Below, one piece after another: positions 1 through 40,668 of a DNA stretch of 40,668 nt (the first letter of the stretch is position 1; every line of letters starts with the position of its first letter). This DNA comes from a virus (taxonomy: Duplodnaviria > Caudoviricetes), in the IMG/VR virus record IMGVR_UViG_3300014656_000050, positions 1 through 40,668 of that record; one strand, written 5' to 3'. The translations under genes and the position numbers were made by a program. The notes beneath the pieces were generated by a model, which was given only the letters and a program-made list of their open reading frames with translations, ran no database searches and was not told the DNA's origin.

Positions 1-72
1 GTCATTTTTTAATTTTCCCATATTTGGCAAGTTCGCCAAACAAGAAAACGGCCAGAACAGGAGAAAGTAGAC

Positions 73-327
73 ATGCAGAAAGAGTTTAGCGGTATCTATT
101 ATTTTGACAAAAGCGGAGCATTGATGGTCCGCCTGTCCCCGCTTCACATTTCGATGTGGGTTGGCTGTCCGGTCTTTGATGGTCGTCTTCAATGCCGAGG
201 CCTGGGGTGTTTGGCCGGCCATGTTTTGGTCTCTGGTGGGGAAACAACGTTTGACTGTGTCTTGTTAGACAGGGTGTCCGTGTTGCTCGAAACAGACCGT
301 GGTGTAATTTTTGGTGACATAGAATAA
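73..327 (+). CDS. hypothetical protein
   Basis: 84-aa ORF with AGGAG SD upstream; first gene after the left end; no recognisable motif. Confidence 0.55.
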   Translation: MQKEFSGIYYFDKSGALMVRLSPLHISMWVGCPVFDGRLQCRGLGCLAGHVLVSGGETTFDCVLLDRVSVLLETDRGVIFGDIE

Positions 328-337
328 GGAGGGGGAA

Positions 338-565
338 ATGTCAGACTCTGAGCTTGCGTATCTGCAATCCGAATTCGAAGGGCTTTCACCTGGAAACGGA
401 GACGCTCTCTTGGAGCTTGCCTGGGCTCGCAAAAAAAAGGTAGAACTAAGCAGCTGGCTTGGGTCTGCTTATAAGATCCGAGCCAGGTTGGTCAAGGGCG
501 ATATGAGCGACTTGGATTGCCAAGATTTCAAGGATGTCAAAAGGGGGGGGGTGAGCGGTAAGTGA
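338..565 (+). CDS. hypothetical protein
   Basis: 75-aa ORF with strong SD (AAGGAGGGGG); GTGA overlap with the next gene. Confidence 0.6.
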   Translation: MSDSELAYLQSEFEGLSPGNGDALLELAWARKKKVELSSWLGSAYKIRARLVKGDMSDLDCQDFKDVKRGGVSGK

Positions 566-1290
566 CAATTACCGTCAACCAAGTGATCTCTTTCTCTGGA
601 GGAAAAGATTCGACCGCTCTCCTTTTGTTGATGCTCGAAAAGGGAATATCAGTCCATTCAGCCGTAGCATTCGACGGTGGATGGGAATTCCCGGATATGC
701 TCGGCCACTGGGCGGAGGTTGAAAAAAAAACCGGGATCAAGGTCACAATTTTGCGACATGAACACGACTTTGATTACTGGATGTACGATCATCCGGTTAG
801 AAAACGTATTTCTGGGAGCAAATACGGAGATGTTTACCGCGTCGGCAATGGTTGGCCGTCATCATCACGTAGGTGGTGCACCTCAATCAAGAAAAATGTG
901 ATCCGGAAATACTTGCAAAAATGCAAGCCGTATATCCTCAATATTGGAATTGCGTTGGACGAACAAAAAAGAGCCCGCCCAAATAATCAAGTTTCTTACC
1001 CACTTATTGAATGGGGAATAACAGAGGAAAGGGCACTTGAAATCTGTAGATCCTACGGCTTCACCTGGCATGGGCTGTATGACGTGTTCCCGAGGTCATC
1101 GTGCTACTGTTGCCCACTTCAGCCATTGTCAAGCCTGCGGTTGCTCATGTGTTATTACCCATACCTGTGGGAGGAAATGTTGCGGAAAGAAAAAAACCTC
1201 CCAGAAGATAAACGCGTTTTTGTCCGACAACATTCGGCGCATGATTTGGAAATTAGGTTTCGGATAGAACAACAGGGAAGTCTTTTTTAG
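562..1290 (+). CDS. phosphoadenosine phosphosulfate (PAPS) reductase family protein
   Basis: PP-loop SFSGGKDS, D-x-G-W-EFP, RWCT..K, YPLIEWG and R-S-SCYCCP motifs. Confidence 0.85.
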   Translation: MTITVNQVISFSGGKDSTALLLLMLEKGISVHSAVAFDGGWEFPDMLGHWAEVEKKTGIKVTILRHEHDFDYWMYDHPVRKRISGSKYGDVYRVGNGWPSSSRRWCTSIKKNVIRKYLQKCKPYILNIGIALDEQKRARPNNQVSYPLIEWGITEERALEICRSYGFTWHGLYDVFPRSSCYCCPLQPLSSLRLLMCYYPYLWEEMLRKEKNLPEDKRVFVRQHSAHDLEIRFRIEQQGSLF

Positions 1291-1302
1291 GAGGAATAGT
1301 CA

Positions 1303-1782
1303 ATGGCCAAAGGTAGACCGCCAAAGCCGACGAAATTGAAAATTTTGCATGGCGAAAAAAACAAGGACCGGATCAACAGGGAAGAACCACAACCTCGACT
1401 TGGAATACCATCTTGTCCTTCTCACCTCAACACACCGGCACGCGCGGAGTGGAAACGCATTGTCCCCGAGCTTGATCGCTGTGGTCTATTGACCCACGCG
1501 GACAGGTCGGTTTTGGCCGCATATTGCCAGGCGTATGGAGAGTGGGTAGAGGTTGCCCGCATGATCAAAAAAGATCGGATGGAGATGAGAAAAGCAGAAA
1601 CTCCCGATGATGCCACGACGAGGATGAAAAATATCCTTGGACTTGTCCGACTTCAGCGGGATTTAATGTCATCTGTTGAGAAAATGGGCACCCAAATGGG
1701 CCTTTCCCCGGCCGCTCGAACCAAAATTTCCCTGCCGGAGGTTGGAGAACAGGGGAGTAAATTCGAACAGCTTCTGGACTGA
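1303..1782 (+). CDS. terS: terminase small subunit, P27 family
   Basis: GRPPKPT-LKILHG start, P-HL---AR-EW-RIVPEL, LAAYCQAY, MGLSPAARTKI; directly before terL. Confidence 0.92.
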   Translation: MAKGRPPKPTKLKILHGEKNKDRINREEPQPRLGIPSCPSHLNTPARAEWKRIVPELDRCGLLTHADRSVLAAYCQAYGEWVEVARMIKKDRMEMRKAETPDDATTRMKNILGLVRLQRDLMSSVEKMGTQMGLSPAARTKISLPEVGEQGSKFEQLLD

Positions 1783-1809
1783 TTTTAGTTTTGGGCATAT
1801 AATTGTGGC

Positions 1810-3408
1810 ATGAGTTTTTTTCTTGAACCAAATGACTACTGGCACAACCAACACGCCGACCGTGCCGTAAATTTCATCAACGGGCTAACCCACACCAAGG
1901 GTAAATTCGCGGGATACCGGTTCGATCTTCGAAAATGGCAAGAGGCCGTAATCAGAGAGATTTTCGGAAAGGTCAACCGCCACGGTCGACGTATTATCCG
2001 CACAGTTTTTTTTGGAACGCCTCGAAAAAACGGGAAATCAGAACTTGCGGCCGCAGTGGCCCTATATATGCTTTTTGCGGACCGCGAAATAGGCGGAGAG
2101 GTATATTCAGCGGCCGCCGAAAAGGATCAAGCGTCGATTATATTTAATGTTGCCGCACAAATGGCCAGAAATAACGCGCATTTAAAAAAACGCACAAAAT
2201 TTATTGACTCCCAAAAGAGAATGGTTGTGCAAAAAACAGGGTCAATTTATCGGGCCATTTCGTCGGACGCGCACACAAAACACGGATTCAATTCGTCTGG
2301 GATTATGTTTGATGAACTTCACGCTCAACAAAACAGGGATTTGTGGGACGTTTTGGCAACTTCGACTGGCGCACGGGAGCAACCGCTCACGTTCTCGCCA
2401 ACAACGGCCGGGTATGACCGTCATTCAATCTGTTATGAGCAATACGACTATGCAAAAAGGATAATGGCCGGTGAAATTGAAGACGAAACGTTTCTCCCTG
2501 TAATCTGGGAGACACCCAAGGACGCCGACTGGACCGACGAGAATATCTGGCATGGGTGCAACCCGGCTCTTGGCGATTTTTTAAGCCTGGAGGCATTGAG
2601 ATCAGCGTTCAAGCGGGCCAAGGATAGTCCCGCATATGAAAACACATTTAGACGACTGCACCTCAATCAGTGGACGGCACAGGACGTGCGTTGGATGCCG
2701 ATGGACGCCTGGGAGTCATGTGGGCGAAAGATTTTTACCGAGGAAAACTTTATTGCACGACCGTGTTACGGCGGACTTGATCTTGCGTCGACGACGGACG
2801 TTGCGGCCTTTGCTCTTGTTTTTCCACCTGTCCCCGGAGATGATTTTTTTTATGCTCTGTGTTATTTTTGGATCCCAGAAGACGGGATCCAGCTTAAAAG
2901 ACACAAAGACAAGTCACTTTATCAAGCTTGGGTAAATACCGGACACATGGTAGCTACGCCTGGAAATGTGATTGACTACCAATATATTATAAATGAAATT
3001 AAAAGGTTGAGCGTAAAATTTGACATACAGGAACTTGCGTTTGACAGGTGGGGTGCAACAAAAATTATTCAGGATCTTGAAGAGATCGGCTTCACGGTCG
3101 ATCCTAAAGGACGCGGAAAAAAACTTATTCAATTCGGTCAGGGTTTTCAGTCAATGAGTGCGCCAACAAAAGAGTTGCTAAACCTCGTTTTATCACGTAA
3201 AATTGAGCATAGGAATAATCCGGTCCTGAAATGGATGGCTGACAACATGATAGTGAGAACTGATCCCGCAGGAAATATCAAGCCCGATAAGGGCAAGTCG
3301 TCCGAAAAAATTGACGGCATGGTTGCGCTTATTATGGGGCTTGACCGCGCATTGAGACATCAAGACCATAAGAGCGTTTACGAGACGCGGGGCGTGCGAG
3401 TTCTTTGA
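1810..3408 (+). CDS. terL: terminase large subunit
   Basis: Walker A PRKNGKS, Walker B FDELH, TTAG, nuclease GGLDLAST-D, KIDGMVALIM. Confidence 0.97.
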   Translation: MSFFLEPNDYWHNQHADRAVNFINGLTHTKGKFAGYRFDLRKWQEAVIREIFGKVNRHGRRIIRTVFFGTPRKNGKSELAAAVALYMLFADREIGGEVYSAAAEKDQASIIFNVAAQMARNNAHLKKRTKFIDSQKRMVVQKTGSIYRAISSDAHTKHGFNSSGIMFDELHAQQNRDLWDVLATSTGAREQPLTFSPTTAGYDRHSICYEQYDYAKRIMAGEIEDETFLPVIWETPKDADWTDENIWHGCNPALGDFLSLEALRSAFKRAKDSPAYENTFRRLHLNQWTAQDVRWMPMDAWESCGRKIFTEENFIARPCYGGLDLASTTDVAAFALVFPPVPGDDFFYALCYFWIPEDGIQLKRHKDKSLYQAWVNTGHMVATPGNVIDYQYIINEIKRLSVKFDIQELAFDRWGATKIIQDLEEIGFTVDPKGRGKKLIQFGQGFQSMSAPTKELLNLVLSRKIEHRNNPVLKWMADNMIVRTDPAGNIKPDKGKSSEKIDGMVALIMGLDRALRHQDHKSVYETRGVRVL

Positions 3409-5396
3409 TGGGAATTTGGTCAAAACTTTTCGGAAAACGTTCAACCCCAGGTCCGCTTGATAATTTTTGGTATTCTCCGGTTGGCGGACAACATTCATTT
3501 TCTGGGAAACGGATTGATCCAGAAATAAGCCAGACCGTTTCAGCAGTTTACAACGCTATTTATATAATTTCGTCAACCCTTGGTTTTTTGCCTCTCCATT
3601 TATATCGAAGGTCGGGTGAATCGCGCGTCAAGGCCGTTGACAATCCGCTTTACCAGTTGATCCATACTCAACCCTGCCCCGGGATGGCAAGTGTTTCCTG
3701 GCGCGAATCCCAGGCCCGCTATCTTGTCGGTGTTGGAAACTGTTTCGCCGAGATCGAACGCGACAAATCATATCGGCCCGTTGCGCTCTGGATTATCCCG
3801 CCGAACCGCGTGAAAGTTGAGCGAAAAAAACCATCCCGGAAGCGATTCGACTTTGTAAATTATAAGGTTCGAGTGGACAACAATGGGACGGAAGTTGACA
3901 TTCCCCGGGAAAATATGCTTCATATCCCTGGCCTTGGCGGTGACGGAATTTCAGGTATATCACCGCTGGACATGGCCCGTGAGTCTGTTGGCCTTTCCCT
4001 TGCATATGAGGAATATGGAGCACGTTTTTTTTCTGGGGGGGCGCTGTCTTCTGGAATTGTAACCTATCCTGGCGTCCTAAGCGATGAGGCGTTTGGACGG
4101 TTCAAAAAATCGGTTGACGAACAATCGAGGGGCCTTTCCCGGGCGCACCGGCTCATGTTTCTTGAGGAAGGCGCAAGTTTCCAACAGCTTTCTATCGCCC
4201 CGGATAACGCCCAATTCCTGGAGTCAAGGAAATTCCAAGTTTCTGAAATTGCACGATGGTTCAATATACCGCCACATATGCTTGGAGATCTGGAAAGAGC
4301 AACATTTTCAAATATTGAGCACTTGGGAATTGAATTTGTTCAATATTGTCTCCAGCCGTGGATTGCTCGAATAGAACAGGCGCTTACAATTCAATTGATA
4401 GGTTCTGACTCAGAATTTTATTTCAAATTTTCTGTTGACGGTCTTCTTAGGGGAGACTTCAAGAGCCGGAACGAGGGGTATTTTCAAGGAATACAGGGCG
4501 GTTGGCTGTCGGCAAACGATGTTCGGGCGCTTGAAGACATGGATCCTATTCCCAATGGAGATCAATATCTTGTTCCTTTGAACATGATCCCGTCTGACCA
4601 TGCCGGGAAAGCGCAGGAAGACAACGATCAATCGCCAATTCCTAACTCCGGCCAACGGTCGTTGCCGTCACGTGAAACAAGAGACGCGGATTTTTCGGAG
4701 AGAGACAAACTTTACGAGCGATTTACACCGGTGATTAAGCAAGCTGTGGACCGAATCGTCCAGCGCGAATCAAAGGCCCTTAAAACAGCTGTCAAAAAAA
4801 GTTTTCGCAACAGGTCAGCGACTGATTTTAAGACGTGGGTTGAAGAGTTTTATTCATCGATGCCTGAACTTATTCGGATGCAAATTGATCCAGTTTTTCT
4901 TGCTTACGGACTAAACTCGTCGGATATCGCTGCCGGTGAAACAGGCATTCCGGCAAACAATGACCAGGTCAGGTCGTTCATCGCAGATTATGGCGCAACT
5001 TTCGCCGAGAGATATGCTGGTTCAAGCCGAGGTCAAATCGAACAGGTTTTGTCCGATAGTGAAACACCTGAAGACGACCTTGACCAACGGGCAGATGAAT
5101 GGGCCGAAGGCCGGAGCGAAAAAATTGCAATCAACGAAACAAGAAGACTTTTTAACGCAGTCGCCACAACTGTTTTTTTCGCTGCCGGGTTTGGAGCCAG
5201 GTGGACTATTCGCGGAGCATTTACTTGCCCATACTGCCAAACGCTGAATGGTGCGGTAATAAAGGACGGGCAGTCGTTTGCCAGCAAGGGCGGCAGCATT
5301 TCTCCCGGGGGCGACCACGAGCCCATGGCCTTGAAATCAACTTTCCATCACCCGCCCCTTCACCGGGGATGTGATTGCACTGTAACGATAGGATAA
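3405..5396 (+). CDS. HK97-family portal protein with C-terminal MuF/gpF-like head-morphogenesis domain
   Basis: Portal motifs (MLHI-G---DG--GISPL, AQFLESRKFQVSEIARWFNIPPHMLG, ATFSNIEH, NDVRALED) over about the first 400 aa; C-terminal TCPYCQTLNG...HPPLHRGCDC. Confidence 0.9.
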   Translation: MMGIWSKLFGKRSTPGPLDNFWYSPVGGQHSFSGKRIDPEISQTVSAVYNAIYIISSTLGFLPLHLYRRSGESRVKAVDNPLYQLIHTQPCPGMASVSWRESQARYLVGVGNCFAEIERDKSYRPVALWIIPPNRVKVERKKPSRKRFDFVNYKVRVDNNGTEVDIPRENMLHIPGLGGDGISGISPLDMARESVGLSLAYEEYGARFFSGGALSSGIVTYPGVLSDEAFGRFKKSVDEQSRGLSRAHRLMFLEEGASFQQLSIAPDNAQFLESRKFQVSEIARWFNIPPHMLGDLERATFSNIEHLGIEFVQYCLQPWIARIEQALTIQLIGSDSEFYFKFSVDGLLRGDFKSRNEGYFQGIQGGWLSANDVRALEDMDPIPNGDQYLVPLNMIPSDHAGKAQEDNDQSPIPNSGQRSLPSRETRDADFSERDKLYERFTPVIKQAVDRIVQRESKALKTAVKKSFRNRSATDFKTWVEEFYSSMPELIRMQIDPVFLAYGLNSSDIAAGETGIPANNDQVRSFIADYGATFAERYAGSSRGQIEQVLSDSETPEDDLDQRADEWAEGRSEKIAINETRRLFNAVATTVFFAAGFGARWTIRGAFTCPYCQTLNGAVIKDGQSFASKGGSISPGGDHEPMALKSTFHHPPLHRGCDCTVTIG

Positions 5397-5399
5397 GGT

Positions 5400-6026
5400 A
5401 TGCCCGAACAAAATATCGAACGACGGTTTATCTCTGGATCACAAATCAGATCGGAAACGGTTGACGGATCGCCCAGAATAAAGGGCTATGTCGCCGTATT
5501 CAATCGGTGGTCTGGTGACCTTGGCGGGTTCAAGGAAAAGATTGACCCGGGGGCCTTCGCGGGGACTATCATGAAAGATGATATTCGGGCGCTTTGGAAC
5601 CATGATGAAAAGTTTGTTTTCGGGCGAAACAGGAGCGGGACTCTCATTCTCGCCGAAGATCAGAACGGACTTGTCGCCGATATCAACCCCCCTGACTCGC
5701 AATGGGCAAGAGACGCCATGGTATCGATTGAGCGTGGCGACGTTACCGGTATGTCGTTTGCCTTCCGAACAATATCCGACGTATGGAACGACGACAGCAC
5801 CGGAGGACTTACCCGGACGCTCCGGGAGGTTGAGCTTTTGGACGTTTCACCCGTCACCTACCCCGCTTATCCAGATACCACGGTCGCGCTGCGATCAAAA
5901 AATATTTTTTTGGCTCAATCTGCTGAGACAGACGAAGAGTCGCAGGAACCGACTGAGATCGTGTTTCCTAACTTGGTAAAGGCGAAAATGAGAATGATTC
6001 AATCACGAATGGAGAGAAACAGATGA
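5400..6026 (+). CDS. HK97-family prohead protease
   Basis: GYVAVFN, FKEKIDPGAF, ALWNHD, GMSFAF, LLDVSPVTYPAYPDT. Confidence 0.95.
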   Translation: MPEQNIERRFISGSQIRSETVDGSPRIKGYVAVFNRWSGDLGGFKEKIDPGAFAGTIMKDDIRALWNHDEKFVFGRNRSGTLILAEDQNGLVADINPPDSQWARDAMVSIERGDVTGMSFAFRTISDVWNDDSTGGLTRTLREVELLDVSPVTYPAYPDTTVALRSKNIFLAQSAETDEESQEPTEIVFPNLVKAKMRMIQSRMERNR

Positions 6027-7318
6027 ACAAAAAGAAGCAAAAAATTGCTTCGCTATTTACGGAATGCGAAGCGATCCAGAAACTCGCCGAGGATGAGAAA
6101 CGCGATCTTACGTCCGAGGAATTGACCCTGGTCAACACCAAAATGGATGAGATCGATGCTTTGAATTTAGCGATCAAAACCGAGGAACGAATGGCTCGGT
6201 TTTCCCCGCCGGCCGATAATCAGGACCAGGGCCCCAAATCGTTCCAGGGCGATGTGGATGTCAAAGCGAAACCGGTTTACCGGAGTCTGGGCGAGCAGCT
6301 TGTTGACATCGCCGACCATGCTCTGGGGCGGGCTGACTCCAGGGCCGTGGAACGTTTGGCTAATGTTCGAGCAGCTTCCGGAATGAACACGACCGTTCCG
6401 AGTGAAGGCGGTTTTCTTGTCCAGACGGACTTTTCGACCGCTCTTTTGAGCTTGGCCCATGAAACCGGTGATCTCACTTCACGGATGACTAAAATTCCCA
6501 TTGGCCCAAATTCTGACAGCCTGGAAGCTCCATACGTCAACGAAACTTCCCGGGCAACCGGTTCCAGGTGGGGCGGCGTCCGGGTATATCGCCGAGCTGA
6601 GGCCGCAACGGTTACAGCGAGCAAACCAGCGCTGGGGTCTTGGGAGCTTAAACTTGAGGACCTCATGGGCCTGTGCTACGTTACCGGCCGAGCACTCCAG
6701 GACGCCAATTCCCTGGGAGCCGTGTTCCGCGAAGCGTTCATGGAAGAGTTTCCCTTCGTGATTAACGATGAGGCTATTCGCGGAACTGGCGTCGGGCAAA
6801 TGCTTGGCGTCCTCAACTCTCCGTGCCTTGTGCCCGTGCCCAAAGAGGCAGGGCAGGGTGCAGACACAATTGTTTACGAGAACATCAAAAAAATGCGCGT
6901 GCGCATGCCCCAACGCTGGAGAAACAACGCGGCCTGGTTTATCAACGGCGAGGCCGAGGAACAACTTGAATCCATGTACTTGGCCGTTGGGGTTGGCGGA
7001 ATCCCCGTCTACATGCCGGCCGGTGGCGTCTCTGGTTCCCAATACTCTACTTTGTATGGACGTCCAGTGATTCCGCTGGAACAATGTTCGGCCTTGGGCG
7101 ACGTTGGGGATATCATTTTCGCCGATTGGAGTCAGTATATTCTGATCACCAAGGGCGGGCTGGACGTGGCCGAAAGTATGCACGTCAAGTTCATTTATGA
7201 TGAGATGTGCTACCGGTTTATGTTGCGAAACAACGGTATGCCACGTTACAAAACGGCCATTACCCCCTACAAGGGCAGCAACGACGTTTCACCGTTCGTT
7301 ACCCTGGCCGCGAGATAA
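6023..7318 (+). CDS. major capsid protein (HK97 fold, N-terminal delta domain)
   Basis: Coiled-coil N-terminus, EGGFLV, GTGVGQMLGVL, TLYGRPVI, GDIIFADWSQY; follows the protease. Confidence 0.95.
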   Translation: MNKKKQKIASLFTECEAIQKLAEDEKRDLTSEELTLVNTKMDEIDALNLAIKTEERMARFSPPADNQDQGPKSFQGDVDVKAKPVYRSLGEQLVDIADHALGRADSRAVERLANVRAASGMNTTVPSEGGFLVQTDFSTALLSLAHETGDLTSRMTKIPIGPNSDSLEAPYVNETSRATGSRWGGVRVYRRAEAATVTASKPALGSWELKLEDLMGLCYVTGRALQDANSLGAVFREAFMEEFPFVINDEAIRGTGVGQMLGVLNSPCLVPVPKEAGQGADTIVYENIKKMRVRMPQRWRNNAAWFINGEAEEQLESMYLAVGVGGIPVYMPAGGVSGSQYSTLYGRPVIPLEQCSALGDVGDIIFADWSQYILITKGGLDVAESMHVKFIYDEMCYRFMLRNNGMPRYKTAITPYKGSNDVSPFVTLAAR

Positions 7319-7330
7319 GGAGAAATAATC

Positions 7331-7798
7331 ATGATTGATTTTGTTCAGGAAGTCGGGAAACGAGTTATTGGCGTTCCGAAAAGCTGGGCGTCTGCGGCCT
7401 GCACTACTGAGTGGATCGACGTTGGCGAGTGCAACACTGTTGACTTTTTTGTCTTGACAGGCGCGTGGGCTGGCGGAACAGCGGCAGTTACTCTCTCTCA
7501 GGCCATCAACGCCTCCGGGTCAAGCTCGGCCGCTTTGGGATTGACTACCTATTGGACCAATGACGGCGCGGTTGCTGGCGATGCCATGACCAAAACCACC
7601 GCCGCGAGTTCAACGTTTAATCTGGACACCGCTGACGCTCTTTATCATGTCCAAGTCAGGCCGGACAGCTTGACTGCTGGGAAAAGCCATGTTCGAATTG
7701 CTATTGCCAGTCCGGGGGCCAATGCGGACTTTTACTCGGTGTTGTGCCTGGCTCAGACCAAACACAAGGGCTCGACACCTCCGACGATTATCACGTAA
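7331..7798 (+). CDS. putative capsid decoration/cement protein (beta-rich)
   Basis: SD AAGGAG; directly after the capsid gene; A/T/S/G-rich beta-strand pattern. Confidence 0.55.
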   Translation: MIDFVQEVGKRVIGVPKSWASAACTTEWIDVGECNTVDFFVLTGAWAGGTAAVTLSQAINASGSSSAALGLTTYWTNDGAVAGDAMTKTTAASSTFNLDTADALYHVQVRPDSLTAGKSHVRIAIASPGANADFYSVLCLAQTKHKGSTPPTIIT

Positions 7799-7827
7799 CA
7801 AGTTAACTTCACTGCACAAAACTGGAG

Positions 7828-7843
7828 CGTTCCACGTGGAACA
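7828..7843. promoter_or_regulatory. parS-like site 1
   Basis: CGTTCCACGTGGAACA, a near-perfect 16-bp palindrome matching the chromosomal parS consensus; intergenic; flanked by GGAG...CTCC. Confidence 0.8.
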
Positions 7844-7888
7844 CTCCTAACTTCCACACCGGTTAAAATCCGGTAGGAGCAAAACAAA

Positions 7889-8797
7889 ATGAGCAAAACC
7901 GAACTTTTTGCGCGAAATGCTGGGGGGGTTTTCACCTTCCTTGACGAATCGCGCACCACGGGGAGTATTTTTTGGGTCGATAGTGCAACGGGAACAAACG
8001 CGGCCGGATACGGCTATACAATGGACGCGCCAGTTGCCACGATTGACTACGCGGTTGGCCTTTGCACGGCGAGCAAGGGCGACAGGATTTACGTGATGCC
8101 GCACCACGCTGAAAGCTTGACGGCGGCCACCTCCCTGGTCGTCGACGTTGCCGGAGTGCAGATTATCGGTCTGGGATTCGGATCAGCCCGCCCCAAACTA
8201 ACCTACACCACGGCCGCGACTGCAACACTCAGTATCACTGCCCCAGGGTGTTTGCTCCAAAACATCCAACTTCATTCCGCGTTCACCAACGGAATCACGG
8301 CCGGAATCACGGTGGGTGCCCTGGCCGATGGGCTTCGCCTGAAAAATATCCGCATGGAAGAGGGTGCCAACACCACGGAATTCCTGATCGGAATTTCCAT
8401 TACTGCCGCTTGTCATGACGTTGGTATTGACGGGTTCGAATTTTTCGGGGTCGCCGGGGGAACTGATTCCGGGTGTATCGTCTATGCGGGGGCAAGTAAC
8501 TTTTCGTTTGTCCGTAACTTCATGATTTTTGGTGATTTCTCTGGAGCGGTCATTGATGGAACGGCGGCCGCGTCGACGTTTGTCGATATCGCCCACGGAA
8601 CCATTGTCAATGTCGATACCGGAGCCGGGCTTTCTGTCAGTCTCAACGCTGGGACAACCGGAATGATGAGGCATCTTGATATTCTCGCAGCCAAAAACAC
8701 GGCCGTACCGGTCGGCGCGGCCATGGGTTTTACTCAAGTCCTGGTGAGCAATGCAGCCGGAGCACAGGGCTTCTTGCAGCCGGGCGCTGACAGTTAA
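7889..8797 (+). CDS. putative virion protein with beta-helix-like region
   Basis: SD AGGAG; FWVDSATG...DAPVATIDYAV...GDRIYVMPHHAE resembles the N-terminal cap of pectin-lyase-like beta-helix proteins. Confidence 0.6.
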   Translation: MSKTELFARNAGGVFTFLDESRTTGSIFWVDSATGTNAAGYGYTMDAPVATIDYAVGLCTASKGDRIYVMPHHAESLTAATSLVVDVAGVQIIGLGFGSARPKLTYTTAATATLSITAPGCLLQNIQLHSAFTNGITAGITVGALADGLRLKNIRMEEGANTTEFLIGISITAACHDVGIDGFEFFGVAGGTDSGCIVYAGASNFSFVRNFMIFGDFSGAVIDGTAAASTFVDIAHGTIVNVDTGAGLSVSLNAGTTGMMRHLDILAAKNTAVPVGAAMGFTQVLVSNAAGAQGFLQPGADS

Positions 8798-8802
8798 CCA
8801 TC

Positions 8803-8820
8803 TGGGGGCTTCGGCCCCCA
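8803..8820 (+). other. GC-rich UUCG hairpin (RNA stabiliser or weak terminator)
   Basis: TGGGGGC-TTCG-GCCCCCA just after the stop at 8797; no U-tract. Confidence 0.55.
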
Positions 8821-8822
8821 AG

Positions 8823-8838
8823 TGTTCCACGTGAAACA
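8823..8838. promoter_or_regulatory. parS-like site 2
   Basis: TGTTCCACGTGAAACA, exact match to TGTTNCACGTGAAACA; intergenic. Confidence 0.85.
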
Positions 8839-8873
8839 TTTGCGTTAAGCACTTTGAATGACTGGAGAAAACA

Positions 8874-9245
8874 ATGACGGCAACCGCAACGGAAGTGAAC
8901 TGGACGTCGGTCAAAGAAGTTTCATGGGCCTGGGCTACCGCCTCAAGCTCGAGCGGGGCGACGACCGGGACCACGTCCTATGTCTATGATGGCTCGCTAC
9001 TCGGTGTGGCATTCGTTCCGGGGACGGCCGGGGCGCAACCGTCCGCGTCTTACGATGTGACCATAACTCCGGGAAGGCATACTGGGGTTGACCTTCTCTT
9101 GGGAGCCGGGGCTAATCTTAGCAATGCGGCAACGGTCTACAAAAAAACGGGAAGCCTGGCCGCTGTCGCCCACGATACTCTTACGCTTAACGTTTCCGGG
9201 GCTGGTTCTTCTCATTCCGGAACTGTTATTTTATACGTTCGATAA
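8874..9245 (+). CDS. putative virion structural protein
   Basis: SD GGAG; T/S/A/G-rich beta-type composition; in the head module. Confidence 0.55.
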   Translation: MTATATEVNWTSVKEVSWAWATASSSSGATTGTTSYVYDGSLLGVAFVPGTAGAQPSASYDVTITPGRHTGVDLLLGAGANLSNAATVYKKTGSLAAVAHDTLTLNVSGAGSSHSGTVILYVR

Positions 9246-9265
9246 ACAAAATCCGAGGGGGTTTT

Positions 9266-10123
9266 ATGCAACGCGACATAAACTTTTATAGAAATCTTGT
9301 GGCCCACGATGTCATCACATTGATGCGTCCGCTTTTACAGCAGGCCGGTTTTCGCCTTCGGGACGTTGACGGAAAAATCGAGGCCACCTATACCACAATG
9401 ACGTGGGATTCCCCGTGGGTGCACGTCAGGCACGCGCCATGGGCGGACTGCTATCTGTGGCATAAAATAATCTTCGACGTAGTTCAGAAAATGGCGGAAC
9501 AAACGTGGCCCCCAAGCGATTGCCAAAATTGCTACAAGGTGGTCGTCCGTCCAAAAACGCTCGAGCAACTTTTTGAGCTTTATGACCTTGAATGCTCTCT
9601 CAATCTGCCGAGCAAATGTGGGATCGAAACAAGAGACACCGTTCATGGTCTCTACGGCGGATATTTTTACAATCGCGGCCTATCCCAGGGGTTGGCGTGT
9701 TACAACCTCGTTCGTGAAAAAGTTGACTTTTGGCCAGGCCTTGGGCCTGATGTCAAGGTAATTTTGAAGCGTGCTTGCACGGAATTTGAACACGCTTGTG
9801 GGCCATCTGACAAGTGGGGTATCACGAAAGATCAGCTCCATATTGAGGGACTGGTCAAGCTCCTTGTCGTTTCTGATAATGCCCTTCGCCGGCAACCAGA
9901 CCACCTGGTTCACAACATCCAACGCAAATGGGTCGAATGGGCTTACGCGCATGGCGACGAGACATATCAGAAATACCATGACGGTCCTCTATCCCCTGAC
10001 TACGTCACATATCATGCCATAACTGAAAACGGTGGCTGGCAAGAGACTGCGCAAAAAGTAGATCGTGGTGAGCTTGATCTTGAATCTGCCCTAAAAGTGG
10101 TGACAAATGATAAAGTATATTGA
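9266..10123 (+). CDS. hypothetical protein (Cys/aromatic-rich, enzyme-like)
   Basis: 285 aa; SD GAGGGGG; CQNC, KCGIETR, YGGYFY and KRACTEFE motifs; function unknown. Confidence 0.7.
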   Translation: MQRDINFYRNLVAHDVITLMRPLLQQAGFRLRDVDGKIEATYTTMTWDSPWVHVRHAPWADCYLWHKIIFDVVQKMAEQTWPPSDCQNCYKVVVRPKTLEQLFELYDLECSLNLPSKCGIETRDTVHGLYGGYFYNRGLSQGLACYNLVREKVDFWPGLGPDVKVILKRACTEFEHACGPSDKWGITKDQLHIEGLVKLLVVSDNALRRQPDHLVHNIQRKWVEWAYAHGDETYQKYHDGPLSPDYVTYHAITENGGWQETAQKVDRGELDLESALKVVTNDKVY

Positions 10124-10313
10124 TGTAAAACTGTTGACGAATGGTCCGAACGGCGGATATAGAATCGGCCAGGTCGTCAAGGTCGACCCCGCCCGCGCAT
10201 ACGCATGGATCCAACGCGGAGATGCCGAGATCTATGTTGGCGAAACAGAAAAGTCCATTGCCCAGATGGACGATATTGAGACGGCAACAAAGCCAAGAAG
10301 GCGGAAAAAATAA
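10107..10313 (+). CDS. small head-associated protein
   Basis: G-Y-IGQVVKVD---A--WIQRGDA and a basic tail, typical of the small gene between capsid and connector genes; TAATG overlap with the next gene. Confidence 0.65.
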   Translation: MIKYIDVKLLTNGPNGGYRIGQVVKVDPARAYAWIQRGDAEIYVGETEKSIAQMDDIETATKPRRRKK

Positions 10314-11278
10314 TGCTGGAACATCGGTCAATAGCGCGGACATTATATGCTGCGCCTGCCTCGGAACCGCTGTCGTTGGCCGATGTCAAGATATATTTAC
10401 GCCTCGACAGTGACACGTTCGCCGACTCTGTTGCAGAAACACAAACCATCAAGCCTTCGACTTGGGCGGTAACTCCGGCCTACGGAATTGTGGGAACCGG
10501 AGTTGACGTCCTGGGATCACAAACGCTCGTGGTGCTGAACGTCGGCACATGCGCGGGAACGTTGACTTCCAAAATCCAGGAATCAGACGACAATATTTCG
10601 TTTACCGATTGGACCGGGGGGGCATTTACCGTCAGGACTGCGGCCAATGATGAGACGACACAAGAGATCGAATATACCGGAGGGAAACAATATGTCCGCG
10701 TTGTGGCGACCGTTGCAAGTGACGTTTGTTCTTTCGGGGCAATGATAGTCGAGCGGACAGCAACCCATGCCGACGACGCGTTGTTATCCAGCTTGATCAC
10801 TACAGCACGCGTCCATGTTGAATCTGTAATCTGGGGTTCCTTGATTACCCAAATGTGGGATTTTTTCTGGGATCGGTTCCCAAGTTACGACCGTTTTAGG
10901 ATTCCCCGGGGGCCGCTTCAGGAGATCACAGGTGTTTATTACACGGACACCGATGGGACAGAAACTGAGTTTTTGAGCGATTATTATATCGTCGATACTG
11001 CCGGCAATCCTCCACACGTAAAGCTTGGATATGGTCAATCGTGGCCATCTCTCGAATTGTATCCCGTTAACCCAATCAGAATTAGAGCGGTGTGCGGGTT
11101 TGGTGACACGAGCACGGACATACCAACACCTATCCGCCAGGCAATGCTCCTGTATATTTCCACGCTCTACGAGCAGCGCACGGCTATTCTGACAACCGGG
11201 GCCGTTCCTAAATTGCTGCCAGCGCCTTTCGCTGTCGAGGCATTGTTGTCCCCGTATCGGGCATGGGTAGTGTCATAA
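10313..11278 (+). CDS. head-tail connector (gp6/phiE125 gp8-like) with inserted beta domain
   Basis: PASEPLSLADVKIYLRLD ... DDALLSSLITTAR-HVE, LITQ-W, IPTPIRQAMLL---LYEQR, EALLSPYR. Confidence 0.88.
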   Translation: MLEHRSIARTLYAAPASEPLSLADVKIYLRLDSDTFADSVAETQTIKPSTWAVTPAYGIVGTGVDVLGSQTLVVLNVGTCAGTLTSKIQESDDNISFTDWTGGAFTVRTAANDETTQEIEYTGGKQYVRVVATVASDVCSFGAMIVERTATHADDALLSSLITTARVHVESVIWGSLITQMWDFFWDRFPSYDRFRIPRGPLQEITGVYYTDTDGTETEFLSDYYIVDTAGNPPHVKLGYGQSWPSLELYPVNPIRIRAVCGFGDTSTDIPTPIRQAMLLYISTLYEQRTAILTTGAVPKLLPAPFAVEALLSPYRAWVVS

Positions 11279-11619
11279 TGGATCCAGGAAAAATCAATAA
11301 CAGAATCACGCTCCAAGCCCCCACGATTGTCCGAGACGATTATGGGGGCGAAACAAAAACGTGGACCGACGTTGCAACTGTTTGGGCGAATGTCAAACCT
11401 TTGTCCGGAAAAGAAATGGCCCGTGGACTTGACCAATATGGCGGCGGATCAGTCATTGAATCTGAAATATCCCACCGCGTTTGGATAAGGTTCCGGAGAG
11501 ACATCAGAACGTCATGGCGTCTAAAGTTTGGCTATAAATACCTTGACATTCAAGCCGTAATCAATATCGGATCAAACGATGTTGAGCTTGAAGTTCTGTG
11601 TCTGGAGCAAAATGCCTAA
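11278..11619 (+). CDS. head closure / head-tail adaptor (SPP1 gp16-like)
   Basis: GKINNRITLQ, DDYGG----WTDVATVWANVKPLSGKE, IRFRRDI; start taken at the TAATG overlap. Confidence 0.9.
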   Translation: MDPGKINNRITLQAPTIVRDDYGGETKTWTDVATVWANVKPLSGKEMARGLDQYGGGSVIESEISHRVWIRFRRDIRTSWRLKFGYKYLDIQAVINIGSNDVELEVLCLEQNA

Positions 11620-12016
11620 ATTGCGGGTAACAGGCCTGAATGAATTGAATGCCAAATTTTCTGCATTGTCAAAAGCAGTTGACTCGGACGAATTACAAGA
11701 ACGCATTTTCCAGGCCGCAAAAATAATCGGCGACGAGGCGATTCGAAGGGCTCCACGGGGAGAAACCGGAAATCTCAAATCCTCAATCGTAGCAAAAAAA
11801 TTTAAAAAAGTTCGCCCCGGCCAACCAGCGGCATTTGTGGGGATTGATTATTCGGTCGGGCCACATGCTCACCTGGTCGAGTTCGGCCACGGCGGCCCTC
11901 AACCAGCCCCTGCACACCCGTTTTTTAGGCCAGCTTGGGATTCTAAAAAAAAGGAGGCTGAAAAAATAATCGTCGACGGCGTGGCAAAACAGGTCGAATC
12001 CGAGGCGAGGAAGTAA
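11612..12016 (+). CDS. HK97 gp10-like tail component
   Basis: VTGLNEL, RAPRGETGNLKSSI, HLVEFG, PAHPFFRPAWD. Confidence 0.9.
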   Translation: MPKLRVTGLNELNAKFSALSKAVDSDELQERIFQAAKIIGDEAIRRAPRGETGNLKSSIVAKKFKKVRPGQPAAFVGIDYSVGPHAHLVEFGHGGPQPAPAHPFFRPAWDSKKKEAEKIIVDGVAKQVESEARK

Positions 12017-12424
12017 ATGGATATAGCGGCCGCTCTTAATAAATATCTCCTTTCTCAGTCAACCGTGGTGGCCATAGTGGGCGATAGGATCTATCCCATG
12101 AAATCGCCGGTTGACTGTGAATATCCGCTGATTGTCTACCAAGAGATCAGCGATATTCCCTACCACGCCATGGGTCAGGATGCGTCCATTTATTCTCCCA
12201 GGTTCCAGGTTTCAGTCTTTGCACAATCGTATTCATCGGCCAAAAACGTTTCGTCAGCCGTCAAATCGTCTTTACGCGATGCGACCGGAACATGGGGAGG
12301 CGTTAGCGGAGTCACCGTGGACCGGTGCCTTTTCGAGCTTGAGACCGAACGAGTTGACTTGGGAGACGACGACACAAATACGTTGTATTTTGTGTCTCAG
12401 GACTATATAATCTGGTATAGATAG
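12017..12424 (+). CDS. tail terminator/completion protein (DUF3168-like)
   Basis: VGDRIYP--P----YPLIVYQEIS, RFQVSVFA; position in the tail module. Confidence 0.85.
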   Translation: MDIAAALNKYLLSQSTVVAIVGDRIYPMKSPVDCEYPLIVYQEISDIPYHAMGQDASIYSPRFQVSVFAQSYSSAKNVSSAVKSSLRDATGTWGGVSGVTVDRCLFELETERVDLGDDDTNTLYFVSQDYIIWYR

Positions 12425-12477
12425 CCGACGGGCAATTGATCACTGCTTTGTCGACTCTCTTTCATCCCCCTCCCAAG

Positions 12478-12510
12478 GCCCGGTGTCATGCATGACGGCA
12501 CCGGGCTTTT
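12478..12510 (+). terminator. putative intrinsic terminator
   Basis: GCCCGGTG...CACCGGGC stem followed by TTTT, between the terminator-protein and tube genes. Confidence 0.55.
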
Positions 12511-12529
12511 GGTTTGCTGGAGTAAAAAA

Positions 12530-13282
12530 ATGGCCGTTGGCGCAGCATTAGAATATGGAATTTTGGTTGGCGGGTATGACCTGTCGGCCAAACACAAAAT
12601 GGTCAAGCTGGGCCTGTCGAAAGACACGCCCGAAAAAACGCAGTTCACCGAGACGACCAAGACCCGAGCCAGCGGATTGCATGACGCCGAGTTTGCCGGG
12701 GAGGGATACTGGGAGGCGGGAACGACCGGAGAACCGGATACCGTTCTTTACCCCTTGGTGGGCACGTCCAATACCCTAATCACCCTGTGCGCGCCAAGTA
12801 ATGCGGTGGGGAACATAGCCTATTCCGCCCAGGCGGGCCTTTTCCAATATTCTCCGGGGGCCAACATTGGAGAGGTTTTCGGATACAGCTGGTCGGGATA
12901 CGTTGATACCGCCAGGGTTGTCCGTGGAATTATTTTGGGCACTGGTGCAAAAACTTCAACTGGGAACGGAGCGGCTACACTGATTGGAGCCCTCGGAGCC
13001 AACCAGGAGTTATACGCAATCCTGCATGTAACCGCAGTTTCCGGAACCGACACTCCGACCATCACAGTTAAAATCCAATCAGATGATGCGGTTGGGTTTG
13101 CTGCTCCAACCGACCGGGTGACTTTTACCGCAAAAACAGCGATTGGGACGCAATGGGCAACGAAAATTGACGGGGATGTTTCCCCGATCACTGATACGTA
13201 TTGGCGGGCACAATGGACGGTGTCTGGGACCAATCCCAGTCTGACCATTTTGTCCAGCCTCGCAATAAACAACAAGATTTAA
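12530..13282 (+). CDS. tail-tube-like protein with C-terminal beta-sandwich domain
   Basis: Start at ATG 12530 (SD GGAG); ETTKTRASGLHD motif shared with the next gene; C-terminal TITVKIQSDD...YWRAQW. Confidence 0.65.
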   Translation: MAVGAALEYGILVGGYDLSAKHKMVKLGLSKDTPEKTQFTETTKTRASGLHDAEFAGEGYWEAGTTGEPDTVLYPLVGTSNTLITLCAPSNAVGNIAYSAQAGLFQYSPGANIGEVFGYSWSGYVDTARVVRGIILGTGAKTSTGNGAATLIGALGANQELYAILHVTAVSGTDTPTITVKIQSDDAVGFAAPTDRVTFTAKTAIGTQWATKIDGDVSPITDTYWRAQWTVSGTNPSLTILSSLAINNKI

Positions 13283-13294
13283 GGAGTCAATACA

Positions 13295-13714
13295 ATGGCC
13301 GTCTTTGCTTTGATGGATGCGAAAGTTTCTCTCCAGGTGGGTTCAAGTTCCGCCGTTTCGATTTCCTCTTACGTTACCGGAGGAACACTGGAACACTCAA
13401 ATGATCCTCTCGAAACTACGGCAATGGGGTCTACGACCAAAACGCGGACCTACGGTGTCCAGGATTGGACTGCAAAAATCGAGTTGAATCAGGATTTCAC
13501 TGTGATTGATGCTCTTTTGTGGTCTGCGCATAATGCGTCAGCGGTTACGTTAACCATCATTCCCGTTGACACGTCTGTCAGTGCAACAAACCCGCAGTAT
13601 GCCGGGAATGTGTTGCTGCCGAGTTACAGCCCGATCAGCCAAAACCATGGCGAACTGGCCAAGGTATCTCTGGATTTCGTGGCCAACGGGGCGCTTGCCA
13701 GGACCACATCCTAA
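13295..13714 (+). CDS. major tail tube protein
   Basis: SD AAGGAG; LETTAMGSTTKTRTYGVQDW, NPQYAG, GELAKVS--F---GAL; precedes the chaperone. Confidence 0.8.
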   Translation: MAVFALMDAKVSLQVGSSSAVSISSYVTGGTLEHSNDPLETTAMGSTTKTRTYGVQDWTAKIELNQDFTVIDALLWSAHNASAVTLTIIPVDTSVSATNPQYAGNVLLPSYSPISQNHGELAKVSLDFVANGALARTTS

Positions 13715-13741
13715 ACCGCAACAACTTTCCGGAGGGGGAAA

Positions 13742-14089
13742 ATGTCAAGTTTACGTGACCGCATTCTTGCGCGAAAGGGAAACCTAAAAAAAGAAGTCAT
13801 CGAGGTCGAGGAGTGGGGTGAACGGGTTGAGGTCCGTGAATTCACACTTCGACAACGGGACGATTTTGTCAAAGCGTCAAAGGACAACAAAGAAGACATC
13901 GCCCTGAGGTTGATCGTCTTCAACCTCTTTGACCCTGAGACAGGAGAACAGCTTTTTGGCGAAGAAGACTTTGCGGACCTCAAAGAGTTTTCCGCCCAGG
14001 TTATCGAGGACCTTGGTGAAAGAGTTATCGAACTTTCCGGTCTCAAGAAACGATTCGAGGAAGCGGTCAAGGCGCAGGAAAAAAACTAA
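13742..14089 (+). CDS. tail assembly chaperone (gpG-like)
   Basis: EVEEWG--VEVREFT--QRD, DPETGEQLF; ends in the slippery sequence A AAA AAC TAA. Confidence 0.85.
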   Translation: MSSLRDRILARKGNLKKEVIEVEEWGERVEVREFTLRQRDDFVKASKDNKEDIALRLIVFNLFDPETGEQLFGEEDFADLKEFSAQVIEDLGERVIELSGLKKRFEEAVKAQEKN

Positions 14090-14298
14090 CGGAATCCCCG
14101 GAGCTTTTTTTTGCCTATTCGTTGGCCGAAACTCTGGGGAAAACAGTGGATGAGATTTGGGAAATGTCGTTGTCAGAATTCCATGGTTGGATGGCATTTT
14201 CAAAAATGCGAAAAGAGCAACAGGATAGAGACAGGGAGCAAGCCAAAATCCGTGCTGAAATGGACCAAAAGATTAGGGACAGACGTGCAAGAAGGTAG
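14080..14298 (+). CDS. gpT-like extension of the chaperone made by -1 frameshift (fusion 13742..14298)
   Basis: The -1 frame reads LTESPELFFAYSLAETLGKTVDEIWEMSLSEFHGWMAF...RR*; absent from the ORF track. Confidence 0.85.
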   Translation, partial: KKLTESPELFFAYSLAETLGKTVDEIWEMSLSEFHGWMAFSKMRKEQQDRDREQAKIRAEMDQKIRDRRARR

Positions 14299-14304
14299 GA
14301 AACC

Positions 14305-17300
14305 ATGAGCACAAGTGTGGGCTCCCTTTTTGTCCGTCTGGGCCTTGATGCAACAGAATACCAGAAAGGTCTGGAGACGGCCGCAAGTAGGGCCGCTTCG
14401 TTCGGCCAGGGATTGACATCCCTGGGCAATAAAATGACGTTGGGGGTGACTCTCCCCATCGTCGCGGCCGGAACGGTCGCCGTTAAAACGTTTATGGATC
14501 TTGAGTCAGCGTGGACAGGGGTTGCCAAAACTATGTCAGGAGTTTCGGCAACAGAGTTGACAGCAATGCGAGGAGAGTTCGACAAACTTGCAACCACGAT
14601 TCCAGTAACAATCGAAGAGCTTTATGGCATTGGAGAAGCCGCTGGACAACTGGGCATAAAAAAAGAAAACGTGGTTAGTTTTACAAAAGTTATGGCCGAT
14701 CTCTCGGCGACCACAAACCTGGGGGCCGAAGAGGCCGCGACTTCGCTTTCACGTTTTGCGAATATTACCGGCATGAGCCAAAAGGATTTTGATCGTCTGG
14801 GGGCAACGATAGTCGAGCTTGGGAATAATTTTGCCACGAACGAATCATCTATTGTTTCCATGAGCATGAGGCTTGCGGCCGCAGGTGACGCGGCAAATAT
14901 GTCCGAACACCAAATTATGGCGTTCGCCACGGCGCTTTCATCTCTCGGGATTGAGGCGGAGATGGGCGGTTCTGCGTTTTCGAAATGGATAAAGGGGATG
15001 CAGACGGCTGTTTTTACCGGTGAAAATATAACGGAATGGGCTCGTGTTGCGGGGATGTCGGTTAAAGACTTTTCGCAAGTTGTCAAAACAGACGCGGCCC
15101 AGGCCATGAATAATCTGATCAAGGGATTTCAGAATATCAAAAACAGTGGAGGCAATCTCACAGGAGAAATACAAAACCTTATCGGGAAAAGCTATCTGAT
15201 GGCTGATGTTATGGGTCGACTTGCCGGATCAGGAGACCTTGTTACCCGGGCATTAACGTCGGGAAAAACCGCGTGGGCCGAAAACGTTGCGCTTGTCAAC
15301 GAAGCCAATCTTAGATATGGAACAATGTCAAGTCAGATGACAATGGCTAAAAACCAGGTCCGGCTTATGGCCAATGAATTTGGAAACGCGCTGGCCCCGT
15401 CAATTATTTCGATTGTTAAAGAGATTAAGCCTTGGATCCAATATTTAAAAGATTTAGACGAAGAAACAAAAACGTCTATCATTAAATGGGGTCTTTTTGT
15501 TGCCGCAATCGGTCCGGCGCTAAAAATACTTGGGGGTCTGACGACAGCCGTATCTGGGACAATCACAGTGCTCAAAGTTCTGGGGCCAGGTATTGTCACT
15601 GTTGTCAACGGGCTCATGTCATTCGGTTATGCCGCGTTAGGTCTCGCAAAAACTCTTGTGACTTCAACTATCCCTGCCATGGCCACCATGGCAGTCACAA
15701 TAGCACCCTTTGTGGTTGCATTCGGCGCTGTAAGTTGGGCGGTTCTTGAACTTATTGACAATTGGGACGAACTCGGAAAAACGTTCGACGCAATTGGAGC
15801 TGTTATCCGCCAAGAACTTTCGGCGATGGACAACAGAATATTGACTTGGAAAACAAACATAATCAGGTATGCCAGTGACGCATATGACAATATTGTTTAT
15901 TTTTTCGGACAATTGCCAAGTATGGTATCTCAATATATGGAGGAACTTTATAGCAGCATTGTTTCGTGGATTACCAAAAAGTGGTTAACAATCATCACGT
16001 GGACTGAGGATTTCGTTGAAAAAATTATTGGCTTTTTTGAGGTAATGCCCGGAAAGATTGGAGGATATTTCAAGGAAATTTATAATTCTGCAAAATCTTG
16101 GCTTGGAAATAAACTCCTTAGTGTTTTTGATTGGGTCATCGAAAAAATACATTCGGTATCAAGTGCGTTTGGCGATCTGTATGACGATGTCGTGGGCAAC
16201 TCGTATGTCCCAGACTTAGTTGACGGAATTGCCAAAAATTTTAGCAAGTTGCAAAAAAATATGGTTGACCCGGCCACCAGTGCGGCCGATAAGGTCAGCG
16301 CTGCTTTTTCTGATATAGGCCCCGCTGGTTTTGAATCGTCTACCACGAATGTTTCTGTGTATGTCGATTATTCGAGCGTTGAATCTGCGACTCAGGCCAT
16401 GGCGCGGCTATCACAAGAGATCGATTCGGTGTCCGACAAACTATCAGATTTTAACCGTGGTTTTTCTCTTGACAGAATTGACAACAGCCTGAGCGATATT
16501 TCAGATTCGTTTTACGCAACGTTCGACGAAATAACAGACGTCGTCAAAGAATTCGAGGAATCGTTTTTCGATAAATTTATTGAAGGCTCAAATGATGTAT
16601 CTTCCGGAATGAGCGACATGAATGTATCCGTGTTATCAGACCTTCAAATTTTAGAAAAAGAACTCAAAAATTTGTCCATGTACTACTCGGAACGTTTTGT
16701 CGACCTATGGCAAAGTAGGACCAGTGCATTACAGGAACACTCTTCGATCAATATACCAATAATCACGTCTCTTTTTAAATATCTACAAGACACAATAGAC
16801 AAAATAAACCCTGAACCAGTAGAGGACCTTTCCGACGCCATTGTTGACATGTCAGAAACTGCGGAGCCTCTTGACGATGTGAACGTTGTGCTCGGAACCC
16901 TGAAAAATACCATGTCAAGCTGGTCATCTGTTATGCCGGGAATCACGAGTAATCTTTCAAATATGGTCGCCCAAATAACCCCATGGACACAAGCTTTTGG
17001 TGCAAACGGATCATTTGCAAATTCGTTCGATGGATTTTCAACCAGTGTTGCCAGCCAAATTTCAAATTTGAAGACGCTGTGGATAGGATTAACTGGCAAC
17101 ATGAAAACGGCATGGGCCGATGCCGTGAACTTTATAAACACAACGTGGACTTCAAACTCATCAACCGTTTCGCCTTCATCTTCAGCAAGAGGTTCCAGCT
17201 CTATTTCGACAAATTCTGCTTCAACAAATGTGGCCGGAGGGATTGATTCAAACGCATTAATCCACCAATTAATGCAAGGCCTTTTCACAAACAGCACATA

Positions 17301-17739
17301 TTTTTCTGCTGGGGGTAGCGTCAACCAGATAGGATGGGATCCTGGCGGCTGGGGAAAATGGTATCAAATGGCTGATATCGGAAAAGAATTCCGGGCTTAT
17401 CAAACTGGGGTCCTTGATGCAGGATATTACGACCAGCTTCACACTGATACAAGATATTTCGATGCCGTTGCCAGAAAAGAGCAATGGCATGTTCCCAAAG
17501 AGGACGAATGGGCAGGTTACGATATAGTTGATAATTTTTTCAAACTTCCATATAAGGGCGGAAGGGGATATACCCAACATGACGGAATATCAGTCCCATA
17601 TTCAAACTCAAGCACCAACAACAACTTTTCCGTAAATATAAACGTCGACGGCATGTATTTTGACAATCCGACACAAAAGAAAAAGTTTATAAACATGGTT
17701 CAAGAAGGCTTGGCCCAAGTGTCCAAGAATTATTTCTGA
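14305..17739 (+). CDS. tape measure protein (TP901-type)
   Basis: VGSLFVRLGLD, TLGVTLPI, AAGQLGI, LGNNFAT, VVGNSYVPDLVDGI; 1144 aa; follows the chaperones. Confidence 0.95.
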   Translation: MSTSVGSLFVRLGLDATEYQKGLETAASRAASFGQGLTSLGNKMTLGVTLPIVAAGTVAVKTFMDLESAWTGVAKTMSGVSATELTAMRGEFDKLATTIPVTIEELYGIGEAAGQLGIKKENVVSFTKVMADLSATTNLGAEEAATSLSRFANITGMSQKDFDRLGATIVELGNNFATNESSIVSMSMRLAAAGDAANMSEHQIMAFATALSSLGIEAEMGGSAFSKWIKGMQTAVFTGENITEWARVAGMSVKDFSQVVKTDAAQAMNNLIKGFQNIKNSGGNLTGEIQNLIGKSYLMADVMGRLAGSGDLVTRALTSGKTAWAENVALVNEANLRYGTMSSQMTMAKNQVRLMANEFGNALAPSIISIVKEIKPWIQYLKDLDEETKTSIIKWGLFVAAIGPALKILGGLTTAVSGTITVLKVLGPGIVTVVNGLMSFGYAALGLAKTLVTSTIPAMATMAVTIAPFVVAFGAVSWAVLELIDNWDELGKTFDAIGAVIRQELSAMDNRILTWKTNIIRYASDAYDNIVYFFGQLPSMVSQYMEELYSSIVSWITKKWLTIITWTEDFVEKIIGFFEVMPGKIGGYFKEIYNSAKSWLGNKLLSVFDWVIEKIHSVSSAFGDLYDDVVGNSYVPDLVDGIAKNFSKLQKNMVDPATSAADKVSAAFSDIGPAGFESSTTNVSVYVDYSSVESATQAMARLSQEIDSVSDKLSDFNRGFSLDRIDNSLSDISDSFYATFDEITDVVKEFEESFFDKFIEGSNDVSSGMSDMNVSVLSDLQILEKELKNLSMYYSERFVDLWQSRTSALQEHSSINIPIITSLFKYLQDTIDKINPEPVEDLSDAIVDMSETAEPLDDVNVVLGTLKNTMSSWSSVMPGITSNLSNMVAQITPWTQAFGANGSFANSFDGFSTSVASQISNLKTLWIGLTGNMKTAWADAVNFINTTWTSNSSTVSPSSSARGSSSISTNSASTNVAGGIDSNALIHQLMQGLFTNSTYFSAGGSVNQIGWDPGGWGKWYQMADIGKEFRAYQTGVLDAGYYDQLHTDTRYFDAVARKEQWHVPKEDEWAGYDIVDNFFKLPYKGGRGYTQHDGISVPYSNSSTNNNFSVNINVDGMYFDNPTQKKKFINMVQEGLAQVSKNYF

Positions 17740-18812
17740 TGGGAACTACAAGAATTCTATACGACAATATAATTACGGACGCTGGATATTTGTCGGTGTC
17801 CAGCCAAAGATCCGGTCTTGTTTCGTCCGCCCTAAAATCTGGGACAGGATCTGCAACAATGACCACATCTGGATCATTCTCCGGGGCACAGGATCTTGAA
17901 TACGTCGTTGAAATAGATTCCGTTTCTGGAGGCGCTGAGGTTGGATCTGCGACGTTTCGGTGGTCGGGCGACGGTGGAAATACCTGGGATGCGGACGGTG
18001 TCACTACGAGCACTGCGGCCACTCTCCTGGGCGACGGGGTTTATATCGCGTTTACATCTGGCACCGGGGATGATTTTGTCCTCGGGGACAAATGGTATTT
18101 GAGGGGTATAAACTATTTCAATCCTGCCAAAATACTCGACGGCTCAAGAGACACGAGGTATCGTTCAAGCAGTCTGGATAACCCAAATTGGGTAAAAATT
18201 TCCTTGGGTGCTGCTGTTTCAGCAGATTGCATTGCCATCTATGATCACAATTTTTCGTCTGCCGCAGTGATCACGATTCAGGGCAATGCTGCAGATTCCT
18301 GGGGTGCTCCAACATTTTCAGAAACGATTACCTGGAACAGTTGCAAAATTCTCCATTATTTCGCGTCAACACAATCATTTCAATATTGGCGACTTGTGAT
18401 ATCGGACGAAACAAACGCGGCGGCCTATATCCAGATTTCAGAACTATGCCTGGGAGAATATCTTGCCCTTTCCCGTGCACCAGCGTGGGGGCGTGGCCGG
18501 GACAACGCTTTTGTGGGCCGAAGTTTGTCAACGGAATTCGGTTCGACGAAAAGGCTTTTTCGGAACTGGGCGACAACTCTTAATTATTCGTTTGACTTTT
18601 TGACCGTAACCGATGTTAACAATCTTTTTAGTATGCTTGACACAATATCAAGTCAAAATACAGGCAAAATATCTCCTATTTTTTTTAACGAGGTTTCAGA
18701 TACTCCCAACGAATTTTGGCTCGTTACGTTTGACAGCCTTGGTGAGAAATACGAATTCGACGGCAGATATTCTCTTGACCTGTCACTTTCCGAGGTAATG
18801 AAGAGTGCTTAG
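17739..18812 (+). CDS. putative distal tail protein with inserted beta/discoidin-like modules
   Basis: Follows the tape measure gene; F5/8C-like motifs LDGSRDTRYRS, WVKISLG, QYWRLVI, IQISEL. Confidence 0.6.
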   Translation: MGTTRILYDNIITDAGYLSVSSQRSGLVSSALKSGTGSATMTTSGSFSGAQDLEYVVEIDSVSGGAEVGSATFRWSGDGGNTWDADGVTTSTAATLLGDGVYIAFTSGTGDDFVLGDKWYLRGINYFNPAKILDGSRDTRYRSSSLDNPNWVKISLGAAVSADCIAIYDHNFSSAAVITIQGNAADSWGAPTFSETITWNSCKILHYFASTQSFQYWRLVISDETNAAAYIQISELCLGEYLALSRAPAWGRGRDNAFVGRSLSTEFGSTKRLFRNWATTLNYSFDFLTVTDVNNLFSMLDTISSQNTGKISPIFFNEVSDTPNEFWLVTFDSLGEKYEFDGRYSLDLSLSEVMKSA

Positions 18813-20520
18813 GGTCAACCAAAATTGGCGGGACAATGTGGCTAAAGGCAACGAGCCTATTCCTTATATTTTAATCAATACCGACCTTGGAATTCGTGGA
18901 TACGCAGCAAGGGACATGTCCTTCCTGTCACTCTCTCCCGGGTATTTGGCGGACGGGACCTATGACGCGGACGGAACGATAACGGCAGGTGGTGATTCGT
19001 TTGATATTCTTTCTTATGACGCCAAGGTTCTTTCGTTCGGAACAGTTTCAAGAAATATGAAACCACGCGTCAATGATTTATTCGCAGCATTTCAGAACAA
19101 AGAAATGGCGACTATGGACATTGTGTTGAACAATGCCGACAGGTATTTTACAAGGCTTCTCCCAAAAGAACCGTTTCTCGGAAAACAAATTAGGCTTTAT
19201 TTGGCCATGCCTGATAGTCAATTTGCCGATCACCTGAAAATTTTCAGCGGAAAAATAAATCAATACAACGACCGCCAAGGACAATTTACGATCACGGCGC
19301 AAGAGGATTATCTCTCACTCGACAGGACTTTTTATCTCAAACGATCAGACGGTTTTACAAATTATCTTACCGCAAATGAGACACTCCCGATAGTTTATGG
19401 CGACCTGACCGACGGGTATTATGGGATATGGGAAGCCCCGTGCATCGACACAGTAAACCACGTTTATTGCTTTGCTTGCCACCCTGTTTTGTCTGTCGCA
19501 AATGGGAACACTGTATCTGTTTACGTCGACGATGTTTTACAGACATCTGGATATACTTTTTCTGAGTCTAACGCCGTATATTCAGATTACGCAACCGTAA
19601 CATTTACGGCCGATCAGGGAAATTCAACCGTTTCGGTCAAGGGCATGGGATTGGATGATTCTGGAACGCTGATCGAAAACATCGTTGACATAGTTGACGA
19701 TTTTCTATCTACCCACGTTGGATGGACTGGCGATCTTGACGCAACCGCAAAAGCGTATTCCTCTCAAGTATTTATCAATGCTGGATACAAAGCGGCCGGA
19801 TGCATCGCTCAAGACGATTCTGTTTGGACAATCATTCAGAACATGGTATCAAGTTTTCTTGCAGACTTGTTTATTAACGGAGCAGGCGATCTTGTTTTAA
19901 AAATACAAAATTTTTCCATCCAGACCGGATTTGAGGATTTACTGCGTCGTCAAGACATCGTGGTTTCAGATATGTATCAGGACTGGACAAATCTTATCAA
20001 TCAGGTCTGGTGTCAATATCGGTGGAATTATAATGACTCTGATTTTTATTGGTATTCAGACGGAGATGCAACCAAAAATCAACTTAGTCAAAATGTCTAT
20101 GGAATGCGTGTTCCAACCGACCCATATCCGTTCTATTTTATCAGAGATACCGATACAGTTACGGATATTCAATCCGTACTTGTTGACAAATTTAAAGACC
20201 CTATTTGGGTTGTGAATGTGACCAATAATACCGGGGCCATGTTCCAGGTTGAAACCGGAGATATAATACTTGGAACACTTGAAAATATTTATGATACAAC
20301 CGGGAAACAACTCGTTAATCAGTTTTGGAAAGTAATCCAGGTTCAGCATGATTTTGACGGATTTTTTACGACACTTCAATTGATTGACACCGGCTCTTTT
20401 CTTTATTGGGCTGAGTATGCAACCGGTAGTTATGCTACCCCAAGTCCACTTGGTTCTGGTGATTTATTGGCCAATGGGGTTATAATGGCTGGTGGCGATA
20501 GGGATTCAACAGTTTATTAA
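18805..20520 (+). CDS. tail tip / hub protein
   Basis: Position; LPIVYGD motif; 571 aa rich in Y/D/T. Confidence 0.65.
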   Translation: MLRVNQNWRDNVAKGNEPIPYILINTDLGIRGYAARDMSFLSLSPGYLADGTYDADGTITAGGDSFDILSYDAKVLSFGTVSRNMKPRVNDLFAAFQNKEMATMDIVLNNADRYFTRLLPKEPFLGKQIRLYLAMPDSQFADHLKIFSGKINQYNDRQGQFTITAQEDYLSLDRTFYLKRSDGFTNYLTANETLPIVYGDLTDGYYGIWEAPCIDTVNHVYCFACHPVLSVANGNTVSVYVDDVLQTSGYTFSESNAVYSDYATVTFTADQGNSTVSVKGMGLDDSGTLIENIVDIVDDFLSTHVGWTGDLDATAKAYSSQVFINAGYKAAGCIAQDDSVWTIIQNMVSSFLADLFINGAGDLVLKIQNFSIQTGFEDLLRRQDIVVSDMYQDWTNLINQVWCQYRWNYNDSDFYWYSDGDATKNQLSQNVYGMRVPTDPYPFYFIRDTDTVTDIQSVLVDKFKDPIWVVNVTNNTGAMFQVETGDIILGTLENIYDTTGKQLVNQFWKVIQVQHDFDGFFTTLQLIDTGSFLYWAEYATGSYATPSPLGSGDLLANGVIMAGGDRDSTVY

Positions 20521-20529
20521 GAGGAAAAA

Positions 20530-21396
20530 ATGACTCAACAGATTATCAATTACGATGAAAAAATGGTTGGCGCAAACCATCCAACACTTTCAGACACCCT
20601 TAATCGCGCCATACTTGTTGACCACGCTGACGACGGGCACCATAATTTTGCCGTCCTCCAGGAGCAAGGCTCAGCCCCAACGACTGCCGCAAATGAGGGG
20701 GCGATCTATACGAAGGAGAGCGGCGGGGTTACTGAGTTGTTTTTCCGACGCGAATCTGATGGAATAGAGATTTTCATGTCCACCGGATTCCGTTTGCGTC
20801 AACGGACAATTTATACTTCTAACGACACATGGACAAAATCGGCGTGGTGCCGGGCAGTTTTAATTGAGGTCCAAGGCGGCGGTGGCGGAAGCGGAGGCGC
20901 TGGTTCAGGGACCGGCAGGGGTAGTTCTGGAGGTGGAGGAGGAGGCGCATATTCCAAAAAATTCATCCTGGAGTCGTCATTGGGTGCAACCGAGACCGTA
21001 ACCGTTGGAGGTGGCGGAAGCGGAGGCGCTGCTGGAAACAACAATGGGGCTTCTGGCGGAACGTCGTCTTTTGGGGCACATGCGACTTCAACGGGCGGAG
21101 GCGGAGGTGGTGGGACAACTATTGGAACATCTGGATTCGGTTCGGGCGGTTCGGGCGGGACATCAAGTGGAGGCGATATATGTGTTAACGGAGGAAGCGG
21201 GGGCACAGGTATTGTGCTAAGTAGTGGCACCGTTAATTTTGGAACTGGGGGCGGCTCTCTTTTTTCTAATCCTCAAAACCTACCCGCAGTGGACGGTGTT
21301 GATTTTGGAGGTGGGGCATCTGGAGTGTCGTCAGCGACACAGGTAGCTGGGAACGACGGAGGGGATGGAATAATAATAGTTTGGGAGTACGAATAA
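20530..21396 (+). CDS. tail fibre protein with glycine-rich domain
   Basis: EVQGGGGGSGG, GGGGGAYS, VTVGGGGSGG, GGTSSFG, GGDGIIIVWEY. Confidence 0.75.
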   Translation: MTQQIINYDEKMVGANHPTLSDTLNRAILVDHADDGHHNFAVLQEQGSAPTTAANEGAIYTKESGGVTELFFRRESDGIEIFMSTGFRLRQRTIYTSNDTWTKSAWCRAVLIEVQGGGGGSGGAGSGTGRGSSGGGGGGAYSKKFILESSLGATETVTVGGGGSGGAAGNNNGASGGTSSFGAHATSTGGGGGGGTTIGTSGFGSGGSGGTSSGGDICVNGGSGGTGIVLSSGTVNFGTGGGSLFSNPQNLPAVDGVDFGGGASGVSSATQVAGNDGGDGIIIVWEYE

Positions 21397-21767
21397 TGAA
21401 GGCGCTAATTCACGGAAGACGTGTTTGTCAAGTCGTTAAGGATGAAGACCTTTTTCCCGTTTCCGCAGGCCTAAAATGGGTTGATTGCCCAATGGACATT
21501 ACCGATCAACACACTTACGAAAAAGGTAGGTTTGTTGATCCGCCACCTTCTGGTTTACGTGTTCCCATTTGGAACGGCGTTGAATGGATAGACGAAAACC
21601 CGCTAACCGTTCAGGAAAAACGGCAACAGGAATACGAGTCGACTGGTTGCTCTGTAAATGATCTTATTGTTGCCTTGTGGGAAAAAATAGTTGAGAATCG
21701 TCCTGAAGAGGCGACAGATATTCAGGCCAAACGCGAAGCGGTGAAGGCGAAGTTTCCGAAACAATAA
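21396..21767 (+). CDS. putative tail fibre assembly/accessory protein
   Basis: TAATG overlap; FPVSAGLKWVDCP, WNGVEW, C-terminal REAVKAKFPK. Confidence 0.6.
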   Translation: MKALIHGRRVCQVVKDEDLFPVSAGLKWVDCPMDITDQHTYEKGRFVDPPPSGLRVPIWNGVEWIDENPLTVQEKRQQEYESTGCSVNDLIVALWEKIVENRPEEATDIQAKREAVKAKFPKQ

Positions 21768-21919
21768 TGCAAAATAGCATTTTTCCATTTTTCCTCGGAG
21801 GCACAATCTTTTTTGGTCTTGTTGTCCTACTGAATAGTAAAAGAGACATTTTTATGTCATTGGCGCTTCCATATTTTATTTTTTCTGTTGTCTGCTGTCT
21901 CATCAGAATGTTCTGGTGA
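21767..21919 (+). CDS. small two-TM membrane protein (holin candidate)
   Basis: 50-aa ORF below the track cutoff, MQNSIFPFFLGGTIFFGLVVLLNSKRDIFMSLALPYFIFSVVCCLIRMFW; TAATG overlap. Confidence 0.5.
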   Translation: MQNSIFPFFLGGTIFFGLVVLLNSKRDIFMSLALPYFIFSVVCCLIRMFW

Positions 21920-21922
21920 AAA

Positions 21923-22363
21923 TTGCCTGATTGGTTCGCTCATGCTGCATCTGTCATAGGAACGCTTTTTGGTTTGTGTCTGGTGTTAGCCGGAGTAACG
22001 GTAAAAAGATTCTTGATTGAATACGAAAGGTTCAAAACTGACATGGAAAAAGTATGCGGCCAAACGGACGAAGACCACCAAAGGCTATCTGACTACAAAA
22101 AGCAAGTATTGGACATCGGATCGTTTTTGAGCAAAATAGATTACAATGTCGGACAAATGGCTGAAAACCAAAACCGATTGGAAACGATCATTATAAATCA
22201 AACTAAAAGATCAGTCACAAACCACAGAGTAATGCTTCAAACAATGGTTCAGATATGCCGCGCAAGCGGGCTTGATTGTTCAGACGTTGAAGCTCTTTAT
22301 CAGGAATATCGGACGGCGGCGTTTCGTGAACTGGCTACCGGGGAACAGATAAGCAAGGACTAA
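21923..22363 (+). CDS. holin-like membrane protein (one TM plus coiled coil)
   Basis: TTG start with GGTGA SD; hydrophobic N-terminal helix; upstream of the endolysin. Confidence 0.5.
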   Translation: MPDWFAHAASVIGTLFGLCLVLAGVTVKRFLIEYERFKTDMEKVCGQTDEDHQRLSDYKKQVLDIGSFLSKIDYNVGQMAENQNRLETIIINQTKRSVTNHRVMLQTMVQICRASGLDCSDVEALYQEYRTAAFRELATGEQISKD

Positions 22364-22366
22364 AAC

Positions 22367-22678
22367 ATGAGTGTTTATGATTGGTGGTTATTCGGTCGTG
22401 ACGGGTGCAGCGCGTGTGAAGACGCCAAGGCGCTCGGGATAAATTGGAAATATAAGTTCGACCTGACACCCAGCTTCGACGACAATATTTTGCCGGAGAA
22501 TCTGACCACGGAAGACGTGGCCCCCTCTCCCTGGGCATTGGCGGCCATGGCGTGGTGTGAAGCCGTGGAGGCTCCGCTCCCTGTCATCGTTGTCTGGGAT
22601 AAGAGCGATTCAAAAAGTTATCGTGAGAAGTGGGAAGGCAGGATCCCCACACCCGAAGAAATCGAGAGATGGAGATGA
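22367..22678 (+). CDS. glutaredoxin/thioredoxin-like protein
   Basis: LFGRDGCSACEDAK (CxxC after the first beta strand) and PLPVIV cis-Pro-like motif. Confidence 0.55.
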   Translation: MSVYDWWLFGRDGCSACEDAKALGINWKYKFDLTPSFDDNILPENLTTEDVAPSPWALAAMAWCEAVEAPLPVIVVWDKSDSKSYREKWEGRIPTPEEIERWR

Positions 22679-23289
22679 GTAGGGCGTCCGACTACAACAA
22701 GAAAAATTTGGTCAACTGGGGAACATCCGCCTTCCCCTGGGAGGTGGTGGGAAAATTCGTGGACTGGGCAAGGTTCACGGACGACGTTACCGCCGAACAA
22801 CAGCGGCTTGGCCTCATGGTTGATGGAATGCTCGGCCCGAAAACCGTGGAGGCCCTGACCTCGGCACCCGGTGAACCACCATGGTATCATGTGGCCATGG
22901 GAGAGGTCGGCACAAAAGAATTTCAGCCCGGGAGTAATCCACAGATCGAAAAATATCACGCCAGCACGTCGATTGGGTCATCTCCCGACGACGTGCCATG
23001 GTGCTCATCGTTTGTCAATTGGTGTATGGAGCAAGCAGGAATCAAGGGCACCGTGTCGGCGTGGGCGCGGTCTTGGCTCAATTGGGGCGAGGAGTTGACT
23101 ATCCCGCGACTCGGGTGCATCGTCGTTCTTGCCCGGGGATCAGGGGGGCATGTCGGATTTTACCGGGGATCTGGAGACCTTGGCAAAATAGAAGTCCTGG
23201 GGGGTAATCAATCCAACCAAGTTCGTTTTTCTTTTTATAACCGTGGCGACATTTTGGGATACAGGTGGCCAAAAAACTACCAAAAATAA
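22675..23289 (+). CDS. endolysin: peptidoglycan-binding motif plus CHAP/NlpC-P60-like (TIGR02594-type) domain
   Basis: VDGMLGPKT; PPWY-VA--EVG, DDVPWCSSFVNW, ARSWLNWG, GHVGFY, LGGNQSNQV; alternative start at 22669. Confidence 0.9.
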   Translation: MSRASDYNKKNLVNWGTSAFPWEVVGKFVDWARFTDDVTAEQQRLGLMVDGMLGPKTVEALTSAPGEPPWYHVAMGEVGTKEFQPGSNPQIEKYHASTSIGSSPDDVPWCSSFVNWCMEQAGIKGTVSAWARSWLNWGEELTIPRLGCIVVLARGSGGHVGFYRGSGDLGKIEVLGGNQSNQVRFSFYNRGDILGYRWPKNYQK

Positions 23290-23302
23290 AGGAGATCGAA
23301 AA

Positions 23303-23509
23303 ATGGGACTTACTTGGACCGGAATATTGTCGACACTGGCCGGACAAATTATCGGATGGCTATCCCCGCAGATCAGAGATAAGGCGATTGAAATGCTCCA
23401 GGACCTGCACGAGAAAGCATTGGCCACTCCAAACCCTCTTGACGACCTGGCAACCGGGTTACTATTAACGCTTGTGGGGGGTAAGCCGAGGGAAGGCGGG
23501 GTGAAATAA
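23303..23509 (+). CDS. small amphipathic lysis-module protein
   Basis: SD AAGGAG; 68 aa; TPNPLDD motif; last gene before the terminator. Confidence 0.6.
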   Translation: MGLTWTGILSTLAGQIIGWLSPQIRDKAIEMLQDLHEKALATPNPLDDLATGLLLTLVGGKPREGGVK

Positions 23510-23511
23510 AT

Positions 23512-23545
23512 AAAAAAATAGGGGCAGTAGTGCCCCTTATTTTTT
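23512..23545. terminator. bidirectional intrinsic terminator
   Basis: A-tract-TA-GGGGCA-GTAG-TGCCCC-TTATTTTTT between convergent operons. Confidence 0.85.
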
Positions 23546-23574
23546 GGGCGCGTCATTGCGTGCCCCGGGCTTAG

Positions 23575-23865
23575 TTACTCGGTAGGTTGGTTGATAGTAA
23601 TAATCTGCCGTCTTAAATCGTCCTCTGTGTGAAAACCCAGGACCGGAATTCCATCTGAATTCCAAGCACCGAATAGATAATCCTCACCGTCCCCGAATAT
23701 TTCTCCGCCTTGAATAAAAACGTCAACTTCCAGCTTATTCTCGCCGGTATTGTCGGTCAGGCCGTCGATAACGCTCTGGTAATATTTTACCCTGTCATTG
23801 ATAGTGTGGGCGTTTAAGGTCTCTGTGTCGTTATTTTTAATCGCCTCAAGAAGTTCTTTATACAT
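23575..23865 (-). CDS. hypothetical acidic protein (leftward early operon)
   Basis: 96 aa; SD AAAGGA. Confidence 0.7.
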   Translation of the reverse strand: MYKELLEAIKNNDTETLNAHTINDRVKYYQSVIDGLTDNTGENKLEVDVFIQGGEIFGDGEDYLFGAWNSDGIPVLGFHTEDDLRRQIITINQPTE

Positions 23866-23904
23866 TTTTCATTCCTTTCTTAGGGGCCTTCCGGCCCCCG
23901 GTGT

Positions 23905-24117
23905 TTATTCATCCCATTCATCCCGCGTCACAATCCGTAAACAGTCTAAGTTCTCACCCACGAGCAGCCGCTCAGCGTCCCAGGACCAAACTCCTTCGGT
24001 GTATCGGGGTTCATCTCCGCCAAACGTCGGCAAGTCCCCGCTCCATTGCCCATGGATGTCCAGGGTTTGAGGATCGTTGTTCGCCATTGCCTTATAAAGT
24101 TCATCCAAATTCTTCAT
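23905..24117 (-). CDS. hypothetical protein (leftward early operon)
   Basis: Start MKNLDEL at 24117 with SD AAGGAG; LPTFGGDEP--TEGVWSWD motif. Confidence 0.75.
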   Translation of the reverse strand: MKNLDELYKAMANNDPQTLDIHGQWSGDLPTFGGDEPRYTEGVWSWDAERLLVGENLDCLRIVTRDEWDE

Positions 24118-24160
24118 TTTCGTGCTCCTTTTTAAAGGGGGCACCCCGGCCCCCGGCTGG

Positions 24161-24307
24161 TTATCTGGGGATCAAGACTGACCAGATCTCTTCGTCGCCC
24201 CAGGTCTCATGCTCGATCTTGTATTCCTTGAGACCGATCAGCCTGGCATACCATTCACAGTCCGCCTGCCCTTCGTCTGTAATGTAGATCTCCCTCCAGT
24301 TTTTCAT
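24161..24307 (-). CDS. hypothetical 48-aa protein (leftward early operon)
   Basis: MKNWREIYITDEGQADCEWYARLIGLKEYKIEHETWGDEEIWSVLIPR; SD GGGAGG; directly after a consensus promoter; not in the track. Confidence 0.7.
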   Translation of the reverse strand: MKNWREIYITDEGQADCEWYARLIGLKEYKIEHETWGDEEIWSVLIPR

Positions 24308-24328
24308 TTCGTCCTCCCTGTTGATTTA

Positions 24329-24357
24329 ATAATACCACATTCGGAATTATTTGTCAA
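24329..24357 (-). promoter_or_regulatory. sigma70-type promoter, leftward
   Basis: TTGACA-17 nt-TATTAT with extended -10 TG. Confidence 0.85.
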
Positions 24358-24377
24358 GCGGTAATGAGGAAAATAAT

Positions 24378-24692
24378 TTATTTTTTTCTCTTGTCCCAAC
24401 ACCGCCGGCAAACCCGGTCGGGACCGCCCCAGGGGTCCTGATAGAGATTGGTATACCAACCACCGCAGGACGCGCAAAGGGATCTCCCCTCCCCAGGACC
24501 GAGGGTATGGGCTCGCGGGCCCCGGGGCCTGAGCTGTAGACCATCCGCGTCTTCGGGACGGATCCACCACATCCCGCCCCGTTTGGCTGCCGGGAGCTCC
24601 CCGGACAGTATCCTATTAATAATAGTCCGGGGTTGGAGCCCGGACCGAACCGCAGCCTCTCCAGTCGTCAATAGATGTTTTTCTGCGTCCAT
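24378..24692 (-). CDS. excisionase-type HTH DNA-binding protein with C-terminal CxxC...CxxC
   Basis: LLTTGEAA------RTI---I-SGELPAAKRGGMWWI; CASC...CRRC; SD AGGAGG. Confidence 0.8.
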   Translation of the reverse strand: MDAEKHLLTTGEAAVRSGLQPRTIINRILSGELPAAKRGGMWWIRPEDADGLQLRPRGPRAHTLGPGEGRSLCASCGGWYTNLYQDPWGGPDRVCRRCWDKRKK

Positions 24693-24713
24693 TTTGTCCT
24701 CCTATATATAGGG

Positions 24714-24742
24714 AGGATACCGAGGTTGGAAAATTTTGTCAA
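24714..24742 (-). promoter_or_regulatory. sigma70-type promoter, leftward
   Basis: TTGACA-17 nt-TATCCT upstream of the HTH gene. Confidence 0.7.
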
Positions 24743-24847
24743 GGGTTTTCATTTTTTCTTGTCAGTTTTTATTTTAAATTACAGTAAGTTAAAAAAGTAG
24801 ACCCGGACCGGTTTGATTCGACCCCATGATTTTTTGAATTAAATGGC

Positions 24848-24877
24848 TTGACAAAATTTAGCGCACGCGCTAAATTT
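24848..24877 (+). promoter_or_regulatory. rightward promoter with overlapping operator palindrome
   Basis: TTGACA-17 nt-TAAATT; inverted repeat AAATTTAGCGC-AC-GCGCTAAATTT at 24854-24877. Confidence 0.75.
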
Positions 24878-24911
24878 ACCATCATACAGGGCAACGCATA
24901 GGAGGCGGAAG

Positions 24912-25130
24912 ATGAAAAAATTACAGGAAAGCCAACAGGATTTATTGTGGACGGTAAAAATGAATCCGGGGGCCAATACCCACCGGTTGGCCAAAATTAG
25001 GGGTGATTACCAATCATATGAGCGGAATTTACTGGACCGGTTGTTTCGTCTCCAGGTCCGTGGTGTAATACGAAGCATGGAATGTCGCAAAAATTACGTT
25101 ATTGAACGGCGCTGGTATCCGTCCGTATAA
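24912..25130 (+). CDS. hypothetical protein, possibly winged-helix DNA-binding
   Basis: SD AGGAGG; basic; L-RL-VRGVI pattern. Confidence 0.65.
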   Translation: MKKLQESQQDLLWTVKMNPGANTHRLAKIRGDYQSYERNLLDRLFRLQVRGVIRSMECRKNYVIERRWYPSV

Positions 25131-25209
25131 TTTTTTTCATTGTGGGAGGGGGGCGAGGGAATTATCCACCGCCCCATAAAAAGCTGAAAAAAGTGATAAA
25201 AAACTGCAA

Positions 25210-25398
25210 ATGAACAATAAAAATGGATTGACAACGGCCCAGGCGGCTAAACTACTCGGGGTGAGCCCGGTCACAGTCAGATGGAAAATATCGAAGGGCT
25301 ATATCCTGGCAACAAAAATTGGACGCGACTGGATTATTGATTCGCGCCAAAAAATATTTCGGAGGGGTGGCCGTGGCAAAAAAAATACGCGATCTTGA
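25210..25398 (+). CDS. excisionase-type HTH DNA-binding protein
   Basis: LTTAQAAKLLGVSPVTVRW-I-KG-I-ATKIGRDWII. Confidence 0.85.
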   Translation: MNNKNGLTTAQAAKLLGVSPVTVRWKISKGYILATKIGRDWIIDSRQKIFRRGGRGKKNTRS

Positions 25399-25549
25399 CC
25401 CCCAGCGGAGCGGATTGAGGTCCGTTCCGTTTGTGGCCAAACCACCAACCCAGGCTAAACCGACACCGGTCCAACGGCCACCTAAAAAACACGGCCAAAT
25501 TGGCGATGAGTGCGGAATGGCAAGGGAGGCAAGAGGGGAAACTTGTTGA
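25373..25549 (+). CDS. hypothetical protein
   Basis: GTG start after GGAGGGG; basic and Pro-rich. Confidence 0.35.
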   Translation: MAKKIRDLDPQRSGLRSVPFVAKPPTQAKPTPVQRPPKKHGQIGDECGMAREARGETC

Positions 25550-25927
25550 CCAGAGACGAACAAAAAAACACCGGAGGAAAAGAAAATGCGAATCAGAGGA
25601 AGCCCGGGATCAAATTCCAGCGTGAATTTTTCCAGAAAATATAATATCTGACACCGTCCCCACCGGAAATGGGAACATACCCACAAAAAGAGGTTTGGAT
25701 GAAATTAAAATTCCTGATGTAATTTTCTCGTGTTTCGAAAATCCATTCAGGAGGTAAGCCTATAAAATAATTGATCGGAACCGATACATAAAGGCACTTG
25801 TTTTGTTTTTCAACCCCCTGATTCGGGGGGTAAAGTCCAAGAAGATAACGTTGCTATTTAGTTTTTTGATTCGCTCGCGCCCCCGGGTCTAACCCGCCCG
25901 GGGGTAAACAAAAAGGAGGAAAAGCCA

Positions 25928-26110
25928 ATGGTGATCAAGGCACATTCAGACGGTTTTATGGTAGACTATTTTTGCTCCAAATGCCAGAAAACAGAACGAC
26001 GATACATCAAACGGACTGACTCGGATTACATCAGAAACCTGGCCCGTCAATGCCCAACCTGCAAGTCCATCATGACCACGATGGTCAGGCCGGATTTGAG
26101 GTCCGCATAA
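25928..26110 (+). CDS. small zinc-ribbon protein
   Basis: SD AAGGAGG; CSKC...CPTC. Confidence 0.7.
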   Translation: MVIKAHSDGFMVDYFCSKCQKTERRYIKRTDSDYIRNLARQCPTCKSIMTTMVRPDLRSA

Positions 26111-26190
26111 TGCAACTATCCTGGGAAGAAAAAATAATCTCAATCGTCGGGTTGGGTTTCATCGCGCTTTGGCTGTTGTTACTCCGATGA
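26110..26190 (+). CDS. 26-aa single-TM peptide
   Basis: MQLSWEEKIISIVGLGFIALWLLLLR; TAATG and ATGA overlaps with both neighbours. Confidence 0.45.
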   Translation: MQLSWEEKIISIVGLGFIALWLLLLR

Positions 26191-26726
26191 AGCTTCCATC
26201 TGTAACGCAAGTTCTATCACCCTTCGCAGATTTTTCATGTGTTTCTCCTGATGTTTTAAAGGTAGCGGCTGAAAGGGGAACGAAAGTCCATCAGGCTTGT
26301 GGCGCATTTGCACAAGGACTTTGGGTTACAGAATTAGACGAAGCATGTTTTGGATATTTTTCATCGTTCAAACGATGGTTTATTTCGGTGGTCAAAAAGG
26401 TTATTGCGGTTGAGTTTGAAGCTGTTTTTACATCAATGGGATATGTTGGTCATCCTGACCTTTTATGTGTCTTTCGAGGTGATGATATTCCGACATTGGT
26501 AGACATAAAAACACCAATTACCATATCGCCAACGTGGGCTCTTCAGCTCGCTGCCTATAAATACGCGTGCCTATATAGTGGCTACATTGTCGGAAAAATT
26601 GGAACGTTGAGGCTGTCGAAAACAGGGGGCAACGCAAAGTTTGACGAGTTTACAGATTGCCATCGGGCTTTCAGGGCTTTTTGCGGAGCACTGTCAGCTT
26701 ACAAATATATGAAAGAGGTAAAATAA
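26187..26726 (+). CDS. PD-(D/E)XK exonuclease (recombination nuclease)
   Basis: LPSVTQVL, ERGTKVH, GYVGHPDLL, VDIKT, LQLAAY. Confidence 0.85.
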   Translation: MKLPSVTQVLSPFADFSCVSPDVLKVAAERGTKVHQACGAFAQGLWVTELDEACFGYFSSFKRWFISVVKKVIAVEFEAVFTSMGYVGHPDLLCVFRGDDIPTLVDIKTPITISPTWALQLAAYKYACLYSGYIVGKIGTLRLSKTGGNAKFDEFTDCHRAFRAFCGALSAYKYMKEVK

Positions 26727-26728
26727 GG

Positions 26729-27400
26729 ATGGACTTCAATGTTCTTCTGGGAAAAGACGATGTGAAAAAAAACTTTGACATTTCAACTGTCAAGGGTTCC
26801 TTATCGGTTTACGACCAACGATTCATGGCAATGGAATTCGATGCCAGAGTATGCACAATAGAGAGCGAAAAAGACCATGAACTTGCGGTAGAAATGGCGA
26901 TCCAGGCAAAAAAGTTGGTCAAAAAAATCAACAATATTCGAGACAAATTTATTTCTGAGCCAAAAGAATATGTCCGGTCGGTCAACAACATGGCAAAAAG
27001 TTATACGGACCGCTTGGCCGCGATTGAAAAATGTCTTCGGGATAAACTATCGAACTTCCAATACCAACGAGAGCTTGAACGTCGGAAAGCGGAAGAGGAG
27101 GCAAGAAAGGCTGCCGCCGAAATTCAGACCAGGCTTAACGAGGAAGCCAAGGCCGCGAATGTCGAGCCTGTTCAGATTATCGTCCCCTTGGCCCCACAAC
27201 CAAAAATTGTAACCAGGACGGCGGAGGGGTCATCCTCAAGCAGGGAGGTATGGACATTCGCAGTCGATGATGAGTCAAAGATACCTCCAAAATATTTTGT
27301 TCTCGACACCAAACGAATAGGAAAGGACGTCCGAAGCGGAATCCGGGACATCCCCGGAGTTCGAATTTACCAGGAATTCAAAACAGTGCTAAGGGGATAG
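26729..27400 (+). CDS. coiled-coil recombination-module protein (Gp157/Gam-like tail)
   Basis: Long coiled coil, then WTFAVDDESKIPPKY...IPGVRIYQE. Confidence 0.65.
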   Translation: MDFNVLLGKDDVKKNFDISTVKGSLSVYDQRFMAMEFDARVCTIESEKDHELAVEMAIQAKKLVKKINNIRDKFISEPKEYVRSVNNMAKSYTDRLAAIEKCLRDKLSNFQYQRELERRKAEEEARKAAAEIQTRLNEEAKAANVEPVQIIVPLAPQPKIVTRTAEGSSSSREVWTFAVDDESKIPPKYFVLDTKRIGKDVRSGIRDIPGVRIYQEFKTVLRG

Positions 27401-27403
27401 GAC

Positions 27404-27607
27404 ATGAATGAAACTCCAATGTATGTCGATGAAAAATTTGTTGCTAAAATGATCGGCCGAGCGATTCAATCGCTTCGGAATGACCGCATGTTGGGAAAGG
27501 GGATACCGTATTACAAGAACGGAAAGAGTATCCGGTATTGTCTTGAAGACGTGGTATTCTACATGGAATCCCGCCGAATCGAGACAATAAACAATAACGC
27601 CAAATAA
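27404..27607 (+). CDS. AlpA/Xis-like HTH protein
   Basis: VDEKFVA-M-G---QSLRNDR--GKGIPYYK-GKSIRY. Confidence 0.8.
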   Translation: MNETPMYVDEKFVAKMIGRAIQSLRNDRMLGKGIPYYKNGKSIRYCLEDVVFYMESRRIETINNNAK

Positions 27608-27638
27608 GAAAAAACGGGAATAAAGATAAGGAGTTCAC

Positions 27639-28823
27639 ATGGACAATAAAGGCGCATTGATTGCTCGTTTTTCCCAAAAATTTGGCATAGACGAACGTAA
27701 GCTATTTGAGATTCTCAAAGCCACCTGCTTCAAACAGCGCGACAAAGATCAACCGGTGACGGATGCGCAAATGGCCGCGCTTTTGGTGGTCGCCGACCAA
27801 TACAATCTCAACCCGTTCACCAGGGAAATTTTTGCGTTTCCTGACAAACAGAAGGGAATTGTGCCTATCGTTTCTATTGACGGTTGGATTAGAATTATCA
27901 ATTCTCACCCTCAATTTAACGGACTGGATTGTGTCAATTCACAGGTCGTCGTAGACGTTCCGGAAACGACAAAAAGATCACCTGAGTGGACAACATGCAA
28001 CATTCACCGAAAAGACAGAACAAATCCAACGTCAATAACCGAATACTTTGACGAATGCTATCGACCGCCATTCGTGGGGACGGATTCTCGTGGAAAACCA
28101 TACTCGATCCCCGGACCATGGCAGTCACACCCGCGTCGAATGCTCCGACACAAGTCAATTATTCAATGCGCACGTATTGCGTTCGGATTCAGCGGAATTT
28201 ACGATGAGGATGATGTTGAACGCGGTGAGGTTGTCAACGTCACTCCGGTTGAGACAAAAAACATCTCCGCGCCAGTTTTAGGCGAAAATATAACATGGCA
28301 AGATCGACTACAAATCCAATCTGAAAACGTTAATTGGGGGTTTGACCAAAGTACTTTGAAGTCTTTTGTATCGCAAACGGCCAAAATACACAACGTCACG
28401 GAAAATGATCTTTTAGACCGCGCTGCCGACAACAGTGATTCATTTTGGGATGCCGCAAACGCATGGGCACTCAAACAGATTGAGCCGCAGGAAATTGTCT
28501 TTTCCGCCGACCTTCCCGCAGATCCCACCACGGAACCCGCCCCTGAACCAGCGGTGGATCCCCAATCTGAGCCGGAAACGGAACAGACCACCGCTGGTTC
28601 TCCCGCCAAAAAAGTTGATTTGACCGACATTTGGGACATGGCGCTGAGCCTAAAGACAGACGCGCGGGAATGCTTGTTGGATGCCGGGTTGGAACCTGAC
28701 CAGGTTTTGGCCTATTGGAAAAAGCACAATATCCACAAAAATCCAAAAGAATTCGGGACCGCTTTGGACGAAGCGTTGAAAAACCCCGGGCCGCTCAAAG
28801 AATATTTGGCGAGTTTAAAATGA
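27639..28823 (+). CDS. bet: phage recombination protein Bet (RecT/Redbeta family) with long C-terminal extension
   Basis: QYNLNPFTREIFAFPDK-KGIVPIVSIDGW-RIINSHPQF-G, W-SHPRRMLRHK--IQCAR-AFGFSGIYDED. Confidence 0.95.
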   Translation: MDNKGALIARFSQKFGIDERKLFEILKATCFKQRDKDQPVTDAQMAALLVVADQYNLNPFTREIFAFPDKQKGIVPIVSIDGWIRIINSHPQFNGLDCVNSQVVVDVPETTKRSPEWTTCNIHRKDRTNPTSITEYFDECYRPPFVGTDSRGKPYSIPGPWQSHPRRMLRHKSIIQCARIAFGFSGIYDEDDVERGEVVNVTPVETKNISAPVLGENITWQDRLQIQSENVNWGFDQSTLKSFVSQTAKIHNVTENDLLDRAADNSDSFWDAANAWALKQIEPQEIVFSADLPADPTTEPAPEPAVDPQSEPETEQTTAGSPAKKVDLTDIWDMALSLKTDARECLLDAGLEPDQVLAYWKKHNIHKNPKEFGTALDEALKNPGPLKEYLASLK

Positions 28824-29047
28824 AAATCCAGATAATTAAATTTTGTCGCCACACCGGGTTTTCGGAACGGGTTGAGTCGTGTGGTCATTCTCGGAATCGA
28901 GGATCTGGAGCAATTTGTGTTCACCCGTCCATCGGGAGTATGGAACTTGATGATCCCAAGCTGATCGGAAAGGATCTTATTTGGGACACTCCCGAGTGGT
29001 GCCCCTTGGATGATGCCTTGGGCAGGGTGATAGACTGGCCACAATAG
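28820..29047 (+). CDS. hypothetical Cys-containing protein
   Basis: ATGA overlap with bet; ends TPEWCPL. Confidence 0.6.
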   Translation: MKIQIIKFCRHTGFSERVESCGHSRNRGSGAICVHPSIGSMELDDPKLIGKDLIWDTPEWCPLDDALGRVIDWPQ

Positions 29048-29107
29048 ACCTTCACGATAGACGTCAATAGGCCGGGCTGAAAAGTCCGGTCATTCCCAAA
29101 AAAAGAC

Positions 29108-29136
29108 TTGCACTGGTTACCCCAGCGTGATATGTT
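29108..29136 (+). promoter_or_regulatory. putative promoter for the replication operon
   Basis: TTGCAC-17 nt-TATGTT with extended -10 TG; GC hairpin at about 29070-29091 upstream. Confidence 0.5.
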
Positions 29137-29164
29137 TTGACAATAAAGATAGGAGCGGGCTTTC

Positions 29165-29365
29165 ATGGAAGGAAATTTTGTAAACGAGCGTCAATTATCA
29201 AAAATGACTGGGATATCGGTATCGACGCTTCAGAGCCACCGGTTGCAGGGGAAAGGACTACCCTACTATAAATTTGGAAGAAAAGTGATGTATTGCCTAT
29301 CGGAATGCATTGAAGCTATTAAAAAAACAAAGGTTGACCCGTCTCAAGGACAAGACCAGAAATAA
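29165..29365 (+). CDS. AlpA/Xis-like HTH protein
   Basis: VNERQLS-MTGISVSTLQ--R-QGKGLPYYKFGRKVMY; paralogue of 27404..27607. Confidence 0.8.
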   Translation: MEGNFVNERQLSKMTGISVSTLQSHRLQGKGLPYYKFGRKVMYCLSECIEAIKKTKVDPSQGQDQK

Positions 29366-29372
29366 AAAAAAT

Positions 29373-30575
29373 ATGAAATGGTTCAAGCATATTTCTGACT
29401 CCATGCAAGACCCCCTGATTGTCCATTTGGTAAATGAGTTCGGGCCACTCGGTTACATGGTTTTTTTTGGCGTCCTGGAGAAGTATGCCCGGGAATTCAA
29501 GATCGATCCAGGCTGGAGATTGAGGGTAAAATTGGAATTTTTCCGAGGAAGTTTCCAACAAAAACAGAAAAAAAACATCAAAAATATTCTAAACTTTCTT
29601 CAATCTTCAGAAAAATGGTTGATAAAATTTTCTGGAAATCCATCAAGCGATAAAGAAGAGGTTGAGATTCAAATACCTAAATTTGCACAGTTTTTGGACG
29701 AAACAACCAAGAAAAAGATGAGGCTAAATTCCGGAATTGATCCGGAAAAAATCCGGATTTACCCCCATACAGAAGAAGAAGAAGAAGAAGAAGATAATAT
29801 AATAAATACCCCCCCCATAGCCCCCCCGTTGGGGGACGGTGAGAATCAGAAAAAAATCGAAATTTCAGAACCGGAAGACAAAGCCAAGCCGGAGGTAAAA
29901 AAACCGTCCGTCCCCGTGGAAGAAATCGTGGCCCTATATCACGAGGTCCTTCCCGAACTTCCCCGGGCAAACAAGATCAAACCGGAGCGACGCAAAACCA
30001 TCACGGCCAGGTGGAACGAGGATAAAGGCCGTCAATCGTTGGAGTGGTGGCGAGAATATTTCGAATCTGTGCGGTCTCAGGATTTTTTAATAGGCGAAAA
30101 CAACCGTGGGTTTCGGGCTAACATCGATTTCCTGGTAACAAAATCAAAAATGACAAAGGTCGAGGAGGGTCAATACGGGAATAGTGGCGGAAAATCAAGC
30201 CTTTCAAGGCAGGACAAGGCGTTTAGGGATGCATTTTCAAATCTTATGGCGTTTGGAGGTCAAAATGAATCCGATGGAATTTTCGAAGCAAATGGCAAGG
30301 TTATCAGTAATTTACGATCAGACGAGGTTCGACGGGGACCAGGGAGCTGTCAGAGCACAGGCATACGGCAAGGTCCTAAGCTCTTTCCAGCCCCAGGACC
30401 TGGAAACAGCTGTGGATATGATTTTGGAAAACTGGAAGCCAACGACGTGGGAAAGATTCCCTTGTCCGGCAACGCTCCTGGAATCGACGCGAGCGGCCAT
30501 GCGGAATCGGGTCGACCTGGAGCAAGCCGAGGAGCGGAGAATGGTCCCAGAAAAGCACGAACAGACGGAAGCTAA
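29373..30575 (+). CDS. replication initiator / replisome organiser
   Basis: MKWFKH-SD---DP N-terminal domain, acidic/Pro linker, C-terminal YHEVLPELP...FRANIDFL...KVEEGQY; upstream of dnaB. Confidence 0.8.
   Translation: MKWFKHISDSMQDPLIVHLVNEFGPLGYMVFFGVLEKYAREFKIDPGWRLRVKLEFFRGSFQQKQKKNIKNILNFLQSSEKWLIKFSGNPSSDKEEVEIQIPKFAQFLDETTKKKMRLNSGIDPEKIRIYPHTEEEEEEEDNIINTPPIAPPLGDGENQKKIEISEPEDKAKPEVKKPSVPVEEIVALYHEVLPELPRANKIKPERRKTITARWNEDKGRQSLEWWREYFESVRSQDFLIGENNRGFRANIDFLVTKSKMTKVEEGQYGNSGGKSSLSRQDKAFRDAFSNLMAFGGQNESDGIFEANGKVISNLRSDEVRRGPGSCQSTGIRQGPKLFPAPGPGNSCGYDFGKLEANDVGKIPLSGNAPGIDASGHAESGRPGASRGAENGPRKARTDGS
29730..29810. repeat. putative replication origin (iterons) inside the initiator gene
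   Basis: TCCGGA at 29730, 29741 and 29752 (11-bp period), followed by a GAA run and an AT-rich patch. Confidence 0.55.
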
Positions 30576-30636
30576 CAGGCTTGCAGTTAGCAAAATAGTG
30601 CAGGACTGCTGCGATAGACTCTCTGGTAAAATATAA
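30265..30636 (+). CDS. putative helicase loader/adaptor
   Basis: SD GGAGGT; MNPMEFSKQMARL...FPCPATL; lies between initiator and dnaB; TAATG overlap with dnaB. Confidence 0.6.
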   Translation: MNPMEFSKQMARLSVIYDQTRFDGDQGAVRAQAYGKVLSSFQPQDLETAVDMILENWKPTTWERFPCPATLLESTRAAMRNRVDLEQAEERRMVPEKHEQTEANRLAVSKIVQDCCDRLSGKI

Positions 30637-31982
30637 TGCCGGGGCATGCAGACGTAGGCATTGAACGAGCACTTCTCGGGGCAATCCTGGCCTATCCTGG
30701 GGCATTGTCCGACGTGCTGGCCGAGGTCCCAGACCTAATGCCCAATGATTTTTTCATGGAGGGGCATCGGCGGATATGGGCTGCTATGCAAATTATCGGA
30801 GATAATGTTGATCTGGTCACTGTGGCGGGGGCGATGGGAACCTGCGCGGACGTTGGCATTGGATACCTCGCCGAACTTACAGACGCGTCCGGAACGTCCG
30901 TCAACGTTGGATTTTACGCTCGCAAAATCCGCGATTTTTCCGTCAAACGCAAACTTTCTGAAATTGCTAAAAAAATTGACATGATTTCCGAGGACTTAGG
31001 AATAACGGCTGATGACGCACTTGATCGGGCTGTTGACTCAATCCAGGCGATTAGGTTCGGGACAATGGGGAGTGGCGGTCTGAACAGACTCGGAGTCTCC
31101 GAAATTTCAGAATCGATGAAAACCATCGAAGGACGTGCGCAAGGAAAGATAAAAAGCTCAGTTATTCCAACAGGTTTTACCGATATAGATAAAATGATCG
31201 GTGGTTGCCAGCCCGCCGACCTTGTCATTCTCGCAGGAAGACCTTCAATGGGAAAAACCGCCATGTCCTTGGCTCTGATTGTCAATGCCACGCTGAGTCA
31301 GTGGCGAGAATCAGGGCGGGGTCAGGTAACAACGGATGTCGCTTTTTTTTCGTTGGAGATGTCGAGAGAACAGATCTTTTTTCGCCTGTTATCAATGCTT
31401 TCAGGGATTGATTCCGCGATGGTCCGATCAGGAGAGGGGCTACAGCCTGCTGATTTTGGAGGTCTGTCCGGGGCAGCTGAATATATACAGCGGGCAGGTA
31501 TTTGGATTGACGATTCCGCAGCGCAGACGGAAGCGGAGGTAACGCGCAAAGCCAAGAGGCTACAATCTCAACTCGCCCGGGAAGGGCGGTCAATTGGGCT
31601 TGTGGTGGTCGATTATCTCCAGCTCATGCGGTCGACGAGGAGGCATGAGCGGAAGGACTTGGAGGTTGGGGAGATCGGGGGGGCGCTAAAAGCCCTCGCT
31701 AAAAGCCTGAATACATGCGTGGTGGCCCTTTCCCAGCTTAACCGGCAGGTAGAGTCGCGGACAGACAAACGTCCTCTCCTGAGCGATCTCAGGGAATCTG
31801 GTGCCCTGGAGCAGGACGCGGATGTCGTCGCAATGATTTATCGCCCCGGATACTACTCGGGTGACACTCGTGACAATGGGTGTGAAATAATTGTTCGAAA
31901 AAACCGCAACGGGCCGACGGGAACGTGCAGGCTGTTTGTTGACCTGCCCACAGGTAAATTTAGGACGGCTCAAAAATGGTAA
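30636..31982 (+). CDS. dnaB: replicative DNA helicase
   Basis: AGRPSMGKT, FSLEMS, VVDYLQL, LSQLNR, DLRESGALEQDAD, KNRNGPTG. Confidence 0.97.
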   Translation: MPGHADVGIERALLGAILAYPGALSDVLAEVPDLMPNDFFMEGHRRIWAAMQIIGDNVDLVTVAGAMGTCADVGIGYLAELTDASGTSVNVGFYARKIRDFSVKRKLSEIAKKIDMISEDLGITADDALDRAVDSIQAIRFGTMGSGGLNRLGVSEISESMKTIEGRAQGKIKSSVIPTGFTDIDKMIGGCQPADLVILAGRPSMGKTAMSLALIVNATLSQWRESGRGQVTTDVAFFSLEMSREQIFFRLLSMLSGIDSAMVRSGEGLQPADFGGLSGAAEYIQRAGIWIDDSAAQTEAEVTRKAKRLQSQLAREGRSIGLVVVDYLQLMRSTRRHERKDLEVGEIGGALKALAKSLNTCVVALSQLNRQVESRTDKRPLLSDLRESGALEQDADVVAMIYRPGYYSGDTRDNGCEIIVRKNRNGPTGTCRLFVDLPTGKFRTAQKW

Positions 31983-32359
31983 ATAATCAGAATCAAATGG
32001 CTATTTTTGGTGAAGAAGAAAAAATAAGATCCACTCCAGGCCGCGCAATCAGGCTGTTTTGTGTTGAATGCGCTGGGACTGTCTATGATCCCAAGCAATG
32101 CTCTGGAGAATTTATTGACGGAACCAGATGTAATCTTTGGAAATATCGGCTTGGAAGCGGTCGGCCTTCAGTCAAAACAATTCGAAAACACTGCTTTTTT
32201 TGCATGTGCGGGAACCGAGTATCGGTTCGCTATTGCACAAATGAACATTGCCATCTTTGGCCATACCGTGAAGGAAAGAACCCCAGCTACTCTCCAGACT
32301 TGGTAAGAAACATAAGCCAGCGGAGTGTTTTTCTGTCTCAGATTGACGTTATTGGTTGA
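31976..32359 (+). CDS. hypothetical protein with duplicated Cys-rich (putative Zn) motif
   Basis: IRLFCVEC...C...CNLWKYRLG and IRKHCFFC...C...CHLWPYREG. Confidence 0.75.
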   Translation: MVNNQNQMAIFGEEEKIRSTPGRAIRLFCVECAGTVYDPKQCSGEFIDGTRCNLWKYRLGSGRPSVKTIRKHCFFCMCGNRVSVRYCTNEHCHLWPYREGKNPSYSPDLVRNISQRSVFLSQIDVIG

Positions 32360-32451
32360 CCCTATACCCAAACAAGGGGTAGGGCAATAAAACTCGGCAG
32401 GGACAACGGGGGGCGTTAAAATTTTAACCGTAGGGGAAGGGGAGAAGGCAA

Positions 32452-32637
32452 ATGTTCGAACGTTTAAGGCTGGCGGTCAAAAAGAGGCAATATGAAAACG
32501 TGAATAAACAATGTCAAGCTGTTTTCTACACCGGCCGAACTTCCTGTCTCGGTCAAGTGTTCAAAGAGCCGTTTATAGTTGCTGAGCGGGTCTTATACTT
32601 GCCCACCGGAGAAATCGTCAGGATAGATTATAAATAG
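32452..32637 (+). CDS. hypothetical protein
   Basis: Purine-rich SD; 61 aa. Confidence 0.5.
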   Translation: MFERLRLAVKKRQYENVNKQCQAVFYTGRTSCLGQVFKEPFIVAERVLYLPTGEIVRIDYK

Positions 32638-32680
32638 ACGTTTGTTACGGTTCAAGCGTAAACTAAACCAAGGGGTTGAA

Positions 32681-34936
32681 ATGGAATACCACGATTTTTT
32701 GGCACAGAAAAAAACGATTTCCGAGATGTCTGGGTTTGAGCCGACCATGGAAATAAATCCAATGCTTTTCACCTGGCAGGCTGATATTGTCCGGTGGGCC
32801 CTTCGAAAGGGCAAGGCTGCACTCTGGGAGGATTGTGGACTTGGGAAAACCCCACAACAACTAGAATGGGCAAAACACGTTCACGCGCACACCGGGGAAC
32901 CCGTGTTGATATTGGCCCCCTTGGCAGTGTCGCAACAGACAATTAGGGAGGGGACAAAATTCGGGGTTGAGGTTCACAAATGCAAGGACCAGTCCGACGT
33001 TGTCAACGGGATCAATATCACAAATTACGAACGTCTTCACTTGTTCGACGCAGTCGTTTTTTCCGGAGTTGTCCTTGACGAATCTAGTATTTTAAAATCG
33101 TTCATGGGAAAAACAAAACAGGCCATTATCGACTCATTCCGTAACACAAATTACAAACTGGCCTGCACTGCAACTCCGGCACCAAACGACCATATGGAAC
33201 TTGGAAATCACGCAGACTTTCTTGATGTTATGCCGTCAAATGAAATGTTGTCCAGGTGGTTTATAAACGACACTATGAACTTTGGGACATACCGTCTTAA
33301 GGGACACGCGGTGAATAGTTTTTGGGAATGGGTTTCCTCCTGGGCCGTGTGTATCGGAAAGCCATCGGATATGGGCGCAGACGACGACGGTTTCAATCTT
33401 CCGGACATGGAAATCATTCATCACGTTATACCTACCGATCATGCCAAGGAAGCCGGTGAGGGGAACTTGTTTTATATGCCGGCAGTTAACGCAACCGGTC
33501 TTCATAAAGAACTTCGAAAATCATCTTCCAGTCGGGCAAAAATATCGGCGGATATGGTGAATGGATCAGATGAATCGTGGATTGTTTGGCTGAATACAAA
33601 CTATGACGCCGATGAAATTTTGAGACTTATACCGGACGCGGTTGAAGTCAGGGGAAACACACCTGACGCGCAAAAAGAGCAGCGATTGATTGACTTTTCA
33701 ACAGGCAACTCCAGGGTGATCATTACCAAACCGTCAATCGCTGGGTTTGGGCTTAATTGGCAACACTGCCACAACGTCGTTTTTATGGGCCTGACATACT
33801 CGTATGAACAACTGTATCAGGCCATTCGCAGGTCATTTAGGTTTGGTCAAAAAGAGAAAGTAAATATCCACTTGGTCTCCTCTGAAACTGAGCAGGTTGT
33901 TGTCGATTGTCTGCAACAAAAACAAGTTGAACACGAGAAAATGAAATCGAACATGTATCGGTTCAACTTTAGCAAACTTGATCAAGAAAGAAAAAAACTT
34001 GTTGTCAGGGAAACTGTCAGGGAGGAAAAGGGAGTTAATTGGAAAATAATCAATGGTGATTCGGTCGAGCGGATCAAAACTATCGAATCTGATTCGGTTG
34101 GACTGTCAGTTTTTAGCCCGCCGTTTTCAAACCTCTATATTTATTCTGACTCTATCAGAGACATGGGAAACTGTAAAAACGATCAAGAGTTTTTCGACCA
34201 ATTCAAGTTTCTTATACCTGATCTTTTGAGAATCACAATACCTGGCAGGTTGGCGTGTATCCACTGTAAGGACCTGGTGGATTATAAATCAAGGGACGGA
34301 CATGCCGGATTGAGGGATTTTCCTGGAGATATTATTAGGGCAATGACTGATTCCGGTTGGGTTTACCATTCACGGGTTACAATTTGGAAATGTCCAGTGA
34401 CAGAAATGACAAGAACAAAAGCGCAGGGGCTACTCTATAAGCAGATAAAAAAAGATTCTGCTTATTGTCGGACTGGACTATCTGAATACCTTTTGGCATT
34501 CAGGAAGCAGGGTGACGATGTATCTCCTATTGTCCATGACAAAAGAAATTTTCCTCTTGAACAGTGGCAACGAATAGCCGAACCTGTTTGGCCTGATAAA
34601 TCTTTTGTTGAGTCTGGTATATGGTTTAACATCGCCCAAACGAAATGCCTTAACAAGGAAATGGCTAAGGACCACAATGATGAAAAACACATATGCCCGC
34701 TACAAATCGGCGTGATTGAAAACTGCCTAAAACTTTGGAGCAACCCAGGTGATTTGATTTTTGATCCATTTTCAGGTATCGGTTCAACCGGATATGTGGC
34801 GGTTAAATCTAAAAGAAACTTTCTTGGAGTTGAACTTAAACAATCATACTTTGATCAAGCGATCAGATACCTAAAGAGGGCAGAACAAGAAGGAGTGACA
34901 ATGCCATTATTTGATTTGTTGGAAACAGGGAGTTGA
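32681..34936 (+). CDS. SNF2/DEAD-like helicase fused to an N4C/N6A DNA methyltransferase
   Basis: CGLGKT, VLDESS, TATPAPND, GFGLNWQ, QAIRRSFRFGQ; then VFSPPF (motif IV) before DPFSGIGST (motif I), i.e. beta-class order. Confidence 0.92.
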   Translation: MEYHDFLAQKKTISEMSGFEPTMEINPMLFTWQADIVRWALRKGKAALWEDCGLGKTPQQLEWAKHVHAHTGEPVLILAPLAVSQQTIREGTKFGVEVHKCKDQSDVVNGINITNYERLHLFDAVVFSGVVLDESSILKSFMGKTKQAIIDSFRNTNYKLACTATPAPNDHMELGNHADFLDVMPSNEMLSRWFINDTMNFGTYRLKGHAVNSFWEWVSSWAVCIGKPSDMGADDDGFNLPDMEIIHHVIPTDHAKEAGEGNLFYMPAVNATGLHKELRKSSSSRAKISADMVNGSDESWIVWLNTNYDADEILRLIPDAVEVRGNTPDAQKEQRLIDFSTGNSRVIITKPSIAGFGLNWQHCHNVVFMGLTYSYEQLYQAIRRSFRFGQKEKVNIHLVSSETEQVVVDCLQQKQVEHEKMKSNMYRFNFSKLDQERKKLVVRETVREEKGVNWKIINGDSVERIKTIESDSVGLSVFSPPFSNLYIYSDSIRDMGNCKNDQEFFDQFKFLIPDLLRITIPGRLACIHCKDLVDYKSRDGHAGLRDFPGDIIRAMTDSGWVYHSRVTIWKCPVTEMTRTKAQGLLYKQIKKDSAYCRTGLSEYLLAFRKQGDDVSPIVHDKRNFPLEQWQRIAEPVWPDKSFVESGIWFNIAQTKCLNKEMAKDHNDEKHICPLQIGVIENCLKLWSNPGDLIFDPFSGIGSTGYVAVKSKRNFLGVELKQSYFDQAIRYLKRAEQEGVTMPLFDLLETGS

Positions 34937-34939
34937 GAT

Positions 34940-35061
34940 ATGTTTGATATTGACAAGTTTCAATTTGAATTGAACTGAAAAAATCGTATTGGGAAACATC
35001 AATCAAAAACAGGATGAGGGCTGAAAAAGAATCGGAAGCCATGCCCCTATTTGCAATGTGA
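34940..35061 (+). pseudogene. relic of a second DNA methyltransferase gene (internally deleted)
   Basis: 34957-35061 reads VSI*IELKKSYWETSIKNRMRAEKESEAMPLFAM*, matching the C-terminus of the upstream MTase (GVELKQSYFDQAIRYLKRAEQEGVTMPLFDL). Confidence 0.7.
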
Positions 35062-35073
35062 GGATAACGAAGA

Positions 35074-35679
35074 ATGCAAGATTGCGGTGATAGTGTAATG
35101 GTAGCATTGCCACTGTTCCCAGTGGAAGGTCAGGGTTCGATTCCCATGTCACCGCTCCAGTTTGATGTCATAGAAATTCCAAGGCTAAGGTTTATAAAAC
35201 TAAACAAAAAATGGCATTCTGTTTTGCCATTGGCAAATGACTGTTGGCATGGTGATTGTTATGCTTGCGAGTTCAAAAATGTAATTTTTGCCGTGGCATG
35301 GTGGAGTCATCCTATTGCCGGCAATAGACTAAAATTAGGTAAAAATATATTAGAGTTAAGGAGAATGGCCATATGTGATCTTGCCCCTAAAAACACGGCA
35401 ACGAGGTTTTTAAAGATAATGTGTATAATTCTAAAGAAAAAATACCAACATATATATAAGTTTATCTCATATCAGGATACTGAAAACCATTTAGGAACAA
35501 TATATAAAGCGTCTGGATGGAATCCAACTGAATCTCAAAAAAAGTTTGAAACGTGGAAAGGACATTCAAAACGCGCTGGACTTATAGACCAGTCTACAGC
35601 GATAAAAGTTAGATGGGAGAAACAAATAAGGCCTGAGCCAATCACTGAAAATAACAACTTTGTTCAAAAAAAACGATAA
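35074..35679 (+). CDS. Mom-like GNAT-fold DNA adenine-modification protein
   Basis: AVAWWSHPIA, LELRRMAI-D-APKNTATRF, ISYQD---HLGTIYKASGW, K-RW, recognised as Mom/XF1762-type motifs; SD GAGGA. Confidence 0.75.
   Translation: MQDCGDSVMVALPLFPVEGQGSIPMSPLQFDVIEIPRLRFIKLNKKWHSVLPLANDCWHGDCYACEFKNVIFAVAWWSHPIAGNRLKLGKNILELRRMAICDLAPKNTATRFLKIMCIILKKKYQHIYKFISYQDTENHLGTIYKASGWNPTESQKKFETWKGHSKRAGLIDQSTAIKVRWEKQIRPEPITENNNFVQKKR
35084..35159 (+). tRNA. tRNA-Gly-like element (non-canonical) inside the Mom-like CDS
   Basis: Acceptor GCGGTGA/TCACCGC + T + CCA; D arm GTGT-AATGGTA-GCAT; anticodon arm CCACT-GTTCCC-AGTGG; T arm CAGGG-TTCGATT-CCC(A)TG; 76 nt. Confidence 0.8.
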
Positions 35680-35689
35680 GGGAGAGAAA

Positions 35690-36016
35690 ATGTTTGATCT
35701 TAATCAATTCCAACGCGAACACAAAAAATGGACAGACCATAATTTTCCTGACGCCCCGGCCTGGCAATCGTTTGTTGGGGCGGTTGAAGAACTGGGCGAA
35801 CTTGCTCACGCATTCCTAAAACTTACACAGGGAATCAGGGGAGCAAAAGAGGAACACATTGCAGAAATGCGCGATGCCATTGGCGATGTGATTATTTACC
35901 TGAGTCATTTTTGTAACGTCCATGGATTTTTGTTGTCGAAAATCATCGACGAAACATGGACAGAAGTTAGGAAACGTGACTGGAAAAAATATCCTGGAAA
36001 TGGGGTGGAAAAATGA
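35690..36016 (+). CDS. MazG-like nucleotide pyrophosphohydrolase
   Basis: EELGELAH...[10 protein letters not shown]; SD AAGGGAG. Confidence 0.88.
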
Positions 36017-36450
36017 GCGGAGTCAACAAAGCAATCCTCATAGGCCGTCTTGGGCGTGACCCAGATATTCGATACCTGCCGACCGGGAACGCCGTCTGCA
36101 ATTTCACCATGGCCACGTCGGAAAAGTTCGGACCTGATAAACAGGAAAGAACAGAGTGGCACAGAATTGTGGCGTTCGGTAAACTGGCCGAAATATGCAA
36201 CCAATACCTGGTGAAAGGTAAACTTATTTATATCGATGGCCGAATCCAGACCCGGGACTGGGAGGACAAGGACGGAAATAAGCGGACCACAACCGAAATC
36301 GTGGCCAACAACATGCAAATGCTTGATTCGGCCGGAGGGGAAAAGAAAAATTATCCTCCGGGGATGTACGGACAATTAAACCCGCGAGAAAAGAAAAAAA
36401 ATATTGACGCTTACGGAAATGAGCTTGAAAACGAAGACCTTCCGTTTTAA
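36013..36450 (+). CDS. ssb: single-stranded DNA-binding protein
   Basis: [29 protein letters not shown]-terminal EDLPF. Confidence 0.97.
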
Positions 36451-36461
36451 TAGGAGTAATT

Positions 36462-36737
36462 ATGTCTCACACAGTAGACATAGACGTTAACCTGGCCGAC
36501 TTGATTCCCTGGGAAAAACTCCCGATGCTCGTCACGGTCATCGCAGACGTTTCGCTTAATACCTCCCTCTCTCGATGGGGCTTGAGGGAATTCACGATTG
36601 ACAAGAAAACGTCAAACATCGAATCCGTAATCGAAAATATTCAGTTTCGAATTGGAAATCTTATGCGTGAAACGTTCGAGAAAGAAGAGAAAAAAATTGA
36701 CTTCAGCGAAGCGGTTCACGATCAAATCGCGACGTGA
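36462..36737 (+). CDS. hypothetical protein
   Basis: SD AGGAG; 91 aa. Confidence 0.65.
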   Translation: MSHTVDIDVNLADLIPWEKLPMLVTVIADVSLNTSLSRWGLREFTIDKKTSNIESVIENIQFRIGNLMRETFEKEEKKIDFSEAVHDQIAT

Positions 36738-36817
36738 TTTTTATCATTTCAACGGGACCATTTTTGTTCTAAAATCGCGTCATTAACGCGCAAAACAAAA
36801 AAGGAGAATGACAAAAA

Positions 36818-37051
36818 ATGTCTGAAACAAAGCTAACATGCTGCGCTAAATGTAAAAATTTTATTTGGAGAAAAGAAGGAACGTGGTGGAGTAAGTTATG
36901 CATGGCATATCCTCTTGCCATGGAGTTAAATCCAGTTTCAGGAAAATATGAAACACCACGCCAAAAATATGAATTTTGCAGGGATGTCAACAATGGGCAC
37001 TGCCAAAGTTTTGAACAAAAAAAGTTTTTTTTGAATATAATAAGGTTTTGA
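36818..37051 (+). CDS. hypothetical Cys-rich protein
   Basis: CAKCKNF...C...CRDVNNGHC--FE. Confidence 0.65.
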   Translation: MSETKLTCCAKCKNFIWRKEGTWWSKLCMAYPLAMELNPVSGKYETPRQKYEFCRDVNNGHCQSFEQKKFFLNIIRF

Positions 37052-37269
37052 AATTATCACCAATTACACAACAGTGGACAATGGAGAAGGACCAAGGAGA
37101 ATTAATTACCTCGAATGGGATATGGCCATTCCGTGCACAGAATGCGCGAGTTATGATCGCAAAAAAAAAGTGTGTCCATATTTCCCAAACGATCAAATTC
37201 ACTGGAACACAACGTGCTGTCGAGCAGAAAGAAAAGCGACATAGTTTTCTACGAGATTCATCAGGTTAA
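37048..37269 (+). CDS. hypothetical protein
   Basis: TTGA overlap with the previous gene; no motif. Confidence 0.3.
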   Translation: MKLSPITQQWTMEKDQGELITSNGIWPFRAQNARVMIAKKKCVHISQTIKFTGTQRAVEQKEKRHSFLRDSSG

Positions 37270-37300
37270 TATTGCTTCTGAAAATGTGGAGGAATAGCTT

Positions 37301-37705
37301 GTGTCTGGCGTCCGCTTCACCCAAGAGCAGGTAGACGAATACAATGCCAAGCGCGGCATTTCAACGCCTGAGCAAACGATAACGACTCCTGGCCGTAAGG
37401 CAAGCGAACCAAATAAGACCGAACTGCGATTTGAATCTGAGATGATTATCCCGTGGTTGTCATGTTACAAGTTTGAAGGATATAAGTTCCGGGGACTCGC
37501 ACTTATCTGGCCAGATATGCGCTATACACCGGATTGGATGTTGTGGGATTGGAAAGAAAAGATAACCTTGATCGAAGTCAAGGGACCGCATATTCATTCG
37601 CGTGATTCACGGGTTCGGTTTTTGACGGCACGGCGCGATTACCCGTGGTTTAATTTCGAGGGCTGGCAGTATGCCGGCCGGCAATGGAGGAAAATATGGA
37701 AGTGA
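37301..37705 (+). CDS. PD-(D/E)XK endonuclease (DUF1064/resolvase-like)
   Basis: NKTE-RF, RYTPDW, LIEVKG; GTG start with GGAGG SD. Confidence 0.8.
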   Translation: MSGVRFTQEQVDEYNAKRGISTPEQTITTPGRKASEPNKTELRFESEMIIPWLSCYKFEGYKFRGLALIWPDMRYTPDWMLWDWKEKITLIEVKGPHIHSRDSRVRFLTARRDYPWFNFEGWQYAGRQWRKIWK

Positions 37706-37794
37706 CAAAACCAAAACGCCAATCTGAATGGGAAAAATTCAAAAAAGAAAATAATGATCGCAACAGACATATCTGTGGTTAGAAAGGTAGAAAA

Positions 37795-37998
37795 ATGACC
37801 ATACCTGGACAAAAGGAAAGAATGTTAACGTGTCACGAAACCATTAAAGCACTTGAAAACTCAGTCTTTGTGTGCTCGCACTGCGGACGAACGATTGAGT
37901 TTGAAGAACGCTTTATTGACGCAACTAAAAACAATGTGTTTTGTATGGTTTCTGAATGCAAGTGTCTTACACAAAGAAGAACGGGGTGTGGTGAATGA
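37795..37998 (+). CDS. small Cys-rich protein
   Basis: CSHCG...C----C. Confidence 0.55.
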   Translation: MTIPGQKERMLTCHETIKALENSVFVCSHCGRTIEFEERFIDATKNNVFCMVSECKCLTQRRTGCGE

Positions 37999-38741
37999 AA
38001 ATCATCAAACCGTCATACGAAATACTGACCGATATCGACCCAAAAAAAATCATGGCAAATATCGAACGTGCCGGCCGAACCTGCTACAAGTCCGAGGACA
38101 AAATCAAAACAGAATGGGTGAAAATAGGAAAAAATTTACAAAAATTTTCAACAGGTGATGTCCACTATATTCCAGCTTTAAGCAAAAAAAACACGTCAGC
38201 CGAGCCGTTCATTCGGGGAATCATAAAGTCCGGCCACCACTCCGTTCTGGAACACGAATCTATTTCCGTCAGATTCATCTGTGATCGGGGGGTGAGCCAT
38301 GAACTGGTCAGGCATCGGTTGGCGTCTTTCAGCCAGGAGTCAACGCGGTATTGCAACTATTCTGTAGACGGGTTGACGTTCATTAGGCCATTATTTTGGG
38401 ATGAAAACAGTGAGGAATATTACCAGTGGGCCTATGCCATGAAGGTTGCGTCTCAAACGTATATGCGGCTTTTACAACTTGGCGCCAGGCCAGAACAGGC
38501 CCGTGCCGTTCTACCAAACAGCCTCAAAACAGAAATAGTCATGACCGCTAACATCCGGGGATGGCGTCACGTCTTCACCCTCAGATGCACCAAGGCCGCT
38601 CACCCGCAAATGAGGGAAATCATGATGCCATTATTGGAGGAATTGGCGATAAAACTCCCGGTGTTGTTTGGTGATGTGTTTAGAGATATTTTAGACAATA
38701 TTGTCGAAAAACATTATGCGTCCAATATCGAAAATATGTAG
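37995..38741 (+). CDS. thyX: FAD-dependent thymidylate synthase
   Basis: GHHSVLEH, RGVSHELVRHRLASFSQESTRY, ARAVLPN, AHPQMR. Confidence 0.96.
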   Translation: MKIIKPSYEILTDIDPKKIMANIERAGRTCYKSEDKIKTEWVKIGKNLQKFSTGDVHYIPALSKKNTSAEPFIRGIIKSGHHSVLEHESISVRFICDRGVSHELVRHRLASFSQESTRYCNYSVDGLTFIRPLFWDENSEEYYQWAYAMKVASQTYMRLLQLGARPEQARAVLPNSLKTEIVMTANIRGWRHVFTLRCTKAAHPQMREIMMPLLEELAIKLPVLFGDVFRDILDNIVEKHYASNIENM

Positions 38742-38786
38742 GGGTTGAAATGACAAACAACGATCAAAAAGAAAGGACGTATCAAA

Positions 38787-39182
38787 ATGGATCTTGAATT
38801 CAAAGAACTCGACCAAATGGTCGAACGTTTCAAGGAAAAGGTTAAGCGTGAGATCGACGTTTCTATGGGTGATCTCAAAATTATCGAACAACAAATCAAC
38901 AAGTATCTCAAACAAATCAAAGAAACACAGGAACAGCTTGAAAGGCAAATTTATGATTTCGAAAAACATGGCGAAGATCTTTACGAGAAATATGATGCAA
39001 GGGCCAGAAAACTTTCATCAAGGTTTTCTTCAGTCAACGAATCCATGAAAGACAAAATCAAAGTTGACTTCCTTCCATACAACTTCGAAGAAATGATAAA
39101 TGTTGCCGAAAGGATTGGTCGACTTACCGACGCTCAGTTCGACCGGTTTGTCGAGCTGGCCAAGGCGTTTAGATCTGAATGA
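38787..39182 (+). CDS. hypothetical coiled-coil protein
   Basis: SD AAGGA; 131 aa with heptad pattern. Confidence 0.7.
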   Translation: MDLEFKELDQMVERFKEKVKREIDVSMGDLKIIEQQINKYLKQIKETQEQLERQIYDFEKHGEDLYEKYDARARKLSSRFSSVNESMKDKIKVDFLPYNFEEMINVAERIGRLTDAQFDRFVELAKAFRSE

Positions 39183-39333
39183 CAACTTTCCCCGGGTAAC
39201 CGGTAACTTGTTTCGACGATCAAGATTGCGGCTTATGGCGGAACCCTAAAAACCGCTTGGTGTTTGACTGTTTTTGGGCGAGTAGCCAGCCTTGGGGAAT
39301 AAAAAAAGGAGAAGAAGAGAGATGGGTAGTTAA

Positions 39334-39552
39334 GTGAAAATCCCAACAAAAAAAGAATACGAAAAGTCGCTCACGAACATCGCTCCTCTGTTTATGCTCA
39401 TGGAAGCGATTGAGAGGCTAAAAAACGGAAACGATTCTGAAATTGAGCACCATATCGGCCTGATAGAGACATACGAGTCTATTTATTATCCAATCGAACA
39501 CATGGAAGAAAGTTACGATGATCTGATGAAAATAATGGAGGGAGAAAAGTGA
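39334..39552 (+). CDS. hypothetical protein
   Basis: 72 aa; L--LIETYE--YYP; GTGA overlap with the next gene. Confidence 0.55.
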   Translation: MKIPTKKEYEKSLTNIAPLFMLMEAIERLKNGNDSEIEHHIGLIETYESIYYPIEHMEESYDDLMKIMEGEK

Positions 39553-40238
39553 TGACCAACACAAGAATGATAGAAAAAACATCTTGCTGGTATTGTGGAA
39601 AAAGTATATCGGCAGACGAAAAACGTCTGCTGATTATTGATCTTGAAGACCGCCTTGACGTGTTCACGGCTTTCCATCGACTGTCAGACCTTGTGGATGA
39701 ACTGGGTTGGGTTGTGGCTCCGGATGTGGTGGCGGATGAAGGTATCACACATATGGGGGCCGCATGCAAGCCCCGCATTGATACCAAGGACCTAATGTCT
39801 GAATCTAAGATCCTATCCGAAAAACACTGGGACGCCTTCACTGGCCCGGCCATCAGACACAATATTGGAATAAGCCGCGACGACTCCGAATTTCGACAAA
39901 AAACAATCGGAAACGAAATGGCGGAGCTCAGAAATACCGCGCTTTCCCAATGGGAACACGGGGCGAAACACATGGCGGAGCTAATTGTTTCAATCATTGA
40001 CGGGAGCGAAACATCCCGGCCCAATGATGATTGCTGGAAACCTTTTCCATCAACGGTGTCTTTGTTGCCGGCAGGCCCCTTCGTTGTCCGGGGGGTTATT
40101 GGAGATGAAAGAGTGGATACTATCGCCACAATCGTTGACGATGGGATATACTTGCATTTCGTTTTTGAGGGATTAACGTGGCGTATGATAGAATTCAAAT
40201 CATGTGGGAAATTGGAATGGAAGCCGATCAAGTGGTGA
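39549..40238 (+). CDS. hypothetical protein
   Basis: 229 aa; N-terminal CWYCG; SD GGAGGGAG. Confidence 0.65.
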   Translation: MMTNTRMIEKTSCWYCGKSISADEKRLLIIDLEDRLDVFTAFHRLSDLVDELGWVVAPDVVADEGITHMGAACKPRIDTKDLMSESKILSEKHWDAFTGPAIRHNIGISRDDSEFRQKTIGNEMAELRNTALSQWEHGAKHMAELIVSIIDGSETSRPNDDCWKPFPSTVSLLPAGPFVVRGVIGDERVDTIATIVDDGIYLHFVFEGLTWRMIEFKSCGKLEWKPIKW

Positions 40239-40241
40239 CTC

Positions 40242-40601
40242 ATGCCTATCTCACCTTCTAAACCATGCGCTTGGCAAGGATGCAATAATCTTGCACAGGA
40301 AAACAAAACCTTTTGTGAAGAACACGGAAGACACAAAAACGATTGGGACAAAGAAAGGCAAAGCGCGAGCAAAAGAGGATATGATAGGCACTGGAGAAAG
40401 GCAAGGCTTGCGCACCTTCGCAAACATCCTTTATGCGCGGAGTGTTTAAGAAATGGCATAATTAAGCCAGGAACTGATGTTGATCATATTATTGATCATG
40501 GGGGGGATCATGCTTTGTTCTGGGCGGAAGATAACCGGCAAACATTGTGTCATGAGTGTCACTCAATAAAAACACTGTCTAAAAAAGGCAAAGTGTATTG
40601 A
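40242..40601 (+). CDS. terminase-associated HNH endonuclease
   Basis: KPC---GC, SASKRGYD--W---R---L--HPLC-EC, VDHII-H-GD--LFW---N-QTLC--CHS-KT. Confidence 0.93.
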   Translation: MPISPSKPCAWQGCNNLAQENKTFCEEHGRHKNDWDKERQSASKRGYDRHWRKARLAHLRKHPLCAECLRNGIIKPGTDVDHIIDHGGDHALFWAEDNRQTLCHECHSIKTLSKKGKVY

Positions 40602-40668
40602 GCAATTAGACTAAATATGTGGTGCTGGTGGGGGGGGGGTGAATCTCTGGAGCTTTGAGTCTGTAGAC
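40602..40668 (+). other. cos-adjacent region (right genome end)
   Basis: G-run followed by GAATCTCTGG...TAGAC after the HNH gene; the window starts GTCATTTTTTT, the layout seen around 3'-cos sites of P27-terminase phages. Confidence 0.55.

Follow-up and report, generated by a model that had tools for sequence, protein, structure and literature searches.

A tRNA-Gly-like element selected within the reading frame of phage Mom genes, and its likely role as a glycyl donor

A cloverleaf resembling tRNA-Gly lies wholly inside the 5' end of a Mom-family gene in a tailed phage, which raises the question of whether this RNA is real and selected and, if so, what it would do in the message of a DNA-modifying enzyme. 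The window, meaning the whole stretch of DNA that was analysed, is a 40,668-base tailed phage record, 85% complete, in which terminase, portal, capsid, tape measure, tail and replication genes are annotated; no tmRNA was found in it with ARAGORN. The answer favoured here, from sequence comparison, is that the element is probably a non-decoding glycyl donor cut from Mom's own mRNA, which would also cap Mom output. The features concerned are as follows.

32642..34936, plus strand: SNF2-like helicase fused to an N6/N4 DNA methyltransferase (Pfam PF00176, PF00271, PF01555)
35059..35076, plus strand: Shine-Dalgarno-like TGAGG (35059-35063) and start codon (from the sequence)
35074..35679, plus strand: GNAT gene of the Mom family, 201 aa when started at ATG 35074 (PF25680, phrog_1384, Foldseek)
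35084..35159, plus strand: tRNA-Gly-like element, 76 nt, codons 4-29 of Mom in frame (ARAGORN, RF00005, covariation)
35084..35090, plus strand: 5' strand of the acceptor stem (G1, C2, G3), pairing with 35149-35155 (family pairing)
35093..35107, plus strand: D arm, 4 bp and a 7-nt loop (two-sided changes)
35110..35125, plus strand: anticodon arm, 6-nt loop GTTCCC (TCC at 35117-35119) with an extra covarying closing pair (RNAalifold)
35131..35148, plus strand: T arm with bulged A 35146 between the equivalents of pairs 50-64 and 51-63 (family conservation)
35149..35159, plus strand: acceptor stem's 3' strand, U73 (35156) and encoded CCA (35157-35159) (C74 conservation)

The element and its host gene

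The host gene belongs to the Mom family. Its product matches the PF25680 profile at 46.5 bits (cut-off 27.1, E 4.6e-12), and its best PDB match by Foldseek is Mu Mom (8bv8, E 3.7e-9, TM 0.66), with which it shares the GNAT fold and several core residues at 15-16% structural identity and from which it differs in a shorter C-terminal region. The AlphaFold model has a mean pLDDT of 86.6, with low values for residues 1-20. By pairwise alignment R97, D135 and Y144 correspond to Mu R111, D149 and Y159, and H48 matches Mu H58 by motif position; T110 replaces Mu S124, a position at which 63 of 73 relatives have Ser, and no equivalents of Mu Y59 and R151 are kept. With Thr for S124 and without Y59 and R151, a Mu-like chemistry of the window protein is thus putative. 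Two DNA-modification genes stand side by side at this locus, the helicase-methyltransferase fusion (32642-34936) lying directly upstream of mom. A PAPS-reductase-like gene precedes the terminase at 562-1290, and a MazG-like gene (35690-36016) and ThyX (37995-38741) are also present in the 40.7-kb window.

A first-pass annotation made from the letters had described a 76-nt cloverleaf, and its details were verified: the ATG at 35074 and G1 at 35084, the acceptor stem GCGGTGA/TCACCGC, T73 and a CCA ending at 35159, the D loop AATGGTA, the T loop TTCGATT, the bulged A at 35146, and a distorted anticodon arm in which CCACT/AGTGG surrounds the 6-nt GTTCCC. The same bases encode CGDSVMVALPLFPVEGQGSIPMSPLQ in the reading frame 35074-35679. 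The element is the single tRNA call of ARAGORN in the window, as tRNA-??? with a 2-base anticodon, and reaches 34.9 bits with Rfam RF00005 (gathering score 29, E 5.6e-5). Its folding z-score is -2.43, with 2 of 200 shuffles equally stable. Folded as a single sequence, the D arm prefers another hairpin, the tRNA pairs of its stem reaching a probability of about 0.06 in context, and the tRNA D stem therefore rests on family covariation. Counted from the first base of ATG 35074, G1 is at +11. Another ATG in the same frame is found at 35098, inside the D loop, and the Shine-Dalgarno-like site precedes the upstream ATG 35074. Signals resembling a sigma-70 promoter or a plus-strand terminator were not found near the element beyond chance (14 versus 10.9).

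Distribution among Mom genes

For the family analysis, 204 loci were fetched. A scan of viral contigs with a single protein gave no relative, whereas alignment scans did; the viral search is biased, one of its patterns lying within the element itself, and the search of metagenomes relied on patterns from the core alone. A covariance model was built from 146 elements. The first-pass annotation had proposed looking for recurrence in Mom-like homologues, and this was borne out: the model matches 74 of 80 metagenome relatives, these being the best 80 of 472 against the full-length query and many of them being among the 146 training elements, and two of the six unmatched loci are truncated on their 5' side. 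Most of the best 120 homologues start with the peptide that the tRNA encodes, a strict pattern fitting 99 of 119, and the same pattern, which undercounts, is present in at least 51 of 150 cluster representatives. In the opposite direction, a search of viral DNA with a pattern for the bulged element yielded 120 matches (77 distinct); a Mom core, recognised by profile, comes next in 109, and in 108 of these it shares the frame. Among the rest, eight show Mom motifs by eye, two are cut by contig ends and one runs into a stop. The partner Mom cores are as little as about 25-28% identical to the window core.

The element is not confined to viral and metagenome sequences. Mom matches were found in 21 of 401 genomes from the class to which a Chloroflexi MAG belongs, presumably Dehalococcoidia. 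The covariance model matches 18 of 30 loci from this class, 17 of them at the 5' end of Mom, and 12 are without a match; the 17 elements are bulged and UCCA-ended, many with a 5-nt anticodon loop. The tie to one gene bears on a counter-defence decoy, in which the released RNA would absorb or resist host tRNA-targeting nucleases or toxins for reasons unrelated to Mom chemistry. The anticodon loop is indeed deformed, and U73 and G71 are identity elements of the TacT toxin (PMC9976931). A general decoy would not be expected to be tied to one gene, however, and 117 of the 120 pattern matches form the 5' end of a Mom gene, the family whose known co-substrate is Gly-tRNA-Gly; a decoy is thus very unlikely.

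Many Mom genes are without the element, which is dispensable. In another viral Mom clade, none of 80 loci has it at its own 5' end. Among cultured phages it was found near none of eight Mom loci; in whole records, four of five gave no model match and the fifth a weak one of 31 bits, and blastn of two elements gave only weak matches to ordinary tRNAs; a cultured host system did not emerge from these searches. Whole-record searches likewise showed no free-standing copy in four viral records that lack one in frame (L038, L070, L058, L370), three of them 26-42% complete, and a model search of five bacterial genomes gave only matches of 40-51 bits, within the range of ordinary tRNAs. Here there is one copy of the element per genome. 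Tandem Mom paralogues carry it in the upstream gene only in L392 (1031-1106) and L410 (1655-1730), and in both genes in L129 (228-303 and 1510-1585).

Decayed and free-standing copies are also seen. A decayed in-frame copy was found in 14 loci of the same clade, with a nearby free-standing copy in two: in L062 (1719-1792, about 780 nt before the Mom gene) and L172 (2293-2368, 13 nt before it) a bulged, CCA-less element stands free, and of the decayed copy in frame a peptide relic is left. In L482 a bulge-free tRNA-Gly(TCC) (2137-2214) lies about 9 nt past the stop of a Mom gene without a 5' element, which is possibly the un-nested state. The element of L483 (1413-1489) is read in a different frame, so that the RNA persists without the peptide. 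Together, the free-standing copies and the reframed one favour action of the RNA in trans. In L477 and L478 a 77-nt element has a shifted 5' part, the RNA being kept and the peptide changed. L435 has a degenerate bulged tRNA-like element without a D stem (3222-3289), about 2.2 kb after the Mom gene and, by eye, just before an ORF resembling the terminase small subunit.

Selection on the RNA and on the reading frame

Requiring at least 19 of 21 pairs to be formed gave 176 distinct elements; the loci dropped by the filter (11 viral, 9 metagenome, 30 genome) include several length variants later recovered by the covariance model. In the 146 elements of type I, 98.3% of 3066 cells are paired, a percentage inflated by the filter, and two-sided changes, which the filter does not affect, occur at 18 of 21 pairs. 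When partner columns are slid by 1-3, pairing falls from 98% to 38-51%. In the acceptor stem G1-C72 and G3-C70 are present in 146 of 146 and C2-G71 in 145, and pairs 4 and 5 covary; the D arm has two-sided changes at all four pairs, with 99.7% of cells paired. RNAalifold recovers the cloverleaf unaided and adds a pair, 31-38, that closes the 6-nt loop (UA in 95, CG in 29, UG in 18, broken in 4 of 146). The acceptor-stem covariation that the first-pass annotation had called for is present, as it is in the other three stems: on a protein-core tree of 127 tips, columns that are true partners share 278 joint parsimony changes, while 200 deranged pairings on the same tree give 50.8 +/- 11.3 and at most 84.

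Many covarying changes alter amino acids, pair 4-69 for example reading G/P, A/A, V/T or D/S. Synonymous sites were compared in 77 core-selected elements with expectations from each gene's own codon use, the relatedness of the sequences overstating significance: G71 is present in 77 (19.6 expected), C35 in 77 (36.9), A14 in 74 (24.2), and C74 of the CCA, a synonymous third codon base, in 67 (15.8). The RNA structure is under selection, as judged from these sequence patterns. This weighs on the reading that the element is a fossil, in which a tRNA gene or attachment site was once captured and is now kept only as peptide. Such a reading has in its favour that residues 21-30 of the window protein are modelled confidently by AlphaFold and that the peptide relic outlives the decayed RNA in some lineages (L038, L047, L062 and others). 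It is at odds with the compensatory changes and the fixation of synonymous sites, and also with the single copy per genome and with a structure different from that of chromosomal tRNA-Gly; the fossil and attachment-site readings are rejected because of the covariation, and are exceedingly improbable.

The frame is conserved as well. None of the 176 elements contains a stop when read in the Mom frame, whereas the two alternative frames are interrupted in 162 and 152. An ATG precedes the element in the Mom frame by no more than 10 codons in 137 of 172 cases, compared with 10 and 8 for the alternative frames, and Shine-Dalgarno-like motifs are modestly enriched (48 of 137 versus 15%). Variants of 73 or 79 nt stay in frame (L044, L063, L096, L153, L177); the elements of L035, L105 and L131 measure 77 nt. 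By these sequence measures the element is read in frame as a translated part of Mom genes. In the window's sub-branch (7 of 176) the bulged A, at 35146, doubles as the A of an in-frame ATG (35146-35148), and some gene callers start proteins there (P0019, P0024).

The position of the element also suggests a switch acting in cis, in which the cloverleaf would control Mom expression and never be a glycyl donor; the routes would be cleavage of the mRNA by RNase P, occlusion of the start, or binding of the message by Mom or GlyRS. In 114 of 137 genes G1 falls between +5 and +14, counted from the A of the start codon, within the usual 30S footprint, and the acceptor stem forms in mRNA context, with a pairing probability of 0.79 in the window and above 0.5 in 70% of 174. 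In seven elements (L212, L216, L279, L301, L302, L049, L094) the D-loop ATG is the only candidate start; in these loci an in-frame stop lies just upstream and the ribosome site before the ATG is buried in the acceptor and D stems. Moreover, Mu mom is potentially lethal and tightly regulated (PMC7261163), and a switch would be like the model put forward for selB/selC (PMC8124441). By itself, however, it leaves unexplained both the fixed C35-C36, U73 and a bulge at the EF-Tu site, and the free-standing copies of L062, L172 and L482 away from any start. A switch with no donor role is therefore judged unlikely, though it is the main alternative to the donor reading.

Conserved deformations, glycine identity and the donor reading

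The unusual features remarked on in the first-pass annotation proved to be conserved family traits, the bulged A being present in 175 and the 6-nt loop in 146 of 176 elements. They bear on whether the element is a decoding tRNA-Gly(UCC), ordinary or suppressor, placed inside the gene for economy of space. Some elements are named tRNA-Gly(TCC) by ARAGORN, the normal 7-nt anticodon loop occurs in 30 of 176, and the tertiary contacts U8, A14, G19, C56, U54 and A58 are largely retained. Nevertheless, a canonical decoding tRNA-Gly has a 7-nt anticodon loop and an uninterrupted 5-bp T stem, whereas the window element has a 6-nt loop, as do most of the family (5 nt in the second branch), and a T stem interrupted by the bulged A, which is absent from all eight chromosomal tRNA-Gly inspected. 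A decoding tRNA is thus most improbable.

Charging by glycyl-tRNA synthetase is another matter, since the bacterial identity set of U73, G1-C72, C2-G71, C35 and C36 (PMC9976931) is complete in the window element. Across the family U73 is found in 162 of 176 and the other identity bases in 175-176, C35 and C36 being present together in 176 of 176; the CCA is imperfect in 12. Of the pairs named by the first-pass annotation as bacterial identity elements, G1-C72, C2-G71 and U73 hold, and G3-C70 is listed for the archaeal and yeast enzymes (PMC9976931). In the second branch, that of the Chloroflexi class, the first anticodon base varies (UCC, GCC, ACC, CCC) with C35-C36 constant, which fits charging identity and not decoding. 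A73 occurs in 14 of 176 elements, and the chromosomal tRNA-Gly(TCC) of L455 (1501-1574) has A73 too; A73 perhaps tracks the host GlyRS type.

The donor reading draws on the chemistry of the best-studied member of the family: Mu Mom moves glycine from Gly-tRNA-Gly to adenine N6 in double-stranded DNA (PMC13219725), which confirms for Mu Mom the donor named in the first-pass annotation. Because that Mom uses glycine from a charged glycine-tRNA, the element is likely Mom's private glycine carrier. Host RNase P and 3'-trimming enzymes would release it from the transcript, host GlyRS would charge it with glycine, and Mom would use the charged element as a private glycyl donor for modification of phage DNA, provided that the window's subfamily performs the same chemistry as Mu Mom. 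The T-stem site tunes EF-Tu binding (PMC7826273), and the bulged A probably weakens it; with the 6-nt anticodon loop it would keep the element off EF-Tu and the ribosome. Several points tell against the donor reading: a T-stem bulge was dispensable in selC* tRNA-Cys (PMC5389517), many Mom genes do without the element, free copies seldom stand near decayed ones, some elements have a normal anticodon loop or an imperfect CCA, and the window protein departs from Mu Mom at S124, Y59 and R151. A reason for a private donor is offered by the finding that sequestration of Gly-tRNA by EF-Tu inhibits the GNAT-type transferase FmhB (PMC7826273), but one is not required, given that Mu Mom accepts all three ordinary E. 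coli tRNA-Gly isoacceptors (PMC13219725). With the start codon 1-4 codons before G1, each transcript would be either translated or processed, and this choice may tie the amount of donor to that of the enzyme and limit the output of a potentially lethal protein. The fuller proposal, which we hold to be an even call, is that in many phages and islands one transcript of a self-contained gene yields either the DNA-modifying enzyme or its ribosome-proof glycyl-tRNA, with the bulged A conferring orthogonality and a race between ribosome loading and processing setting the balance.

Relation to known systems and meaning

The first-pass annotation took the system to be undescribed, a claim that falls: McMurdie and colleagues reported in 2011 a 76-bp tRNA-Gly-like 'pseudo-tRNA' inside the opening 150 bp of the mom homologue carried by Dehalococcoides ssrA genomic islands; its DCC anticodon lies in a loop of 5 nt, and it was assigned no function (PMC3146451). 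The window element agrees with it in length, tRNA-Gly likeness and nesting in the 5' part of a mom homologue, and the 17 Mom 5' elements of the Chloroflexi class (bulged, UCCA, 5-nt loops) match the description. The window differs in being a tailed phage with a distant Mom subfamily and a UCC in a 6-nt loop, unlike the DCC in 5 nt of the pseudo-tRNA, and in having no ssrA integration module (dsiB, dsiA, parB). That report predates the Gly-tRNA chemistry, and in the portions of its text consulted the T-stem bulge and a phage distribution are not mentioned (PMC3146451). The co-substrate of Mu Mom was shown with host tRNAs, and an embedded tRNA goes unmentioned in the consulted main text of PMC13219725, of its preprint and of PMC7261163. 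No paper tying an embedded tRNA to Mom's glycyl donor was found in a search of openly available literature, and supplements may bear on the point. The phage distribution, the conserved deformations and the likely donor role were not found in print.

Two other systems offer parallels. The staphylococcal NP1-3 tRNA-Gly that serve FmhB, FemA and FemB are GlyRS-chargeable, bind EF-Tu poorly and feed a GNAT-type glycyl transferase (PMC7826273); their typical TGC T loop is present in 49 of 176 Mom elements. They differ in being free-standing chromosomal genes, in that the acceptor is peptidoglycan, and in weakening EF-Tu binding by choice of T-stem pairs and not by a bulge (PMC7826273). In Alphaproteobacteria a whole tRNA, selC, lies in frame within the gene of its partner protein, selB (Mukai 2021, PMC8124441); either-or processing has been proposed, and remnants and un-nested forms exist. 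The window element is likewise wholly in frame without a stop. Whereas selC is a functional decoding tRNA at the 3' end of a cellular gene (PMC8124441), the window element is deformed, lies at the 5' end, belongs to mobile elements and is partnered with a DNA-modifying enzyme.

By covariation, synonymous-site fixation and frame, the tRNA-Gly-like RNA nested in the translated Mom gene is real and selected, as first proposed, and it is a widespread RNA-in-gene whose existence had been noted once before. If the donor reading is true, it explains a 'pseudo-tRNA' left without a function since 2011, shows how a phage enzyme wins charged glycine-tRNA from EF-Tu, makes the T-stem bulge a second evolutionary solution for a non-decoding donor tRNA, and predicts glycine use by all these distant Mom subfamilies. 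From the 176 natural variants one can read which features of the tRNA are required by Mom, GlyRS and the processing enzymes, a matter left open in the Mom paper. Cloning such genes in codon-optimised or 5'-truncated form would remove the RNA unnoticed, and a tRNA scaffold that is excluded from the ribosome yet chargeable could serve synthetic biology.
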